The notes beneath the pieces are model-generated. The model saw only the letters and a program-made list of their open reading frames with translations, was not told the origin of the DNA and searched no databases. Shown here piece after piece: positions 1-64,000 of a stretch of DNA of 64,000 nt. The stretch spans positions 311,647 through 375,646 of the forward strand of contig JACPTS010000001.1 of the NCBI GenBank assembly GCA_016192685.1, in the 5' to 3' direction. Source of the stretch: Candidatus Harrisonbacteria bacterium (GTDB lineage: Bacteria > Patescibacteriota > Minisyncoccia > UBA6257 > 02-FULL-45-10c). Position 1 is the stretch's first letter, and each line of letters begins with the position of its first letter. The position numbers were made by a program, and so were the translations under genes.

Positions 1-253
1 ATCAATGGCGTTTTTGTGCCAGGAATTGAGAAAGAATTCGGTAAGCATTTCTTTTATTTGTCCATAGGTTGCTGGGAGCGGTTGGCGGTTTTCTCTTGAT
101 CGTTGTATAAATCTTCCTATTGCATGCCCCCCGATAACTACTTTTGATTTGTCAATGTCTGCCTCGCTGGCTATGACTCTGTTGTCAATTATCACAGCGC
201 ACGCCTCCTTTTATTCAGAATTAACTGCTATTATAAATGATAGCACTAAACTA

Positions 254-2380
254 TTATTTTGTCAATTGCTTGATGGAAAGCCCGATTTTTCCGTTTTCCA
301 TTTTAACGATTTTTGCCCGGACAAAATCTCCCAATCTTAAGACATCTTCCACTTTTTTGACGTAACCTTCTTTTAATTCGGAAACGTGAATCATCCCGTC
401 TTTGCCGCCGCCGAATTCCACGATGGCGCCGAATTCCAGAATTTTCACCACGGTCCCCTCCACAATATCGCCGATTTTATATTCTTTGGTAATCGCCATT
501 ACCTCGGCAAGCGCCTTCTGTCCGGTTTCCTGATTAGCGGCAGTAATGAATACCCGGCCGTCGTCTTCTATATCTATAGTAGTGACGCCGGTTTTTTCAA
601 TAATGCCGTTAATTACTTTGCCGCCCGGACCGATTAACCCCCCGATTAATTCCGGATTAATTTGAAGCGAAATAATGCTTGGCGCGAACGGCGAAAGCTG
701 CGGCCGCGGCGCGGATAGAGCTTGATTCATGGTTTTTAAGATTTCCAGCCGGGCTTCTTTTGCCTGCGCTAAAGTTTTTTCCAGCATTTCCGGGGTAATG
801 CCCTGGATTTTGACATCCATCTGGATGGCAGTGACGCCGGAATCCGTGCCGGCGGCTTTAAAATCCATATCGCCATGATGGTCTTCCGGGCCCTGGATAT
901 CAGTCAAAACCTTATAGGACTTATTGGACTTATTAGTTTTATCGGACTGATCAATCATAAGCCCCATCGCAATTCCGGCAGCCGGCTTTCTAATTGGCAC
1001 TCCGGCATCCATCAGTGATAAACTGCCGGCGCAAACCGTGGCCATGGAAGAAGAGCCGTTGGAAGAAAGAATTTCGGAAACCAAACGGATAGTATAAGGA
1101 AATTGTTCCTGTGCTGGAATTAAATTCCGGAGCGCTTTGTGGGCGAGATTGCCGTGGCCGATATCTCTTCGGCCCGGGCCGCGGAATGGGCCGATTTCCC
1201 CGACCGAATACGGCGGGAAATTGTAATGAAGCAAAAATCGGCGCTTGCCGGAAAATTCAACGGTTTCCACCAGTTGCTGGTCTCCCGGAGCGCCGAGAGT
1301 GGTGACCCCCAGAGCTTGGGTATTGCCGCGAATAAATAAAGCCGAGCCGTGGACGCGCGGCAAAAGCGCCACTTCGGAATGAAGCTCCCGAAGCTCGTTT
1401 AATTTCCGGCCGTCCGGCCGTTTTTCTTCCTTAAGAATTTTTTCGTGGACTAAGTCGTTGATTTCTTCTTCAAAAAGATTATTGGCCGCGATTAGCTCCT
1501 TTTCGGAATATTCCTTTTTTTCCAAATGTTCTTTCAGGGAATTTTTTAAGCCGCCCAAATTTTCATACATTTCCTGTTTATTGGGATTATAAACCGCTTT
1601 TTCCAGTTTGTTTTTGAGGAAACTCTTAATTTCTTTTTTTAATTTTTCATCCGGTTCAGCGAGGCCGACTTTTGCTTTCGGCTTGCCGATTTCTTTAATA
1701 ATAGTTTCTTGCCAATGGATAAGTTTTTGAATTTCTTTGTGTCCCTCGGAAAAGGCCCGCACTACTTCTGATTCTTGCGCTTCATTGCCTTCCAGCTCAA
1801 TCATATTTATCCGTTCTTTGGTTCCGGAGAGAAAAGCGTCCATTTCCATTTGGGCATTGGCAGTTTCGCTTAAATTGGGATTAAATTTTACTTCGGAAGC
1901 GCCTTTGGTTTTAAATATTTTTACTCCGGCCACCGGACCGTCCCAGGGAATCGGAGATATGGCAAGCGCCGCGGAAGCGGCCAGCAAGCCGATAAAATCC
2001 GGGTCATTTTCTCCGTCATAAGTTAAGACCGTTACTACCAGCTGGATTTCCCGCCGCATTTTTTGGTCAAAAAGCGGGCGGATGGTCCGGTCAATCAGCC
2101 GTCCGGTAAGAATTGCTTCGTCTGAAGACCGCCCCTCGCGCCGGACAAAGCGGCTGCCAAGAATTTTCCCGGCGGCATAAAATTTTTCTTCGTAATTTAC
2201 CATCAGCGGGAAATAATCTTTATCAATGTCTTTTTTACTCATGACTACCGTTGCCAAAACAGTGGTGTCGCCATAGCGCCCAAGTACCGAAGCATCGGCT
2301 TGATCCGCCAAGCGGGAAACTTCCAGCGTCAGCGGCTTTCCGGCGAAATCCATTTTAAATTGTTTCCGTCCTAAATTCAT
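254..2380 (-). CDS. pnp: polynucleotide phosphorylase (PNPase)
   Basis: 708 aa; two RNase PH-like cores, KH and C-terminal S1 domain (GDIVEGTVVKILEFGAIVEF...); lies downstream of rpsO as in the classical rpsO-pnp locus. Confidence 0.9.
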   Translation of the reverse strand: MNLGRKQFKMDFAGKPLTLEVSRLADQADASVLGRYGDTTVLATVVMSKKDIDKDYFPLMVNYEEKFYAAGKILGSRFVRREGRSSDEAILTGRLIDRTIRPLFDQKMRREIQLVVTVLTYDGENDPDFIGLLAASAALAISPIPWDGPVAGVKIFKTKGASEVKFNPNLSETANAQMEMDAFLSGTKERINMIELEGNEAQESEVVRAFSEGHKEIQKLIHWQETIIKEIGKPKAKVGLAEPDEKLKKEIKSFLKNKLEKAVYNPNKQEMYENLGGLKNSLKEHLEKKEYSEKELIAANNLFEEEINDLVHEKILKEEKRPDGRKLNELRELHSEVALLPRVHGSALFIRGNTQALGVTTLGAPGDQQLVETVEFSGKRRFLLHYNFPPYSVGEIGPFRGPGRRDIGHGNLAHKALRNLIPAQEQFPYTIRLVSEILSSNGSSSMATVCAGSLSLMDAGVPIRKPAAGIAMGLMIDQSDKTNKSNKSYKVLTDIQGPEDHHGDMDFKAAGTDSGVTAIQMDVKIQGITPEMLEKTLAQAKEARLEILKTMNQALSAPRPQLSPFAPSIISLQINPELIGGLIGPGGKVINGIIEKTGVTTIDIEDDGRVFITAANQETGQKALAEVMAITKEYKIGDIVEGTVVKILEFGAIVEFGGGKDGMIHVSELKEGYVKKVEDVLRLGDFVRAKIVKMENGKIGLSIKQLTK

Positions 2381-2383
2381 AGT

Positions 2384-2902
2384 TTATTTTTTAAGCAGCA
2401 TTTTTGGCATTTCACCCAAATCAATAAATTCATCGGCTACCTCTTTTATTTTTCCGGAAGCGCTGCGGCCAAAAGCCGCCACTTCTACCGTCAGCCCTTT
2501 GCCCCATTTTAAATATTCCACCAGCGGGATAAAATCTCCGTCGCCGGTAACTAAAATTACCACGTCTAAAAGTTCGGACATTCGGATGGCGTCTACCGCC
2601 ATGCCCACGTCCCAATCCGCTTTTTTCATTCCGCCGGCGTAAATCTGCAAATCTTTGCTCCGAAGTTCCAAACCAGCCTTCACCAAAGCGTCAAAAAATT
2701 CCGCTTCGCCTTTGGCGGTTTCGCTTTTTACCACGTATGCCATGGCGCTGATAAGTTTTCGCCCGGCCACCAGCTCTTTCATCAATTCTTTATAATTGAC
2801 CCGAGCGTGATATAAGTTTTTAGAAGAGTGGTAGAGATTTTGGATGTCAATAAAAATTCCTACTCTCTGATCTTTTCGCTTCATTTGCTTTATGTAACGC
2901 AA
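2384..2902 (-). CDS. NYN/LabA-like (PIN-like) domain protein, predicted RNase
   Basis: 172 aa; GIFIDIQNLYH...VILVTGDGDF motif typical of NYN/LabA (DUF88); stop lies 3 bp from the pnp start (translational coupling). Confidence 0.65.
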   Translation of the reverse strand: MRYIKQMKRKDQRVGIFIDIQNLYHSSKNLYHARVNYKELMKELVAGRKLISAMAYVVKSETAKGEAEFFDALVKAGLELRSKDLQIYAGGMKKADWDVGMAVDAIRMSELLDVVILVTGDGDFIPLVEYLKWGKGLTVEVAAFGRSASGKIKEVADEFIDLGEMPKMLLKK

Positions 2903-2970
2903 ACGATGCGAACATATACGGATACTGCCAACAAATTATTTTGTTCGCGGCATTCGCATACATTCGCCCG

Positions 2971-3005
2971 TCCTCCGCAGTAGCTGTCGCTACAGCTACG
3001 GAGGA
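2971..3005 (-). promoter_or_regulatory. GC-rich stem-loop in the rpsO 3'UTR / leader of NYN-pnp
   Basis: imperfect inverted repeat tcctccg-cagtagctg...cagctac-cggagga, preceded by another inverted repeat gcgaaca...tgttcgc; no U-run follows on the minus strand, so more a processing/regulatory hairpin than an intrinsic terminator. Confidence 0.45.
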
Positions 3006-3027
3006 TGGATAGGTTTGCATTGTGTAT

Positions 3028-3294
3028 TTATTTTTTTAATCCTAATTTTTTAATTAAAGTAGTATAAGTTTTTGAATTTCTCTTGGAGAGATAATCCAAT
3101 AACCTTTTTCTTTTGCCGACCATTTTTAATAGCCCTCTTCGGGAGAGGTTGTCTTTCCGGTGCTTTTTAAGGTGTCCGGTTAATTCTTCAATGTTTTTGG
3201 TTAAAAGCGCCACCTGTACCTGGGGTGAACCAGTGTCGGTCTCGTGCTCGCCGTGTTCTTTTAAAATATTCAATTTTTGCCTGGTAGTTAACAT
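3028..3294 (-). CDS. rpsO: 30S ribosomal protein S15
   Basis: 88 aa, typical S15 sequence ([39 protein letters not shown]). Confidence 0.9.
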
Positions 3295-3374
3295 TGTTAT
3301 TTATTATATTATATTTCTTTAAAAAAATCAAGCCCTTTATCTGTCGCAAAACGTTTTCCTGATATAATGAAAAT

Positions 3375-4286
3375 ATGGCATCAATCGAAAAATCTTTAAA
3401 AGACTACCTGGATTATCTGGAAATTGAGAAAAATCGTTCGCCGAAAACGCGGGAGAATTACGAACGATATTTAAAAGCATTTATAAATTTTTCTAAAATT
3501 AAAAAGCCGGAAAAAATTACGGCGGAAAATATAAAAAACTTCCGGGCGCATTTGGCAAGAAAAGAAAATCTTAAGAAGCTGACACAAACTTATTACGCCA
3601 TTGCCATAAGGAACTTTTTAAAATATCTGATTAAAAACGATTACGAAGTTTTATCGCCGGACAAAATTGAATTGCCCAAAATCGCCCGACGGCAGATTGA
3701 TATTATTGAATACGCGGATTTGGAAAGGTTTTTAGCGGCGCCGGCGCAAAACACTTTGCGCGGCCTGCGGGACCGGGCGATTTTGGAAATGCTTTTTTCC
3801 ACCGGCCTCCGTATTTCCGAACTTTGTAATTTAGACCGCTATCTTAATTTAAATCGCGGAGAAATCACGGTTCGCGGTAAGGGTGAAAAATTAAGAGTGG
3901 TATTTTTGTCTGACCGCGCCAAAGCCGCGATAAAAAATTGGCTGGACAAACGCACCGATACTTTGGAACATTTGTTTATCAGCTTTTCTAAACAGACTTC
4001 GCCGCTTGCCCAGCCGAAAGTAATCGGAAAAATCACGCCGCGGGCAGTCCAGCGCTTGGTGGAATTTTATCGCCGCAAAGCCGGCATCGCCAAAAATATT
4101 ACTCCCCACCAACTTCGCCACCAATTTGCCACTGATTTATTGGTGAACGGCGCGGATTTGCGTTCGGTGCAGGAACTGCTTGGCCACAGCAATATCTCTA
4201 CTACCCAAATTTATACTCATCTTACCAATAAAGAATTGCGGGAAGTCCATAAATCTTTTCATGCCGCCCGCCGGAAGCGATATTGA
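3375..4286 (+). CDS. tyrosine site-specific recombinase, XerC/XerD family
   Basis: 303 aa; N-terminal SAM-like core-binding domain; catalytic R...K...HxLRH...Y (HQLRHQFATDL, GHSNISTTQIYTHL). Confidence 0.85.
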   Translation: MASIEKSLKDYLDYLEIEKNRSPKTRENYERYLKAFINFSKIKKPEKITAENIKNFRAHLARKENLKKLTQTYYAIAIRNFLKYLIKNDYEVLSPDKIELPKIARRQIDIIEYADLERFLAAPAQNTLRGLRDRAILEMLFSTGLRISELCNLDRYLNLNRGEITVRGKGEKLRVVFLSDRAKAAIKNWLDKRTDTLEHLFISFSKQTSPLAQPKVIGKITPRAVQRLVEFYRRKAGIAKNITPHQLRHQFATDLLVNGADLRSVQELLGHSNISTTQIYTHLTNKELREVHKSFHAARRKRY

Positions 4287-4353
4287 CTTTCGTTTATAAT
4301 TATGTTATAAATTTATAAGCTGTTCGTTAATTCTTACATAAAGGGGAGGGATA

Positions 4354-4557
4354 ATGACGATAAATCCGGGCTTCAGGGACAGAAGTCTTACGGCGGTGGA
4401 AAGGAGAGCCGCAGAGCTGATTCCGGCAGAGGAAAAGTTGGACAAGGTTCTGCCTATTCTTCAGCAGGCGAATAACCTGCGAGTGTGTGACCGGTGCGGC
4501 ATGTTCCGGAAAGTCTGCCGAAGTTCCTGCCGGAAACACCCCGTCTTACGTCCCTAA
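4354..4557 (+). CDS. small Cys-rich hypothetical protein (GC-rich, likely acquired)
   Basis: 67 aa; strong SD aaaggggaggg 7 nt upstream of ATG; CDRCGMFRKVCRSSC cysteine cluster; GC content clearly above neighbours; followed by a strong intrinsic terminator. Confidence 0.45.
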   Translation: MTINPGFRDRSLTAVERRAAELIPAEEKLDKVLPILQQANNLRVCDRCGMFRKVCRSSCRKHPVLRP

Positions 4558-4566
4558 GCTGATTCA

Positions 4567-4600
4567 AAAAAGCCCATTCTCAATTGAGAATGGGCTTTTA
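4567..4600. terminator. bidirectional intrinsic terminator
   Basis: aaaagcccattctc-aatt-gagaatgggctttt hairpin between convergent genes. Confidence 0.7.
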
Positions 4601-5272
4601 GCTTAAAAATATCCTCCAGACAGCATCAGTCGCGCCGTGAACAAGGATGGGTACTATTATATTTTCCGATTCCAGATAGGCAAGGCCGTAAATAAGGCCA
4701 GCCAGAAATGCCAGGCCAACATATTTCCAATTGGGGAAAATTCCGCCGCCGGAAAGATGGCTGTAAATGCAGGCAAAAATTGCCGTAGTAATTAAAAGCG
4801 CCAGCCAATCATTCACCCATTTTCTTAATAAGTTAAGAATCAGGCCGCGGAAAATTAATTCTTCGCTTGGCGCCACAAACAGGAAATAGCCGGCAAACGT
4901 TTCCAGGATTAATTTTGGATTTTCAATCGGATGGAATTTTAAAAATCCGATGGCAAAACCGATTGGCAGAATCAGCACTGCCAGCATAGCAAGATAATCC
5001 CTTATCAGCAGAAGTTCATATTTAGAAAAGCTAAAATTTAATTTAATGCCACGGTTTTTTAAGTAGAAAAGCGCCAGCAGAATTAAAATAGTCGCGGAGA
5101 TTTCATAAGCATAGCCAAGGCCCAAATCAATAAGATAATTTTGCCAAATCTTTAAATTAAAAATCTGCCACGAACTTAAAAAGAATAAAATATCCCAGCG
5201 ATTTAAAGAATTCGTATTTTTAGTTTTCAAAATACAGCAAAGAGATAAGGCAATGCTTAACCAAAAAAGCAT
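4598..5272 (-). CDS. CPBP-family intramembrane metalloprotease (CAAX protease-like)
   Basis: 224 aa polytopic; EELIFRG, FxxxH and HGxxD motifs of the CPBP/Abi family. Confidence 0.75.
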   Translation of the reverse strand: MLFWLSIALSLCCILKTKNTNSLNRWDILFFLSSWQIFNLKIWQNYLIDLGLGYAYEISATILILLALFYLKNRGIKLNFSFSKYELLLIRDYLAMLAVLILPIGFAIGFLKFHPIENPKLILETFAGYFLFVAPSEELIFRGLILNLLRKWVNDWLALLITTAIFACIYSHLSGGGIFPNWKYVGLAFLAGLIYGLAYLESENIIVPILVHGATDAVWRIFLS

Positions 5273-5336
5273 TTATCCTCCATTTACTTTCTTAAAAGAG
5301 ATTATCAGAAAAAATTTACTTTTTCAATTTCCGAAC

Positions 5337-5421
5337 TGGTGCTCGGGGTGGGACTCGAACCCACATGCCTTGCGGCGCATCCTCTTAAGGGATGTGCGTA
5401 TGCCATTTCGCCACCCGAGCA
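5337..5421 (-). tRNA. tRNA-Leu(TAA)
   Basis: cloverleaf with long variable arm, anticodon loop cuUAAga, CCA encoded. Confidence 0.85.
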
Positions 5422-5464
5422 TTTTTAGAATTTTAAATTGTTTAATTATAAAATTCAAATTTTG

Positions 5465-5536
5465 AGGCCACGGCCGGAATCGAACCGGCGAATAACTCTT
5501 TTGCAGAGAGTTGCCTTACCACTTGGCTACGTGGCC
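5465..5536 (-). tRNA. tRNA-Cys(GCA)
   Basis: cloverleaf, anticodon loop cuGCAaa, TTCGATT T-loop. Confidence 0.8.
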
Positions 5537-5551
5537 AACAAAATCATTTTA

Positions 5552-5896
5552 TTAGTTTTTTTGCTCTTTTTCAATCTTTATAAAAGTTTTTTCAATTTCC
5601 GCCGCTTTTTCTAATCCCAAATCTAACTTAAATCTAATTTCCGGCATCGGCTTGATATTTATTTTTTTCAAAAGCAAATGCCGCAAATTTTTCTGATTTT
5701 GAATTAAAATTTTCAATACTTCTTCGCCTTTTTCAGCCGGAATTACGGAAACCTTAACTGCCGCGTAATCCAAATCCTTTTGCGCCTCTACTCCAACCAC
5801 CGTCATCAAAGCCCCGGGAAATTCCAGTTCTTTTAAAATAAGCTTGTCTAACTCTTCTCTTATTAAACTTTCCACCCTTTGATGCCGTTGGTACAT
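5552..5896 (-). CDS. rbfA: ribosome-binding factor A
   Basis: 114 aa, RbfA KH-like fold sequence; immediately downstream of infB (conserved infB-rbfA order). Confidence 0.85.
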   Translation of the reverse strand: MYQRHQRVESLIREELDKLILKELEFPGALMTVVGVEAQKDLDYAAVKVSVIPAEKGEEVLKILIQNQKNLRHLLLKKINIKPMPEIRFKLDLGLEKAAEIEKTFIKIEKEQKN

Positions 5897-7380
5897 TACT
5901 TAGATAGAAGTTTATCTCCAACCTGGATTTTAATATCGGATTCAAAAATCAGCCCGCACTCATTGCCCTCATTCACGGCATTAACATCTTTTTTCCCTTG
6001 CTGAAGATTTAAAACTTTTCCCTTGCCGATAATTTCTTCGCCCCTTTGTATTTCCAGCCAGGATTTTATCCTAATCTGCCCGCGATTAACCCGGCCGCCG
6101 ATAGTTTGTTTGCCGCCCTTCGCGCCGAAAACGGCCAGGATTTCCAGCTCGCCGCTGTATTTGCTTTTGCCCATTTCCAAAAAGGTTTTCTCAATTCCTT
6201 CCACTAATTTATAAATAATTTCATCTGTTACTATAGTAATTTCCTGCGCCCGCGCTAAATTTTCCGCGGCTTTATTCGGTTTAGTCCGGAACCCTAAAAT
6301 CATCGCTTTGGTGGCGACGGCGTCTTTGATATCGCCATCGGTAATTTCCCCGACCGATTGGCCGATAACATCCAAAGTCTGATTTTCTTTAATTGGAATT
6401 TTTCGCAAAAGATCATGCAGGGCTTCCAATGAGCCGGCGACATCGGCTTTTAAAATTACTTTGATAGTCTGGGATTCTTTATTGCTGGTGTCTGAAGCCC
6501 CCAATTTTTTGGATGCCGTTTTAGTAACTTTTTTCAAGTCTTCTTCAGAAAGCTGGCCAGAAATAAATTCTTCGCCGATCTCCGGCAAACTTTCAAATCC
6601 TAAAATTACCGCCGGACTGGACGGCTGAAGTTCGGTTACCGGTTTTCCCAAAAAATTTTCTAAAATTTTTACCTTGCCTTTGGCGGTGGCAGTCGCAATA
6701 AGGTCTCCTTTTTTTAGTCCTCCGTCTTTTAAAATAACCGTGACTGTATTTCCTCGCTTATTGTCTAATTTTGCTTCTAAAATTACTCCGGCAGCCCGGT
6801 GTTCTGGATTATAATGAAGTTCTTCTAAGTCGGCAGTAAGCAAAATTAAATCTAGAAGCTCATTGATACCCTCGCCGGTTTTGGAAGAAACGCCTTGATG
6901 ACTGATATTGCCGCCATAACCTTCCAATAATACGCCGTTGGCGGTTAAATCATTTTTTACCCTTTCTAAATCCGCGTTTGGCTTGTCGGTTTTTGTCATT
7001 GCCACCACAAAAGGCGTTTCCGAATCTTGCAGGGCTTTCAAGGCTTCTTTGGTTTGCGGTTTTACCCCTTCGTCAGCGGCAACCACTAAAATTCCGACAT
7101 CTGCCACATGCGCGCCCCGAACCCGCATCTTGGAAAACGCCTCGTGTCCGGGAGTATCAATAAAAGTGATTTTTCGGCCGCCATGCTCAATTTCATAAGC
7201 GCCAACCGATTGAGTTATACCCCCGGCCTCTTTTAAGGCAACGTTAGTTTTTCGGACATAATCAAGCAAACTGGTTTTGCCGTGGTCAACATGCCCAACC
7301 ACTACTACCACCGGCGGGCGCTTTTCAGCCATAGGCTGATCCGCCTTCGGCGGAAAATTTTTCACATTTTCTTCATTCAT
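5896..7380 (-). CDS. infB: translation initiation factor IF-2 (short form lacking N-terminal domains)
   Basis: 494 aa; G-domain VVVVVGHVDHGKTSLLD, DTPGHEAF, NKxD; C-terminal beta-barrel domains. Confidence 0.9.
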   Translation of the reverse strand: MNEENVKNFPPKADQPMAEKRPPVVVVVGHVDHGKTSLLDYVRKTNVALKEAGGITQSVGAYEIEHGGRKITFIDTPGHEAFSKMRVRGAHVADVGILVVAADEGVKPQTKEALKALQDSETPFVVAMTKTDKPNADLERVKNDLTANGVLLEGYGGNISHQGVSSKTGEGINELLDLILLTADLEELHYNPEHRAAGVILEAKLDNKRGNTVTVILKDGGLKKGDLIATATAKGKVKILENFLGKPVTELQPSSPAVILGFESLPEIGEEFISGQLSEEDLKKVTKTASKKLGASDTSNKESQTIKVILKADVAGSLEALHDLLRKIPIKENQTLDVIGQSVGEITDGDIKDAVATKAMILGFRTKPNKAAENLARAQEITIVTDEIIYKLVEGIEKTFLEMGKSKYSGELEILAVFGAKGGKQTIGGRVNRGQIRIKSWLEIQRGEEIIGKGKVLNLQQGKKDVNAVNEGNECGLIFESDIKIQVGDKLLSK

Positions 7381-7453
7381 AAGGATTTACTTAAAATAAC
7401 AGAAAATTTAATAATTTACAAATATTAAAATTTAAATTAAACTCAATTGATAC

Positions 7454-7540
7454 GGAGGTGTGGCCGAGTGGCTTAAGGCAGCATCCTGCTAAGATGTTAA
7501 CCGGGAAACCGGTTCGAAGGTTCGAATCCTTCCACCTCCG
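7454..7540 (+). tRNA. tRNA-Ser(GCT)
   Basis: class II tRNA with long variable arm, anticodon loop cuGCUaa. Confidence 0.8.
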
Positions 7541-7556
7541 CAAAAATTAAAAATTT

Positions 7557-7994
7557 ATGAATTTTGAAAAAATGCCAAAAGAAAAAACAAAATTTTTAAT
7601 ATCGGAATCGGAACTGGAATTTGAAACCAGCCGGAGCGGCGGCAAAGGCGGCCAGAATGTTAATAAGGTGGAAACGAAAGTCGCAGTTCGCTGGGATTTC
7701 AGGAATTCGCCGGCCCTAACCGAAGAACAAAAATATTTGATTGCCGAAAATCCGATTCTTAAAAATAGAATCAATGAGGCGGGGGAAATACTTATCTATT
7801 CCCAAGCCGAACGTTCCCAGGCGCAAAATCGGGAAAAAGCGATTGTAATTTTAAATGATTTAGTGAATCAGGCGCTGGCAGTTCCGGAAGAGCGGAAAGA
7901 AACTAAAGTGCCAAGGCGGGAAAAAGAAAAACGGCTGGAAGAAAAAAGTAAAAAATCAGAAAAGAAAGCATTGAGAAAAAAAGAAAATTATTAA
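7557..7994 (+). CDS. arfB: alternative ribosome-rescue factor ArfB / peptidyl-tRNA hydrolase (GGQ domain)
   Basis: 145 aa; GGQ motif (SGGKGGQNVNKVETKV) plus basic C-terminal tail. Confidence 0.8.
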   Translation: MNFEKMPKEKTKFLISESELEFETSRSGGKGGQNVNKVETKVAVRWDFRNSPALTEEQKYLIAENPILKNRINEAGEILIYSQAERSQAQNREKAIVILNDLVNQALAVPEERKETKVPRREKEKRLEEKSKKSEKKALRKKENY

Positions 7995-8035
7995 ACGCCC
8001 CCGCTTTGCGGAGGCGTTTTTGTTAAAATTAAAAT

Positions 8036-8998
8036 ATGAAGATTAGAGTCGCGGTTTTAATGGGCGGGCCTTCGTCAGAACACGAGGTTTCTTTGAAAAC
8101 CGGGGAAATGATTTTAAAAAATTTGAATCCGGAAAAATTCGCGGCCTTTCCGGTAAAAATAGAGAAAAACGGCTCTTGGCCGATAACTTTAAAAGAATTA
8201 AAAGAGAAATGTGATATCGCTTTTATTGCCATGCACGGTGAATACGGCGAAGACGGCCAACTGCAAAGCATTTTGGAAGTTTTTAAAATTCCTTATACCG
8301 GTTCTGGGCCGATTGTGAGTGCTTTGGCGATAGACAAGCAAAAAACCGCTCAATTGCTTTCCCAAAACGGCTTGCTTGCCCCGGAGGCAATTTTGGTAAA
8401 AAGGAACGACTCCTATGCTGAATGGGCGATTCAGAAAAGCTTTTCTACCCCGTTAGTAATTAAGCCGGCTGACCGGGGATCAAGCGTTGGCGTAAGTTTA
8501 GTTTCCGTCCGGAATAAATTAAAAGAAGCCATTGCCCGGGCTGGTAATTATTCCGAATCCGTGATGGCCCAGCGTTATATTCAGGGGCGGGAAGTTACCT
8601 GCGGAGTTTTGGAAATCAACGGCACTGCTATCCCGCTGGTTCCCACCGAAATTATCCCGAAACAAGGAATAATTTTTGATTACCGTGCCAAATACGCGAT
8701 CGGCGGCTCTGACGAAATTACTCCGCCAAACCTTCCGAGAAAAACCGTTAAAAATATCCAGATGATTGCTTTGAAAGCGCATAAATTATTGGGATGTTCC
8801 GGAATGTCCAGAACTGATATGATATTAACTGACGCAGGAAATTTATATATTTTGGAATTAAACACTATTCCCGGAATGACGGAAACCAGCCTTTTGCCTC
8901 AGCAAGCGGCGGCGATGGGCATAAATTTTCCTCAGCTTTTAGAAATAATTATTCGTAGCAGCCTGCAAAAACACGAAAAGTATGGAAAAGGAAATTAA
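8036..8998 (+). CDS. ddl: D-alanine--D-alanine ligase
   Basis: 320 aa; ATP-grasp; N-terminal RVAVLMGGPSSEHEVSL typical of Ddl. Confidence 0.85.
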   Translation: MKIRVAVLMGGPSSEHEVSLKTGEMILKNLNPEKFAAFPVKIEKNGSWPITLKELKEKCDIAFIAMHGEYGEDGQLQSILEVFKIPYTGSGPIVSALAIDKQKTAQLLSQNGLLAPEAILVKRNDSYAEWAIQKSFSTPLVIKPADRGSSVGVSLVSVRNKLKEAIARAGNYSESVMAQRYIQGREVTCGVLEINGTAIPLVPTEIIPKQGIIFDYRAKYAIGGSDEITPPNLPRKTVKNIQMIALKAHKLLGCSGMSRTDMILTDAGNLYILELNTIPGMTETSLLPQQAAAMGINFPQLLEIIIRSSLQKHEKYGKGN

Positions 8999-9455
8999 AG
9001 AAATAATCTGGCAAGCGTCAGAATTTAAGTACCAGTATAAAGATGTTTCCTGGTACTGGCTGACGATTATCGCCGCCGGCATTTTATTTTTGGTTTCCCT
9101 CTGGCAGGGGAATTTTCTTTTCGCTTTATTTATCGTGATTGCCGAAGCCACTCTGCTTTTTTGGGCTAAGGAACTGCCGAAAGTTATTCATTTTAAACTG
9201 GACAAAAAAGGCATTCAACTGGGGAAAATAAAATCTTATCAATACGAAGATTTAAAAGGATTTCATATCCGGGAAAGGGAGGAGGGGGCTTCGGAATTAA
9301 TTTTAAAAACCAGGAATAAGCTGCATCCTTATCTTAAAATTTTAATCGTTAATAAAGATATTCCGGAAATTAAAGAATTTTTAAAAAAGCATTTGGAGGA
9401 AATAGAATACGAGGAATCTTTATCCGAAAGCTTAGCCGAAAAGATTGGATTTTAA
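8982..9455 (+). CDS. hypothetical membrane protein
   Basis: 157 aa, two predicted TM helices, no recognisable domain. Confidence 0.5.
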   Translation: MEKEIKEIIWQASEFKYQYKDVSWYWLTIIAAGILFLVSLWQGNFLFALFIVIAEATLLFWAKELPKVIHFKLDKKGIQLGKIKSYQYEDLKGFHIREREEGASELILKTRNKLHPYLKILIVNKDIPEIKEFLKKHLEEIEYEESLSESLAEKIGF

Positions 9456-9487
9456 ATAAGATTTTTTGTCTTGGTATTGAAAAATAA

Positions 9488-9518
9488 TCCTAAAAGGATT
9501 ATTTTTTAATTAGATTCA
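9488..9518 (+). terminator. intrinsic terminator
   Basis: aaaaataatcc-taaaa-ggattatttttt. Confidence 0.6.
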
Positions 9519-9538
9519 AGATTGAAAACTGAAGACAG

Positions 9539-10318
9539 GTGGCCAATCGAGTCTGGGTGTTTGATTTAGACGGCACATTAATGAACACTTTAGATTTGTA
9601 CGAAAAACCAAGAGAAAAAGCTTATGCCCTCATTACTGAAATTTTAGGAGACAAATCCCCCGCCTTAAATGAAATTAAAGAAAGACACAGTAAATTAGAT
9701 AAAGAACTGATTCCTGCCATTGATCCCTCAACCGGCAAACCTTATCTTTATACCAAACGGCGCTTCCCGACTTCTTTCGTGGAAATTTTTAAAATTTTAT
9801 GCAAAGAATCCGGGTTAGAATTAAGCGCTTCCGACGAAAGAAGGTATTATAATCAGCTTTATAAGATTGGCCTGGAAGCATTTAAGAAAGAAAGGTATAA
9901 AAGGAAAATTAAGCCGCAGGCTTTTACCGTTGTCCGGTTTTTGCGCAGACAAGAAGATATTTTGGTTATTTTGACCAAGGGTGATAAAGGCGTTCAAAAC
10001 GATAAAAAAGGCGCATTAAAGGAAGCTGGCCTGTTAAAGTTTTTTAAGGAATTTATTACCGTGCCCGACAATAAAGAGAAAGCTTTTAGAGATATTATGA
10101 AGCGATATCCAGCAGAGAGCTATTATAGCATCGGCGATACTTATGGCTGGGACATTCTTCCGGCAATAAAATCCGGATATTTCGGGATATACATCCCCTC
10201 TGCGGCAAATTGGATGGAAATAGGCAAGCTGAAAAAAATAGAGCGGCAAAGGAGTAAAATCAGGTCTAACCGATATGAAAGTTTAATTGAAATAAAGGAA
10301 AAATATGACTATTTGTGA
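9539..10318 (+). CDS. HAD-superfamily hydrolase
   Basis: 259 aa; motif I VFDLDGTL; GTG start. Confidence 0.7.
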   Translation: MANRVWVFDLDGTLMNTLDLYEKPREKAYALITEILGDKSPALNEIKERHSKLDKELIPAIDPSTGKPYLYTKRRFPTSFVEIFKILCKESGLELSASDERRYYNQLYKIGLEAFKKERYKRKIKPQAFTVVRFLRRQEDILVILTKGDKGVQNDKKGALKEAGLLKFFKEFITVPDNKEKAFRDIMKRYPAESYYSIGDTYGWDILPAIKSGYFGIYIPSAANWMEIGKLKKIERQRSKIRSNRYESLIEIKEKYDYL

Positions 10319-10319
10319 A

Positions 10320-10343
10320 ACACCCTATTAAAGGGTGTTTTTT
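10320..10343 (+). terminator. intrinsic terminator
   Basis: acaccct-attaa-agggtgt followed by ttttt. Confidence 0.7.
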
Positions 10344-10349
10344 AATGGT

Positions 10350-10525
10350 GTGAAACATTTTGTGAAACATTGGTGTAAACTTTGTGCTTAAACAGCCCAG
10401 CACCCAGTTACATGAAACAATTTTATAGAGGGTAATATAAATTAAGCAAAGTGTTTCACGCTTATTTTGTGAAACATCCGGCATTTTTTAAGCTCAAAGT
10501 AGTTAGGGTACCGTTACGTGAAACA
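10350..10525. repeat. cluster of 7 GTGAAACA octamers (both orientations), iteron-like
   Basis: copies at 10350, 10362, 10373 (GTGTAAAC), 10412 (ATGAAACA), 10453 (rc), 10469, 10518; lies between HAD terminator and the 3' end of the LAGLIDADG gene. Confidence 0.6.
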
Positions 10526-10972
10526 CCTTTGTTGAAATTTTTTGGCTTTTTCTTCAAAATAGCCCCTTTTATATAAACCAAACAGAACTTTATAGTCAGG
10601 ATGAACATTTGGATCATTGCCGATTTTTTCTAACCAGGCAATAAATTGTTTTCCTTTAAACCCGATTAATTTTTTATTAAAAAATGGTATTATTATATCT
10701 CGTAATTCGCCAAAATCTCTCACCATTATTCTTACTGTTTTTCCTCTTTTAAAACCATCTAAAAGATATGGCTTGAAAGTATAAACTTTATTTTTAACGC
10801 CTAAATATTCCCTAACTTTCTCAACTAGTTCTCTGTCGCGTTCATGCATACCAAGAATAAATGCGGGTATTTTTATTTTATTGCCATATCTATTTCTTTG
10901 AGGTATATTACAAAAAGAAAAACAACCTTCGCCATCTATTAATCCTCTAATATAGTCGGCAGTTATATCCAT
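10514..10972 (-). CDS. LAGLIDADG homing endonuclease (single-motif, freestanding)
   Basis: 152 aa; IRGLIDGEGCF motif near N-terminus; not embedded in an rRNA/tRNA gene in this window. Confidence 0.7.
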   Translation of the reverse strand: MDITADYIRGLIDGEGCFSFCNIPQRNRYGNKIKIPAFILGMHERDRELVEKVREYLGVKNKVYTFKPYLLDGFKRGKTVRIMVRDFGELRDIIIPFFNKKLIGFKGKQFIAWLEKIGNDPNVHPDYKVLFGLYKRGYFEEKAKKFQQRCFT

Positions 10973-11043
10973 ATAGTTTCACAACAAACTTTCTTAATTT
11001 GTTATCGCGATAACAATTATATCATGTAATTCATAAAACATCT

Positions 11044-11424
11044 ATGACCAAAAAATCCGAAATAGGCAAATTAGGCGAAGATATTGCTTGCGAATATTTG
11101 TTAAACAAAAGTTTCACGATTATTGAACGTAATTTTAGGCAGCCGTGGGGAGAAATTGATATTATTACTAAAAATCCGGGCGGCGCCTTAGTTTTTGTAG
11201 AAGTAAAGACTATGCAGCAATACGGCAATAATGCGGCAATTGCCGCATTATTGCCGGAAGATAATTTAACCAAATCAAAATTAAAAAAACTGCAGAGAAT
11301 TTCCTATTTATACGCTAATCATAATTCTGAATTATTAGATGATAGGCAAGGATGGCAAATTGATTTAATAACTATCGTCCTTAATGAAGCCGGAACTGAT
11401 ATAAAACATTTTGAAAATATTTAA
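11044..11424 (+). CDS. YraN-family (UPF0102) endonuclease
   Basis: 126 aa; GKLGEDIACEYL...GEIDII...VFVEVKT restriction-endonuclease-like fold; contains a short insertion (QQYGNNAAIAALLPEDN). Confidence 0.7.
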   Translation: MTKKSEIGKLGEDIACEYLLNKSFTIIERNFRQPWGEIDIITKNPGGALVFVEVKTMQQYGNNAAIAALLPEDNLTKSKLKKLQRISYLYANHNSELLDDRQGWQIDLITIVLNEAGTDIKHFENI

Positions 11425-11452
11425 AAACCGCCCATAAGGCGGTTTTTTAGTC

Positions 11453-12820
11453 TCAAAAACTAAATACCCAAGAAAAAGCTGGCTGATAAATACTAGACTG
11501 CGTTGAACCAAATACCGGAGGAACTTTTATTTTCCAATAAGAATACTCCGCCTTCATTATAAAGTTATCGGCAATCTGCCAATTTAATCCGGCGGTATAT
11601 TTATTCATAAAAGTTTTCAGGTCTTGAGGCGAAGAAGCAAAGGCAGTTATTGGCAATTGATCGGCGGGATTTTTATTTTTGGAAAATACCAATTCCGGCC
11701 CAATCCGCTCCAATTTATTAAAAGCTAAAATTCCCAACACCTTTTTCCCGACTGGGGGATTTTTCCAAATTGGAAATGCCGCCTGAAGATAATAACCTTT
11801 ATTGATTTCGGTCTTGCTTGGCAAATAATCCGTCCGTTGAGCAAAATCCACTATTTTAATAGAATCCGCCTGGGCTTTTCTGAAATCATTTTTGCTATAA
11901 ACATATTCAACGGAAAAGCTGTAGTTTTTATATTGAAAAATCAAGTCAGTTCCGAAAATTTGATAATCTTGGCCGGCAATCGCTTCCTCAAGGTCATAAC
12001 GCCCATGCATTCCCGAAAGACCAAGGCGAATCCCGTTTAATTCAATTTTCTTTTCCTCAAAAATGGTCGGGATTTTCAAATCTCCTAAAGCAAAAACGAT
12101 TCTTCCCCCCGGCGCTTTATTATTGTTATTGTCGGCAAGATTATTATTCAGATGGCCAAAATCAATATCAGTTCCGCCAATGGCAACGCCCGGAACTAAA
12201 AGATTATTGCTATTTTGGAAAATTCTTATCCGATTCGGAGTTTCTCCCAAGCCATTTACTAAATAAGCAATAATTTCGGTCGGAATCCAAAAATGCCCGC
12301 TTTGTGGATAATAGCCGACTTTTAACCCGATGTCTGAATAGCCGGCGCTCATCGGCGGATGCGGAGAATTTAAGCGGGAAACAATATCCAAGCTGTCCGG
12401 TGAAGCATACAAAAGCGGGCGAGTAACGGTTAAAAACTGGTCCGGCCGGTAAAGCTCGTTGTAATGTCCGAAAGGAATCAAGAATTTTCCCAGTTCCAAT
12501 TTATATTTTTCCTCATATAAAAGCTCGGTGGAAAAACGATATAAATTTATTCGGCCCTGGGAAGCGGTAGGAATCTGAAATTCCAGCAAAAACGGAAATT
12601 TTCCGCTTATTTTCCCGTCAAAGCCGAAATACATATCCGCAAGATAAATTTCGTGCTGAACCGTATTTTCAAAGCCCTGCTTTTCCGGACCGATCATTCG
12701 CCAATTAAGCGACATCACGCCATTCACGTTCAAATCCCTTACCAATCCTTTAGCCCAAACAGCTGAAATCTTGAAAATCAAAACAGCGGTTAAAACCAAA
12801 ACTCCAATTATTTTTTTCAC
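11453..12820 (-). CDS. secreted beta-barrel (porin-like) outer-membrane protein
   Basis: 455 aa; N-terminal signal peptide MKKIIGVLVLTAVLIFKISAVWA; alternating amphipathic strands; C-terminal ...FSWVFSF (terminal aromatic). Confidence 0.5.
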   Translation of the reverse strand: MKKIIGVLVLTAVLIFKISAVWAKGLVRDLNVNGVMSLNWRMIGPEKQGFENTVQHEIYLADMYFGFDGKISGKFPFLLEFQIPTASQGRINLYRFSTELLYEEKYKLELGKFLIPFGHYNELYRPDQFLTVTRPLLYASPDSLDIVSRLNSPHPPMSAGYSDIGLKVGYYPQSGHFWIPTEIIAYLVNGLGETPNRIRIFQNSNNLLVPGVAIGGTDIDFGHLNNNLADNNNNKAPGGRIVFALGDLKIPTIFEEKKIELNGIRLGLSGMHGRYDLEEAIAGQDYQIFGTDLIFQYKNYSFSVEYVYSKNDFRKAQADSIKIVDFAQRTDYLPSKTEINKGYYLQAAFPIWKNPPVGKKVLGILAFNKLERIGPELVFSKNKNPADQLPITAFASSPQDLKTFMNKYTAGLNWQIADNFIMKAEYSYWKIKVPPVFGSTQSSIYQPAFSWVFSF

Positions 12821-12943
12821 TTACTGCCTCTTTTAAGATATGAATTTGCTGAATGTATATTACAAAAAATTTTATCTTCAGTCAACCCCAGTTATAGCCG
12901 ATTATCCTTTGGCGTGAAAATAAATTTCGTTTATAATAAAAGT

Positions 12944-15064
12944 ATGAAATTTCGCTACCATCTATTTTTATTTTTTAGCGCAATTTTTTTATTTTCAGCA
13001 TTTAACTTAGCAGCTGCCGCGGACCCGAATTTGCAAATTGAACCGGCGGCAACGCCGCCGCCGCTTTGCCGATGGGGGGTGTACACAAATCCTCGCTATA
13101 ACGATTCACAAAGTTTTTGCTACAGCCGGGCGGGAAAGCCGATTGAATATATTGATTCTTATCTCGTAGACCGTTACGGCGGAGTTCCGGCTACCGGCCG
13201 TAAACCTGAATATTGCTACTTAGAACAGGTTTCTTTAATGCCGGTAAATCTCGGCAGCCGGGGCGAAACTTTTTGCCCGCCACTGGAAGCAATGGTTAAA
13301 TTCTCGGTTTCGGCAAATAAAATTATTGATAAAGGTAAATTCACTATTCAGTGGCAAGCGCCATCGGCCCAATCTTGCGTTTTGTCCGGCAAAGCGCCGG
13401 AAGTCGGAAATTTTAGCCAAGATTTTGACGGGACGGAAAGTTATATCAAAGGCGGCAAAACTTATGATTTTGTAAAAAGAGGAATTTATAGTTTCCAATT
13501 TAACTGTAAGGGTTACTCGGATAATTCCAAATCAACTGCTCAAAGAACTATTACCAGAACCGCGACGGTTTTTGTCGGCGATATTCCGCCGGCGCCGACA
13601 GTGGAGCTAAAAATTGAACCGGCCGTGATTAAAAAAGGCGAAAGCGCCACTTTAAGCTGGAACAGCGAAAACGCGCTTTCTTTGTCTATTAATCAGGGTA
13701 TCGGCGTGGCAACAAAGCAAGGGTCTATCAAAATTTCACCCAAATTAACCACCCGCTATACGATTACCGGTTCCGGGGAGTTTGCTGAACTGGGCCTCGC
13801 CAGAAAATCAGTGACTCTAAGAGTAATTACTCCGGAAATCCAGCCGGAAGCGCCGCCGATAGAAGTGCCGCCGGACGTTGCGCCGCCTCCGCTAAAAGAG
13901 CCGGAAAAACCGCAAATTGACTTAAAAGTTAACGGCCAAGACGGCCCGGTTACCATGGCGCCCGGCTCTTTTACTTTATCCTGGAATTCAGATAAATATT
14001 GTTTGGCTTACGGCTCTTGGATTGGCGTTAAAACAAAAGCCGGCGATGAAAAACGCACCGAAACAAAACCCGGAACTTATACTTATAAATTATATTGCCC
14101 GACAATCGGTTCTGATGAAGTAGTTGTAAAAGTAACCGGCGTTGGCGGCGCCAGTATTCCTTTGCCGGTTGCGGAAGCCAGCGCCAGCTTGGACGGCAAA
14201 AATTTTTCTAAAAGCATCCGGGTGACCCGCGGAGAAAAAGTTAACCTTTGGCTTGGGGCGGCTTACGATATTGACGGCGACAAAAAAGTTTCCCGGGATG
14301 AAACCGGCCGCTGGACCGGATTAATTTCTGAAGGCGGCCAATGCCTTTGGAATACGGATTTAAATCAAGGCGACCCGACTTTTGACGGCGCGGTGGCTAA
14401 TCCGGAAAATCCGAAAAGCTGCACCATTGTGCTTCGGGACCTGGTTTTTTACGACCAGCCGGGAGTTTATCGCTACGGAGCGCTTCGTTTAATGCAAAAT
14501 AACGAAAAATTATCCACTATCGCGTATATTAATGTAGCCGTGCAGGAGCCGCCGCCGCCAGACGGGCCGCCGGTAATTGATTTACGGATTAATAATTTAG
14601 ATGGGCCAAATGTAATTTTGGGAGCGCCGGTGGAATACTTGCTTTCTTGGAATACTCGCAATGCTGACAGCTGTACTGCTTCCGGCGCCTGGAGCGGAGA
14701 TAAATTTTTATCCGGCTCCCAAAAATTTGTTTCTTCGGAAAAGAAAGAATTTACTTATACTTTAAACTGCGCCGGAAAATTGGGGACCGGCAGAAAAAGC
14801 TTAAATTTGAAAGTTACCGAACTGCCGGTTTGCGATTTTTCCGCTTTGCCGCTGACATTAAGCCAATCGGTTTTTGACCGCCAGTCGGTTTTAAGCTGGA
14901 AATGCCAGTTTGCCAATACTTGTGAAATTTCGCCGGCGGTTGGAAAAGTCAGCACTTTTGGATCTGCTCGCGTTTCGCCAAAAACAACTACGACTTATAC
15001 TTTATCCTGCCAAAATCTGGAAGGCAGCAGCAGTTTTGACCAGGCAGTGGAAGTGGCTCGGTGA
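12944..15064 (+). CDS. secreted Cys-containing repeat protein (4 Ig-like repeats with LSWNS/LSWK motif, Pro-rich linkers)
   Basis: signal peptide MKFRYHLFLFFSAIFLFSAFNLAAAA (ORF track starts at GTG 12914); repeats around ATLSWNSENALS / FTLSWNSDKYC / YLLSWNTRNADSC / SVLSWKCQFANTC. Confidence 0.55.
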   Translation: MKFRYHLFLFFSAIFLFSAFNLAAAADPNLQIEPAATPPPLCRWGVYTNPRYNDSQSFCYSRAGKPIEYIDSYLVDRYGGVPATGRKPEYCYLEQVSLMPVNLGSRGETFCPPLEAMVKFSVSANKIIDKGKFTIQWQAPSAQSCVLSGKAPEVGNFSQDFDGTESYIKGGKTYDFVKRGIYSFQFNCKGYSDNSKSTAQRTITRTATVFVGDIPPAPTVELKIEPAVIKKGESATLSWNSENALSLSINQGIGVATKQGSIKISPKLTTRYTITGSGEFAELGLARKSVTLRVITPEIQPEAPPIEVPPDVAPPPLKEPEKPQIDLKVNGQDGPVTMAPGSFTLSWNSDKYCLAYGSWIGVKTKAGDEKRTETKPGTYTYKLYCPTIGSDEVVVKVTGVGGASIPLPVAEASASLDGKNFSKSIRVTRGEKVNLWLGAAYDIDGDKKVSRDETGRWTGLISEGGQCLWNTDLNQGDPTFDGAVANPENPKSCTIVLRDLVFYDQPGVYRYGALRLMQNNEKLSTIAYINVAVQEPPPPDGPPVIDLRINNLDGPNVILGAPVEYLLSWNTRNADSCTASGAWSGDKFLSGSQKFVSSEKKEFTYTLNCAGKLGTGRKSLNLKVTELPVCDFSALPLTLSQSVFDRQSVLSWKCQFANTCEISPAVGKVSTFGSARVSPKTTTTYTLSCQNLEGSSSFDQAVEVAR

Positions 15065-15110
15065 TTTTAGCAAAATAAGCCAATATATTTCTTATTAGAC
15101 CTATTTATCC

Positions 15111-15262
15111 GATTCTCTACCTATATTTCTATCGGCACCGGCGTCGCTCCGCTCCAGCGGCGGAGCGCGCCTACGCCTCGCCGCGATTTTTGTTTCGCTT
15201 TGCGAAACAAACCAAGCAAATCGCGGCTCCGTAGTTGCCGTACGAAACATAGGCAGAGAATC
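15111..15262 (+). repeat. structured repeat element, copy A
   Basis: flanking inverted repeat gattctctacctat / ataggcagagaatc; core boxes TATCGGCACCGGCGTC - hairpin - GCGCCTACGCCTCGC - hairpin - GCTCCGTAGTTGCCGTACGA. Confidence 0.85.
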
Positions 15263-15332
15263 TATAATCAAGAAATATATCTGCTTATTTTGAAAAATCT
15301 AACCTCGCTTAGTTGGGATTTTTTAAATGGAC

Positions 15333-15361
15333 TTGACAATCGAAATTTTGTTATATATAAT
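15333..15361 (+). promoter_or_regulatory. sigma70-type promoter of nusA
   Basis: TTGACA - 17 nt - TATAAT; followed by a leader hairpin tccgc-ctgcaa-gcgga + U-run at 15379-15401. Confidence 0.6.
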
Positions 15362-15437
15362 GTAAATAATGATTGATGTCCGCCTGCAAGCGGATATTTT
15401 ATTAAGACAACAGACGACTAACGACAGATAACAACAT

Positions 15438-16802
15438 ATGTTTAATTTAAAAGAACTAAAAAAAGCCGTAGAACAAATTGCCCAGGAAAAAGGCGTAGAG
15501 GCGAAAAAAGTTTTTGAGGCGCTGGAAGCGTCTTTGGCGGCTGCTTATAAAAAAGAATATTGCCAGAGGGGGGAAGTGGTTAAAGCGAAATTTGACCAAA
15601 AAACCGGCGGGCTTAAATTTTGGAAAATAAAAACTGTGGTTGATGACACTACGGTGAGAATTGTTGAAGAGGAGCCGGTTCCGGAAGGCGGAGCGCCGGA
15701 AAACGAATCTCGGCGCGCGCGAGAAGAATTTATGCCGGAAGGAGAGGATGTTTTACCTCGTTACAATCCCGATCGGCATATTTTTCTGGAAGAAGCTAAA
15801 AAGGAAAAACCGGACGTAATTTTAGGGGAAGAATTAATTTATCCCTTAGAAACTCACGATGATTTCGGCCGGATTGCCGCCCAAACCGCCAAACAGGTGA
15901 TTCTCCAGAAATTGCGGGAAGCAGAGCGAAATTCAATTTTAGAAGAATTTCACAATAAAGAAGGCGAGATTATCAGCGGCGTAATCCAGCGATATGACCG
16001 CGGCAATGTTTATGTGGATTTAGGCCGGGCAACCGGAATTATGTTTTATAACGAATCTATTCCGGGAGAACATTATACGGTCAGCGATCGGATGCGTTTT
16101 TATATTTTAGCGGTTCAGGAAGAATCAAGAATTCCCGGAATTATTTTATCCCGATCTCATCCGAAATTTGTCAGCCGACTTTTTGAGCTGGAAGTCCCGG
16201 AAATTGCCGACGGCGTAGTAGAAATTAAAGCGATCGCGCGGGAACCGGGCAGCCGCAGTAAAATCGCGGTAGTTTCCAAAACTGAAGGCATTGATCCGGT
16301 TGGTTCCTGCGTCGGCCAGCGCGGCACTAGAGTAATGGCGGTTTCTAATGAGTTGGGACAGGAAAAAATTGATATTATTGAATGGTCGGAAGATCCGGCT
16401 AAATTTATTACCAATGCTTTATCTCCGGCCAAGGTGACTGGCGTTGAAATTTTACCGCGCCGGGAAGCTAAAACTTTTGTTCCAGACGACCAATTAAGCT
16501 TGGCCATCGGCAAAGGAGGGCAAAATGTGCGTCTGGCGGCCAAACTGACCAGCTGGAAAATTGATGTTCGCTCCCAGTCAAAACCGGATGAAGTTTTAGA
16601 GGGCGGCGTGGCAGCGGCAATTCCGACTGAAGAAGTAAAAAAGGGGCTGGAAGAAAATAAAGAAGAGAAATCAGCAGAAGAAAAAAGCCCCGAAGCGGTT
16701 GCTTCGGAAATAGAATCTCAAGAAGCTAAACCCCCCGCCTCCGCCGAGGCTTCGGCGGGCAAGAAAAAACGAGGCCGAAAAAAGAAAGCTGAAACTCAAT
16801 AA
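15438..16802 (+). CDS. nusA: transcription termination/antitermination factor NusA with Lys/Glu-rich C-terminal extension
   Basis: 454 aa; N-terminal domain, S1 and two KH domains; acidic/basic tail ending [13 protein letters not shown]. Confidence 0.85.
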
Positions 16803-16812
16803 TAGAGACTTT

Positions 16813-18786
16813 ATGTATCTACTAGTTTTTCTCCCAATTATTTTAGCCGTCGCTTACAGCGCTTATATAATGTATTGGCTTTCCTGCCAGCCGAAAGGAA
16901 ACGCCAAAATGCTGGAAATTTCTCAGGCAATCCAGGAAGGCTCGGCGGCTTTTTTAAATCGCCAGTATAAAAGTGTCGCTGTGGTCGCCGCGATTTTATT
17001 GCTTATTATTTATTACCTGCTGGGCAGTATGTCCGCCCTTGGATTTTTAGTTGGCGCCTCGGCATCGGCGTTGGCTGGCTATATCGGAATGAATGTGGCG
17101 GTCCGTTCCAATTCCCGGACTGCCGAAGCCGCCAATCAAGGTTTAAATTCCGCGCTGACTCTTGCCTTTAAAGCCGGCTCGGTAACCGGATTTTTAGTGG
17201 TAGCCTTGGGACTGCTGGCGATTGCCGGATTTTATTTTTTAACCAATGACCCCAAAGCTTTAATTAGTCTCGGTTTTGGCGCCAGTTTAATTTCTGTTTT
17301 TGCCCGCCTGGGCGGAGGAATTTTTACCAAAGCCGCGGATGTCGGCACGGATTTAGTCGGTAAAGTGGAAGCCGGCATTCCCGAAGACGACGTCCGGAAT
17401 CCGGGCGTGGTAGCGGATAATGTCGGAGATAATGTCGGCGATTGCGCCGGCATGGCGGCCGACCTTTTTGAAACTTACGCGGTAACTTTGATTGCCGCGA
17501 TGCTTCTTGGCTCGCTGATTGATAAAAGCGCTGCCGGTCCTTTAGTAATTTTCCCGCTGGTGCTCGGCGGCCTGGCGATTTTAGCATCGCTGGTTGGATC
17601 GGCTCTGGTAAAAACCGGCTCAAGCAATTCCATTATGGGAGCGCTTTATAAAGGATTAATCGGGGCTTTGGCTGCTTCGGCGATTTTATTTTATCCGGCT
17701 GCCAGATTTTATCTTGGCGAAGGTTATTGGAATTTTTATCTGACTACCCTGATAGGCCTCGCGGTAACCGCGCTAATGGTGGTGGTAACTGATTATTACA
17801 CGGCAAAAAATTACCGGCCAGTCCAATCCATTGCCGAAGCGTCCAACTCCGGTCATGGCACTAATATTATTTTGGGACTCTCTGTTGGCATGGAAGCCAC
17901 TTTTGTTCCGGTTTTAATTATTGTTTCAGCGATTCTTTTAAGTTTTTCTTTGGCTGGGATTTATGGCGTGGCGCTCGCGGCGGTTTCTATGCTTTCGGTA
18001 GCCGGAATTGTAGTGGCAATTGATTCTTTTGGCCCGGTGACTGACAATGCCGGCGGCATTGCCGAGATGAGCGGAGCTCCCCAGAACGTACGGCAAATCA
18101 CTGACGCGCTGGATGCGGTTGGCAATACCACCAAAGCGGTTACTAAGGGCTACGCCATTGCTTCAGCCGGGCTGGCGGCATTAGTTTTGTTTGCCGGATA
18201 TGTTGAAGAGTTTGCCGCGCAGGCAAAAAATTTAGTTTTTGAATTAGAAAATCCTTATGTAGTAGCGGGATTAATTTTAGGCGCGGCAGTTCCCTACCTT
18301 TTTGCTTCTATTGCGATGAAATCCGTAGGCCGTGCCGCTGGCGCAGTGGTAGAAGAAATCCGCCGGCAGTTCCGGGAAATTCCCGGAATTATGGAATACA
18401 AAGCTAAGCCGGATTATGGCCGGGCTGTAGATATTGTGACTAAAGCCGCGCTCAAAGAAATGGTAGTGCCGGCAGTACTTCCGATTTTGTCAGTGGTTTT
18501 AGTCGGATATTTTTTGGGAGCGCAAGCTTTAGGCGGATTTTTAATGGGCACGATTGTCGCCGGACTTTTTTTGGGAATTTCCATGACTACCGGCGGCGCG
18601 GCGTGGGATAACGCCAAAAAATATATTGAATCCGGCAACTTCGGCGGCAAGGGCTCGGAAGCCCATAAAGCCGCGGTTACCGGCGACACAGTCGGCGACC
18701 CCTACAAAGACACGGCCGGCCCGGCAATCAATCCGCTGATTAAAGTTATAAATATAGTAGCTTTATTATTAGTGCCATTTTTATAA
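16813..18786 (+). CDS. hppA: membrane-bound H+/Na+-translocating pyrophosphatase
   Basis: 657 aa polytopic; [19 protein letters not shown] and [21 protein letters not shown] signature motifs. Confidence 0.9.
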
Positions 18787-18790
18787 TTTA

Positions 18791-18934
18791 AAGCTCTATA
18801 TATCTTCCTACCGGCACCGGAGTCCGCTTGCTCCAGCGGCAAGCGGCTCCTACGCCTCGCTCCGAAATTTTTGCTTCGCGAAAACCAAGCATTTCGGAGC
18901 TCCGTAGTTGCCGTACGAAAGATATATAGAGCTT
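18791..18934 (+). repeat. structured repeat element, copy B
   Basis: perfect 16-bp flanking inverted repeat aagctctatatatctt / aagatatatagagctt; same three core boxes as copy A; nearly identical to copy G. Confidence 0.9.
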
Positions 18935-18945
18935 TTGAAAAATTT

Positions 18946-19158
18946 ATGTCAGTTAAACTTGGAATTTATGAGCATTATAAAGGAAAAAAATATGAGGTAA
19001 TCGGAATAGCAAAGCATAGCGAAACTTTGGAGGAATTAGTAGTTTATCGGGCGCTTTATGGCGAAAATCAGTTATGGGTTAGGCCTATAAAAATGTTTAT
19101 AGAGGAAGTGGAAGTTGCCGGCAAGAAAATTCTGCGATTTAAATATATTGGGAAATAA
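18946..19158 (+). CDS. DUF1653-like small protein
   Basis: LGIYEHYKGKKYEVIGIAKHSETLEELVVYRALYG; ORF-track start 18871 lies inside repeat B, so the ATG at 18946 is preferred. Confidence 0.55.
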   Translation: MSVKLGIYEHYKGKKYEVIGIAKHSETLEELVVYRALYGENQLWVRPIKMFIEEVEVAGKKILRFKYIGK

Positions 19159-20412
19159 ATGAAATACACATCTAAAAAATTACCAGACTCAATCATTGAG
19201 GCAGAGGTGGTTTTGGAGCATAAAGAATTTTTGGAATATTATCAGCCGATTTATGATCAGGCGCTGGCTTCGGTTAATCTTAAAGGTTTTCGGCCCGGAG
19301 CGGCGCCGAAAGATTTAGCGGAAAAAGCCGTGGACAAAGAAGCGGTTTTTAATGAAGCAGTGAATAAAGCTGTACGCGACTCCTTGCAAGAAATTACCGA
19401 AGAAAATAACTGGCAATTGATTGACCAGCCGAAGGTGGAAATCGTTGAAACCAATCCGCAAGAAAATGTCGGTCTTAAATTTAAAGCCACCATTACAATT
19501 TTTCCGGAAGTAAAATTGGGGAATTATCAAAAAATCGCTAAAAAGATTTTGGGAAGCGCTAAAAAAGATTTTTCCGCAAGCGAAGAAGAAATAAACCAAT
19601 CTCTTCAATGGATTTTAAATTCCAGGGCAAAAGTTACCCGGGTAGCGCGTGAGGCAAAAATGGGAGACGTGGTAGATTTGGATTTTTCCGGATTTGTTGA
19701 CGGGAAACCGCTTGATGGCGCAAGCGGCAAGGCGGATAATTTTGTTTTGGGCGAAGGGAAATTTATTAAAGGATTTGAAGAAAATTTGATTGGACATAAA
19801 GAGGGTGAACATTTGGAATTTTCAGTGAATTTTCCGGCGGATTATTGGAAAAAAGAACTCCAAAATCAAAAGGTGGATTTTCAAGCTGATTTAAAAGGCG
19901 TTTTTGAACGGGAACTGCCGGAATTAACCGATGATTTCGTAAAAAGTCTCGGCAAATTTGAAAATGCCGCCACGCTTAAAACTAGTATCCGAGAAGGAAT
20001 TGCCAAGGAAAAAGAAATGAAAGAAAATGAACGCCTGCGCCTGAAAATTTTTGAGGAAATCATTAAAAATTCTGAAATTGCGCCGCCGCGAATTATGGTG
20101 GAGCGCACTCTGGATAATTTAATCGCGGAATACAAGAATTTAGTAAAAAATCCCGATGAAAAAATCGCTGTTAGAAAAAATTTAGAGGAGAAAGCCAAAA
20201 ACAGCGTGGCTACCAATTTAATCTTGTATCAAATTGCCAAAGAGCAAAAAATTGAGCCGTCTCAAGAAGAGATAGAATCAGAGGCCAATAAAGCCCTTTC
20301 CCATTCTGAATTCAGGAAAAATCCGAAAATTGACGTCCAGCGGCTTTACGATTATATTTATGGTGAGCTTCGAAATAAGAAAATTTTTGAATATTTGGAA
20401 TCATTAAAATAA
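19159..20412 (+). CDS. tig: trigger factor
   Basis: 417 aa; N-terminal ribosome-binding domain, FKBP-type PPIase core (GFRPG..), C-terminal arm. Confidence 0.85.
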
Positions 20413-20413
20413 T

Positions 20414-21016
20414 ATGGAACACAGCGATTATTTAATTCCAACGGTCATAGAAAAAACCCAAGCTGGCGAGCGGGCTTATGACATTTATTCCCGGCTTTTA
20501 AAAGAGCGGATAATTTTTTTGGGCGGACCGATCAATGATGGAGTGGCCAATACCGTGATCGCGCAAATGCTTTTTTTGGAGCATGAAGACCCCAAAAAAG
20601 ACATTAAGCTTTATATAAATTCTCCGGGCGGTTCAGTGACTGCCGGTTTAGCAATTTACGATACGATGCAATATATCAAGCCGGATGTTTCCACGATTTG
20701 CGTTGGCATTGCCGCTTCTATGGGCGCTGTTCTTCTGGCAGCCGGGAAAAAAGGCAAAAGAATTGCTCTGCCAAATTCCGAAGTGCTTTTGCACCAAGTG
20801 ATGGGCGGCGCGGAAGGGCAAGCGGTGGAAATTGAAATTACAGCGAAACACATTGTCCGGATGAAAGAGCAGTTAAGTCAAATTCTTGCCAAACATACCG
20901 GACAGACGCTTTCAAAAATTGAAAAAGATACTGATAGAGATTTTTGGCTGACGGCGGCTGAAGCAAAAGAATACGGGGCGGTAGATGAAGTTTTGAAAGG
21001 AAGGAATGCAAAATAA
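20414..21016 (+). CDS. clpP: ATP-dependent Clp protease proteolytic subunit
   Basis: 200 aa; catalytic GIAASMGA (Ser), His and Asp context; tig-clpP synteny. Confidence 0.9.
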
Positions 21017-21088
21017 CGCAAGCCCGCAAGGCTTGCGATTTTTTTATTTTCGGGTTATTTTCTAATAAAAGGCTTTTGAGGAGAACGG

Positions 21089-21430
21089 ATGTCCATTGAT
21101 AAATTTTATGCCTGTTGGGAGGGGATGCATTTTTCCAATGCTGAATATGGAATTTGGGATTTGCCTTTTATCTATTTTTTGCATGACTGTTTGGGGGAAC
21201 GGCGGGGAGGAATTTTATTTTTAGCGGTTGACGGCGTAGAGCGGCGGCTTGGTGCTGATCGGGTAAAAATTCTAAAAAAGATATTCCAATCTCGGGATTT
21301 TGATAAAGTAATTTTACGTCCAGATGAAGATAATAACCTTTATTGCCTTGTTGCCGATACTGGCGATGATGAAGCGGATTGGATTTGGGTGGGAGAAATT
21401 ATTGACCCCACTGATCCGCGGCAGCGCTAG
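21089..21430 (+). CDS. hypothetical protein (occupies the usual clpX position)
   Basis: 113 aa, no recognisable domain; followed by intrinsic terminator atcctca-ttttatttt-gaggattttttg at about 21445-21475. Confidence 0.4.
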   Translation: MSIDKFYACWEGMHFSNAEYGIWDLPFIYFLHDCLGERRGGILFLAVDGVERRLGADRVKILKKIFQSRDFDKVILRPDEDNNLYCLVADTGDDEADWIWVGEIIDPTDPRQR

Positions 21431-21467
21431 AAACCTATGATAATCCTCATTTTATTTTGAGGATTTT

Positions 21468-22646
21468 TTGTTTTATAATATAAAAATGGCAAATAATGAT
21501 TTATTAACTCGGGGCGTTATAGAAATAATTGGAAAAGAGCATTTGGAAACCGCGCTTCATAGCGGCAGGAAATTACGGGTGAAATTCGGCATTGATCCGA
21601 CTTCGCCGGATTTGCATTTGGGGCACACGGTGCCGCTTCGGAAACTCCGCCAGTTTCAGGATGCCGGCCATACAGCGGTTTTGATTATCGGCGATTTTAC
21701 CGCTAAAATCGGCGATCCATCCGGCCGCGATAAAACCCGTCCCCAGCTTTCTGATAAAGAAATTAAAACCAACTTTAAAACTTATTTGAATCAAGCGAAG
21801 AAAGTTTTGGATATGAAAAAAACCGAGATTCATTATAATAGCGAATGGTTGAAAAAAGATAAGCTGATTTTAGAGTTGATGTCCCAGATGTCAATGGAGA
21901 GAGTGATGGAGCGGGAGGATTTCCAAAAAAGAATTAAAGCCGGACAAGAAGTAACTATGCTGGAGGCGCTTTACCCGATTTTACAAGGCTATGATTCAGT
22001 GGCAGTTCGCGCTGATGTAGAAATCGGCGGCAATGACCAAAAATTTAATCTTTTAATGGGCCGGCGGCTTCAAAGAAAATACGGCCAGAGCGAGCAGGAC
22101 GTGGTTATGCTTCCGCTTTTGGAAGGCACGGATGGCGTACAAAAAATGAGCAAAAGTTTGGGAAATTACATTGGGCTTGCGGAAAAGCCGGAAATTATGT
22201 TCGGGAAAATTATGTCGGTGCCGGATGAATTGATTTTAAAATACGCGGAACTTTTAACTGATTTGCCATTAGATAAGATATCGGCAAAAGCAAAATCCGA
22301 CCCTCGCGGCGCCAAAATGGACCTGGCCAAAACTTTGACAAAAATGTATCACGGAAAATCTGCCGGCGAAAAAGCGGAAAAAGAATTTGTGCGAATAGTA
22401 TCTAAAAAAGAAACACCAACAGAAGTTAAAAGTTTAAAGTTAAAAGTTATAAAGTTATCTTTGATTGATTTACTCGTTGAAACTAAATTAGCTTCCAGCA
22501 AAAGCGAAGCCAGGCGGCTTATTCAGCAGGGAGGAGTTAAAATCAACGGGGAAAAACAAGTTGACCCGGGCAAAACCGTTGATTTAAAGAAAGAAATTTT
22601 ATTGCAGGTTGGTAAAATGAAATACTTGAAAATTCGCAGAGGATAA
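21468..22646 (+). CDS. tyrS: tyrosine--tRNA ligase
   Basis: HIGH-like motif HLGH, KMSKS motif, C-terminal S4 domain; true start may be the ATG at 21486 (MANNDLL). Confidence 0.85.
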   Translation: MFYNIKMANNDLLTRGVIEIIGKEHLETALHSGRKLRVKFGIDPTSPDLHLGHTVPLRKLRQFQDAGHTAVLIIGDFTAKIGDPSGRDKTRPQLSDKEIKTNFKTYLNQAKKVLDMKKTEIHYNSEWLKKDKLILELMSQMSMERVMEREDFQKRIKAGQEVTMLEALYPILQGYDSVAVRADVEIGGNDQKFNLLMGRRLQRKYGQSEQDVVMLPLLEGTDGVQKMSKSLGNYIGLAEKPEIMFGKIMSVPDELILKYAELLTDLPLDKISAKAKSDPRGAKMDLAKTLTKMYHGKSAGEKAEKEFVRIVSKKETPTEVKSLKLKVIKLSLIDLLVETKLASSKSEARRLIQQGGVKINGEKQVDPGKTVDLKKEILLQVGKMKYLKIRRG

Positions 22647-22684
22647 TATAAAATTCTAATTAGTTTCTTTAAAAGGAGGGGGTA

Positions 22685-22957
22685 ATGAAACGCGGAAAAG
22701 GAGCAGTGAGACGCAGAAAAAAAGATACGGCTCAGAAAGTTCGGGAGTTAAGGCATCTTTTGGGCGGCCGGAGAGCAGTTGTCCGGACGATGGAAGCGGC
22801 GTCTTCTTCCAGTTTGAAGAGGTGGGAGCAAAAAGAATGTTCCCCATTGCGCGCCCATGTGAAATTGGTAGATGAAACTTACGGCCTCGCAAGAAGAATG
22901 GGGAAAGTAATGCTTAGAAGATTGAGGGATAAAAATGGACATCCCCGCCCGAGTTAA
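22685..22957 (+). CDS. small highly basic hypothetical protein (GC-rich)
   Basis: 90 aa, Arg/Lys-rich; strong SD aaaggaggggg; overlaps the next gene by 23 nt. Confidence 0.4.
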   Translation: MKRGKGAVRRRKKDTAQKVRELRHLLGGRRAVVRTMEAASSSSLKRWEQKECSPLRAHVKLVDETYGLARRMGKVMLRRLRDKNGHPRPS

Positions 22958-23273
22958 TAAACTGCTTGTTCATTTTGGTGTAAATCAGAAAAGGCTTGCT
23001 TTGATGCTTCGGGTTTCCGAATCAACCGTAAAACGCTGGCAGAAAGGGATTGGCGTAAGTAGAACGGATAGGTTGCCGGCATTTCGAAAATTGGAAGACT
23101 TAATGAAATTAACAGAAAAAACTTTAAGCAATGAAGGCATTCCCCGTTGGTATCATCGCCCCGCGGAACTTTTCGGCCGAGAAACGCCGATTGAATTTAT
23201 GATTAAAAATGACAGCGGCATAGAAAGAGTTACCAATCTTGTTGGACAGATACGCTGGGGAATTTTACCCTGA
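22935..23273 (+). CDS. Xre-type HTH + DUF2384-like (MbcA/ParS antitoxin-like) protein
   Basis: 112 aa; N-terminal HTH (QKRLALMLRVSESTVKRWQKG); C-terminal RWYHRPAELFGRETPIEFMIKNDSGIERVTNLVGQIRWG resembles the RES-toxin-binding antitoxin domain; no RES gene visible. Confidence 0.5.
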   Translation: MDIPARVNKLLVHFGVNQKRLALMLRVSESTVKRWQKGIGVSRTDRLPAFRKLEDLMKLTEKTLSNEGIPRWYHRPAELFGRETPIEFMIKNDSGIERVTNLVGQIRWGILP

Positions 23274-23285
23274 TAGTACGAAAGG

Positions 23286-23308
23286 CCGGTTTTATAACCG
23301 GTTTTTTA
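23286..23308 (+). terminator. intrinsic terminator
   Basis: ccggtt-ttat-aaccgg followed by tttttta. Confidence 0.6.
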
Positions 23309-23313
23309 TTTGA

Positions 23314-23382
23314 CCCCGCACATAACTAAGACAATTAAAAATTACGAAACCTTTGGTTTCGCAGTCTTAATTATGTGTGGGG
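23314..23382. repeat. long imperfect inverted repeat (19-bp arms) abutting the thr promoter -35
   Basis: ccccgcacataactaagac ... gtcttaattatgtgtgggg with inner hairpin cgaaacc-tttg-gtttcg; mismatches are G-U compatible. Confidence 0.6.
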
Positions 23383-23383
23383 T

Positions 23384-23411
23384 TTGACGCCATAAATTAG
23401 TTTGTTATAAT
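23384..23411 (+). promoter_or_regulatory. sigma70-type promoter of the thr operon leader
   Basis: TTGACG - 16 nt - TATAAT; predicted TSS at or immediately before the leader ATG (possibly leaderless). Confidence 0.6.
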
Positions 23412-23418
23412 AAAATTA

Positions 23419-23481
23419 ATGAAAATTATTGCCACTACAACCACTGCCGCCGTTTCTAGCATTTTTGCTGGGGTATTTTAG
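23419..23481 (+). CDS. thr operon leader peptide (MKIIATTTTAAVSSIFAGVF)
   Basis: 20 codons with 4 consecutive Thr codons plus 3 Ile codons, followed 25 nt later by the attenuator terminator. Confidence 0.65.
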   Translation: MKIIATTTTAAVSSIFAGVF

Positions 23482-23506
23482 TAGTTTTAATAAATTAAGT
23501 TACTAA

Positions 23507-23535
23507 ATCGCCCCGCAACGCGGGGCGATTGTTTT
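23507..23535 (+). terminator. thr attenuator (intrinsic terminator)
   Basis: atcgccccgc-aac-gcggggcgat + tgtttt, 10 nt upstream of the thrA ATG. Confidence 0.7.
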
Positions 23536-23544
23536 ATAAAACAT

Positions 23545-25965
23545 ATGGCGAAAATAACTAAAATTTTAAAATTCGGCGGTTCTTCGGTAGGAACGCCAAA
23601 AATGATTAAAAAGGTTGGTGAGATTGTTAAAATTGCTTCCAAAAAAGATAGGGTGGCAGTGGTAGTTTCGGCATTTCAGGGGGTGACTGATCAGCTTTTA
23701 AAGTGCGCCAAGCTTGCTGCCCAAAATAATTCTAAATTAGAAATAGAATTGAAAAATTTAAAAAATCGTCATTTTCAAGCCATTCAGTTATTAGTTGAAA
23801 ATAAAAAGTTAAAAGGAGGAAGTTTAAATTATGCGGAAAATTTATTTAAAGAACTGCAATTTATTTTAGAAAAGATTGCTAAGGAGAAAATAGCTTCGCC
23901 AAAAAATTTAGATTGGGTCGCTAGTTTTGGCGAGCGGCTTTCCGCTTATATCATCGCGGCTTCTATAAAAAATGCTTATTTTGTTGATGCGAGAGAATTA
24001 GTAAAAACTAATAATAATTTTACCAAGGCCGCTGTTGATTTTGGAAAAACCAATCGTCGAATCAAAAATTTCTTTAAAAATAAAAAGGGGATTCCTATTA
24101 TAACTGGGTTTCTTGGTTCTACCGCGAAAGGCGAAACTATTACTTTGGGGCGAGGCGGGTCTGATTATACCGCCTCAATTTTTGGCGCAGCATTAGAAGT
24201 AAAAGTTATAGAAATTTGGACAGATGTGGATGGCGTGATGAGCGCCGATCCACGATTAGTCCGAAGCGCTCAAGTTTTACCAAAAATCAGTTACGAAGAA
24301 GCTGTAGAAATGGCTTATTTTGGAGCTAAAGTGATTCATCCGGCCACCATGCTTCCGGCAATTAAAAATGGCATTCCGATTTTGATTAAAAATACTTTTA
24401 ATCCAAAAGCGCTCGGAACTTTGATTCAGAAAGAATTAATACCGGCGCCGACGATTAAAGGAATAACCGCGATGGATGATATTTCGTTAGTTACGATTAG
24501 GGGTGTCAGTTTGGCAGGAATTCCCGGTAGCGCCGCCAGAGTTTTTAGCGCCACCGCCAAAGCCAAGGCAAATGTTATTTTAATTTCACAAGCCTCTTCC
24601 GAACACACTATTTGCTTTGCCGTTAAAACTAATGAGCTTCGGGCCGCGCTGGGAGGGTTAAAAAAGGAATTTCAAAAAGAAATAAAATACAGGCAAGTCG
24701 GTATAAATACTATTTTAAATCAATCCATTCTTGCCATGGTTGGCGATGGGATGCGCGGCGTCCCCGGTATCGCGGGGCGGCTTTTTAGCATGCTTGGTGA
24801 TAATGGAGTTAATGTAACTGCCATTGCCCAAGGCGGCTCCGAACGGAATATTTCTTTTGTGGTTGACGCTAAAAATAAAGTGAAGGCTTTAAATGTTGTT
24901 CATGGGGAATTTTTTGAAGGCGGCGTGAAAAATATCTTTCTAGCCGGAACCGGCAATATCGGCAGCGCCCTACTTAATCAAATTTATTCAATATTAAGGA
25001 CATCGGGTGTCCAAAGATTGAAAATACGCGGCATAATTGACGCTTTTAATATGATAATAAATGAGCGCGGGGTTAATTTAAGAAACTGGAAAAATAAATT
25101 AAAAAAAGCAGAAAAACCAAACTTTAATAAATGGCTAGAACAAACAAAATCTTTGCCATTGGGAAATAAAATTTTTGTAGATTGCACTGCCAGCGAAGCG
25201 GTGGCTAAAAAATATATTGAAATTGCGGAAGCCGGATTCCATATCGTGACGCCGAATAAGAAATTTAATGTTTTGCCGATGAAAGAATATCGGAAATTGC
25301 GTGAGGTAATGGTGAAAAATAAAAAGCAGTTTTTATACGAAACCAATGTCGGCGCCGCTTTGCCGATTATATCCACTTTGCGGGATTTGCTGAAAACCGG
25401 CGATAAAATTACCAAAATTGAAGGTATTTTTTCCGGAACTCTTAGTTTTATCTTTAATTCTTACGACGGCAGTCGGTCATTCAGTGAAGTGGTAGCGGAA
25501 GCGAAAAAACTTGGATACACAGAGCCGGATCCGCGCGAAGATTTAAACGGCAATGATGTTGGCAGAAAGCTTTTAGTGCTTGCGCGGGAAACTGGATTAG
25601 AAATGGAAATGAAAGACATAAAAATTGAGAATTTAGTTCCGCGCACACTGCTATCTCGCGGGATAGCACCGGAAGATTTTTTAAAGAGACTGGAAAAATA
25701 TGATGACTATTTTAAAAAATTATTAGAAAAAGCAAAATCTAAAAATAAAGTTCTCCGATATGTCGCCAAATTAGAAAAAGGAAAGGTGGCCGCGGGATTA
25801 CAAGAAATTTCTTTAGATAACCCGCTTGCCAATACCAGAGATGCTGACAATATTTTTGCTTTTTACACCAAGCGATATAATAAAAGGCCTTTGGTCGTTC
25901 AGGGTCCGGGAGCTGGACGGGAAGTAACTGCGGCTGGGGTGCTGGCGGATATTTTAAGAATATGA
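23545..25965 (+). CDS. thrA: bifunctional aspartokinase / homoserine dehydrogenase
   Basis: 806 aa; N-terminal amino-acid kinase domain (KFGGSSVG), two ACT domains, C-terminal NAD-binding homoserine dehydrogenase domain. Confidence 0.85.
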   Translation: MAKITKILKFGGSSVGTPKMIKKVGEIVKIASKKDRVAVVVSAFQGVTDQLLKCAKLAAQNNSKLEIELKNLKNRHFQAIQLLVENKKLKGGSLNYAENLFKELQFILEKIAKEKIASPKNLDWVASFGERLSAYIIAASIKNAYFVDARELVKTNNNFTKAAVDFGKTNRRIKNFFKNKKGIPIITGFLGSTAKGETITLGRGGSDYTASIFGAALEVKVIEIWTDVDGVMSADPRLVRSAQVLPKISYEEAVEMAYFGAKVIHPATMLPAIKNGIPILIKNTFNPKALGTLIQKELIPAPTIKGITAMDDISLVTIRGVSLAGIPGSAARVFSATAKAKANVILISQASSEHTICFAVKTNELRAALGGLKKEFQKEIKYRQVGINTILNQSILAMVGDGMRGVPGIAGRLFSMLGDNGVNVTAIAQGGSERNISFVVDAKNKVKALNVVHGEFFEGGVKNIFLAGTGNIGSALLNQIYSILRTSGVQRLKIRGIIDAFNMIINERGVNLRNWKNKLKKAEKPNFNKWLEQTKSLPLGNKIFVDCTASEAVAKKYIEIAEAGFHIVTPNKKFNVLPMKEYRKLREVMVKNKKQFLYETNVGAALPIISTLRDLLKTGDKITKIEGIFSGTLSFIFNSYDGSRSFSEVVAEAKKLGYTEPDPREDLNGNDVGRKLLVLARETGLEMEMKDIKIENLVPRTLLSRGIAPEDFLKRLEKYDDYFKKLLEKAKSKNKVLRYVAKLEKGKVAAGLQEISLDNPLANTRDADNIFAFYTKRYNKRPLVVQGPGAGREVTAAGVLADILRI

Positions 25966-27041
25966 AGAAAAGAGAGTTAAAAGTTAATAGTAAAAGGTTA
26001 AATGTTGGCATCTTGGGTGCCACTGGGATGGTTGGGCAGAGATTTGTGACGCTTTTGGAAAATCATCCGTGGTTTGAGGTGGTGAGTTTAGCGGCTTCGC
26101 CGCAATCGGCCGGGAAAACTTATGAGGAGGCAGTGTCTGGCCGTTGGGTTATGAAAAATTCAGTTCCAGAAAAATTACGCGGTTTAAAAATAAAAGTGGT
26201 TGAAGAAGATTTTGATGAAATTGTAAAAGAGGTGGACTTAGTATTTTCCGCTATTGATGCTGATAAAGAAAAAATCAAAGAAATTGAATTGCGATATGCC
26301 ACGGCTGGCGTGGCAGTAGTTTCCAATAATTCCGCGCATCGCTGGACCCAAGATGTGCCGATGATAATTCCCGAAATAAACGCGCATCATTTATCTTTAA
26401 TTGATATCCAGAAGAAAAATCGGGGTTGGGAAAAGGGGTTGCTCGTAGTGAAGCCAAATTGTTCTTTGCAGTCATATCTTCCAGTAGTATACGCGCTTAA
26501 AAAATTCGGCCCTAAAGAAGTTTTAGTTACGACTTTGCAGGCAATTTCCGGCGCCGGAAAAACTTTTGAATCGTGGCCGGAAATGCTGGATAACTGCATT
26601 CCTTTTATAAAAGGCGAGGAAGAAAAAACTGAAAAAGAACCGACAAAAATCTGGGGCGCGGGCTGTCCGGCTATTTCCGCCACCTGCATCCGTGTTCCAA
26701 TCTCGGATGGCCATATGGCAAGCGTTTCGGTAAAATTTGAAAATAAACCCTCGTTACAACAAATAAGAGATGCGATTGATAGTTTTCCAAATCCTTTGGC
26801 TAGCTTAGACTTACCGTCAGCTCCAAAAAAATTTATCAAATATTTTCTAGAAGATGATCGGCCGCAGACTAAATTAGATCGGGATTATGAAGGCGGCTTG
26901 GGCATTACTTGCGGGAGATTTCGCGAAGATGGAAATAATAGCTGGAAATTTGTTTCTCTTTCCCATAACACAATCCGTGGCGCTGCCGGCGGAGCGATTT
27001 TAATCGCCGAACTTTTGTATAAGAAAGGATATTTAAAATGA
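25962..27041 (+). CDS. asd: aspartate-semialdehyde dehydrogenase
   Basis: 359 aa; VGILGATGMVGQRF Rossmann N-terminus; active-site Cys context; overlaps the thrA stop. Confidence 0.85.
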   Translation: MKKRELKVNSKRLNVGILGATGMVGQRFVTLLENHPWFEVVSLAASPQSAGKTYEEAVSGRWVMKNSVPEKLRGLKIKVVEEDFDEIVKEVDLVFSAIDADKEKIKEIELRYATAGVAVVSNNSAHRWTQDVPMIIPEINAHHLSLIDIQKKNRGWEKGLLVVKPNCSLQSYLPVVYALKKFGPKEVLVTTLQAISGAGKTFESWPEMLDNCIPFIKGEEEKTEKEPTKIWGAGCPAISATCIRVPISDGHMASVSVKFENKPSLQQIRDAIDSFPNPLASLDLPSAPKKFIKYFLEDDRPQTKLDRDYEGGLGITCGRFREDGNNSWKFVSLSHNTIRGAAGGAILIAELLYKKGYLK

Positions 27042-27532
27042 AAGGAATTACTTTAATCGGAATGCCGGGATCGGGGAAATCTACTATCGGTAAATTACTT
27101 GCCAAAAAATTGGGGTGTAAATTTGTTGACTTGGATATCTTGATTAAAGAAAAAGAAAACCGCGGACATGAGGAAATTTTAGAAAAAGACGGCGGGGCGG
27201 AACTTTTGCGGCTGGAAAATTTGTATACTCTTGATTTGGATTTAGAAAATACCGTCTTTTCCCCCGGCGGAAGCATTGTTTATTCTTTGCCGGCAATGAG
27301 AAAACTCCAAAAAGAAACTAATATTATTTATTTAAAATTACCGCTTTTGGAAATAGAAAATCGTTTAGGCGGCAAAATTGATAGCCGGGGAATTGTTGGT
27401 TTTAAAGAAAAAGGGATTAAAAAGCTTTTTCGAGAACGGGATATTTTATATAAAAATTTTTCCCATAAAATCATTTCCTGTTTGGGATTAGATAAAGAAC
27501 AGCTTATTTATGAAATTTTACAGCACCAATAA
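27038..27532 (+). CDS. shikimate-kinase-family P-loop kinase embedded in the thr operon (candidate non-orthologous homoserine kinase)
   Basis: 164 aa; Walker A GMPGSGKST, FVDLD, SPGGSIV (SK-type GGG motif); overlaps asd stop and thrC start. Confidence 0.6.
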   Translation: MKGITLIGMPGSGKSTIGKLLAKKLGCKFVDLDILIKEKENRGHEEILEKDGGAELLRLENLYTLDLDLENTVFSPGGSIVYSLPAMRKLQKETNIIYLKLPLLEIENRLGGKIDSRGIVGFKEKGIKKLFRERDILYKNFSHKIISCLGLDKEQLIYEILQHQ

Positions 27533-28868
27533 CCCTCCTTCGCATAAAGCTACGGAAGGCAAGAAAATCCATTTCGTTGATTTTAGAACGGCACTGCTAC
27601 AAGGATTGGCTTTAGATGGCGGACTTTTTATGCCGGAAAGATTTCCAAAATTGAATAAGAAATTCTTAAAAGATATTTCTAAAAAGGAATTTTGGAAAAT
27701 CGCTCTGGAAATCAGCAAAGGTTTTATTAAAGATATTCCGGAAAGAGAATTAAAGAAGATGCTAAAAGACGCTTTTAATTTTGAAGTGCCGCTGAAAAAA
27801 ATAAACGAAAATTTATATATTTTAGAGCTTTGGCATGGGCCAACTTTGGCTTTCAAGGATTTTGGCGCGCGGTTTATGGCCCGGCTCATGAATTATTACC
27901 TGCGCCGCGAAAAGGAAAAATTAAACATTATTGTCGCTACTTCTGGGGACACCGGGAGTGCGGTGGCGCAAGGATTTTATGGATTATCTAACATAAAAGT
28001 TTTTGTTTTATATCCGAGTAAACGCATAACTGCGCTTCAAGAAAAACAAATGGCAACGCTCGGTAAAAACATTGTGTCATTGGAAGTAAAAGGAAATTTT
28101 GATGATTGCCAAAAACTTGCCAAACAAATATTGGCAGATAAAGATTTAAAAGAAAAAATAAATTTATCTTCAGCCAATTCTATAAATTTTGGAAGATTAC
28201 TTCCGCAATCCTTTTATTATTTTTACGGTTATGCCCAATTACTAAATAAGTTAAAAGTTAAAAGTGAAAAATTAAAAGTTATTTATTGTGTTCCCAGCGG
28301 GAATTTCGGCAATTTAACCGCCGGATTAATGGCGAAACAAATGGGTTTGCCCGTGAAACAATTTATCGCGGCGACGAATGCGAATGATATTGTTCCGCAA
28401 TATCTCAGAACCGGAAAATTTGTTTCACGCGTTTCGTGTAAAACAATTTCTAACGCCATGGATGTCGGCAATCCGAGCAATTTTGCGAGGATGCTGGAAA
28501 TGTTTCACGGCGATGTAAAACAAATGCGCCGCGAAATTATTGGTTTCGGTGTAAGTGACAAACAAACGCGTGAAACAATTAAAAATGTTTATCGTAAAAC
28601 CGGCTATATTTTAGATCCGCATACTGCGGTTGGAATTGCCGCGGCGCGCAAAAGCAATATTTTGCAACCGATTATCGTATTAAGCACCGCGCATCCTGCT
28701 AAATTCAGAGAAGCGGTGGAGCCGGTTATAAGCAAAAAGATTTCCTTGCCGCCGCAGCTCAAAAAAATTATTAATAAAGCCAAAAAGGCGACTTTGGTGG
28801 AAAATAATGTTGAGACGGTTAAGCGGATTATTTTAGAAAAATATGGACATATCAAAAAAACCGCCTGA
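27510..28868 (+). CDS. thrC: threonine synthase
   Basis: 452 aa; PLP-fold; FKDFGARFMA, ATSGDTGSA motifs. Confidence 0.85.
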   Translation: MKFYSTNNPPSHKATEGKKIHFVDFRTALLQGLALDGGLFMPERFPKLNKKFLKDISKKEFWKIALEISKGFIKDIPERELKKMLKDAFNFEVPLKKINENLYILELWHGPTLAFKDFGARFMARLMNYYLRREKEKLNIIVATSGDTGSAVAQGFYGLSNIKVFVLYPSKRITALQEKQMATLGKNIVSLEVKGNFDDCQKLAKQILADKDLKEKINLSSANSINFGRLLPQSFYYFYGYAQLLNKLKVKSEKLKVIYCVPSGNFGNLTAGLMAKQMGLPVKQFIAATNANDIVPQYLRTGKFVSRVSCKTISNAMDVGNPSNFARMLEMFHGDVKQMRREIIGFGVSDKQTRETIKNVYRKTGYILDPHTAVGIAAARKSNILQPIIVLSTAHPAKFREAVEPVISKKISLPPQLKKIINKAKKATLVENNVETVKRIILEKYGHIKKTA

Positions 28869-28885
28869 AAGCGGTTTAAAAATTT

Positions 28886-29197
28886 TTACTTAGAGCTCTT
28901 ACATAATGACATAATTCCTTCCTCCATCATTTTTTTGAGTTCGTCGGCATGCCACCGATTATCAGTAGTTGCCCATCCGTCAATCATTCGCGCCAGTATT
29001 GGCTCTTTTACATTTTTAATTTCGTAAGCCAATGCCTCCTTAATTTGTTTGGCAAGGTATTCCTTATTGCTCAAAATACAATTATATTGCCAAAACATTT
29101 CAACGCCAGCAGCGAATAATACTGATTTTTCTGTTTCCAGATACACATGCTTAACATAACCGCGCCAACCTTTAAAAGTAAGCCTATGCACTTTCAT
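28886..29197 (-). CDS. hypothetical protein
   Basis: 103 aa; shares a bidirectional terminator (accgc-ctgaaa-gcggt) with thrC at about 28858-28885. Confidence 0.4.
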   Translation of the reverse strand: MKVHRLTFKGWRGYVKHVYLETEKSVLFAAGVEMFWQYNCILSNKEYLAKQIKEALAYEIKNVKEPILARMIDGWATTDNRWHADELKKMMEEGIMSLCKSSK

Positions 29198-29329
29198 TGG
29201 CTGCTCTTTTATTTTTTAGAAATAACTATTAAGTAGATTAATAAGAAATTATTCCTAAGTCAAGTTCTGGAGTGGGTAACTAGAGTCGAACATTTATGAT
29301 ATACTAATATAGTATAATATAAGGTTTAT

Positions 29330-29992
29330 ATGCTGACAATAAGAAAAGAAAAATATCTTGCTATTAAATTACGCAAGCAAAATAAAAGCTATGATGAAAT
29401 TAATAAAATTCTTGGAATATCTAAGAGTACTTTAGCTGGGTGGCTTAAAAATGACCCCAGTTCTAAAAAAGCAAAATTATTTCTTAATAGCAAATCTAAC
29501 AAAAAGGTAGCTGAAAGAATTCAAAAATTTGTTGAAGAAAATAGAAAACGTCACGAGAATCGAAGAAAAGATATTCGAAATGAAGCAATAAAACAATTTG
29601 AGATCTTACAAAAAGATCATTTATTTATTGCTGGAACAATGCTCTATTGGGCAGAGGGCGATAATAAGCTAGGAAATCCATTTAGATTGACAAACACAGA
29701 TCCAAGAATGATATCTCTGTATATAAAATATTTGATAAAAATCCTTAATATTTCTGAAAAAGAAATACGACCAGCCATTATTCTTTACCCGGATTTATTA
29801 GAAAGGGAATGTATAAAATTTTGGTCAAAAATTACTGGAGTAAATTCTAGTCAATTTTACAAAACTCAATTCATCAAAGGGAAACATCCTACAAAAAGAT
29901 TATCTCACGGTATTTGCATGATAAATTGCAATAATAGACCTACAAAACAAAAAATATTGGCATGGATTGATTTATTGAGTAAAACCTTATAA
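29330..29992 (+). CDS. HTH-domain protein, possibly a degenerate LAGLIDADG-like fold
   Basis: 220 aa; N-terminal HTH (YDEINKILGISKSTLAGWLK); central FIAGTMLYWAEGDN weakly resembles a LAGLIDADG helix; next to tRNA-Gly. Confidence 0.35.
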   Translation: MLTIRKEKYLAIKLRKQNKSYDEINKILGISKSTLAGWLKNDPSSKKAKLFLNSKSNKKVAERIQKFVEENRKRHENRRKDIRNEAIKQFEILQKDHLFIAGTMLYWAEGDNKLGNPFRLTNTDPRMISLYIKYLIKILNISEKEIRPAIILYPDLLERECIKFWSKITGVNSSQFYKTQFIKGKHPTKRLSHGICMINCNNRPTKQKILAWIDLLSKTL

Positions 29993-30005
29993 AATAATTT
30001 ATATT

Positions 30006-30076
30006 GCGGGTATCGTATAGTGGTAATACGTCACCTTGCCAAGGTGAGGTCGCGGGTCCGATTCCCGCTACCCGCT
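30006..30076 (+). tRNA. tRNA-Gly(GCC)
   Basis: cloverleaf, anticodon loop uuGCCaa. Confidence 0.8.
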
Positions 30077-30084
30077 CAGTAAAA

Positions 30085-30118
30085 ATAAAAAACCGCACGT
30101 AAAGTGCGGTATTTATTT
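30085..30118. terminator. bidirectional intrinsic terminator
   Basis: accgcac-gtaaa-gtgcggt with A/T runs on both sides. Confidence 0.65.
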
Positions 30119-33100
30119 TACCAGTTGTAGCCGAGCCAGAAATTCCAGTCTTGCTTTCCGTATAATCCTTTACTGAATCTTGCATTCAGTCCGAGCGCAG
30201 TCGGGATATTTATGAAATATCCGGCGCTTTGCTCTAACTTCAATCCGCGATGCCCTTCAATAAACGGGGATGTTTTATCAAACCACATATCGCCAATATC
30301 ATGATATAACCCGCCGCGAATATCCAGATAAACGGTAAGCGGAGCAAACGCTTCACCAATTGGTCCGCTTATCACCGCGCCAGCCGCATTGAGAATCGGA
30401 AAACGCAATTCCGTGCTTTGCATGAGATAGCTGTTGCCCGCCTGACTGAATAACGGAATGCCTCGGAAAGTTTGATTGCCGCCCCAGATGAAAATAGTGG
30501 AATTGGGGCCGAAACTTCGGCCGCCAACCGCGCGCAATGCCAAACCGGCTCGCTCAGCGAGCGGCAAATGATATCGGGCATCCGCGTTTATTTCAATAGT
30601 TTGGAATCCTTTCTTGTGGTCAAAACCAATTTCGGTTCCGGTAAAAACCGCGGCTCCGGAATGCGGGCCGTGGCAATACCATTGATTGGCTTGGCAGTCC
30701 CAGATAGTGGTGTCTAAACTCAAGCTGGTGCCGAGCTTGGAACGCCACCATTGTACCGTGCCGGAATCCCGTTCATTTCTCACCGTTTGTTCTTTGAGGG
30801 TAACATCCCAATTGAGGAATTCATGCAGGAAGATATTTTGCGAAACGCCGACATCCATTTTATGGCGCCGGCCGTCAAAATTCCAATAGTCAAGCAGATA
30901 AGATCTGCCGGTATGCAAATTGTAATACTGGATATCCGCAAACCCCTGATTGCTGTTTTGGAGGTAAACATTGGCTGCCAATAATCGGTCATTAATTTCA
31001 TCAAGGGCCATTCCTTGCAGAGCCAGATAGCTGTTGATGCCGCCGCCGCCGAAAATAACGCCGCCAACGCCTTGAGCCTGCATTATTCTGGGCAACTTCA
31101 ATAAATTTCGGTATCGCTTTGGAATGCCGGATTTGGTATTCCATTGCCTAGCGGGAACCGCTGTTTGTTTTGAATTAACGCCGTAAGAAGAATAAACAAT
31201 CAAGTACGGAGAATTTTCGTCATTAGTTTCCATCAGGCCGCTTCCGTATACCCTTATGTTTCTATCCAGACCATAGGCATTGCCGACGGTTAAAAAGAGA
31301 GTATCATTTTTTAATTCAGCTTTTTTGACTAGCGGGATTCCGGAAGCAACCGGTGTCAGGCTGCTGGAAGCGGTGTCAAACAGAAAAATATCCAAACCAG
31401 TTTCTTTCTGCGGAACAATAAGGAATATTTTCGCTCCGTTCAGAAGCGGGTACCAGGCGATTTGTTTTTCCACCTTGACGTTCTCGGGAAAAATTTTATC
31501 CCAAGTTTTATCGGTTTCGGTGGTTACATCAAGTTCGCTGATGCTGGCATTCCATTTTTTATCCAATACCAGAATTTTGGTTTCCGATACAAAAGCCGCG
31601 TCTTGTATTTCATAGAATTCTTTACGGAATTTCTTTTTTTCTTTGCCTATTGCGTCGTAAAGAATAATTTTTGTGCGGCTCTTATCAGCCCAAATGAAAT
31701 AACGCTGGTCCGGAGACAACTTGGACAGGAAACGATTGCTTCCGGAAGATTCAGACGTGATTTCCGTATCTAGGTCATGGATTTTACCCTCCAGCCAATC
31801 GTAGATATAAGATTCTTTGTATATCACTTCTTCTTCCGGGTTTTGGGCATCGGTAATTTCGCTGTTTTTTTCAATGCTTATCATCCGCCTTTGCAATAAG
31901 GCGTTGGTTCCCGCAAGTAAAGAAATGCCGCCGTAATGTTTCATCTTTTTGAATTCATCAAGAGTGAATTGGATTGCCGTTCCAGTGGAAGAATCTGTGA
32001 GCCAGAAGCGCATTTCCGTATCGCCGCTCTTGAGAACTTCCATTGATAATTTTCTGTTTTCAACAAATAGCGCCCTGGTTTTATCTGAAGACAATGCTAC
32101 GTCAAAAATCGTCTTAGATTCCGCATCGGGAATTTTTTCACGCAGGCGCCGCACTTCAGGCCTATCCCATATTGAATCAGTGGAATGGCTGGAAGTGTTC
32201 GCAGTTACGGATGTTGAAATTGAGATTGTTTGGGGAAAAGGAGCGGTTTTTACCGACATTTCTCCTCGGGAAATAAAATTGAACGCCAATCCGCCATCGC
32301 CAAACCATTGGGGCCTAAAGATGCCGATTTTCGCGTCAGTCAATACTTCGTCAACGCGCGTGAAAAGATTGTAGCGGTGAATATTATGCGCCAATCCTTT
32401 ATCGCTGATATACAGCAAGTGGGCGCCATCAGAGGAACAAGCCGCGTAAAATTCGCTTTCCGGCGTTTGGGTTAAAAATGTAAATGTTCCGGCCGCAAGA
32501 TCGTAGAGCGCCAAGTCGTAAGAATTATTAACTTCGTTTTCAACGGAGGTAATAAGCGCGTTGCGCATTTTTGAGTAAGCCAGGCCGCGATAAGTTCGTT
32601 GGGTTGAAGTCAATTGTTTTACGGTTCCGGAACTAATATCGGCCAAAAAAAGTTCGGCGAATACGCCGTCGGCTCTGCCGACAAACGCCGCTTCTCGGTC
32701 ATTCAATATAATAGGATGCCGCATTTCGCGTATGCCATTGAATTGATGCTTAGATTTTTTGCCAAGATGAAATTTCTTTTTGTCTTTATCAAATGAAAAC
32801 TGCTGGATGACAAGCGCGTCTTGGCCGCCGACATCTATGGCGTAAGCCAGCGTTGCGCTGGAAGCAAATGACGCGCCGTGTTCCTGAAAGCCGAATTCCG
32901 GAGAAAGCTCCACTTCAAATCCTCTGACATCAACGCTTTTTAATCGGCCGCCTTCAACTAATTTTTTGGATTTTACAGCTGTGCCGTCAGTCCAGTTGAG
33001 AAACAGCGTTTCCCGGCCGTAAACTTCTTTTTTGGTGATGAAGAATTGATCGCGAGCGGCCAGAAGTGTTCCGTCGCCAATTGATATTGCTTCATCGGCA

Positions 33101-34017
33101 ATATCGGTTTTTATCCGAAGAGGCGAGTAGCGCTGTTCAATGTGCCGCCAGAGTTTTTTATCAAATTCTTCCAGGGTGTCACCGGTTGCCTTTTTAAAAG
33201 CTTTGGCGAATTTCATTTCTGCGCTGGCTTTAAGAATGGCGCTGATAACATCGCCTTTTTCTTTATAATGAGCGGCCATAAAGTGGAGAATGAATTCTCC
33301 TTCTTTATAGACCAAGCTGGTGTACCAGGGGCTCCATTTACTGATTCTCGCGAGATAGCCGTTAAGATAAGCGTCTCGCATAACCAGCTCTCCGCGCGGA
33401 TCCCATTCGTGGGCCATATGTTCAGCTGACCCCTCTATGAACCAGAGAGGCAAATCGCGGAACATAAAGTTCATCAGCGTAAGCCGAAGAAATTCGCCTT
33501 GATATCTGTGAGTCAATTCATGTCTTAATAGCCTTTGGAATCCTCGCGGTGAATCGCGGAAGGCGATAACTACGCGTTTCCATTTAATCATCTCGGTTTC
33601 GCCGCCCAATCCCTTGGGCACCAATCCCCAGATAATATTTGCCTCTTCGAAATCGCGGGAAGAATTGAAAATCACGATGCGGATTTTCTCCGCAAAATGA
33701 TTCATGTTCATTTTCTCGCTGAATTCCTTATAGGTTGCTTCGGCGTTTTCAAGATAGAGAGCCGCCAGTTGTTCGCTGTTGCCGTAAGTGTAAATTTGAA
33801 AGTGCGGAGATTCCAGCACTTTCCAATCGTATTTGCCGTAACGCGGTTTATTTTTGTGGAGATGGCCGTTGGGCAAAAAATCCACGTATTTGAAGTCAAT
33901 TTCCGGAAAAATATATCTCTCTAATGTTTCCAGTGTGTCAGCATAGCTTTGAGTTTTGAAACTAAGCGAAGCAATAAGAATTGCAGACAAAAACAGCAAT
34001 TTCTGTTTTAGCTTCAT
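30118..34017 (-). CDS. giant outer-membrane protein: signal peptide + zincin-like HExxH domain + TolB-like beta-propeller + C-terminal Omp85/BamA-like barrel
   Basis: about 1300 aa from ATG 34017 (MKLKQKLLFLSAILIASLSF); HELTHR...E motif; PD40-like repeats; C-terminus GGNQTFRGIP...ELRFPIL...GHRGLKLEQSAGYFINIP...NFWLGYNW resembles the Omp85 barrel. ORF-track start 34080 lies inside the promoter. Confidence 0.55.
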   Translation of the reverse strand: MKLKQKLLFLSAILIASLSFKTQSYADTLETLERYIFPEIDFKYVDFLPNGHLHKNKPRYGKYDWKVLESPHFQIYTYGNSEQLAALYLENAEATYKEFSEKMNMNHFAEKIRIVIFNSSRDFEEANIIWGLVPKGLGGETEMIKWKRVVIAFRDSPRGFQRLLRHELTHRYQGEFLRLTLMNFMFRDLPLWFIEGSAEHMAHEWDPRGELVMRDAYLNGYLARISKWSPWYTSLVYKEGEFILHFMAAHYKEKGDVISAILKASAEMKFAKAFKKATGDTLEEFDKKLWRHIEQRYSPLRIKTDIADEAISIGDGTLLAARDQFFITKKEVYGRETLFLNWTDGTAVKSKKLVEGGRLKSVDVRGFEVELSPEFGFQEHGASFASSATLAYAIDVGGQDALVIQQFSFDKDKKKFHLGKKSKHQFNGIREMRHPIILNDREAAFVGRADGVFAELFLADISSGTVKQLTSTQRTYRGLAYSKMRNALITSVENEVNNSYDLALYDLAAGTFTFLTQTPESEFYAACSSDGAHLLYISDKGLAHNIHRYNLFTRVDEVLTDAKIGIFRPQWFGDGGLAFNFISRGEMSVKTAPFPQTISISTSVTANTSSHSTDSIWDRPEVRRLREKIPDAESKTIFDVALSSDKTRALFVENRKLSMEVLKSGDTEMRFWLTDSSTGTAIQFTLDEFKKMKHYGGISLLAGTNALLQRRMISIEKNSEITDAQNPEEEVIYKESYIYDWLEGKIHDLDTEITSESSGSNRFLSKLSPDQRYFIWADKSRTKIILYDAIGKEKKKFRKEFYEIQDAAFVSETKILVLDKKWNASISELDVTTETDKTWDKIFPENVKVEKQIAWYPLLNGAKIFLIVPQKETGLDIFLFDTASSSLTPVASGIPLVKKAELKNDTLFLTVGNAYGLDRNIRVYGSGLMETNDENSPYLIVYSSYGVNSKQTAVPARQWNTKSGIPKRYRNLLKLPRIMQAQGVGGVIFGGGGINSYLALQGMALDEINDRLLAANVYLQNSNQGFADIQYYNLHTGRSYLLDYWNFDGRRHKMDVGVSQNIFLHEFLNWDVTLKEQTVRNERDSGTVQWWRSKLGTSLSLDTTIWDCQANQWYCHGPHSGAAVFTGTEIGFDHKKGFQTIEINADARYHLPLAERAGLALRAVGGRSFGPNSTIFIWGGNQTFRGIPLFSQAGNSYLMQSTELRFPILNAAGAVISGPIGEAFAPLTVYLDIRGGLYHDIGDMWFDKTSPFIEGHRGLKLEQSAGYFINIPTALGLNARFSKGLYGKQDWNFWLGYNW

Positions 34018-34056
34018 GATTATTTTCTTTATTTGGATATCAATGAATCTGAATAG

Positions 34057-34085
34057 ATTGTACGGAAAAATAGCGGACAAGTCAA
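34057..34085 (-). promoter_or_regulatory. sigma70-type promoter of the giant OMP gene
   Basis: minus strand TTGACT - 17 nt - TACAAT. Confidence 0.5.
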
Positions 34086-34159
34086 AGCGCTGTTTTCCTT
34101 GCTCTTTTTTGGGGTTGCGCTTACTATTTTAATAGATTGCCTTTGAAAATTAATTAGAG

Positions 34160-34699
34160 ATGAACATACATGATTTTTTTGCGTCCCTGAAAGGTAATGG
34201 CCAGGAATTGTTAAACGGGTTAGATGAGCTTAGGAAGCGCCTGGGATTGGAAAGGCTTTATTTAATTTATGCCAATGAGCAAGAAATAGTGTGGGGAACT
34301 CGCGGCACAGAGGTTGATTATGAAAATGTCGCTCGAGAACTTTTGAAATTTGTTCAGGAACATACCGGCCTGAATTATGATACGGAAATGACTAGACTGG
34401 TGGTCTTTGGAAATGAGATGGCAGAAGTGGATTATGTGCTAAATAAGGAATTGATACCTTATATTGAGAGCCATGAAGGCCGCTTGGAAATAGTGTCTAT
34501 CAGTGAAAATACCGGAGAAATTGTTGTTTCTTTGCGCGGAGCTTGCGGCACTTGTCCAAGCGCGATTTTTACCATGAAAGCTGGAATTGAACGAACTTTA
34601 AAAAGCCTCTTGCCTTGGGTGAAGACGGTAAAATCATTTGATAAGCCGGAAGAGCCGGATGAAAAAAATGACTTTCGGGATTACGGGGGCGAAGGATGA
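34160..34699 (+). CDS. NifU/Nfu-like Fe-S cluster scaffold domain protein
   Basis: 179 aa; C-terminal GACGTCPSA CxxC motif of the Nfu/NifU C-terminal domain. Confidence 0.6.
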   Translation: MNIHDFFASLKGNGQELLNGLDELRKRLGLERLYLIYANEQEIVWGTRGTEVDYENVARELLKFVQEHTGLNYDTEMTRLVVFGNEMAEVDYVLNKELIPYIESHEGRLEIVSISENTGEIVVSLRGACGTCPSAIFTMKAGIERTLKSLLPWVKTVKSFDKPEEPDEKNDFRDYGGEG

Positions 34700-34778
34700 C
34701 GCCCCATTTTTTTACTTGACTAAATAATTAAAATCGCCTACGCTTATAAAAGTTTCTTGAATTATCAAATCAAGCAGA

Positions 34779-35459
34779 ATGGCCTCCAAGAGACAGCTGA
34801 TTCTTCTAACTTATGCCCTGATATTCAATTTTGCTTTTCCCAACCGGGTTTCGGGACAAAATACCAAACTTTCCGTAGAAACGGCTTTTGGCAACTACCA
34901 ATTTCCAGGAGCATTTCTCAGAGTAGACAAGTCATTGGTTACGACACCGGATAATTTTGAGGGAAGCATCCGGGAAGTCCGAATCGCTTATGCTTTATTT
35001 GAATCTTGGTCAATTGGACTGCAATTATTCAAGGTGGAAGCTGACGGCTATGGCCAATGGGCCAGATCTGACACTTCGGAAATTCTTGCCGCCAATAATG
35101 TCGCTGGGACAATCAGCGGCCGGACTGATTGGGATATGAAAGGAGCCGCGGTTGATTTTGAATTCCAGCCTAAGAAATTTTGGAAAAATAAAGTTATTCC
35201 TTATCTTCGGTCCGGAGTGGGTGTCGCGGAACTGGCCGTAACTTTCAATGGCCAATTTGATGGTCATGAAACTTTCAGCGGCTTCAATTTTCCCGTAAAT
35301 GAGCCGGCGGTAGATAGGGTAATCACTCAGATACCGATTGTAACTTCGGAACTCGGTTGCCACTTCCGCCTGACAAATAAGCTTTTGGTTTCCGGTTCTT
35401 ACTATTGGAATATGGGCGGCCATGGCCCGAAAGGAGCTTTAATTTTGGAATTATTTTAA
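34779..35459 (+). CDS. small outer-membrane beta-barrel protein (OmpW/OmpA-like)
   Basis: 226 aa; signal peptide; alternating beta-strand pattern; C-terminal ...LILELF. Confidence 0.5.
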   Translation: MASKRQLILLTYALIFNFAFPNRVSGQNTKLSVETAFGNYQFPGAFLRVDKSLVTTPDNFEGSIREVRIAYALFESWSIGLQLFKVEADGYGQWARSDTSEILAANNVAGTISGRTDWDMKGAAVDFEFQPKKFWKNKVIPYLRSGVGVAELAVTFNGQFDGHETFSGFNFPVNEPAVDRVITQIPIVTSELGCHFRLTNKLLVSGSYYWNMGGHGPKGALILELF

Positions 35460-35460
35460 A

Positions 35461-35487
35461 AGAGGCAAATGCCTCTTTTGTTTTTTG
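35461..35487 (+). terminator. intrinsic terminator
   Basis: agaggca-aat-gcctct + tttgttttttgtttttt. Confidence 0.7.
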
Positions 35488-35517
35488 TTTTTTCAAATTA
35501 TATTTAACTTATTGATC

Positions 35518-35589
35518 GCCCTCGTCGTTCAACGGATAGGACGCAAGATTGCGGATCTTGTAATAGAGGTTCAACTCCTCTCGAGGGCA
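35518..35589 (+). tRNA. tRNA-Arg(GCG), unusual anticodon
   Basis: perfect acceptor/T/anticodon stems; loop uuGCGga; A20 present; the ORF-track ORF 35485..35760 is spurious. Confidence 0.7.
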
Positions 35590-35606
35590 CTAAAGTTTGA
35601 CAAGGC

Positions 35607-35629
35607 GGTGCGCGCTGAGGGGATAGAAC
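35607..35629. repeat. duplicated 3' end of tRNA-Val (pseudo-tRNA fragment)
   Basis: gtgcgcgctgaggggatagaacc vs tRNA-Val 3' end (minus strand) tgcgcgctgagggaattgaaccc at 35771-35795. Confidence 0.6.
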
Positions 35630-35732
35630 CGCTCGGAAACCCTCGGTTTTCCGACGGTCGCCTACGGCGACCTGCCTTCCGATACGGGAAACTCCCGTTT
35701 CCCGACCCCTTCCCGTTCAATTCCCTCAAGCT

Positions 35733-35770
35733 AAAAATAAAAATTACCGATGAACGGTAATTTTTATTTT
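35733..35770. terminator. AT-rich 16-bp hairpin downstream of tRNA-Val
   Basis: aaaataaaaattaccg-atgaa-cggtaatttttatttt. Confidence 0.5.
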
Positions 35771-35771
35771 G

Positions 35772-35843
35772 TGCGCGCTGAGGGAATTGAACCCCCGACC
35801 TTTGCTGTGTAAAAGCACTGCTCTGCCGCTGAGCTAAGCGCGC
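35772..35843 (-). tRNA. tRNA-Val(TAC)
   Basis: cloverleaf; anticodon loop uuUACac. Confidence 0.75.
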
Positions 35844-35887
35844 AATTATTATGAATATAAAATAAAAGAACCTTTTTGGGAAGGTTC

Positions 35888-36325
35888 TTAATCAGGAGAC
35901 ACATCTCGATTGGAATAAATTAGTTTGACTATTGCTTTTGATTCTCCTTCTTCATTGGCAATCCTTGCTTCCACAAATACTAATTTTTTGGTTAATCGCT
36001 TCAATTCTGCCCAGGCCAGAATTTTTTTATCTTTTCCAAAAATGGTTTTCCGATAGCATCGGAGCTGGGAAATTATCAGAGGGGGAAAACGCTCGCATTG
36101 CATTTTAGCAACTTGGACTCCGGCAAAATTGGCAAGAGCGCCCAATTCGCCGCCATTAACAATATAAGTGCCTTCTTCTTTTACGCATAAAGCCAAAGTA
36201 ACCGGAGTTGAGACAATTGCCGTTCGTTCAGTCAGGCCATCTAATTGGAATTTGTGCTTTTCTTTAATGCAGGGATGATTATTAAAATCCTTTTTAATCT
36301 TCTCAATCTTTTCTTTTTCTTCCAT
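35888..36325 (-). CDS. hotdog-fold thioesterase (PaaI/YbgC-like)
   Basis: 145 aa; YIVNGGELGALANFAGVQVA resembles the PaaI active-site region. Confidence 0.5.
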   Translation of the reverse strand: MEEKEKIEKIKKDFNNHPCIKEKHKFQLDGLTERTAIVSTPVTLALCVKEEGTYIVNGGELGALANFAGVQVAKMQCERFPPLIISQLRCYRKTIFGKDKKILAWAELKRLTKKLVFVEARIANEEGESKAIVKLIYSNRDVSPD

Positions 36326-36417
36326 TCCTATATTTAATTTTTTTTGTTCTATAAGAACTTTAAATCAAATGGCTATTTTTTGTCAATCAATTCTTTGATT
36401 TTTTTGATATAAAGCTG

Positions 36418-36490
36418 TGGGTCAGGATGGAATCGGACCATCGATCCCCAAGGTATAAGCTTGGTGCTTTAACCGCTAAGCTACTGACCC
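36418..36490 (-). tRNA. tRNA-Ile(TAT), unusual anticodon
   Basis: anticodon loop cuUAUac with perfect stems; T-loop UCCGAUU (C55) is atypical. Confidence 0.65.
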
Positions 36491-36530
36491 ATTTATAAAA
36501 TTATATATAAACTAACATTTTTTGAAACTA

Positions 36531-36558
36531 TTGACAAATTATTATAGTATGGTATAAT
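36531..36558 (+). promoter_or_regulatory. consensus sigma70 promoter
   Basis: TTGACA - 16 nt - TATAAT, then SD aaggagg before ATG 36607. Confidence 0.55.
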
Positions 36559-36606
36559 TATTTTAGTACATTGAGTTCTGAAAATTCTTAAAAACAAGGA
36601 GGTAGT

Positions 36607-37008
36607 ATGGAGTGGGGGCAATTGGTGCTTGTAACTATTCGGGTGCTTTCGGGAATATCCTTAGTCTCTTTTTCTTTATTTATGATTTACGAAATGCTTC
36701 CAGATTGGGAACGTTGTCGCAATCTTTTGCCAGAAAAACCAGAATATTCAAAAGATATAAATTATATACGCCGTCTAAATGCAGAATTACTTTGGAAAAA
36801 TGAATGTTTGTCATCTTTGGGAAACTACTTATTTATATCATTACCTCTAACTTGTTTCGGACTAACATTAATAACTGAAAAAGATTTTTTATCAATAATT
36901 GGAGTTTTCTCTTTCCTTTTATTTTTGTCTTATCTTGCCATAAGCACAGTAATTTCTTGGATTCAGAAAACAATCAAAAAAGGAGGAGTGAAATGTACAT
37001 CTCAATAG
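36607..37008 (+). CDS. hypothetical polytopic membrane protein
   Basis: 133 aa, 3-4 TM helices, strong SD. Confidence 0.45.
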   Translation: MEWGQLVLVTIRVLSGISLVSFSLFMIYEMLPDWERCRNLLPEKPEYSKDINYIRRLNAELLWKNECLSSLGNYLFISLPLTCFGLTLITEKDFLSIIGVFSFLLFLSYLAISTVISWIQKTIKKGGVKCTSQ

Positions 37009-37202
37009 AGATGCTTGTGACGATGTGGTGCGGCCTTGGATTGATCGGCTTCATCAATGCGCTCCAGAAGCTTTACGGCGGAATCGCCGCAGGAATCTTG
37101 GCTATAAGATGGGAACTTGGCTATGATCTTAGCGTTTCGCTCATGGGAGGACCTTTCTCGCTTCTTTTTTCAATCAACCCTTGGCTTCCACTATCAAAGT
37201 AA
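36993..37202 (+). CDS. small hypothetical membrane protein (GC-rich)
   Basis: 69 aa from ATG 36993 preceded by SD aaaggaggagtg; two TM helices; followed by terminator agccccgc-gcttacatag-gcggggct + tttgtttttt at 37204-37245. Confidence 0.45.
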   Translation: MYISIEMLVTMWCGLGLIGFINALQKLYGGIAAGILAIRWELGYDLSVSLMGGPFSLLFSINPWLPLSK

Positions 37203-37263
37203 CCAACAGCCCCGCGCTTACATAGGCGGGGCTTTTGTTTTTTAAAAACCTCGCGTCAAACTG

Positions 37264-37295
37264 GTTAACAATATTACGATCGTAACATTGTTAAC
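37264..37295. repeat. 32-bp near-perfect palindrome GTTAACAATATTACGATCGTAACATTGTTAAC
   Basis: centre CGATCG, ends GTTAAC; second copy at 37915-37946. Confidence 0.8.
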
Positions 37296-37316
37296 TAAAA
37301 TAATTTATTCTTTTAT

Positions 37317-37889
37317 CTAATTTAATGACCCCTTTTTAATTACCCTAAAAATATGTATATAAGAAGTTAATTCGAGTTTTTCTATATCAAATAAAAAATC
37401 TTCTGGAATTTTATATTCTCCCGCCCACACACTTTTTTGCAGCATTTCAAATGCTAATAATTTTAATTGTTTTCTTAACCATATTCTTTTATATTTTAAT
37501 CTTTCCGGTATGTCAAAAATTATAAGATTTAAAGCACTATCTTTATGGGGTGCGTATAATCTTTTCGGAAAATAAGCAGTTTTGAATATTTTAATTTTTT
37601 CTAATTTTTGTATACCGTTTTTAGTAATTTGCCAATGCGATAACCCTTTTATTTTTTGTTTTTTTATAAAACCCTGTTTTTTAAGACGAGAAAGTAGGGC
37701 GAAAAAGCTTTTTTCTTGTAATCTTTCAATCTGTTTTTTATTTAGTTTTTCAGGATAAGTATAACCGTGCATTACTCGGCGCATTGCCTTGTAAGTTTTT
37801 TGATATCCAGGAATAATGTCGTCTATAAGTTCGGCGGTAACTAAAACTTTATGGCGCAATTTTTTTAATATAATTTCTGTTTGGGTCAT
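37317..37889 (-). CDS. hypothetical protein bracketed by two 32-bp palindromes
   Basis: 190 aa, Lys-rich, possible N-terminal winged-helix; no identifiable catalytic motif. Confidence 0.45.
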   Translation of the reverse strand: MTQTEIILKKLRHKVLVTAELIDDIIPGYQKTYKAMRRVMHGYTYPEKLNKKQIERLQEKSFFALLSRLKKQGFIKKQKIKGLSHWQITKNGIQKLEKIKIFKTAYFPKRLYAPHKDSALNLIIFDIPERLKYKRIWLRKQLKLLAFEMLQKSVWAGEYKIPEDFLFDIEKLELTSYIHIFRVIKKGSLN

Positions 37890-37914
37890 ACTTATATTTT
37901 ATTCATTAACGCTA

Positions 37915-37946
37915 GTTAACAACATTACGATCGTAATATTGTTAAC
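37915..37946. repeat. 32-bp palindrome copy 2 (GTTAACAACATTACGATCGTAATATTGTTAAC)
   Basis: located 26-57 nt upstream of the start of gene 37317..37889 (operator-like position). Confidence 0.8.
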
Positions 37947-37983
37947 TAATTAAAAATTAACGGAAAAACTAATTTCTTGATTT

Positions 37984-39861
37984 TTAAATACCTAGCGGTT
38001 TCAATTTAAATCCGCCAACAATTTTATTAAAGTCTTCCTGCTCCAAGGTCTCTTTTTCCATCAAAGCCGAGGCAATGGCTTTCAATACCTGCCTTCGGGA
38101 ACTGATGATTTTTTTGGTTAAATCATAGGCATGGTCAATAAAAACTTTTACCTCCTCGTCAATTTTCGCCGCCACGCTTTCCGAATAATTCCGTTCGTGA
38201 GAAATTTCTTTTCCTAAAAATACCAATTCCTGGGTTTCACCGAAAGTCTGCGGCCCAAGTTTTTCGCTCATCCCAAATTGGGTGACTAAAGCCCTTGCCA
38301 CCCGGGAAGCTTCTTTTAAATCGCTTGAAGCGCCGGTGCTCATATCGCCAAAAACCATTTTTTCCGCCACATAGCCGCCAAGCGCCACCGCAATATCCGT
38401 TAAAAATTGGGTGCGGCTCCGCAAGTGCAATTCCTCCGTGGGCAATTTCAAAGTATATCCGCCAGCCCGGCCGCGGCTGACAATAGAAACTTTATGCACC
38501 GGGTCCGCGTCTTTTAAACTCGCGGCCACCAGCGCGTGCCCGGCTTCATGGTAAGCGGTAATTTCTTTTTCTTTCTGGGTAATCACCCGGCCTTTCCGCT
38601 CCGGACCAAGCAATACTTTTTCCACTGAAGAATAAAGGTCGTCTTGGGAAACTAATTTTCGGTTGTGCCTTGCGGCCAAAATCGCCGATTCATTCATCAA
38701 ATTTGCCAAATCCGCGCCGGAAAATCCGGGAGTACGGACAGCCACTTTTCTCAAATCCACGTCTTTTCCAAGCGGTTTTTCTTTGGAATGGATTTTCAAG
38801 ATTTCTTCCCGGTCTTTAATATCCGGCAAGTCCAAAATTACCCGGCGGTCAAAACGGCCCGGACGAAGTAAAGCCCGGTCTAAAATATCCGGCCGGTTAG
38901 TTGCGGCAAGCACAATTACATTAGTATCCCGCTCAAAACCGTCCATTTCCACCAAAATTTGGTTTAAAGTTTGCTCCCGTTCATCGTGGCCGCCGCCTAG
39001 CCCGGCGCCCCGCTCCCGGCCAACCGCGTCAATTTCATCAACAAATAATATGGAAGGCGCGGCTTTTCTGGCAGTCTGGAAAGCATCGCGGGTTCGGGCC
39101 GCGCCGACTCCGACGAACATTTCCACGAATTCAGACGCGGAAATATGGAAAAAGGGGACATTGGCTTCGCCAGCCACTGCCCGCGCGAGCAGGGTTTTGC
39201 CGGTTCCCGGCGGGCCCATTAAAAGCACGCCGCGCGGAATCCGGGCGCCCATTTCCAGAAATTTTTTCGGATTTTTCAAAAAATCCACCACTTCTTCCAA
39301 TTCTTGTTTAGCTTCTTTTAGCCCGGCTACGTCTTTAAAAGTGAGCCGGTCTTTAAAAGCGCCGAACATTTTTAAATTGGATTTTCCGAAACTGAAAGCT
39401 TGGCCAGCGCCGGCTTTGGCTTGGCTGAAAATAAACCAAAACATGGCGCCGATAATAATCAGCGGCAAAAGCGTCGGAATTAAAATTTCCGCCCAAAAAC
39501 GCCAGCCGCCCGGCTCTTTAACTTCTAAATTAACCGATTGCAGAGCCGCGGAATTAACGCCGTAATTATTTAAAGTTTCCGTCAGGCCGGCTTCGGATTC
39601 TTTTTTAGCCACTGCCCTCTCTTCATTTTTTAAATCAATAAAAAGGTCATTGCCGCGAATGGTAATTTTTTCCGCTTCTCCCTTATTGATTCTGGTCACT
39701 AAATCGCTGATGGATAATTCCAGCGGCGCCTTGCCGGTCTGGAATAAAAGCGAAAAGGCAAGCGAGATCGCCAATAAAGTAATGGTGGCCCAGAACAGGT
39801 TTTTAGAAAAATTAATTTCTTTCTTAATTCTCATAGCTTTAAGTATATAAAAAAATAACAA
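37984..39861 (-). CDS. ftsH: ATP-dependent zinc metalloprotease FtsH
   Basis: 625 aa; AAA Walker [12 protein letters not shown], zinc site HEAGHA. Confidence 0.9.
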
Positions 39862-39890
39862 AAAGAAAAAGCCCCGTCAACTGGCCGCTT

Positions 39891-40037
39891 CGCTATACCT
39901 ATTTACCTACCGGCACCGGCGTCGGTCGCCTCCTGCGGGCGACCGCGCCTACGCCTCGCCGCCAAAAGTCCCGCATAGCGGGACACCAAGCTTTCGGCGG
40001 CTCCGTAGTTGCCGTACGATAAATAGGTATAGCTCGC
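39891..40037 (+). repeat. structured repeat element, copy C
   Basis: flanks cgctatacctatttac / gtaaataggtatagc; boxes TACCGGCACCGGCGTC, GCGCCTACGCCTCGCC, GCTCCGTAGTTGCCGTACGA; hairpin 2 = aaagtcccgcatagcgggacaccaag (shared with copy D). Confidence 0.9.
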
Positions 40038-40044
40038 TTACTGT

Positions 40045-40090
40045 TAATTTTAAAAATAAAAAAGCCTCGTCAATGCTGCTGACGAGGCTT
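40045..40090 (-). terminator. intrinsic terminator of the 523-aa gene
   Basis: minus strand aagcctcgtca-gcagcat-tgacgaggctt + tttttatttttaaaa. Confidence 0.75.
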
Positions 40091-40103
40091 GTCATAAATC
40101 TAA

Positions 40104-41675
40104 TTAACGCTTGGATTTTAAAAATTCTTCCATCTCATCAATTAGGGGAATATCGTATTTTTGGAAAAGCGCAATCAATGCCATCAGATGCCAGTAGTAC
40201 GGCGGGCCAAGATAAGCCGGATCGCCGCCCTTAAGCCACATCCGAAAAAGTTCGCCCACGGTCGGATAAACCGTCCGGACAATTTCGTGAGATTCTTTTA
40301 CCGGAAGATTTTTCTCTTTATGGGCAATTTTAGTCCAAAAGTGATCAACGTGATTTTCTCCTTTTTGTTTCCGGAAGGGCCGTTCAAATATTTTTAAAAC
40401 CTCGTGGCCAGACTCATTTTGATATTCCCGGATTGAGTGGCCGATGATTTTATACAAAAATCCATCTTCTAAGGTTTGTTTAGCCAGTTCTGGCGGAAGA
40501 ATTCTCTTAATGTCTTGGTCAAGAACCTGGCCATATTTGTCTGATTCAGTGGCGCCGCCCGGCCAGCCAAGGCCAGCTGGTTTGCCGCCTTTTTTTGCGG
40601 CGTGGCCGAAGTAATCCCGTTCGCCGTCATCGCCGCGATTTTCCACCATAATAACTTGTAATGCCGCTAATTCTTCTTTGGATTTGCTTTTTAGAATTTT
40701 CACCAATTCCTCAACAGATTTGGCGAAAATCCCCAGAAAAGCCATGCCAAAAGAAGTATTTTCTATGTCTCTTATTTTCTTCTCGCGCTCCAGGTCAATG
40801 ATTTCCGGATGCTCATCCGCGTATTTATAACGAACCCTTTCTGCTTCTTGCTCAGCCAGCCAATTTTTTAAGCCTCGCATCCGCTCTTTGGCATCTTCAT
40901 AAGTTTGCGCGTATAAAAGGTCCAGTTTAATGATTTTCCAATCTTTTTTGTAGCGATGCGGCACGGTTTTGGTCAATAATCTGATATTCTGCAATTCTTC
41001 AATATGCGCCTCGCAAGCAATCAACGGTTCATCTAAATCTTTCAGGCCAAGCGCAAAAGGAAGCTTAAAAAAATTCATTTCCTCGCTCAGAGTCACTGTC
41101 ACAAAAGAACCATTCCTCACCTTTTTGCCTTTCCATTCGGCGATTTCTCCGTAATGAATATCACCTTTTCTGGTATTAATCCGGAAACGGAACTTGGGAA
41201 TAAATTTTAGCTCGGCAGTGTCGCCGGCAAGAATTTTATCCCGAATTGAAAGAAGAATTTTTTGTGTTTCCAGCATTTCTTTTTGCCTGGCTTCGTATTG
41301 CTGAAACTCTTTGCGGAGCTGGGCAATTTTTGCCCGGGCGTCCAGAAAATCCTGATAACTCGGATGATTGTTTGGCGCGCCTCTCAATAGCTGATTGCAA
41401 ACCAAGTTTATTTCTTCATATTTGTTAAATAGCTCTTTTAAAAGTGCGCTGTCGGGCTCTAACGCCATTGTTTGTTCTAAGATTTCATTGGCAAGATGCA
41501 CTGCGCAGATTGTTTTATCGCCGTCTGGAGCTAAAGAATCAACTCGCGGCTTTTGAGGATCGTCAGGTTCAAGCACCGCTGTCGGCTCAGCTGATTTTTG
41601 TTTCTCGTCCGGAAGTACGTGAGCCAGGAATTCAGCTTCGGTAACTTTGCAGATTTTTTCTTCCATTTTTTCCAC
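40104..41675 (-). CDS. hypothetical protein of unknown function (cargo between repeat copies C and D)
   Basis: 523 aa; predicted coiled-coil near the N-terminus; Gly-rich GHAAKKGGKPAGLGWPGG segment; no recognisable domain; own promoter, RBS and terminator. Confidence 0.5.
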   Translation of the reverse strand: MEKMEEKICKVTEAEFLAHVLPDEKQKSAEPTAVLEPDDPQKPRVDSLAPDGDKTICAVHLANEILEQTMALEPDSALLKELFNKYEEINLVCNQLLRGAPNNHPSYQDFLDARAKIAQLRKEFQQYEARQKEMLETQKILLSIRDKILAGDTAELKFIPKFRFRINTRKGDIHYGEIAEWKGKKVRNGSFVTVTLSEEMNFFKLPFALGLKDLDEPLIACEAHIEELQNIRLLTKTVPHRYKKDWKIIKLDLLYAQTYEDAKERMRGLKNWLAEQEAERVRYKYADEHPEIIDLEREKKIRDIENTSFGMAFLGIFAKSVEELVKILKSKSKEELAALQVIMVENRGDDGERDYFGHAAKKGGKPAGLGWPGGATESDKYGQVLDQDIKRILPPELAKQTLEDGFLYKIIGHSIREYQNESGHEVLKIFERPFRKQKGENHVDHFWTKIAHKEKNLPVKESHEIVRTVYPTVGELFRMWLKGGDPAYLGPPYYWHLMALIALFQKYDIPLIDEMEEFLKSKR

Positions 41676-41724
41676 CTCTCCTCATATACTGTTGTCAATT
41701 TTTGATATTCCAGTTTCTAGCTAT

Positions 41725-41753
41725 ATATTACTATAAAATTTTTATTAAGTCAA
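41725..41753 (-). promoter_or_regulatory. sigma70-type promoter of the 523-aa gene
   Basis: minus strand TTGACT - 17 nt - TAATAT; SD gaggagagg before ATG. Confidence 0.5.
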
Positions 41754-41759
41754 ATTTCC

Positions 41760-41950
41760 GCTCGCTTCTTATTCTCGCCAACGGCGCTCTCGCTTGAACA
41801 AATAATATTCGCTCATGACGGAAATTTATCACCCTGGTCGACTCCTCGCTCCGCTCGGCTCTCCTGGGTATCCCGATAAATTTCCTACTCGCTCATTTAT
41901 TTGTAATCAAGCTTCGCTAATGTTGGCTTGAATTAAGAAACTCGCTTAGA
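41760..41950. repeat. upstream region with 8 dispersed (C)TCGCT motifs
   Basis: gctcgcttc, ctctcgcttg, attcgctcatg, cctcgctccgctcgg, actcgctcatt, gcttcgctaat, actcgcttaga. Confidence 0.4.
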
Positions 41951-41957
41951 GCTGGAT

Positions 41958-41996
41958 TTTAAAAAAGAAAAACCGCCTCAGCTTTCGCTTTGGCGG
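41958..41996 (-). terminator. intrinsic terminator of the 96-aa gene
   Basis: minus strand ccgcc-aaagcgaaagctga-ggcgg + tttttcttttttaaaa. Confidence 0.7.
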
Positions 41997-42020
41997 AAAT
42001 TTATAACAATAACAACTAGT

Positions 42021-42311
42021 TTATTGCTTATTTATAAACCGAATTTCAGCGATAGTATTCCAGGATATCTCTTTATTTTTTGTTGCCCATGGCATTTTTT
42101 CGCGCCATTGATTACTACGACAAGAAAGATATTCTTCGGCACCTGGCGCAAAAAAGTTAACCGGACCTATACCGCCCGAACACATTACTCTTTCTCCTGT
42201 CACGAGTCGTATCTCTGCTGGTCGCGGTGTACCACCAACCTCTACACTGAATAAACAAACTATGAAAAAAAGTAAGACAGCCCCTCCCATAAGATAAAGC
42301 AGTACCCGCAT
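42021..42311 (-). CDS. small secreted/membrane-anchored hypothetical protein
   Basis: 96 aa; N-terminal hydrophobic segment MRVLLYLMGGAVLLFFIVCLFS; 3 Cys. Confidence 0.45.
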   Translation of the reverse strand: MRVLLYLMGGAVLLFFIVCLFSVEVGGTPRPAEIRLVTGERVMCSGGIGPVNFFAPGAEEYLSCRSNQWREKMPWATKNKEISWNTIAEIRFINKQ

Positions 42312-42520
42312 ATTTCCCTCCTTTTTTGATCGGAATGTTCTGTTTTATATATTATTTCAATATCAAAAATAAATCAAGTTTTTGCTTTGTAAATTTTTTT
42401 AAATTATAGAAGGCCGCGTTAGCGACCTACATTATTATCTACAACTATCCCTCAAAGAAGTTGAAAATATATTTGATTTGGCTATGTGCCGTGCGGCAAC
42501 TATTTTAATTTGAATTTCTA

Positions 42521-42708
42521 GCCGCTCTGCCGAGTTGTCGTAGAGAAACTACGGAGCCCCAAAAAGATTGGTGTCCCGCCATGCGGGACTTTTTGGGGCG
42601 AGGCGTAGCGGGCTCGCGCCGCTGGAGCGCGAGAACCGCGGTTCTCATAGACAATTCGGCGGAGCGGCCGTCAAAAAATGCCGGTGCTGATAGACAAATA
42701 GACAGAGC
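42521..42708 (-). repeat. structured repeat element, copy D (inverted relative to C, with internal insertion)
   Basis: reverse complement contains TATCAGCACCGGC, CCGCTACGCCTCGCC, hairpin ccaaaaagtcccgcatggcgggacacc, GGCTCCGTAGTTTCTCTACGA, plus an extra segment ccgccgaattgtctatgag shared with copy E. Confidence 0.85.
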
Positions 42709-42716
42709 TTAATAAA

Positions 42717-43808
42717 TTATTTTTTCAGCTTCAAAACAATCCTCTTTTCTTGCGGCTTTACCGAATCAATATGGAAAGTATAAGTCTCGCCCTCGCGGAT
42801 TTTCGCTTTCATTTCTTCTATGCCGCCGAATTCGGAAACGTGAATCAAGCCCTGGATTTCCGGATCCAGCGACACAAAAGCGCCAAAAGGATTAAACCGC
42901 AAAACTTTGCCCTGGATATCGGCGCCGGCTTTATAGCGTTCTTCAACTTTCTGCCACGGGTCTTCCTTAAGCGCCTTCAAAGACAAAGTCACCCGGCCGT
43001 CTTTAATTTCCAAAATTTTTGCTTTTACTTGGTCATTGACTTTAATAATGTCCTTCGGATTTTCAATTAATTTATGGTCTAATTCGGAAATATGAATCAA
43101 ACCTTCAATTTCCGGGTCGTCGGCAAATTTCAAGAAAGCGCCGAAATCCGCCACTCCCGAAATAATGCCGTCCACTATCTGTTCCGGCGCGTATTTCGCC
43201 AATTTTTCTTTAACATTGGCGCTGGTAATTTCTTTTTCGGAAAGAATCAGCTTGTCGTTCCGCAAATTAAAATCCAGAATTTTCACCGTTAATTCCTGGC
43301 CGATAAATTTTTTCAGTTCTTCCAGAATTTTATTTTTATCGCCGTCATCAACGCGGGGATAATGTTCATTGGAAAGCTGGGAAACCGGCATAAAGGCCCG
43401 CAGGTTTTCTATTTCCGCCATTAATCCGCCGGCATTGGCGCCGATAATTTTAACCTTTAACTCCTCGCCTTTTTCGTAAAGTTCTTTCACCGCTTGCCAG
43501 GATTTTTGTTTTCCGGCTTCGGCCAAAGAAAGTTCCACATAGCCATTTTCATTTTCCGCTTCCACCACTTTTGCCGTAATCGGGTCGCCTTCTTTCAGAT
43601 TTTTTAATGCTTCTCTGGCATTCACTAATTCCGTTCCATAAACTACGCCGGTGCCGAATTTCCCCAAATCAAAATAAACCGCCCGCGGGGTCCGGCGTAG
43701 CAAAGTTCCGGTAACCAAGTCTCCTTCTTTGGCCATTGTTCCCAAATCCGGCAAGGACCTTAAAAGCTGGGCAACGGCCGAATCGGTTTTTTTAAGACTA
43801 TTAAGCAT
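42717..43808 (-). CDS. rpsA: 30S ribosomal protein S1 (4 S1 domains)
   Basis: 363 aa; repeated S1 domains (GxV.G.V..I..FGAFV). Confidence 0.8.
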   Translation of the reverse strand: MLNSLKKTDSAVAQLLRSLPDLGTMAKEGDLVTGTLLRRTPRAVYFDLGKFGTGVVYGTELVNAREALKNLKEGDPITAKVVEAENENGYVELSLAEAGKQKSWQAVKELYEKGEELKVKIIGANAGGLMAEIENLRAFMPVSQLSNEHYPRVDDGDKNKILEELKKFIGQELTVKILDFNLRNDKLILSEKEITSANVKEKLAKYAPEQIVDGIISGVADFGAFLKFADDPEIEGLIHISELDHKLIENPKDIIKVNDQVKAKILEIKDGRVTLSLKALKEDPWQKVEERYKAGADIQGKVLRFNPFGAFVSLDPEIQGLIHVSEFGGIEEMKAKIREGETYTFHIDSVKPQEKRIVLKLKK

Positions 43809-43891
43809 TTGTTCAATATATTGTAGTTTAAAAAAATTTGCAACTTTTTCTTATTGCAAATTATATCTGAAAATCTTATAATATATTAGGT

Positions 43892-44509
43892 ATGATAATC
43901 AACTGGTACGGTGAAGGCTGCTTTAAGGCGCAAACAGGCGGTCTTACTTTATTAACTGACCCTTTTGAGTCTTCTATCGGCCTTACTCCGCCGCGCGGGA
44001 AAAGCGAGGTAATTTTAAAAACTTTAACCAGCTGGCCAATTAAAGAAGAAGAAACCAGTGGCCAATTAATCCAAGGCGCCGGAGAATACGAAGTCCGGGG
44101 AATAGAAATCCGCGGCTTCGCGCTTCTTCAGGAATCTTCGGAAAAATTCTTTAAAACCGCTTATAAAGTCATTGCCGAAGAAATGACACTCGGTTTTCTC
44201 GGCCACCTAAGCGAGGAGTTATCTCCGGAAGCAAATCAAAATTTAAAAGATGCTGATTTGCTTTTTTTGCCGGCCGGCGGCAAGCCGTTTATTGACCAGG
44301 AAAAAGCGGCAAAATTAATAAAACAGCTAAGCCCCAAAATTGTCGTGGCTTCTTTTTTTAAAACCCCGGGCCTCAAACGAACCAGCTCTGACTGGAAGGG
44401 ATTAGCTGAAGAAATGGACCAAAAACCAGAAGTAACAGACCATTTAACTGTTAAAAGGAAGGAGTTAAAAGAACAAAAAGGAATCAAATTAGTCGTGTTA
44501 AAAATATGA
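43892..44509 (+). CDS. MBL-fold metal-dependent hydrolase (UPF0173-like)
   Basis: 205 aa; beta-lactamase-fold pattern. Confidence 0.5.
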   Translation: MIINWYGEGCFKAQTGGLTLLTDPFESSIGLTPPRGKSEVILKTLTSWPIKEEETSGQLIQGAGEYEVRGIEIRGFALLQESSEKFFKTAYKVIAEEMTLGFLGHLSEELSPEANQNLKDADLLFLPAGGKPFIDQEKAAKLIKQLSPKIVVASFFKTPGLKRTSSDWKGLAEEMDQKPEVTDHLTVKRKELKEQKGIKLVVLKI

Positions 44510-44868
44510 CTGGAAAAATTCAAAACTTTTTCTTAAAACTCCAGCAAGAAGATGAAGCCACCCGAAAGCGCTGGCTGATAATTTTAACTTCCGGAACCAT
44601 GGCCGTAGTGGTCAGCCTTTGGCTGGTTTACCTTAATTTTACGATTAAAGCGCTGGCTCCGGAACCGCCAAAAGAAGAAGCGGGATTTTTTAAAACTTCC
44701 GCCAACGGCCTTCAAATCATCTCGCAAGAAACCGCCTTAAAAATCAGCCAATTAAGCGCCTATCTAAAATCGCTGGCCAATCAAACTAATTCCATTACTA
44801 TTCAGCCGGCAAATATTAATTTAATCCTGGAAGATTTAGAAACGGTCAAACCAAAAAAATTGCCTTAA
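44506..44868 (+). CDS. hypothetical membrane-anchored protein
   Basis: 120 aa, single TM. Confidence 0.4.
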
Positions 44869-44884
44869 CTTTACGGAAAACTCA

Positions 44885-47353
44885 ATGACTGAAAAAGATA
44901 AAAAACTTAATACCGGAGTAGAAAAACGGGAAATTACCGAGGAGCTTCAGGAGTCTTATTTGGATTACGCCATGTCGGTAATTGTCGCCCGCGCCCTGCC
45001 GGATGTCCGGGACGGACTAAAACCGGTCCAGCGCCGGATTCTTTGGGCCATGTGGGACAGCGGCCTGACGCATTCGGCTAAATTTAAAAAATCCGCCAAT
45101 ATCGTCGGTGAAGTGCTTGGCAAATACCATCCGCACGGCGATTCTTCAGTATATGAAGCCATGGTCCGCATGGCGCAGGAATTTTCTCTCCGATATCCGC
45201 TGGTGGAAGGCCAGGGCAATTTCGGCAGTATTGACGGGGATTCGGCCGCCGCCTACCGCTACACCGAAGCCCGGCTTTCTAAATTAGCGGAAGAAATGCT
45301 GTTGGATATTGAAAAAGAAACCGTGGACTGGCTGCCGAATTATGACGCCAGCCGCCAAGAGCCGAAAGTCCTGCCGTCCAAAGTTCCGAATCTTTTATTA
45401 AACGGCACCGTGGGCATTGCCGTTGGCATGGCCACCAATATCCCGCCGCATAATTTAGGAGAAATCGTTGATGCCGCGCATCATCTGATTGATAATCCCA
45501 AAGCCACCATCAGCGATCTTATGAAATTCGTCCAGGGGCCGGATTTCCCGACTGGCGGAATTATTTATGATAAAAAGGCGATTGATGAAGCTTATGCTTC
45601 CGGCCATGGCGCGGTTACGGTCCGGGCGGTTGCCGAAGTAAAAGAAGAAAAAAAGGGGAAAAATGAAATTGAAATTACGGAAATTCCATATCAAGTGAAT
45701 AAAGCGGAGCTGATTATAAAAATCGCGGAACTGGTAACCGATAAAAAAATCCAGGGCATTCGGGACGTCCGGGATGAATCGGATAAAGACGGCCTGCGGA
45801 TTATAATTGAATTAAAAAATGACGCGGCGCCGCAAAAAATCCTGAATCAGCTTTATAATTACACCGATCTTCAGAAAAATTTCAATCTCAATATGATTGC
45901 CCTTGCTAAAAACGGGCTCCAGCCGGAGGTAATGTCCATTAAAGACATTTTAGCCGCTTATTTGGAACATCGGAAAGAAATTGTCCGGCGCCGGGCCGAG
46001 TTTGATTTGAAAAAAGCCGAGGAACGCGCCCATATTTTAATGGGGCTGCATAAAGCGCTGGGCGATATTGACCGGGTAATTTCTACAATTAAAAAATCAA
46101 AAGACAAAGAAGACGCCCATAAAAATTTAGTTGCGAAATTTAAATTCAGCGATTTACAGGCAACTGCCATTTTAGAAATGCGGCTTCAGACGCTGGCGGC
46201 CTTGGAACGGGAAAAAATTGAAGAAGAACTGAAAGAAAAGAAAAAATTGATTGAGGAATTACAGGCGCTTCTTAAAAGTCCGGCAAAAATTCTGAAAGTC
46301 ATAAAAGACGAGCTGAAAGAAATGAAAGAAAAATACGGCGATCAGCGCAAAACCAGGCTGGTTTCCGGCGGACTTAAAGATTTTAAAGAGGAAGATTTAG
46401 TGCCAAAAGAAGAAACGATTATCACTATGTCTCAAGGAGGTTATATTAAGCGCGTTCAGCCGTCATCTTTCAAATCCCAAAAACGCGGCGGCAAAGGCCT
46501 GATCGGTTCGGAGGTGGCGGAAGAAGATTTTTTGAGCCATTTTATGACCGCCAATACCCACGACAACCTTTTATTCTTTACCGAGCGCGGCCGGGTGTTC
46601 CAGACTAAAGTTTATGAAATTCCGGAGGCCAGCCGGATTGCCAAAGGAAAAGCCATCCATAATTTCCTGGAAATTCCTTTGGAAGAAAAATTAAGCGCGG
46701 TTATTGCTTATGCCGGCGAACATAAAACCAAAGAAGAGAAAAAATCCGCTCAAGGATATCTGGTGATGGTAACTAAAAACGGGCTGATTAAAAAAACCGC
46801 TTTAGCGGATTTTGCCAATGTCCGTCGCAATGGAATTATTGCGATTAAACTTAAAAAAGGTGACTTGCTCCAGTGGGTGCGGCTTTCTTCGGGGAACGAC
46901 CAAGTTACGCTCGCGACTGCCCAAGGCCAGGCGATTCGTTTTAAAGAATCCCAGCTCCGGCCAATGGGCCGGACTGCTTCCGGCGTCCGGGGAATCCGGA
47001 TTAGAAAAGGCGATTCCGTAGTGGCGCTTAATATCGTTACCAAAGAAAATGAAAAAGGCCAATTGCTTACCGTAATGGCCAATGGTTTTGGAAAACGGAC
47101 CCCGCTTTCCGAATACAAAGTGCAGGGCCGCGGCGGTTCAGGAATAAAAACTTCTAAAGTGACTTCTAAAACCGGTTTGGTAGTGGCTTCACCTCTTATC
47201 AACGTGGAAAAAGAAATCTTGGCGCTTTCCGCTAAAGGCCAGATTATCCGCACTCCGATTGAAAGCATCCGATTAAGCGGCCGCGCCACCCAAGGCGTCC
47301 GGATTATGAATGTCAAAGATAAGGACAAGGTGGTTGGTGTCATTTGTCTTTAA
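44885..47353 (+). CDS. gyrA: DNA gyrase subunit A
   Basis: 822 aa; [25 protein letters not shown]; active-site Tyr context; C-terminal beta-pinwheel repeats. Confidence 0.9.
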
Positions 47354-47395
47354 ATTTATTTCCTTGCCAGCATCAGCATTATTTTGAAATGCTGT

Positions 47396-47576
47396 TCCGC
47401 CGAATTGTCTACGAATTTTACTCGCCCTGCCTGTATTTCTGACGGCACAGCCCCGCTTTGCGGGGCTACGCCTCAACGCCAAAAATTTAGGCTACCATTA
47501 TGCGATCGCATAATGGTAGCCTAAATGCCGAGCTTTTGGCGTTTCCGTAGTTGCCGCACAAAACACAGGCAGAGCT
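47396..47576 (+). repeat. structured repeat element, copy E (variant)
   Basis: flanks ctgcctgt / acaggcag; box1 variant GACGGCACAG; GCTACGCCTCA; 66-nt perfect palindromic hairpin centred on gcgatcgc; box3 variant TTCCGTAGTTGCCGCACA; upstream segment ttccgccgaattgtctacgaa shared with D. Confidence 0.85.
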
Positions 47577-47651
47577 CGTTAAATTATTTATGGAATTTCT
47601 CCACGATAGCTTAACAAATCGGCAATAAATAAAAAAACGAAATAGAACTTC

Positions 47652-47678
47652 TTAGTTGCCGCACGACAGATAGGTAGC
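47652..47678 (+). repeat. truncated remnant of repeat-element 3' end
   Basis: cttagttgccgcacgacagataggtagc matches box 3 plus a flank-like tail. Confidence 0.5.
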
Positions 47679-47710
47679 TTACTTTAATGTCTATATTTTA
47701 GCGCGCGCTT

Positions 47711-47739
47711 GACAGAGCATTGGAAATATGATATACTAT
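47711..47739 (+). promoter_or_regulatory. consensus sigma70 promoter of the GC-rich cassette
   Basis: TTGACA - 17 nt - TATACT; SD aaaggaggt 8 nt before ATG 47781. Confidence 0.65.
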
Positions 47740-47780
47740 TTTTAAGCTGAAAAGTTGCACATTCATAAAGGAGGTATAAC

Positions 47781-48260
47781 ATGGGCATTTTGGTTCAAGG
47801 AATTCTCTGTTATGGATTCCGCATCAAGGACGAAGATGGTAACGAGGAAAACGTAACCATCAACTGGCTCCCCAAAGATCCAGACGGTGCTGAGGGGGAC
47901 TTCGAGGACTTTCTCGCTAAGCTGTTCGGCCTTAAAGAACCTGACAGTCAATACGACGAAAAGAGGTATGCCACAGACCCAGAGTATAAGAGGATGTGGA
48001 GCAGTTACTGGGAAAAGAAAAACAAGCTCGAAGAAGAGATTGGGGTAACCCTTGTTCATCACTGCTCTGGCGAACAGCGAATGTGTATCTTGGCTGTCAC
48101 GGAATCAGTGCGGGAAGCGAACTGGGGTGAGCCTGTCAATCTTGGTCAATCCATCACCGACAAGCAGACGGAGTGGCGAGAGAAACTTCGTGCCTTCTGC
48201 GAACGAGTGAATATCCAATTTGAAGAGCCTCAGCTTATCCTTTGCAGCTACTACGGATGA
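47781..48260 (+). CDS. hypothetical protein, compositionally foreign (GC-rich) cargo between repeat copies E and F
   Basis: 159 aa; codon usage (ctc, gac, aag, ggc) contrasts with the AT-rich host; no recognisable domain. Confidence 0.6.
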   Translation: MGILVQGILCYGFRIKDEDGNEENVTINWLPKDPDGAEGDFEDFLAKLFGLKEPDSQYDEKRYATDPEYKRMWSSYWEKKNKLEEEIGVTLVHHCSGEQRMCILAVTESVREANWGEPVNLGQSITDKQTEWREKLRAFCERVNIQFEEPQLILCSYYG

Positions 48261-48288
48261 GACTTTGGCAGTCGAATTGGAATCTCCA

Positions 48289-48336
48289 GGAGGCCAACCA
48301 GCGATAACATCAAGGTTGGCCTCTTTCTTTTTTAAA
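48289..48336 (+). terminator. intrinsic terminator of the GC-rich cassette
   Basis: ggaggccaacc-agcgataacatcaa-ggttggcctc + tttcttttttaaaattt. Confidence 0.8.
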
Positions 48337-48410
48337 ATTTCCCGCCAAAGCGAAAGCCAAGTCTGACTTGGCGAAAGCTGAGGCGGTTTTTATATTGAAT
48401 TAGATTAAGA

Positions 48411-48580
48411 GCTCCGCCTCTCTGTTGTGCGGCAACTACGGAGCCGCTAAAAGCTTGGCCTTCTACCTAACTATCTGACGATCGTCAGATAGTTAGGTAG
48501 AAGTTTTGGCAGCGAGGCGTAGGCGGCGCCGACCACAGGAGTCGGCGAACGCCGGTGCCGGTAAACAGAGAGGCGGAGCG
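48411..48580 (-). repeat. structured repeat element, copy F (inverted relative to E)
   Basis: perfect 16-bp flanks gctccgcctctctgtt / aacagagaggcggagc; reverse complement has TACCGGCACCGGCG, GCCTACGCCTCGC, 70-nt palindromic hairpin centred on gacgatcgtc, GCTCCGTAGTTGCCGCAC. Confidence 0.9.
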
Positions 48581-48600
48581 ATTTGTTGTATAATTAAAAT

Positions 48601-49911
48601 ATGAACTTTTCTCGTTCCCAGCTTGTTATTCTTGGTTCAGTGCTTTTTATTGTTCTTCTTTTGGTTGGCATTTTTACCGGAGTTTTGCCGGGTACCCGCC
48701 AACTCCGGGAAAAACCGCCGGAATTGACTCTGGCTGTCTGGGGAATTGATGAACAAGAATTATTTTTGGAAAATATCAATGCTTACGAAACTCTTCGGCC
48801 GAATGTCCGGGTGGATTACGAAGAATTGGACCCGGCCACTTATGAAGAGAGGATTATTAACGCGCTGGCTGCTGGCGCCGGGCCGGATATTATAATGTTC
48901 CATAATTCCTGGCTGCCGAAACACTATAATAAAATCGTGCCGGTTGGCGACACCCAGCTTAACCTTAAAACCCTGAAAGAAATCTTTCCGGCTGTTGTGG
49001 AACAAGATTTCGCGCCAGACGGGAAAATCCGGGCGCTTCCATTATATATAGATACCCTGGCGTTGTTTTATAATCAGGATACTTTTGATAAAAACGGCAT
49101 TGCTGTTCCGCCAAAAGACTGGCTGGATTTTCAGAATCTTTTGCCGAAATTGCGCGAACGCGACGGTTCCGGCCGAATCACTAAAGCCGGAGCGGCCATC
49201 GGCGGCTCCGAAAAAACCATTGCCAAGTCCGCGGATTTGCTGATGCTTCTGATGCTTCAAGCCGGCGCCAAAATGACCGATGATGGATTTAGCCAAGCTA
49301 CTTTTGCCAGCAATGTCGGCGGCCAACTGCCCGGCATTGACGCTTTAAATTTTTACGCCAAATTCAGCGATCCCCGGGATAATTATTACACCTGGAATGA
49401 TGGCTTGGAATATTCCCTGGACAGTTTTTCGCGCGGCAACGCGACAATGATTTTCCATTACGCGAGAGAACGGAAAAATATTAAAAGTAAAAATCCTTTC
49501 CTCAATTTTAAAACCGCGGAAATGCCTCAGCCGACCGGCGCGGAAAAAGCCGTTAATTACCCGGATTACTGGGGATTGGCGGTTACCAATAACAGCAAAA
49601 ATCCGGACTGGGCCTGGGATTTGATTCTTTATTTGACCGCCAATGATGCCGCCGCGGAAACTTATTTAAAAACTGCTGACCGGCCGCCGGCGCTCCGTTC
49701 TTTAATCCAAAAATACGCTAACCATCCGGAACTCGGCGCTTTTACCAAGCAAGCGCTTTCCGCCCGTTCCTGGCCGCAAATTGATAAAGATGCCATCCGG
49801 CTGATTTTTTCCGATATGATTCAGGCGGTAATCAGCGGCCAGTTGGATTCCCAGGCCGCCGCGGCGCAGGCAGAACGGCAAGTAACCGAATTAATGAAAT
49901 CTCGCCGGTAA
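48601..49911 (+). CDS. ABC-transporter extracellular solute-binding protein (family 1, sugar-type)
   Basis: 436 aa; N-terminal TM anchor; SBP_bac_1-like sequence. Confidence 0.6.
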   Translation: MNFSRSQLVILGSVLFIVLLLVGIFTGVLPGTRQLREKPPELTLAVWGIDEQELFLENINAYETLRPNVRVDYEELDPATYEERIINALAAGAGPDIIMFHNSWLPKHYNKIVPVGDTQLNLKTLKEIFPAVVEQDFAPDGKIRALPLYIDTLALFYNQDTFDKNGIAVPPKDWLDFQNLLPKLRERDGSGRITKAGAAIGGSEKTIAKSADLLMLLMLQAGAKMTDDGFSQATFASNVGGQLPGIDALNFYAKFSDPRDNYYTWNDGLEYSLDSFSRGNATMIFHYARERKNIKSKNPFLNFKTAEMPQPTGAEKAVNYPDYWGLAVTNNSKNPDWAWDLILYLTANDAAAETYLKTADRPPALRSLIQKYANHPELGAFTKQALSARSWPQIDKDAIRLIFSDMIQAVISGQLDSQAAAAQAERQVTELMKSRR

Positions 49912-49925
49912 TTCGCGTTTCTTTC

Positions 49926-50065
49926 GCTTTGCTTATTTGCCTACCGGCACCGGCGTCGTTCCGCTCCTGCGGCGGAACGCGCCTACGCCTCGCTCCGAAA
50001 TTTTCGCTTCGCGAAAGCCAAGCATTTCGGAGCTCCGTAGTTGCCGTACGACAAACAAGCAAAGC
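49926..50065 (+). repeat. structured repeat element, copy G
   Basis: flanks gctttgcttatttg / caaacaagcaaagc; core nearly identical to copy B. Confidence 0.9.
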
Positions 50066-50091
50066 TTAATAATTTCATATATAATTAAATT

Positions 50092-50481
50092 ATGAAAAAA
50101 ATAAAGAAAAAATATTATTTTCTACTTTCTACTTTCTACTTTCTAACTACCCAAATGGCGCTCGCCCAAGGTTTAGTGCCTTGTTCCGGCCTCGATTGCA
50201 CGCTCTGCGATTTTTTGGTTCTCGCAAAAAATTTAATTGATTTAATGCTTAAATGGGGGGTGGCTTTGGCGGCGCTATTTTTTGCCTGGGGCGCTTTTGT
50301 TATAATGACAGCAGGCGGATCAGAGGAAAAAGTAACCGAAGGAAGAAAAATTATGACTACGGTTGCGGTCGGAGTTTTAATCGCTTTTACCGCCTGGCTC
50401 ATTATCGGCACCTTAATGCAAGTTTTAACTAATTCGCCGTCAAAATTACCGTGGAATCAAATTCAATGCACGCTCAAATAA
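50092..50481 (+). CDS. TrbC/VirB2-like pilin paralog 1
   Basis: 129 aa; long signal/leader, two hydrophobic helices separated by the conserved loop TAGGSEEKVTEGRK. Confidence 0.45.
   Translation: MKKIKKKYYFLLSTFYFLTTQMALAQGLVPCSGLDCTLCDFLVLAKNLIDLMLKWGVALAALFFAWGAFVIMTAGGSEEKVTEGRKIMTTVAVGVLIAFTAWLIIGTLMQVLTNSPSKLPWNQIQCTLK
50120..50147 (+). repeat. 7-nt tandem repeat (TTCTACT)x3 + TTCTAAC inside the signal-peptide coding region of pilin paralog 1
   Basis: direct reading; unit length is not a multiple of 3. Confidence 0.8.
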
Positions 50482-50915
50482 AAAAAAATAATTACCAAAT
50501 TATTTTGCTATTATTCTTTTTGGTATTTTTATTATTTTTACCAATTTTTACTAATGCCCAACAAGCTGGTCCTTCGCTAGATGGCAGCGGCGGAACCAGA
50601 ATTGAAGGTCCGGGAGGAACTGCCAAAAGCGGCGGCAGCGGCATTCAGCCGATTCGCCTTCCCAATCCGCTTCAGGCAAATACTTTTCAGGAATTGATTG
50701 GGCGAGTAGTTAATTTCCTTTTGGCAATCGGCGCGCCAATCCTTGTTTTGATGATTATTATCGGCGCCTTTCAGATAATGACCGGTGCCGGCAATCCGGA
50801 AAACATCACCAAGGGAAGGCAAACTATTACTTACGCGATAATCGGCTACGCGCTTTTACTGCTGTCTAAGGGCATTACTCTTATTATTGAGCAATTGCTT
50901 GGTGTGAATAAATAA
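50451..50915 (+). CDS. TrbC/VirB2-like pilin paralog 2 (Gly-rich N-terminal extension)
   Basis: 154 aa; GAFQIMTGAGNPENITKGRQ loop between two hydrophobic helices; true start may be ATG 50466. Confidence 0.45.
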   Translation: MESNSMHAQIKKNNYQIILLLFFLVFLLFLPIFTNAQQAGPSLDGSGGTRIEGPGGTAKSGGSGIQPIRLPNPLQANTFQELIGRVVNFLLAIGAPILVLMIIIGAFQIMTGAGNPENITKGRQTITYAIIGYALLLLSKGITLIIEQLLGVNK

Positions 50916-50984
50916 TTGTGTTATAATATTCAATGAAAGGTCGATTTGTGTTTTATACACGATATAATACGAATCTACGAAATT

Positions 50985-51329
50985 ATGAAAAATTTAACTA
51001 AAAAAATCGCAATTTTAACTTCTATCGCCTTGCCGGTTTTAGTTTTAGCTCAAGGAATTATTCCTTCGCCTAATGTCCCGGTTACCGGCGTTCGCTCTCT
51101 TGATGATTTAAGCAGAATTTTTGTCACTTTAGTAAATTGGGTTACCGGATTATTTTTTGTAACCGCCATTCTTTTCCTTTTCTATGCCGCTTATCTTTAT
51201 CTTGGCGCGGCAGGAGACCCGGAAAAACTTACTCAAGCCAAAAATCAGCTGATTTATTCAGTAATTGCCATCACGGTGGCATTACTTGCGGGTAGCGTAA
51301 GATTCATTGTAGAAAATATTTTAAGATAG
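50985..51329 (+). CDS. TrbC/VirB2-like pilin paralog 3
   Basis: MKNLTKKIAILTSIALPVLVLAQG signal; LGAAGDPEKLTQAKNQ loop; ORF-track start 50946 is probably too early. Confidence 0.45.
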   Translation: MKNLTKKIAILTSIALPVLVLAQGIIPSPNVPVTGVRSLDDLSRIFVTLVNWVTGLFFVTAILFLFYAAYLYLGAAGDPEKLTQAKNQLIYSVIAITVALLAGSVRFIVENILR

Positions 51330-51379
51330 AAAAAACCCGTCAAGTCAGACTTGACGGGTTTTTGATTTTTTAATTTACT

Positions 51380-51859
51380 TTATTTCACAAGTTTAAATCT
51401 TGCCTCACCGGGGTCGCCACGCAAGCGCATCCGGGTCGGAAAAACAATTGGCCGTCCCGCATCTTTGGCTGTAACTTCTTTAACCAAAAAGCAATCCTGA
51501 TTGTTTTCCCTTTTGCATTCGTAAATTTCTGTAGTGCCCGGAAAAGAATATCGCAAGCTTCCCATTGCTAAATCCGAAGGCAGAACCATAAGTTCCGATA
51601 AACAATTCCAATTTTGTAATTGCCTTACAGAATTATCTTTTCTAGAAAGTCTTGCGTTTTTTGTTCCTTCGCAAATCGGCAATCGTGACGATTTAATAGA
51701 TGGCAAAGAGTCGCCGGAAGGACGAGGTGGAGAATTAAATTTTCTTACAAAATAGTGAATACTTTCAGAAAGTCCCCCGATAATCATTAAGGCAATAGCG
51801 ATGGCAATACCGATTTTGAAAACCCGATTGCTGATTACTCCCCGCTCTTCTTTTTGCAT
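51380..51859 (-). CDS. hypothetical membrane-anchored protein
   Basis: 159 aa; N-terminal TM; overlaps the SPFH gene start/stop. Confidence 0.4.
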   Translation of the reverse strand: MQKEERGVISNRVFKIGIAIAIALMIIGGLSESIHYFVRKFNSPPRPSGDSLPSIKSSRLPICEGTKNARLSRKDNSVRQLQNWNCLSELMVLPSDLAMGSLRYSFPGTTEIYECKRENNQDCFLVKEVTAKDAGRPIVFPTRMRLRGDPGEARFKLVK

Positions 51860-52731
51860 TATTTGCCTCCGCCGATGTTGACATTCAAGCCTTTGAGGCC
51901 CTCGACGCTGATAACTTTTTTTTCTGCCCTTTTCAAAGAAACCTGGGAAGCATTAACTGCTTCTTGCCCGCTTAACCCCTCAAGCTCTTGAAAGGATTTC
52001 GCGAGAAGAATTTCTTCTTGCGCCGCTTTCCGTAAAAATTCCGCATTTTTTTTAGCTTCCATGGCTTTTTTCGTTTCTTCGGTATATTCAACGCTCGCGA
52101 GATTATATAATTTTGCGTCCAATCCATACGCCTCTTCTATGTGGGAGCGGCGCGGGTCGAATATTTCTCTCCTAAGACTTTTTTGAATTTCTTTTAAATA
52201 TTTTTTATAAAAGCCGATTCTTTTTTCCGGGGGAATAGAGCCGCCAGCCGTTTTTACTTCCGGATACTTATTTTGCCGATGGGGCATAATTGCCAGCCGC
52301 AACCGGCAATTAATAATCGTTCTTAACACTTCTCTTTCAGAAATAAAAGCTTCTCCTTCTTTAAGGCCGGCTAAAACGCCGATTTCGTCTTTAATTGAAT
52401 CTTCCAAGGCCTTTTTCTGCTGAATCTTAGTCAGGTCATACTGAAACAAAAGGTCAAAATCAGGGACTGATTCCAGGGAGCCGGTAACTTTTATTCCTAG
52501 CATATCTTTACTGGTTACAATTACGATTATTTCCAACCTATCAAGTTCGGCGCTGTATAACTGCGTTTTTTCCACAAAAGGAAACATAAAGGCCAGACCC
52601 TCCTTTTCTTTGCGCCATCTCCATCCGAAAAGATTAAAGACGGCATAATATTTAGCCGGAACTTCATAAAGCGCATAGCGTACAGTCAATAATGATAAAA
52701 ATAAAACGGCTCCGATAGTAATCAAGATCAT
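51859..52731 (-). CDS. SPFH/band-7 domain protein
   Basis: 290 aa; N-terminal TM followed by SPFH-like core and coiled-coil tail. Confidence 0.55.
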   Translation of the reverse strand: MILITIGAVLFLSLLTVRYALYEVPAKYYAVFNLFGWRWRKEKEGLAFMFPFVEKTQLYSAELDRLEIIVIVTSKDMLGIKVTGSLESVPDFDLLFQYDLTKIQQKKALEDSIKDEIGVLAGLKEGEAFISEREVLRTIINCRLRLAIMPHRQNKYPEVKTAGGSIPPEKRIGFYKKYLKEIQKSLRREIFDPRRSHIEEAYGLDAKLYNLASVEYTEETKKAMEAKKNAEFLRKAAQEEILLAKSFQELEGLSGQEAVNASQVSLKRAEKKVISVEGLKGLNVNIGGGK

Positions 52732-52852
52732 TTTTCTCCTCCTTTGATTTTCAATTCGCCCTGTAAATCAGGACTTTCTACTACTCATAAAATAGCATAA
52801 AAGAAATCGTTTGTCAAAATGGGAAAAATATCCTAGGATATATTTATAAAAT

Positions 52853-52935
52853 GCTCTCGTGGCGGAAATGGAATACGCGCAGCGCTTAGGACGCTGTCCC
52901 GCAAGGGTTAGAGGTTCGAATCCTCTCGAGAGCAC
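52853..52935 (+). tRNA. tRNA-Leu(TAG)
   Basis: class II tRNA, anticodon loop cuUAGga, long variable arm; the overlapping ORF 52886..53335 is spurious. Confidence 0.75.
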
Positions 52936-53018
52936 CGCTTGCGCTTGACGCTCTTTTTTTAATTGCTATAATACTTTCAGACTTATTTTGATAGAGAAAA
53001 AAGGAAAGGAGGAAAAAG

Positions 53019-54053
53019 ATGAAAGTAATCCAGGCAGAATATATTTGGCTGGACGGGCAGAAGCCGACAGCGAAACTTCGCTCAAAAACGAAGATTATTG
53101 AAGAACCCGGAAGGAAATTGGAAGCGATTCCCGAATGGGGATTTGACGGTTCAAGCACCGAGCAGGCGACAGGCAGTTTCAGCGACTGCGCTCTTTTTCC
53201 AGTGGCTTTTTTTAAAGACCCGATCCGTGGCGGAGCGAATATTCTTGTAATGTGCGAGGTGATGAATCCGGACGGAACGCCCCATTCATCCAATACTCGG
53301 GCAAGGTTGACTAAAGCGGCAGAAAAATATCGCAATCACGACCCACTCTTCGGAATTGAACAGGAATACACGCTTTATGATAAAGATGGCGTTCGTCCGC
53401 TTCGTTGGCCGGAGGGTTCGGGATTTCCCGCGCCCCAAGGCCGTTATTATTGCGGCGTTGGCTCTGATGAGGTTTACGGGCGTGAATTAATTGAAGCGCA
53501 CACTAAAGCCTGCCTTGAAGCTGGTATTTTAATTTGCGGCACAAATGCCGAAGTAATGCCTGCCCAATGGGAATTTCAAGTTGGGCCGCTCGGCCCGCTT
53601 GAAGCCGGAGACCATTTGTGGGCGGCTCGCTGGCTTCTTTACCGGCTGGGTGAAAACTTGGGCATAAGCGCCAAACTTGACCCAAAACCGATTGCCGGCG
53701 ACTGGAACGGCGCCGGCGCTCATACTAATTTCAGCACTAAAGCGATGCGCGAAAATGGCGGCCTGAAAGTTATTGAAGCCGCGTGCAAAAAACTGGGGCA
53801 GTTCCATAAAGAACATATTGCTGTTTATGGCGCCGATAACGACAGGCGTCTCACCGGCAAACACGAAACCTGCGGCATTAATGAATTCCGTTACGGCGTT
53901 AGCGACCGCGGCGCTTCTATCCGAATTCCGATGGCAACCGCCAATGCCGGATGCGGATATCTGGAAGACCGGCGGCCGGCAGCCAATATGGACCCCTATC
54001 TGGTACTGACTGCTCTTTTGGAAACTGTTTGCGGAGAAGGATTTGAAGGATGA
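53019..54053 (+). CDS. glutamine synthetase, type II-like
   Basis: 344 aa; YIWLDGQ and FDGSSTEQA N-terminal motifs typical of GSII; catalytic domain. Confidence 0.65.
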   Translation: MKVIQAEYIWLDGQKPTAKLRSKTKIIEEPGRKLEAIPEWGFDGSSTEQATGSFSDCALFPVAFFKDPIRGGANILVMCEVMNPDGTPHSSNTRARLTKAAEKYRNHDPLFGIEQEYTLYDKDGVRPLRWPEGSGFPAPQGRYYCGVGSDEVYGRELIEAHTKACLEAGILICGTNAEVMPAQWEFQVGPLGPLEAGDHLWAARWLLYRLGENLGISAKLDPKPIAGDWNGAGAHTNFSTKAMRENGGLKVIEAACKKLGQFHKEHIAVYGADNDRRLTGKHETCGINEFRYGVSDRGASIRIPMATANAGCGYLEDRRPAANMDPYLVLTALLETVCGEGFEG

Positions 54054-54063
54054 TTTTAAAGTA

Positions 54064-54090
54064 AAAACCCCATAGCGGGGTTTTTTTTAT
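54064..54090. terminator. bidirectional intrinsic terminator
   Basis: aaaccccatagcggggtttttttt. Confidence 0.6.
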
Positions 54091-55088
54091 AATTCTTTTT
54101 CCAGTCGCTCTTTGGCAAATCTCTCTACTTCTGTTTCGCGCCTTTCCATTGCTGTTTTAATATCTCCTAAATTAAATTCAGCGGTATCAAGAGTAGCTAC
54201 GGGATTAAATGGAGTGAAGACTATAGTTTTTCTTTTTATTATCATTCTCTCCGTTATTGATTCCGGATTCAGGGGATTGATGGCGTCAATGGCATCGCCT
54301 AAAACGTTTTTTATAACACTTTTCTTATTGACCTCCATATCTTCAAAGTGGCGGCTGGGATTTTCTTCTATTAATTGATATCCGCTATTGATGGCATGTT
54401 TGATGTCTTTAACGATTGATTGCCGGACCGACCTTCTCATAGTGGCAATTTGTTTTTTTTGCCAAAACTTTTTTCTTAATAGAAGATCAGAGCCGTCCAG
54501 ACGATGATTGATTAAAAGAAAAATATTATCCATTTTATTTTCTATAGAATTGGCTATGCTGCAAGTGAGGCCATCGCTATAAAATTCTCCGTCTATTTCA
54601 ACTTCCGGAAGCAGCATTCCCAGACTGGCGGAAGCTAAAATACCTAAATTCAGCCGTTCGGGAGTCATCCCTTCATCTTTATTGGAAAATGGCACGTTAA
54701 TTCCCAGACTTTCATTATGGGTTACGGCAATATATTTGCCTTTCCAGTCAATTATTTTTTTAGCGTTGACATAGCGGCTAATCAATTCTTTTATTCCTTC
54801 ATTATCATATAAATTGGGACCGGTATAATGCGGCACATTTTTCCAATTACTACTTCGGAAAATGCTTTGCGGCCCCATTTTTTCAATTTCCAAGCCGACG
54901 TTAATTAATTTGTCAATATCAAAATCATGGCTTATGTCGATGGCTAAAAGGAGCGCGCCAGCTGAGACTCCTTCCATTACCTCTATATTGGAACATTTTT
55001 TGTGAAGGTATTTTAACGGCCCGACGCTATGGAATACTGAAAATCCGCCGCCGTAAGCGTGAACGGAAGTTCGGCCCTCAAAGCGCAT
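54087..55088 (-). CDS. patatin-like phospholipase
   Basis: 333 aa; GGGxxxxG oxyanion motif and GVSAG (GxSxG) nucleophile elbow. Confidence 0.65.
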   Translation of the reverse strand: MRFEGRTSVHAYGGGFSVFHSVGPLKYLHKKCSNIEVMEGVSAGALLLAIDISHDFDIDKLINVGLEIEKMGPQSIFRSSNWKNVPHYTGPNLYDNEGIKELISRYVNAKKIIDWKGKYIAVTHNESLGINVPFSNKDEGMTPERLNLGILASASLGMLLPEVEIDGEFYSDGLTCSIANSIENKMDNIFLLINHRLDGSDLLLRKKFWQKKQIATMRRSVRQSIVKDIKHAINSGYQLIEENPSRHFEDMEVNKKSVIKNVLGDAIDAINPLNPESITERMIIKRKTIVFTPFNPVATLDTAEFNLGDIKTAMERRETEVERFAKERLEKEL

Positions 55089-55162
55089 TTTTTATTTTCA
55101 AGGGGCAAATTTATTAATCTTAAAATAATCTAAAATCGGAAAAAAGACAATATCAAATTAAA

Positions 55163-55188
55163 ACTCCCCCGCTTTGCGGGGGAGTTCT
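55163..55188 (-). terminator. intrinsic terminator of the sHSP gene
   Basis: aactcccccgc-tttgc-gggggagtt. Confidence 0.6.
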
Positions 55189-55688
55189 TAATGCAAGTTT
55201 ACTTTCAGTTTTTTAGATTTCTGGCGGTTGATTTTGGGCATTCGGATAGTGAGAACGCCGTTTTTAAGCGCCGCCGTAGATTCATCCGGGTCTACTTCTT
55301 GGGGGAGAATAACAGAACGGGAAAATTTTCCCCAATAACATTCCTGGTAAAAATAGTCTTCATCGGAAATTTTCTTTTCCCGCTCTCTTTTCCCGCGGAT
55401 AGTTACCGATTCCGACGAAATATCAATGTCTAAATTGTCCGGATCCACTCCGGCAATGGTTGATTCTACCACGATTTCTTCCGGAGTCTGATAAACATCA
55501 ATGGTTAGCTGGCCCTCGCCCTCTTCCATTAATTCCGCCAGACCCTCCCGCGATTTTTTAGAAACTTTTTTTTCCGGTTCCACTGACAGGTGGGTGGTTT
55601 TGGCGAGCTCCACGTGCGGCTCTAATTGCACTTCTTCTTCGGCGGAGTGCGATAATTCTTCAAAAAATTTTTTGGAATCATTATCCAT
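55188..55688 (-). CDS. small heat-shock protein (Hsp20/alpha-crystallin)
   Basis: 166 aa; alpha-crystallin domain (GVLTIRMPK). Confidence 0.8.
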   Translation of the reverse strand: MDNDSKKFFEELSHSAEEEVQLEPHVELAKTTHLSVEPEKKVSKKSREGLAELMEEGEGQLTIDVYQTPEEIVVESTIAGVDPDNLDIDISSESVTIRGKREREKKISDEDYFYQECYWGKFSRSVILPQEVDPDESTAALKNGVLTIRMPKINRQKSKKLKVNLH

Positions 55689-56341
55689 TATTTTATATGC
55701 TTTAACTTCTCAAAATCGTATAAAATGAATAAGGCGGCGACAATCAGAAAGGTGGTTGGAATTACCACCGGTTCAAACCTTATTATAAGGTAGTTAAAGA
55801 TAGTATGCAATAAGGTAGCGAGTGCAAAACCTGTGAATAACAGCGACTGCCGATTTTCTAATATGGAACGGGCCCAGTAATATCCCAATAGGCCGGACCC
55901 TAAAGTATGCAGCAGGGTGGCGCCGATGAATCTTAGAGTAGCGGTTTCAAAAAAAATTTCTTGGGCTTTGAAGGCGGCCGCCACATTTTCTACTGCCGCA
56001 AAACCAAGGGCGGCAACAATAATATAAATCATCGCGTCCACCGGTTCGTCAAAATCGCCGAGATGCTGGCTGATTACCGCCCGGGCGGATAAAAATTTAA
56101 ATAATTCTTCAATGGCGGCCAGGCCAAAGAAAGAAAGGAGGCTGTATTGGGCGATTCCGTATGGCTGAACCAAGCCATTAAAAAAATATTGAGCTCCAAG
56201 GACGATAAGGGTAATGCCGGCTCCGGCAAGGAAGGTCTCAAAAATAAGCGGTTTTGGTTCCGGGTGCGGATCTTCCTCCAAATAAAAAACCAGCCACGCG
56301 AAAGAAGGAAGAAGACCGAGAATTAGAGGCAGGTAAGGCAT
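55688..56341 (-). CDS. PrsW-family intramembrane protease-like protein
   Basis: 217 aa polytopic; EELFKF and two His-containing helices. Confidence 0.45.
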   Translation of the reverse strand: MPYLPLILGLLPSFAWLVFYLEEDPHPEPKPLIFETFLAGAGITLIVLGAQYFFNGLVQPYGIAQYSLLSFFGLAAIEELFKFLSARAVISQHLGDFDEPVDAMIYIIVAALGFAAVENVAAAFKAQEIFFETATLRFIGATLLHTLGSGLLGYYWARSILENRQSLLFTGFALATLLHTIFNYLIIRFEPVVIPTTFLIVAALFILYDFEKLKHIK

Positions 56342-56351
56342 TTAATTAGTT

Positions 56352-58421
56352 TTAGAATTTTTCTATCATCAACATTTCTTTTTCTTTATTTGGTAAATTT
56401 TGATATATTTCTTCAGTGAGGTGCGGCATGAACGGATGGAGCATTTTTAAAATTTCCAGCAAAGCGGCAGATAAAGTTTCTTTAGTCTCATTGTCTGTCT
56501 GTTTTTTTGCCAGTTCAATGTATTTATCCGCAAATTCGTGCCAAACAAAATCGTAAAGCGTATGCAGCGCTGGCCCGAATTCATAAGCATCAATTTGTTC
56601 CGAAACTGACTTTTTAGTTGTTTTGAGTTTTTCTAAAAATTTTTTATTCTCGGGCATTTTTACATTAATGTTATCCGCCTTCGCCAAGGCTTCGGCGGAT
56701 GGCCCGATTCGCCCTAAGACGAATCGGGCCATATTCCAAACCTTATTCGCGAATTTTTTTCCGGCTATTACGGCATTTTCATCCCAGTGGATATCCTGGC
56801 CGCCCATTGCCTGCCAGATTAATCCGAATCTGGTTGCGTCCGCCCCGTATTTTTCTATAAGAATCATCGGATCAATGCCGGTTCCTAGGGATTTTGACAT
56901 TCTTTTTCCGTCTTTAGTTAAAATCGTTCCGTGAATAATCACATCGGAAAATGGAATTTTTTTTGTAAATTCCAGTCCGGAAAAAACCATTCTTGCTACC
57001 CATAAATTGATAATATCCCGTGCCGTAGAAAGCACTTGGGTAGGATAAAATTTTGCCAAGTCGCCATTCTTCGCTGAAGCTTCGGATGGCCATCCGAGAG
57101 TGGCAAAGGGCCAGAGCGCGGAAGAAAACCAGGTGTCCAAAACATCGGTTTCTCCTTCCAGCGGAATTTTGTGGCCCCACCAGATTTGGCGGGAAACATT
57201 CCAATCGCGGATATTTTCCAGCCAATCAAAATAAATTTTTTCCCAGTTTTTTGGATGAAATTTTACTTTGCCGCCTTTCACCGCTTTGATTGCCGATTTG
57301 GCCAGTTCTTCCATTTTTAAAAACCATTGCAAGCTAGGCAAGGGTTCAATCACGGTTCCGCAGCGGTAACAAACTGCCACGTTGTGGGTATAATTCTCTT
57401 CTTTTTCAATCAAGTTTTGCCTTTTTAGTTCTTCAATAACTTTTTCCCGGCAATCATTGATTTTTAAGCCGGCGCAAAGCTGGCCGGCGGCTTCGGTCAT
57501 TTTGCCAAGCGGCCCGACAACTTTATATATAGGAAGCTTATGCGTTTCTCCGATTCGCGCGTCCAGTAAATCGTGAGCTGGCGTTACTTTTACCGCGCCG
57601 GTTCCGAATTCCATATCAATTTCTTTGTCGGCGATAATCGGAATTTCCCGATTTTGGATTGGCAGTAAAACTTTTTGGCCAACGAGATTTTTATAACGCT
57701 TATCTTTTGGATTCACTGCCACGGCCGCATCGCCGAGCATGGTTTCCGGCCGGGTCGTCGCTACTATAATGTAGTCTTTTGTTTTTTGTTTATCGTCTTT
57801 TGTCAGTGGGTATCGCAGATACCACAATTTACCTCTTCCCTCTTTATATTCCAATTCCAAATCCGACAAACTAGTCTGGCATCTTACGCACCAATTGATT
57901 ACCCGTTCGGCTTTATAAAGCCAGCCTTTTTTGTGGTAATGGAGAAAAGCCTCATTAACCGCTTTTTGATAGTTTTCGTCCATGGTAAAACGGGTGTGGG
58001 ACCAATCCATGGAACAGCCGAGTTTTTTAAACTGGTTTAAAATTATATTTCCGTATTTTTCTTTCCACTCCCAGACTTTTTCCAGAAATTTTTCCCGGCC
58101 TAGGTCGTGGCGATTCAAACCTTGTTTTTTCAATTCTTTTTCCACTACATTCTGGGTGGCAATGCCGGCATGGTCAGTGCCCGGAAGCCAAAGGGTTTTA
58201 TATCCCTCCATTCTTTTTTTGCGGATTAAAATATCCTGAATGGCGGCATTGAGGGCGTGGCCCATATGGAGTGAGCCGGTGACATTCGGCGGCGGAACCA
58301 CTATGGTGTAACTTTTCCCTGTCGGCAGGTTGTCCGGATTAAAATATCCGGACTTTTCCCAAAGCTCGTAAATTTTATCCTCAACTTTTTTCGGGTCGTA
58401 AGCGGAGGGCAGTTCTTTCAT
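56352..58421 (-). CDS. valS: valine--tRNA ligase (short form lacking C-terminal coiled coil)
   Basis: 689 aa; PPPNVTGSLHMGHALN (HIGH), RMSKSLGT (KMSKS). Confidence 0.8.
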   Translation of the reverse strand: MKELPSAYDPKKVEDKIYELWEKSGYFNPDNLPTGKSYTIVVPPPNVTGSLHMGHALNAAIQDILIRKKRMEGYKTLWLPGTDHAGIATQNVVEKELKKQGLNRHDLGREKFLEKVWEWKEKYGNIILNQFKKLGCSMDWSHTRFTMDENYQKAVNEAFLHYHKKGWLYKAERVINWCVRCQTSLSDLELEYKEGRGKLWYLRYPLTKDDKQKTKDYIIVATTRPETMLGDAAVAVNPKDKRYKNLVGQKVLLPIQNREIPIIADKEIDMEFGTGAVKVTPAHDLLDARIGETHKLPIYKVVGPLGKMTEAAGQLCAGLKINDCREKVIEELKRQNLIEKEENYTHNVAVCYRCGTVIEPLPSLQWFLKMEELAKSAIKAVKGGKVKFHPKNWEKIYFDWLENIRDWNVSRQIWWGHKIPLEGETDVLDTWFSSALWPFATLGWPSEASAKNGDLAKFYPTQVLSTARDIINLWVARMVFSGLEFTKKIPFSDVIIHGTILTKDGKRMSKSLGTGIDPMILIEKYGADATRFGLIWQAMGGQDIHWDENAVIAGKKFANKVWNMARFVLGRIGPSAEALAKADNINVKMPENKKFLEKLKTTKKSVSEQIDAYEFGPALHTLYDFVWHEFADKYIELAKKQTDNETKETLSAALLEILKMLHPFMPHLTEEIYQNLPNKEKEMLMIEKF

Positions 58422-58480
58422 ATATTGAAAAGTATAATTTAATTTTTCGCATTTAAAAAGCGGCTCTATTGAGCCGCTTT

Positions 58481-59593
58481 TTAAATAGTCAGATTTCCTT
58501 GCGCTTCAATTTTAAGGCGTTTTTTGTTTTTTTGGAGAAGATTGATATACGCGGCGGCGGCGATCATGGCGGCATTGTCGGTGTTAAATTCAAAATCCGG
58601 CACAACAAAATTTAGTCGTAAGTCGTTAGTCATTTGTCGTAAGTTGTCGCGAAGCTGTTTGTTTGCCGATACTCCGCCGCAAAGAAGAACTGATTTGGCC
58701 CGGTACTCTTCCGTTGCCCGGATAGCTTTTTTTACTAAAACATCAATAACTGCTTGCTGGAAAGAGGCGGCCACATCAGCTTTTTTTACTTTTGGATTAT
58801 CGCGGAGGTAGTAAAGCACAGAAGTTTTCAATCCGGAAAAACTGAATTCATAGCCGGGTTTATTTAGCATCGGCCGGGGAAATTTTATTGCTTTAGGATC
58901 TCCCCTGGCAGCTAATTTTTGTATTTCCGGGCCGCCGGGATATGGCAAATTCAGCATTCTTGCCACTTTATCAAATGCCTCGCCGGCGGCGTCATCCAAT
59001 GTTTCGCCGAGTTTAGTCCATTTATTGATGGCAGTCATATGGAGTAAAATTGTATGCCCGCCGCTTACGATTAAAGCGATAGCGGGAAATTTGATTTTTG
59101 GAATTATGAATTTGGAATCAGGAATTATGGAATTTTTTTCTTTTCCCCTAATACCTAATACCTTATTCCTTATTCCTTCTATTCGAACTGGAAGCCAGTT
59201 CGAATAGAGGTGTCCCTTCATATGATTTACGCCGATTAGCGGCTTTTTTAATTTCTTTGCCAGTTCTTCGGCAAAATTGATTCCAGTCCAAAGCGCCGGC
59301 TCTAATCCGGGGCCAACGGTCACAGCAAGGTAGTCAATTGTTGTCTTTTGTTGTTTGTTGTTTGTTGTCTTAAGAATTTGCCGTAAAACTATAGGCAAAT
59401 TCTTAAGGTGTTCCCGTTTAGCTAAATTGGGGACTACGCCGCCAAATGGACGGTGAATCGGAATTTGGGAAGAAACGATATTTTTTAAAATTTTAAATCG
59501 CGGCGATTTCAGCGTGCCGTTGGCTTTTAATAAAGCCATAGAAGTTTCATCACAGCTGGTTTCGATGGATAAAAGGGTCTTTGCCTTAGACAT
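58481..59593 (-). CDS. tsaD: tRNA N6-adenosine threonylcarbamoyltransferase
   Basis: 370 aa; SIETSCDETS N-terminus, Kae1/TsaD fold; contains an in-frame repetitive insertion (59090-59215). Confidence 0.8.
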   Translation of the reverse strand: MSKAKTLLSIETSCDETSMALLKANGTLKSPRFKILKNIVSSQIPIHRPFGGVVPNLAKREHLKNLPIVLRQILKTTNNKQQKTTIDYLAVTVGPGLEPALWTGINFAEELAKKLKKPLIGVNHMKGHLYSNWLPVRIEGIRNKVLGIRGKEKNSIIPDSKFIIPKIKFPAIALIVSGGHTILLHMTAINKWTKLGETLDDAAGEAFDKVARMLNLPYPGGPEIQKLAARGDPKAIKFPRPMLNKPGYEFSFSGLKTSVLYYLRDNPKVKKADVAASFQQAVIDVLVKKAIRATEEYRAKSVLLCGGVSANKQLRDNLRQMTNDLRLNFVVPDFEFNTDNAAMIAAAAYINLLQKNKKRLKIEAQGNLTI

Positions 59594-59623
59594 GCCGTAA
59601 GAAAGTATTTTATCTTTTTATTT

Positions 59624-59700
59624 GGTAGTGCCATCGGGATTCGAACCCGAGTTTCCTCCGTGAAAGGGAGGCGTCCTAGGCCAGGCTAGACGATGGCACC
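59624..59700 (-). tRNA. tRNA-Glu(TTC)
   Basis: anticodon loop cuUUCac; CCA encoded. Confidence 0.75.
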
Positions 59701-59753
59701 ATTAACAATTGTAATATTATACACTATACTAAAAATATAAGGCAAATTAACCT

Positions 59754-60155
59754 ATGATTCCAGTATTATTAGTTTTCAGTAATCAGGCGCTTTTAGTTTT
59801 AAGGGTGGTAGTTGGTTTAATTTTTGTCGCGCACGGCTGGCCGAAGTTAAAAAATTTAAAAGGCACGCAGGCCTGGTTTGGCTCGGTTGGTTTTAAGCCA
59901 GGCTGGCTATGGGGAACTTTAGCGGCTTTGTTGGAAGGAGTTGGCGGACCGCTCATAATCGTCGGTTTTGGCACTCAACCGTTCAGTTTCCTGCTGGCGA
60001 TTCAAATGTTGGTGGCGGCGATTTGGCAAAAAAGACAGGGCAAGAATTTTTCCGGCGGTTATGAACTAGATTTGCTTTTAGTTGCGGCTTTATTAGTGCT
60101 TGCCGCTACTGGCGGCGGCACTATTTCTCTGGAAGGATATTTTAGATTAATCTAG
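59754..60155 (+). CDS. DoxX-family membrane protein
   Basis: 133 aa; LRVVVGLIFVAHGWPKL. Confidence 0.65.
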   Translation: MIPVLLVFSNQALLVLRVVVGLIFVAHGWPKLKNLKGTQAWFGSVGFKPGWLWGTLAALLEGVGGPLIIVGFGTQPFSFLLAIQMLVAAIWQKRQGKNFSGGYELDLLLVAALLVLAATGGGTISLEGYFRLI

Positions 60156-61625
60156 ATGATCCGCTTTTTTGATGTTTTACCCGGAGCGTTTTCCTGGGGA
60201 ACGCTTTTTTTAATAGTTTTTTTATCTTGGCAAAAACCGGTTTGGATTGCCATTTTTATTATTTTATTTGATATTTATTGGCTTTTAAAATCTCTTTATC
60301 TTTCTTTGCATTTGCGGGCCGCTTTTAAAAAAATGCGGCAGCATTTAAAAATTGCTTGGCGGGAACGGCTGGCGATTTTTGCCCACTGGAAAGAAATTCA
60401 TCATTTGGTAATTTTGCCGATGGCCGATGAGCCTTATGAGGTAATTAAGGATTCTTTTCAAAGTTTGCGGAAGTGCGATTATCCGAAAGAAAAATTGCTT
60501 TTGGTACTTGCCATTGAGGAGCGGGCCGGAGAGAAAGCGAAGAAAATTGCCGCTCAAATCCAGAAAGAATTTTCCGAATTTTTCCCCTGGCTGATTATTA
60601 CGGAGCATCCGGCCAATTTAGCTGGCGAGATTCCGGGCAAGGGCTCTAATGAAACTTGGGCCGCCAAAGAAGCAAAAAAATTATTGGTTGATAAATTAAA
60701 AATTCCTTATGAAAATGTTTTGGTTTCGGTTTTTGACGCGGACACCCAGGTTTATCCGGAATATTTCGGCTGTCTGGCTTATCATTTTCTGACCGCCGAA
60801 AAACCACAGCGCTCCAGTTATCAGCCGGTTCCTCTTTTTATAAATAACATTTATCAGGCGCCGGCACTGGCGCGGATTATTTCTTTTTCCGCGACTTTTT
60901 GGCAGATGATGCAGCAGTCCCGGCCGGAACGGCTGACCACCTTTTCTTCTCACGCCATGCCCTTTAAAGCATTGACAGAAATTGGTTACTGGCAAAAAGA
61001 TATTGTTTCGGAGGATTCCAGAATTTTTTGGCAATGTTATCTGCATTATAATGGTGATTGGCAAGCGGTGCCGCTTTTTTACCCGGTTTCCATGGACGCC
61101 AATTCGGCCCCGAGTTTTTGGCAAACGCTTTTGAATTTGTATAAGCAACAGCGGCGTTGGGCGTGGGGAGTAGAAAATATTCCTTATCTTTTGGACGGTT
61201 TTAGAAAAAATAAGTTAATTTTAATCCGTTCCAAAATTTATTGGACCTTTCAGATTATTGAGGGTTTTCATTCCTGGGCGACCAATTCACTGATTATTTT
61301 TTCTTTGGGCTGGCTGCCGATTTTAATTGGAACGGCCGATTTTAATCAGAGCGTCCTTTCTTATAATTTGCCGGCAATTACCAGAAATATTATGATGTTC
61401 GCGAGCATTGGCATTGCCAGTTCGGCGATTTTAAGCATTATGCTGCTTCCGCCGAAACCGGAAGGAATAAGGCGGCGCCATTATCTTTTTTATCTTATCC
61501 AATGGGCGCTTCTGCCCCTTACTTTGATATTATTCGGTTCTATTCCCGCTCTTGAAGCTCAGACTCGTTTAATGCTTGGCGGCAAATGGCGATTGGGTTT
61601 TTGGGTTACTCCCAAAAACCGTTAG
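60156..61625 (+). CDS. membrane glycosyltransferase family 2 (processive, cellulose-synthase-like)
   Basis: 489 aa; DAD..., QQRRW (QxxRW) motif, multiple TM helices. Confidence 0.65.
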   Translation: MIRFFDVLPGAFSWGTLFLIVFLSWQKPVWIAIFIILFDIYWLLKSLYLSLHLRAAFKKMRQHLKIAWRERLAIFAHWKEIHHLVILPMADEPYEVIKDSFQSLRKCDYPKEKLLLVLAIEERAGEKAKKIAAQIQKEFSEFFPWLIITEHPANLAGEIPGKGSNETWAAKEAKKLLVDKLKIPYENVLVSVFDADTQVYPEYFGCLAYHFLTAEKPQRSSYQPVPLFINNIYQAPALARIISFSATFWQMMQQSRPERLTTFSSHAMPFKALTEIGYWQKDIVSEDSRIFWQCYLHYNGDWQAVPLFYPVSMDANSAPSFWQTLLNLYKQQRRWAWGVENIPYLLDGFRKNKLILIRSKIYWTFQIIEGFHSWATNSLIIFSLGWLPILIGTADFNQSVLSYNLPAITRNIMMFASIGIASSAILSIMLLPPKPEGIRRRHYLFYLIQWALLPLTLILFGSIPALEAQTRLMLGGKWRLGFWVTPKNR

Positions 61626-61642
61626 TAAATTTTTTCAGTCGG

Positions 61643-63775
61643 CTATTCTAAATGAATTGCTTTTTGGAACTCTTCAAATTTTTTGGCGAGCAATGGATGA
61701 TTTTTAAATTCCGGATCGTTGGAAATAATTTCTTTGGCCGCGTCGCGGGCGGTTTTTACCAGTTGGATATCTTTTAGGGCGTCCATAGCCACATCCGGCA
61801 GACCGGCTTGGCTTTCGCCCAAAAATTGGCCCGGGCCGCGGATCTGTAAATCCATTTCGGCAAGTTCAAAACCATTTTTAGCGGTAATCAAATAATTTAA
61901 TCTTTTTCGGGTATTCCCCGAATCCGAATCAGTAAAAAGCAGGCAAAAAGATTGATGATTGCTTCGGCCAACCCGGCCGCGGAATTGATAAAGCTGGGCA
62001 AGACCAAATCGATCCGCCCCTTCAATTATCATAATGGCGGCATTAGGAACATCTACCCCGACTTCAATGACAGAGGTGGAAACCAAAAGGTCATATTTCC
62101 GTTCCTGAAAATTTTTCATAATCTGGTCTTTTTCCTTGCCCTTCATTTTGCCGTGCAGCATTATTACCCGCAGATCCGGAAAAACCTTTTTGGATAATTT
62201 TTCAAATTCTTCTTTAACTGATTTTAATTCCAGCGCTTTCTTTTTTGCCTCGCTTAGAATTTCCCCTTCTTTTATTGCCCCCGGTTCTATGCGGGGACAG
62301 ATAACAAAAGCCTGCCGGCCCTTTTTAATTTGTTCGCGGATAAAATCATAAGCCTTTTGCCGATTTTCCGGAGCAACGATTTTGGTGACGATTTCTTTTC
62401 TTCCGGCCGGCAATTCGGTGATAGTGGAAAGATCCAGGTCGCCGAAAACCGTTAAAGAAAGAGTGCGGGGTATGGGCGTGGCGGACATACTAAGAAAGTG
62501 GGGGATCGGCTGATTGGCCAGTTCATTATTTTCTTGGTCTTGAAGAGCGGCGCGCTGTTTAACGCCAAAACGATGCTGTTCGTCCACGATGGCTAAAGCC
62601 AAATTTTTAAATTTAACGCCTTTTTGAATAACGGCGTGAGTGCCGATAATAATTTTCACCTGGCCATCCGCAATGGCTTTCAGAAGCAGGGTTTTAGAAA
62701 TTTTAGCCGGGGTAAGTTCGGTTTTGCCGGCAGTAAGAAGCGCAATGCCATCGGAGAAATTGGGAAAAATTTTAGAAATGGTGCGATAATGCTGGCCAGC
62801 CAGCACTTCGGTTGGCGCCATAAAGGCGGTTTGTAAATTATTTTCCGCGGTAAAAATCGCGGCCAGAGCGGCAATAACCGTTTTGCCGGAGCCGACATCG
62901 CCCTGAAGCAAGCGGTTCATCGGCCGCGGCTTTTGAAGGTCGGCGAGAATTTCTTTTAAACTTTGTTTTTGGGAATCAGTCAGCTGGAACGGCAAACTGC
63001 CGGTTAGTTTCGCCAGTTTATCTTGATTGATGGCCAGCGGCAGAGCGTTTTTTCCCGCCAACCGCGTTTTAATTTTTAAGTTGTTTAATTGGAGTAAAAA
63101 TAAATCCTCAAAGGCGAATCTTTTTTTAGCCGATTCGGCATCGTTCGGCTGAAGCGGGAAATGAATCCGTTTCAGGGCAAGATTGAGAGCCGGCAATTTA
63201 TTTTCTTTTAAAATTTCTTCGGGCAGGAAATCTTCCAGCGGATCCAAGCTTTTTAAAATTGGTTTTATGAGATAGCGGAGGCCTTTGGAGGTAAGGCCGC
63301 GAGTTTCCGGATAAATAGGAATTAAACCCGCGGTGTGCTTAGTTTCCCCGCGGCCCATAGCGCCGATCTGCTCATAAGACGGGCTGGCCAGATAAATTTC
63401 TCTTTTGGAGCCGGTAATTTTTCCGGCAAAATTATAGCGCCCGCCTTCACGAAGGATATTATTTACGTACGGCTGATTAAACCAGACGGCTTTGATGCCG
63501 CCGGTTTCATCCACGATAATCGCCTCGGTGATTAAAAGATTTTTTTTCCAGGTGCGGCGGGTGGCAATTTGATTGATCGTGCCCTGGACAGTGGCTGACT
63601 GGTTAATTTGGAGTTCGCCGATCGGAGCTATTCTGGAGTAATCTTCATAGCGGAAAGGAAAATGCCAAAGCAGGTCTTTGACGGTTATAATGCCGAGTTT
63701 TTTTAACCGGGCGGTGAATTTCAGGCCAATGCCCGGTATGGCGCCAAGTTCAGTTGAAAGCAAAATGCCAGCCAT
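61643..63775 (-). CDS. recG: ATP-dependent DNA helicase RecG
   Basis: 710 aa; wedge domain; helicase motifs GDVGSGKT, DEQHRFG. Confidence 0.85.
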   Translation of the reverse strand: MAGILLSTELGAIPGIGLKFTARLKKLGIITVKDLLWHFPFRYEDYSRIAPIGELQINQSATVQGTINQIATRRTWKKNLLITEAIIVDETGGIKAVWFNQPYVNNILREGGRYNFAGKITGSKREIYLASPSYEQIGAMGRGETKHTAGLIPIYPETRGLTSKGLRYLIKPILKSLDPLEDFLPEEILKENKLPALNLALKRIHFPLQPNDAESAKKRFAFEDLFLLQLNNLKIKTRLAGKNALPLAINQDKLAKLTGSLPFQLTDSQKQSLKEILADLQKPRPMNRLLQGDVGSGKTVIAALAAIFTAENNLQTAFMAPTEVLAGQHYRTISKIFPNFSDGIALLTAGKTELTPAKISKTLLLKAIADGQVKIIIGTHAVIQKGVKFKNLALAIVDEQHRFGVKQRAALQDQENNELANQPIPHFLSMSATPIPRTLSLTVFGDLDLSTITELPAGRKEIVTKIVAPENRQKAYDFIREQIKKGRQAFVICPRIEPGAIKEGEILSEAKKKALELKSVKEEFEKLSKKVFPDLRVIMLHGKMKGKEKDQIMKNFQERKYDLLVSTSVIEVGVDVPNAAIMIIEGADRFGLAQLYQFRGRVGRSNHQSFCLLFTDSDSGNTRKRLNYLITAKNGFELAEMDLQIRGPGQFLGESQAGLPDVAMDALKDIQLVKTARDAAKEIISNDPEFKNHPLLAKKFEEFQKAIHLE

Positions 63776-63863
63776 ATTTAAGATGTGTATATTATATCAA
63801 GGATTTTACTAAAGCAATAGGTTGAAAAACTTAACCTTATTGTGATATTTTAAATACAAAAGA

Positions 63864-63936
63864 GCATCCCTAGCTCAATTGGCAGAGCAGATCCCTCTTA
63901 AGGATAAGGTTCTGGGTTCGAGACCCAGGGGATGCA
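63864..63936 (+). tRNA. tRNA-Lys(CTT)
   Basis: anticodon loop cuCUUaa; one mismatch at the top of the anticodon stem. Confidence 0.7.
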
Positions 63937-64000
63937 CAAAACTAAAGCTTCCCTTTTGATTTTTTGACAATTAGGTGTTCTAGGGCAAAGAAGATAATTA

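Follow-up and report, generated by a model that had tools for sequence, protein, structure and literature searches.

A moron-like single-gene cassette of probable phage ancestry in the gyrA-SBP spacer of a Patescibacteria chromosome

The spacer between gyrA and the ABC-transporter SBP gene, a conserved housekeeping neighbourhood, carries a single gene for an acidic 159-aa protein (ORF159), equipped with a predicted promoter and terminators of its own and bracketed by two copies, E and F, of a structured intergenic repeat (Table 1; positions refer to the window, i.e. the whole 64-kb stretch of DNA that was analysed). We favour, with moderate confidence, the reading that the core of this region (about 47700-48391) is a moron-like autonomous unit of phage ancestry, that it did not arrive by way of the flanking repeats and that its product is a binding protein. 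The original prediction for this locus had proposed a horizontally acquired gene that was delivered or captured by the repeats; as detailed below, the acquisition is strongly supported, the role given to the repeats is not.

Comparison of the window with its closest relative (L059) revealed an empty version of the site. In the blastn alignment gyrA stops at 47346 and the SBP gene resumes at 48586, a block of 1239 nt in the window standing opposite 22 nt in L059, while the flanking genes of the two genomes share 87-89% DNA identity. The order of S1, g43892, g44506, gyrA, SBP and pilin-like genes is kept in 11 relatives spanning 46-90% SBP identity. As to whether gyrA is directly followed by the SBP gene in related genomes, the two are adjacent in 11/11, with spacers of 19-563 nt, and none of these spacers (0/11) contains an ORF159 homologue. 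The arrangement that the original prediction had named as evidence against itself, namely the ORF at the same position in the relatives without the repeats, was consequently not seen. The comparison of filled and empty sites shows that the cassette entered the gyrA-SBP spacer after the split from the relative with 87-89% DNA identity. On the right, the insertion ends at the native TTGTATAAT promoter motif of the SBP gene, which is kept in L059, L061, L062, L012, L013 and L014. On the left, the alignments of homologous loci set no boundary to the cassette in the window genome; the L020 contig stops 60 nt upstream of the ATG of its homologue, and L003 has a different leader.

The composition of ORF159 also sets it apart from its surroundings. 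Its codon usage had been said to differ sharply from that of the host, and ORF159 is indeed the strongest outlier among the 51 ORFs of the window: its CAI-like score is 0.513, against 0.707 +/- 0.033 in the 50 other ORFs (z -5.9), and when the protein was re-coded with host codon usage not one of 20000 simulations scored as low (z -7.3). Uniform codon usage, the second finding that had been named as speaking against the prediction, is thus not what the quantitative analysis gave. The description of the region as GC-rich, with a sharply different GC content, was overstated: ORF159 has a GC content of 0.49, only mildly raised over the gene mean of 0.413 +/- 0.051, and gyrA (0.463), the SBP gene (0.484) and one further gene (0.519) are found in the same window. 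Its GC3 of 0.562 is the window maximum (z about +2). Horizontal acquisition is strongly supported by the absence of the gene from the 11 related loci, by its foreign codon usage and by the occurrence of its relatives in phages and at unrelated sites. These same observations weigh on the converse reading, that of an ancestral host gene lost from the relatives: such a gene would be intact and under purifying selection, as ORF159 is, but its absence over the entire range of SBP identity, its codon usage and the unrelated contexts of its homologues make this reading scarcely credible.

At the level of sequence, the locus is the self-contained expression cassette that had been predicted: the ORF, the TTGACA-17-TATACT promoter and the Shine-Dalgarno site were all recovered, the strong intrinsic terminator proved to be the first of two hairpins followed by T-runs (Table 1), and the architecture recurs at other homologue loci. 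The promoter is one of 8 sites scoring at least 11/12 in the whole 64-kb window, and a single ORF lies between it and the terminators. The hairpin of terminator 1 occupies 48288-48325, with a 12-bp GC-rich stem, and its T-run ends at 48335; this terminator is conserved, the DNA homology reaching 48333 in L020 and 48350 in L003. The second hairpin (48342-48386) is followed by TTTTT, and part of it was also caught by a separate scan. A transcript of roughly 600 nt, with a leader of about 37 nt, would start near 47744 from the near-consensus sigma-70 promoter, and the ORF159 product is probably expressed constitutively. The two tandem terminators would shield the downstream SBP gene, which has its own promoter motif.

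Table 1. Features of the gyrA-SBP spacer and its edges (window coordinates)
Feature	Position	Strand	Evidence or remark
Block present in window, absent from closest relative L059	47347..48585	.	blastn, window vs L059
5' fragment of D-type repeat copy, GTTCCGCCGAATTGTCTACGA	47396..47420	+	inverted match to copy D
Repeat E, full length	47421..47585	+	nhmmer E 1.4e-24
3' end of D-type copy, 32-nt spacer and box-3 fragment	47596..47683	+	86% identity to L059 935-1017
Predicted sigma-70-type promoter, TTGACA-17-TATACT, TG upstream of -10 box	47709..47737	+	11/12 match
Shine-Dalgarno site, AAAGGAGGT	47767..47775	+	5 nt before ORF159 ATG; direct sequence reading
ORF159, acidic 159-aa protein of a large uncharacterised family including phage proteins	47781..48260	+	
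Intrinsic terminator 1, GGAGGCCAACC...GGTTGGCCTC then T-run	48288..48335	+	fold dG -20.8
Second hairpin then T-run, back-up terminator	48342..48391	+	fold dG -25.8
Repeat F, full length, hairpin 2 expanded around ACGATCGT	48408..48582	-	nhmmer E 3.2e-34
Native TTGTATAAT promoter motif of SBP gene	48586..48594	+	6 nt before SBP ATG; right insertion edge

The closer homologues of ORF159 are likewise solo cassettes, located at unrelated chromosomal sites. Those of L001, L003, L004, L006 and L021 each possess their own near-consensus promoter and Shine-Dalgarno site, and a hairpin terminator follows in all of these loci except L004. The neighbours of the cassettes are highly conserved genes, namely gyrA, the tmRNA gene, tRNA-Leu genes and a nusA-like gene, the close homologues adjoining the tmRNA gene or a tRNA-Leu gene. 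By eye, the last ~30 nt of L020 look like the 5' end of 23S rRNA, a stretch too short for confirmation with Rfam. The extent of the mobile unit is best seen in L001 and L006, which share 90% identity over 645 bp and no sequence beyond; the shared stretch begins at the -35 box and extends slightly beyond the terminator. For this pair the alignment shows that transfer concerns the promoter-to-terminator transcription unit as such, and the cassette of the window would represent the same kind of unit. A prophage or another integrative element, from which all genes but one were deleted, could also have left a single phage-related gene behind, since distant members of the family reside in phage genomes and the tmRNA and tRNA-Leu genes adjoined by the close homologues are classic integration sites. 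We nevertheless consider such a remnant unlikely: the block of 1.2 kb contains neither a further phage gene nor an integrase, and no direct repeats resembling att sites; gyrA does not belong to the tRNA-type targets; and the exact coincidence of the homology limits with promoter and terminator in L001 and L006 fits a unit moving alone better than random deletion.

The repeats on either side of the cassette belong to a family with 7 copies in the 64-kb window and 46 hits overall. The repeat unit is about 140 nt long and forms a branched three-helix structure with a swappable internal hairpin; among 38 copies, 37 of the 45 base pairs show changes on both sides, that is, compensatory change. Neither E nor F has a match in Rfam at the gathering and E-value thresholds, and a scan of viral contigs with the repeat pattern found no copy. 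We infer that these repeats are elements of the host lineage (Harrisonbacteria-like Patescibacteria), where they are also found singly. Within the window, A, B, C, D and G are solitary copies, and some of them lie close by, G after the SBP gene and D and C upstream. Because the repeats also fill neighbouring spacers in this way, the bracketing of ORF159 by E and F is weak evidence for a role in its arrival.

In repeat E, a short hairpin takes the place of hairpin 1, and an expansion of hairpin 2 surrounds GCGATCGC; its subfamily is common to L057, L032, L054, L033 and L047, while the hairpin-1 type of repeat F is common to L055 and L029. E is preceded by a 5' fragment of a D-type copy and followed by a piece that holds the 3' end of a D-type copy; the counterpart of this piece in L059 (935-1017) adjoins the D-type copy in the S1 spacer of that genome. 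The truncated box-3 remnant, which had been reported at 47652, forms part of this last piece and extends over 47653-47683. Three or more repeat pieces thus make up the mosaic of the left flank, which implies several events. E, F and the D-type fragments would represent a structured intergenic repeat that colonises spacers, its copies nesting into one another and gathering around new spacers in several separate events.

That E (+) and F (-) flank ORF159 as true copies of the 7-copy family is correct, and within the window the CGATCG-centred long hairpins and the GCCGCAC motif are indeed restricted to these two copies. That they form a matched pair is a weak conclusion: their identity is only 66-74%, they fall into different subfamilies, F is nearer to copies G and C (79-80%), and GCCGCAC is the majority state among the 38 metagenome copies, hence the consensus state of the family and not a shared derived one. 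This lack of a sister relationship bears directly on the proposal that E and F delimit, as inverted termini, a MITE-flanked composite transposon which brought the cassette to the gyrA-SBP spacer in one step. The two copies are inverted, with their 5' ends outward, and alone in the window carry the expanded hairpins; moreover, since the whole 1239-nt block with both copies is missing from L059, E, cassette and F may have arrived in one step. A further small ORF, which has its own promoter, lies in L033 between two inverted copies of this repeat family, a hint that repeat clusters and inserted genes may be connected in some way. On the other hand, reading the flanks directly, we saw no target-site duplication beyond 47396 or 47421 at the left end and beyond 48582 at the right, the left flank carries its nested pieces and the five other copies of the window are solitary. 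The two components also occur apart, as the repeat family is found at 0/8 other cassette loci and an ORF159 homologue at 0/35 repeat-bearing metagenome loci, the host genome itself being represented by 64 kb of a 608-kb contig. Delivery or capture by the repeats is therefore not supported, and we hold the composite transposon to be improbable. The moron-like unit that we favour would have been inserted through illegitimate or otherwise unknown recombination.

ORF159 belongs to a family of 1611 clusters at 50% identity, with a median pI of 4.47 and dN/dS values of 0.12-0.21 that denote purifying selection. Sequence searches of Pfam, PHROGs, PADLOC, NCBIfam and PDB with the single protein and with 65-110 family members returned nothing significant. 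The AlphaFold2 model of ORF159 is of high confidence (pLDDT 94.3) and has no significant structural match in PDB; the best structural match in BFVD has TM scores of 0.79/0.85. The protein had been described as lacking a recognisable domain, and neither by sequence nor by structure did we match it to a curated family or a solved fold. Distant members of the family lie inside small-ORF arrays of the phage-like contigs L002, L007 and L008, and further members were found in Rctr197k and about 147-kb phages of Rhodobacteraceae; Ruegeria phages DSS3P8 and vB_RpoS-V10 and Rhodobacter phage RcXuper carry homologues. Patterns of the close subfamily, scanned over viral contigs, detected no relative; the wide family alignment was too diverse for building search patterns. 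An ORF159-type protein is absent from plasmids.

Across the family G12 is the sole invariant residue, and no acidic or histidine residue of a catalytic kind is conserved. At least 90% of the members nevertheless share C95, R115, C140 and S156, so that the role may be enzymatic. Three positions that hardly vary in the family are changed in the window protein (S4 to L, P100 to R and R115 to W), which may, because of these changes, be drifting. Two enzymatic assignments were considered and dropped: a deaminase, as one member matched SsdA_C at E 0.002 while the HxE and PCxxC motifs are not conserved, and a GIY-YIG or other nuclease, which neither motif nor fold supports.

A toxin was among the functions suggested for ORF159 by the original prediction. 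A solo toxin is unlikely because the promoter is near-consensus, there is no partner gene and dN/dS is 0.12-0.21; expressed from such a promoter without an antitoxin partner, a toxin would be lethal. More generally, a toxin acting alone or a selfish nuclease, for instance a free-standing gene of homing-endonuclease type targeting the flanks of conserved genes, would account for the position of the cassettes beside gyrA, the tmRNA gene, tRNA-Leu genes and the nusA-like gene, but the family has no match in Pfam, PADLOC, NCBIfam or PDB, only G12 is invariant where family-wide acidic or histidine catalytic residues would be looked for, and strong acidity is unusual for a DNA-binding nuclease. We judge this explanation very unlikely. 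An anti-defence or other accessory role, also suggested, is possible. As modelled, the product of ORF159 would be a cytoplasmic, strongly acidic and compact alpha/beta protein with no known fold match; by analogy with small acidic phage early proteins, we infer that it binds a cellular or phage macromolecule. A benefit to the host through phage exclusion or the modulation of defence would be a guess.

For the question of how single-gene cassettes such as morons move, the ORF159 family offers several independent chromosomal insertions in which homology ends exactly at promoter and terminator, one of them, in uncultivated Patescibacteria, allowing filled and empty sites to be compared cleanly; the exact homology ends together with this comparison make the boundaries of the mobile unit testable. 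A far-reaching proposal would see in the promoter-to-terminator units of the family a distinct kind of mobile cassette, passing between phages and chromosomes with no linked recombinase, landing beside conserved genes, possibly with clusters of structured host repeats, like those of E/F and L033, as landing pads for recombination, and encoding a new-fold factor of phage-host conflict; this we regard as quite unlikely. A large, phage-borne and confidently folded family without a known match is a reasonable target for work on phage-host conflict, and the Rhodobacteraceae phages that carry it provide cultivable phage-host pairs. The E/F repeats are a separate lead, being a strongly covarying 140-nt element without an Rfam match.

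Among known repeats, E and F are best compared with REP, BIME and REPIN elements and with bacterial MITEs (PMC3116915, PMC2817692, PMC3184786). Like these, they are intergenic, multicopy and palindromic, keep their stems through compensatory changes, may point either way, form nested or mosaic clusters, and are lineage-specific. They differ in their host, a lineage of Harrisonbacteria-like Patescibacteria, and, from REP and REPIN elements, in that the unit is branched and about 140 nt long, as opposed to a REP of 20-40 nt or a simple doublet. Among the screened ORFs of the 64-kb window, no transposase of RAYT type or other kind came to light. Two inverted repeats of one family around a cargo gene recall a composite transposon; unlike the ends of such an element, however, E and F are diverged and of different subfamilies, their outer ends show no target duplication, and cargo of the ORF159 type occurs elsewhere without repeats of this kind. 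An integron gene cassette (a promoterless ORF with attC, in an array next to intI) was rejected, as ORF159 has its own promoter and terminators and the repeats are dispersed among housekeeping genes. A toxin-antitoxin module was rejected as well, there being a single ORF with no PADLOC or Pfam toxin match.

The closest parallel to the cassette as a whole is provided by the morons, autonomous transcription units of phages of which HK97 and HK022 gave the first examples (for a review see Cumby, Davidson and Maxwell 2012, PMC3594210). ORF159 resembles them in being a single gene between two genes that are adjacent in relatives (11 relatives; 22 nt apart in L059), in having, as far as its sequence tells, a promoter and factor-independent terminators of its own, in differing from its neighbours in composition (codon usage and GC3, total GC only mildly) and in its horizontal spread, with relatives in phage genomes. 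Unlike a moron, it resides between housekeeping genes of a bacterial chromosome and not in a phage or prophage, its close homologues are likewise solo at several chromosomal sites, and in phages the family gene lies within ordinary small-ORF arrays, where it does not stand out as an insertion.

Among the small acidic early proteins of phages are inhibitors of host proteins; DNA mimics like Ocr or ArdA and many anti-CRISPR proteins are of this kind. ORF159 is akin to them in being small, strongly acidic and cytoplasmic without an evident conserved catalytic motif, and its phage relatives, too, are encoded in small-ORF arrays.

The ORF159 gene lies between gyrA and the gene for the substrate-binding protein (SBP) of an ABC transporter, and its product is 100% identical to HYY86_01875, encoded on a 608-kb contig of a Candidatus Harrisonbacteria MAG. 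The cassette anatomy described in the original prediction proved to be real: the promoter, the Shine-Dalgarno site AAAGGAGGT, the ORF, the terminator hairpins and the flanking repeat copies E and F were all found in order (see table). Since 8 window sites reach at least 11/12 of the sigma-70 consensus, this type of promoter is already present in the host genome. The unit would be transcribed constitutively from about position 47744, and transcription would end before F, insulating the downstream SBP gene. The SBP gene has no Shine-Dalgarno site; its own TTGTATAAT motif (within 48586-48600) directly abuts the end of F and ends 6 nt 5' of the ATG. Conservation of this motif in relatives (L059, within 5975-6000, L012, L013, L014, L061 and L062) suggests that the SBP mRNA is leaderless.

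Features of the gyrA-SBP region and related elements (window coordinates unless a comparison locus is named)
Feature	Position	Strand	Remark
gyrA end	47353		
D-type repeat, 25-nt 5' fragment	47396-47420		
Repeat copy E	47421-47585	+	
88-nt piece	47596-47683		D-type 3' end, spacer and box-3 fragment
Promoter TTGACA-17-TATACT with TG	47709-47737		11/12 consensus match
Shine-Dalgarno AAAGGAGGT	47767-47775		5' of ORF159
ORF159	47781-48260	+	159 codons
Terminator hairpin 1	48288-48335		12-bp GC-rich stem, T-run; dG -20.8
Hairpin 2 with T-run	48342-48391		dG -25.8
Repeat copy F	48408-48582	-	
SBP gene start	48601		
Other repeat copies	15111-15262, 18790-18935, 39889-40036	+	
	42521-42668	-	
	49923-50068	+	copy G
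L033 repeat pair	3117-3257	+	interval 3117-4256
	4134-4256	-	
L006 local repeat ACAAAGGTTCGAAC...CCAGCGGAGC	778-810, 1672-1704, 1994-2026, 2240-2272		both sides of gene

The ORF159 gene is an insertion between gyrA and SBP. Among loci of relatives fetched around homologues of the SBP gene, the order S1, g43892, g44506, gyrA, SBP and pilin-like genes is kept in 8 species-level relatives (SBP 46-69% identical, gyrA 68-86%), and 8/8 lack an ORF159 homologue at the gyrA-SBP locus. Their gyrA-SBP spacers measure ~20-270 nt, save for 563 nt in L015. The gene is likewise absent from this site in three closer relatives, namely L059/L060 (SBP 90%, spacer 30 nt), L061 (75%, 21 nt) and L062 (77%, 19 nt). 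The flanking genes of the window and L059 share 87-89% DNA identity, and window positions 47347-48585 (1239 nt) correspond in the alignment to 22 nt. Presence of the ORF at this site without repeats in all relatives would have contradicted acquisition; the opposite was found. The spacer of L015 (607-1169) holds a different 563-nt insert, with a terminator-like hairpin, a GC-rich small minus-strand ORF and a long inverted repeat just 5' of the SBP gene; insertion into the gyrA-SBP spacer may be recurrent.

The codon usage of ORF159 is foreign, as had been proposed. Its synonymous codon usage is the most deviant among 51 ORFs, with the lowest CAI-like score (0.513 vs 0.707 +/- 0.033), and none of 20000 simulations re-coding the protein at host frequencies scored as low (z -7.3); ORF159 favours AAG, GAC, AAC, ATC and CTC, the host AAA, GAT, AAT, ATT and TTA. 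Calling the gene GC-rich was an overstatement, as its total GC of 0.49 (mean of other window ORFs, 0.413 +/- 0.051) is similar to that of gyrA (0.463), the SBP gene (0.484) and another gene (0.519). Horizontal acquisition of a self-contained cassette is nonetheless well supported by the empty sites in relatives, the foreign codon usage and the gene's own promoter and terminators.

E and F are members of a family of ~140-nt structured intergenic repeats with 7 copies in the window and 35 further loci (L024-L058) in groundwater metagenomes (46 nhmmer matches in total), with no match in Rfam and no copy in viral contigs. The branched architecture is conserved and comprises an outer stem and a stem of TACCGGCA/TGCCGTA, together with two hairpins: an internal one, with a conserved TCCWGCG loop on a 7-8 bp stem that is wholly different from copy to copy, and a second, variable one. 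Across 38 repeat copies, 37/45 predicted base pairs carry changes on both sides, and the excess of A.C mismatches over G.U (50 vs 12) suggests folding of the complementary strand. At the site of copy G, L039 (SBP 75% identical) has a repeat (1462-1607) with nearly identical outer stems and an entirely different internal hairpin, while the closer relative L059 (SBP 90%) has only 14 nt (7311-7326), which points to hairpin swapping, combined with loss or with more than one insertion at the same position. The spacer 3' of S1, which holds the D-type unit, is inverted between the window (42482-42701) and L059 (758-1011), and L059 carries an additional truncated copy in opposite orientation (1101-1191). 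Elsewhere in the window, near-identical 38-nt perfect palindromes centred on CGATCG (37261-37298 and 37912-37949), standing alone and resembling the expanded hairpin of E and F (68% identity to that of F), flank a very AT-rich gene (37317-37889, minus strand; GC 0.279) whose product is PaaX-like, combining a winged helix with a Cas2-like domain (PF20803, E 1.8e-11). The repeats deserve study in their own right, apart from the cassette.

The original prediction held E and F to be a matched pair that delivered or captured the gene. Both indeed possess an expanded CGATCG-centred second hairpin, but they are only 66-74% identical, with G and C nearer to F, and GCCGCAC is the majority state in the wider family. 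Moreover, E groups with L057, L032, L054, L033 and L047, and the internal hairpin of F with L055 and L029, so that the two are not sister copies. The left flank has a mosaic make-up: window 47596-47679 matches, at 86% identity, L059 935-1017, a piece 3' of a D-type copy in the S1 spacer of that relative, and with D-type fragments on both sides (47396-47420 and 47596-47679) E sits within what is left of a D-type compound unit. No target duplication was seen at the outer ends of the block, copies G, D, C, B and A occupy neighbouring spacers singly, the E/F family occurs in none of the other cassette loci, and the ORF159 gene in none of the repeat-bearing loci. Taken together, these sequence comparisons do not support delivery by the repeats; they speak rather for separate repeat insertions, several in number, on either side of the gene once it had split the spacer in two. 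Some association between repeats and gene may nevertheless exist, given that the whole block, repeats included, is missing from L059, and that two inverted copies of this family enclose a further small ORF in L033, which has a promoter-like site of its own. This AT-rich ORF (3596-3982, minus strand; 128 aa) gave no match in a Pfam search; the interval also holds a long hairpin element (~3500-3596) and a box-3 fragment (~4079-4105), a layout resembling that of E, cassette and F.

The ORF159 protein is under purifying selection, related to phage proteins and without known family or fold. A word-indexed search retrieved only 9 relatives (45-66% identity), all without names, and a full profile search 1611 cluster representatives at E <=1e-3 (548 at <=1e-10), mostly 130-165 aa long. 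In line with the domain-less protein originally described, Pfam, PHROGs, PADLOC and NCBIfam gave a meaningful match for no family member, and the family profile found none in the PDB. Members are strongly acidic (median pI 4.47, median net charge -14), and the charge is centred on a variable loop (residues 15-60). G12 is the sole invariant residue, and C95, R115, G116, C140 and S156 are at least 90% conserved; the window protein carries substitutions at three near-invariant sites (S4 to L, P100 to R, R115 to W). Values of dN/dS between cassette copies (0.12-0.21) point to selection preserving the protein. Small acidic phage early proteins act through partner binding, and the ORF159 protein, acidic and without an evident catalytic motif, probably does likewise; such binding could, in a chromosome, influence infection by phages or the defence of the host.

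Distant family members, which sit in arrays of small unannotated ORFs, were found on three phage-like contigs, L002 (also encoding ThyX, a sigma factor and an HTH protein), L007 (187 kb) and L008 (90 kb; also phage endonuclease I and lysozyme), and in the deposited phages Rctr197k and the ~147-kb Rhodobacteraceae phages DSS3P8, vB_RpoS-V10, RcXuper, MD18 and DSS3_MAL1, annotated as 'hypothetical protein' in every case; no PLSDB plasmid carries one. Genes of the close subfamily are solo and occupy unrelated chromosomal contexts: beside a permuted tmRNA gene and ftsW (L001), after tRNA-Leu genes (L003, L004, L005), upstream of a nusA-like gene (L021) and in a repeat-rich stretch (L006), packed with an unrelated local repeat. 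The tmRNA gene of L001 (75-445) fits RF01849 (129.6 bits), the model for permuted, two-piece tmRNA of alpha type, and the close subfamily may thus reach beyond Patescibacteria.

The predicted autonomous anatomy recurs at these other sites. L001, L003, L004, L006 and L021 each possess a near-consensus TTGACA/TATAAT-type promoter, a leader and a strong Shine-Dalgarno site, and all have a hairpin-T terminator save L004, where a second gene comes straight after. L001 and L006 share 645 bp at 90% identity, running from the -35 box to just beyond the terminator, and no homology outside this stretch; terminator 1 of the window shows sequence conservation with its counterparts in L020 and L003. The recurring unit thus appears to be the transcription unit itself. 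Morons are independent transcriptional units with their own promoter and terminator, deviant composition and horizontal spread (PMC3594210), all features of the ORF159 cassette; unlike them, this cassette and its other close homologues lie outside any prophage. The most fitting description of the gene is a moron-like cassette that is not in a prophage and encodes a member of a large uncharacterised family that is also found in phages.

Follow-up and report, generated by a model that had tools for sequence, protein, structure and literature searches.

The closest mechanistic precedent for the locus described here is neuO of Escherichia coli K1, the O-acetyltransferase gene of phage CUS-3, the 5′ coding region of which carries a heptanucleotide repeat, AAGACTC, that varies by slipped-strand mispairing. 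The number of repeats in neuO ranges from 3 to 53, the gene is OFF in 65.6% of 64 genomes, and variants with one unit more or one unit less occur within single cultures. In Haemophilus influenzae, 7-bp repeats in the promoters of hmw1A and hmw2A, present in 13 to 38 copies, modulate transcription, and a survey of simple sequence repeats (SSRs) in Haemophilus adopted an explicitly permissive threshold of at least three heptamers. Seven-nucleotide units are favored among the long-unit SSRs of prokaryotes, a preference that is attributed to polymerase slippage (Mrazek et al., 2007, as cited in PMC4679880). In Beggiatoaceae and Cyanobacteria, one heptamer, TAACTGA, is reused throughout the genome, mostly in intergenic regions and often just 5′ of start codons, where it is translatable in one orientation, as LSVISYQ (PMC4679880).

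This report focuses on a heptanucleotide array in the signal peptide of a pilin-like gene of Candidatus Harrisonbacteria, and on the 64,000-nucleotide stretch of DNA that contains it, hereafter the window. The bacterium belongs to the Candidate Phyla Radiation (CPR), or Patescibacteria, which are ultrasmall, mostly uncultured episymbionts whose surface appendages are thought to mediate contact with their hosts; to our knowledge, next to nothing is known about surface variation in this radiation. Like neuO, the locus has a 7-nt unit in the first codons of a gene whose full-length product is made only in frame. On the other hand, the pilin arrays have only 3 to 4.7 units, neither an OFF allele nor within-species variation in length was seen among them, and they encode the core of a signal peptide, whereas the neuO repeat encodes an N-terminal extension. 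The likeness to the Haemophilus loci lies in the association of non-triplet SSRs with genes for surface structures, both upstream of and within paralogous genes, the difference being that the organism is here an uncultured groundwater bacterium of the CPR. The peptide LSVISYQ of the TAACTGA repeats is comparable to LLVISYLLL in two related pilin loci (L020 and L021); however, the pilin units differ by locus and lineage, and the focal arrays lie inside coding sequence.

The array belongs to the first of three tandem pilin-like genes that follow a solute-binding-protein (SBP) gene (Table 1), and this synteny is kept in all related loci. The sequence-only reading had called the gene pilin-like and had likened its repeat to the switches of surface structures; that it encodes a surface or pilin-type protein holds. 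Paralog 1 passes the cut-off of the PF18895 family, as do paralogs 2 and 3, and its protein is identical to HYY86_01885, predicted from a metagenome-assembled genome of Candidatus Harrisonbacteria at NCBI. Paralog 2 has an additional sub-threshold match to TrbC. By inspection, an AxA-QG site and two hydrophobic blocks are conserved across 24 aligned paralog-1 orthologues, in agreement with the layout of PF18895, a cleavable signal peptide followed by two hydrophobic helices, as judged by eye on the alignment; paralog 1 would be cleaved at this conserved AxA-QG motif. Four cysteines are invariant in the same alignment. The TrbC/VirB2-type pilins of type IV secretion systems (T4SSs; PF18895/PF04956) have a similar layout, a signal peptide and then two hydrophobic helices, whereas the partner of the cluster in the window is the SBP gene. 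Its neighbors between 44.9 and 59.6 kb include gyrA, the SBP gene, valS, tsaD and genes for SPFH, glutamine-synthetase-like, patatin-like and Hsp20 proteins. Since no gene for T4SS machinery (VirB4, VirB6 and similar) was found among the neighboring ORFs read in this interval, a conjugative-type role for paralog 1 is unproven. The TATAAT box ahead of pilin 1 is conserved in L006, L007, L029 and L045, and L017 and L061 have a similar box 8 nt 5′ of the ATG, a position that suggests a leaderless or very short-leader mRNA. A consensus promoter scan 5′ of paralog 1 called no promoter, the TATAAT box included, and the box is therefore given as a reading of the sequence only.

Table 1. Positions of the pilin-like gene cluster and of heptanucleotide arrays in the window and in related loci (L numbers).
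Sequence	Feature	Position	Strand	Details
Window	Solute-binding-protein gene (SBP_bac_1)	48601-49911	+	Directly 5′ of the pilin cluster
Window	GC-rich structured repeat element	49925-50064	+	Separates the SBP gene from the pilin promoter; context, outside the putative switch
Window	TATAAT box	50080-50085	+	6 nt 5′ of the ATG; read from sequence
Window	Pilin-like paralog 1	50092-50481	+	129 aa; PF18895 (T4SS_pilin), 33.1 bits, cut-off 26.6
Window	Putative signal peptide MKKIKKKYYFLLSTFYFLTTQMALA, then QG	50092-50169	+	A-x-A/Q-G site aligns with orthologues
Window	A7 tract	50094-50100	+	Lys codons of the n-region
Window	A6 tract	50105-50110	+	Lys codons of the n-region
Window	Perfect heptanucleotide array	50119-50145	+	27 nt; TTTCTAC x3 plus TTTCTA; codons 10-18
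Window	In-frame ATG (Met22)	50155-50157	+	10 nt 3′ of the array
Window	Pilin-like paralog 2	50466-50915	+	PF18895, 48.1 bits, cut-off 26.6
Window	Pilin-like paralog 3	50982-51329	+	PF18895, 45.8 bits, cut-off 26.6
Window	Bidirectional terminator-like hairpin	51331-51363	.	Closes the pilin cluster
Window	tsaD	58481-59593	-	Heptad arrays at 59097-59178 and 59347-59368
Window	Period-7 repeats	22423-22457, 25975-26006, 28248-28281, 35476-35493, 57777-57803, 59097-59178, 59347-59368
L012	Paralog-1 signal-peptide array			CTATATT x4.3, 30 nt perfect
L017	Paralog-1 signal-peptide array			CCTTATT x4.4, 31 nt perfect
L009/L010	Paralog-1 signal-peptide array			TTTACTA, 20 nt
L021	Paralog-1 signal-peptide array			GTTATTA x3
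L030-32	Paralog-1 signal-peptide array			GGCTATT, 19 nt
L007	Paralog-1 signal-peptide array			TTATTAG, 17 nt
L003, L005, L006, L008, L013, L019/20, L045, L046	Paralog-1 signal-peptide array			Degenerate heptads
L007	Array at paralog-2 N-terminus	1891-1917		GTATCAG x3.9, 27 nt perfect, codons 3-11
L005	Array at paralog-2 N-terminus	2455-2472		AACTTAC
L052	Array at paralog-2 N-terminus	~1915-1935		AATTACC x2.3
L011	Array upstream of start codon			ACTAGCC
L018	Array upstream of start codon			GTAATTG
L022	Allele without signal peptide	~1485-1803
L024	Allele without signal peptide	553-864
L027	Allele without signal peptide	3-314
L060	Allele without signal peptide	1411-1761

The space between the SBP gene and the pilin promoter is occupied by a GC-rich element of ~140 nt, of which the window has a second copy (18792-18931) and which is also found in L029 (804-943) and L045 (1-125). 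It has a highly conserved core (CCTACGCCTCGCTCCGAAATTTTCGCTTCGCGAAA...GTAGTTGCCGTACGA) with a variable inner hairpin and a variable outer stem, RNAalifold gives it 54 pairs, 15 of them with compensatory changes, and it has no match in Rfam. Both window copies lie within terminator-like inverted flanks, just 3′ of the SBP gene and of an H+-pyrophosphatase gene, respectively, and between species the element is far better conserved than the adjoining pilin genes. Possible identities are a structured RNA of no known class and a hairpin-targeting miniature inverted-repeat transposable element (MITE).

The array itself is the longest perfect non-triplet microsatellite of the window, scored by Tandem Repeats Finder as 3.9 copies with 100% matches and encoding F-L-L-S-T-F-Y-F-L. 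It is the repeat that the sequence-only reading had described as TTCTACT x3.9 at 50120-50147, with three perfect units and an imperfect fourth, in a register shifted by one base; the placement of that repeat in codons 10 to 18 of the signal peptide is confirmed, and the A7 and A6 tracts reported for the first codons are present where Table 1 places them. A7 also follows the ATG in several orthologues (e.g., L007, L009, and L030). Under a third-order Markov model, 64 kb should contain ~0.2 runs of period 7 in which 10 or more bases match, and a chance origin of the 27-nt run is ruled out. When the gene was rebuilt in silico, arrays of 0, 3 or 6 full units gave intact ORFs of 122, 129 and 136 aa, whereas 1, 2, 4, 5 or 7 full units led to a stop after 44, 15, 51, 22 and 58 codons, respectively. 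The point that a unit that is not a multiple of three shifts the frame with each one-unit change thus holds, the gene being ON at 0, 3 and 6 units only, and the gain or loss of one unit from the present array cuts the protein off after 15 to 51 codons. After such a frameshift, Met22 could serve as a restart codon for a product without a signal peptide.

Within the window, no other TTTCTAC array was found, and GTAGAAA, the complementary partner with which the array could pair across the start codon, is absent from 49700-50700. Rfam gave no match at or upstream of the array at E ≤ 1, and the known RNA families of the window are tRNAs only. Programmed ribosomal frameshifting was rejected: TTTCTAC is not a slippery heptamer of the X-XXY-YYZ type, and it is the in-frame product that is conserved. 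Selection on the peptide was dropped as the source of the periodicity because the DNA repeats are perfect across synonymous positions and because lineages differ in their unit.

Approximately 60 related loci were collected from metagenomes, GTDB genomes and look-ups of exact proteins, the GTDB representative genomes contributing three distant loci only; the N-terminus of one related protein (P0007) is near-identical to that of the window. Heptanucleotide arrays are found in the signal-peptide DNA of paralog-1 orthologues in most lineages, with a unit that varies between them (Table 1). Among 22 distinct orthologue signal-peptide DNAs, autocorrelation is highest at lag 7 in 14; averaged over all 22, the match reaches 0.416 at this lag and 0.392 at lag 14, whereas other lags give 0.24 to 0.36. 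No lag-7 peak was found in the signal peptides of paralogs 2 and 3 or in the N-termini of 44 other ORFs of the window. Lag-7 identity is 0.78 within arrays; comparisons between lineages give 0.60, although they were granted the most favorable of 13 offsets. Units are homogenized within a lineage and different between lineages. A unit of the TTATTAG type yields TAG in one frame, and in both L007 and L021 the third unit is mutated exactly there; because this stop-making unit is the mutated one, the periodicity must arise at the DNA level and be filtered by selection for an open frame.

In 113 kb of related DNA, 7 is the commonest perfect tandem period, with 15 runs; periods 6 and 9 account for 6 and 8 runs, respectively. 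All but one of these 15 runs lie at the 5′ ends of pilin genes, namely in the signal peptide of paralog 1, at the N-terminus of paralog 2 or in the promoter region upstream. Outside the 15 perfect runs, L017, L046 and L061 have imperfect upstream arrays of the GGAATTA type. In the window, the N-terminus of paralog 2 has a mere heptad remnant (AATTACCAAATTAT), and the period-7 signal is absent from the signal peptides of paralog 3.

Comparison of related arrays gives a view of their turnover. Candidatus Wolfebacteria L059, whose protein has 43% amino acid identity to that of the window, carries the same TTTCTAC unit in a 33-nt perfect run of 4.7 units, which is in frame, exceeds the array of the window by one unit and is preceded by degenerate units. 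The perfect identity of these two arrays at synonymous positions, despite the evolutionary distance between them, requires continuing homogenization. At much closer range, the ~96% identical strains L017 and L061 show 18 differences over 492 sites beyond the array, whereas inside it three C/T changes are spaced by exactly 7 and 7 nt, so that one strain has TTATTCC x4 and the other TTATTCT x3 plus TTATTCC in an array of the same length. The rough probability of three such changes by independent point mutation is ~1e-3 or less, and duplication plus loss of units, or conversion, explains them directly. Given the lineage-specific units at one site, the extra copy in L059 and the parallel changes between L017 and L061, the comparison indicates that the pilin arrays turn over by slippage or conversion. 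Concerted turnover of units would have passed either through out-of-frame intermediates or through length-neutral conversion, and either fits. Four contigs have an end that falls on or inside a pilin-cluster array (the start of L015, the ends of L051 and L005, and the contig of P0076); these ends may reflect branching of the assembly graph caused by heterogeneity in repeat number, on an anecdotal n of 4.

No out-of-frame allele was found in the ~27 independent lineages examined, in all of which the gene is in frame, the only altered alleles among them being deletions of the signal peptide (the L022 group and L060). Were 30% of alleles OFF, such an all-ON outcome would have a probability of 7e-5, and at 10% OFF one of 0.06. 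Arrays of the pilin loci are short and range narrowly from 3 to 4.7 perfect units, the latter being the maximum, and the 3.9 units of the window compare with the permissive threshold of 3 heptamers and with 13 to 53 in proven heptanucleotide loci. No difference in copy number was found among contigs of the same species, in consensus assemblies that would hide minority alleles. These comparisons comprised the window and Logan contig L001, five assemblies of the L007 species, which are invariant, a perfect 27-nt array included, seven loci of the P0013 species, L009/L010 and L030-32. The comparison of strains thus cuts both ways for the phase-variation switch proposed in the sequence-only reading: the constant copy number within species counts against it, while the turnover of units between L017 and L061 and the additional unit of L059 count for it.

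Three apparent exceptions were examined and set aside. The apparent break in paralog 2 of L047 (~1990-2220) relative to L048, at first a candidate OFF allele, is a scaffolding artifact with a run of N and a duplicated 36-nt flank. The 145-aa and 141-aa versions of paralog 2 in the P0013 species have identical DNA and differ only in the start chosen by the gene caller, and the shorter cluster members P0068, P0072 and P0076 reflect truncation at contig ends or rearrangement instead of array frameshifts.

Heptad periodicity is not confined to pilin genes. In the window, six perfect runs of period 7 have 10 or more matched bases, where ~0.2 are expected, and each other period has zero to two; four of the six lie in housekeeping genes, one in thrC and three in tsaD, and perfect or imperfect period-7 arrays are found inside tyrS, asd, thrC, valS and tsaD. 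Switching in tsaD, thrC and tyrS is implausible. In tsaD, the arrays fall where a comparison with Thermotoga TsaD (PDB 6n9a) reveals lineage-specific insertions that keep the frame, of ~30 aa at residues 134-164 and of ~4 aa in the region of residues 70-81. The smaller insertion goes with a TTTGTTG array at roughly residues 76-83, and the larger one is a GGAATTA-type array followed by CCTAATA/CCTTATT arrays, which together form an approximate inverted repeat of heptads. The unit AAGTTAA occurs in three different genes, all within 6 kb. A 19-nt stretch of the tsaD insert, GGAATTATGAATTTGGAAT (59100-59118), is matched exactly in the promoter-region array of the pilin locus of another organism (L017, 709-727), and arrays resembling the latter are also found in L046 and L061; the 19-nt match suggests a dispersed or mobile heptad-repeat sequence.

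The best-supported explanation, to which we give about as much belief as doubt, is that the array is a microsatellite with active slippage which, besides serving as the hydrophobic core of the signal peptide, acts as a low-rate frameshift switch, mostly ON. T-rich units such as TTTCTAC specify hydrophobic or small residues in every frame (F-L, L-S or T-F-Y), so that an array of ~4 to 5 units can act as the h-region. Replication slippage would add or remove 7-nt units, each single-unit change shifting the frame, and the resulting frameshift would silence paralog 1 or, at best, permit a restart at Met22 without a signal peptide, until a second slip regained the frame; the locus would then be a reversible frameshift switch. 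Because the array is short, the rate of switching is most likely low, and populations would be kept predominantly ON. Turnover would, under this explanation, proceed by single-unit slips with out-of-frame intermediates, and the OFF state might have a biological use. The locus works like a contingency locus in principle and is a plausible low-rate switch: it has an uninterrupted non-triplet repeat, the 27-nt run, inside an ORF, and in the in silico series its frame changes between ON and OFF with one unit. It is not filed as a proven contingency locus: while these two defining features are clear, tract length and repeat-number polymorphism point both ways, and coexisting ON and OFF alleles were not found in nature, the ~27 lineages being all in frame. 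Of the earlier proposal of a phase-variation switch the frame mechanics stand, and the label of a classic contingency locus is not supported, in view of the uniformly open frames, the constant repeat number among same-species contigs, the short arrays and the presence of heptads in essential genes as well.

The main alternative, although one that we find somewhat doubtful, is that a genome-wide bias of polymerase slippage toward heptamers leaves arrays behind as tolerated by-products, with frameshifts, simply deleterious, being purged and no switch involved; arrays would survive in the h-region since nearly any T-rich sequence that encodes hydrophobic residues works there. The excess of period-7 runs in the window speaks for it, with its share in housekeeping genes, the imperfect arrays in tyrS and asd and the coincidence of the tsaD arrays with lineage-specific insertions, as do the in-frame state of every pilin allele, the invariance of same-species contigs, the shortness of the arrays and the report that heptanucleotides are the commonest class of SSRs with units of 5 to 11 nt across prokaryotes (PMC4679880). 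However, a by-product leaves unexplained why 14 of 15 runs in the related loci lie at the 5′ ends or promoters of pilin genes and none in the signal peptide of paralog 3, and why, instead of decaying, perfect arrays keep being rebuilt from new units in many lineages; moreover, neutral slippage in coding DNA should favor periods of 3, 6 and 9, not 7.

Another source of variation is visible in the 5′ segment of the gene as a whole. L045 and L046, from one aquifer, have mature-domain DNA that is ~97% identical and unrelated DNA in the signal peptide and upstream of it, with a sharp breakpoint at the signal-peptidase site, and L003 and L013 repeat this pattern, breakpoint included, with mature DNA that is ~90% identical; these pairs indicate that the segment with the promoter and signal peptide has been exchanged as a module between near-identical genes. 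The module can also be lost. A single protein cluster, formed at 90%, contains both the L017-type allele of 133 aa, complete with promoter and signal peptide, and an allele without either: L022, L024 and L027 (P0071) lack ~135 nt that comprise the promoter and the whole signal peptide, their ATG overlaps the stop codon of the SBP gene (ATGA), and their mature region is near-identical to that of L017 and L061. The P0071 form without a signal peptide is present on at least 12 contigs, more than the full form, and L060 has a vestigial N-terminus of nine residues ahead of the conserved mature start. These exchanges and losses, together with the observation that the type of signal peptide does not track mature-domain similarity among orthologues, speak for a reading in which recombination between relatives that occur together swaps or deletes a promoter and signal-peptide cassette, the arrays being a marker or a hot spot and the variation arising from differences in export or expression between cassettes, not from frameshifts. 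As the main explanation it is improbable, since exchange of cassettes makes no perfect tandem arrays and leaves the parallel substitutions between L017 and L061 unexplained; it is, however, compatible with slippage and not exclusive of it. Finally, the periodicity might itself be selected at the level of RNA or protein, as a 5′ element, unstructured or bound by protein, in a leaderless mRNA or as a special export signal. The location of the arrays, within about -45 to +70 relative to the start codon, the conserved TATAAT 6 nt before the ATG and the mention of heptamer-repeat binding by CspB, of the cold-shock type (PMC4679880), would agree with this. We nevertheless consider it highly improbable, given that no motif is common to the units across lineages, that the array has neither an inverted-repeat partner nearby (49700-50700) nor a match in Rfam, and that alleles without a signal peptide persist.

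The low-rate frameshift switch could also be part of something larger. In an extended version, which we regard as rather unlikely, the arrays would form a clade-wide, selectively maintained heptanucleotide "contingency" system of episymbiotic CPR bacteria, from Harrisonbacteria to Wolfebacteria, in which arrays in promoters, in the paralog-1 signal peptide and at the paralog-2 N-terminus, together with exchange and deletion of cassettes, would stochastically vary which T4SS-pilin-like surface proteins are made and exported. No description of SSR-type phase variation in the CPR was found in the literature searched, and the novel aspects of the locus are a frameshift-prone SSR in 5′ coding sequence in a new phylum and its unusual position, in the core of a signal peptide. 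If the clade-wide system is real, it would be the first SSR-based phase variation described in the CPR. If the arrays switch, they would offer a simple marker of surface variation in natural CPR populations that can be counted in reads, as well as an unusual case in which a frameshift-prone repeat is the hydrophobic core of a signal peptide. Even without adaptive switching, the arrays show that 7-nt repeats can make up, and keep remaking, the DNA of a signal peptide, and such remade signal peptides and exchanged modules bear on gene calling and on the evolution of small secreted proteins in metagenomes.
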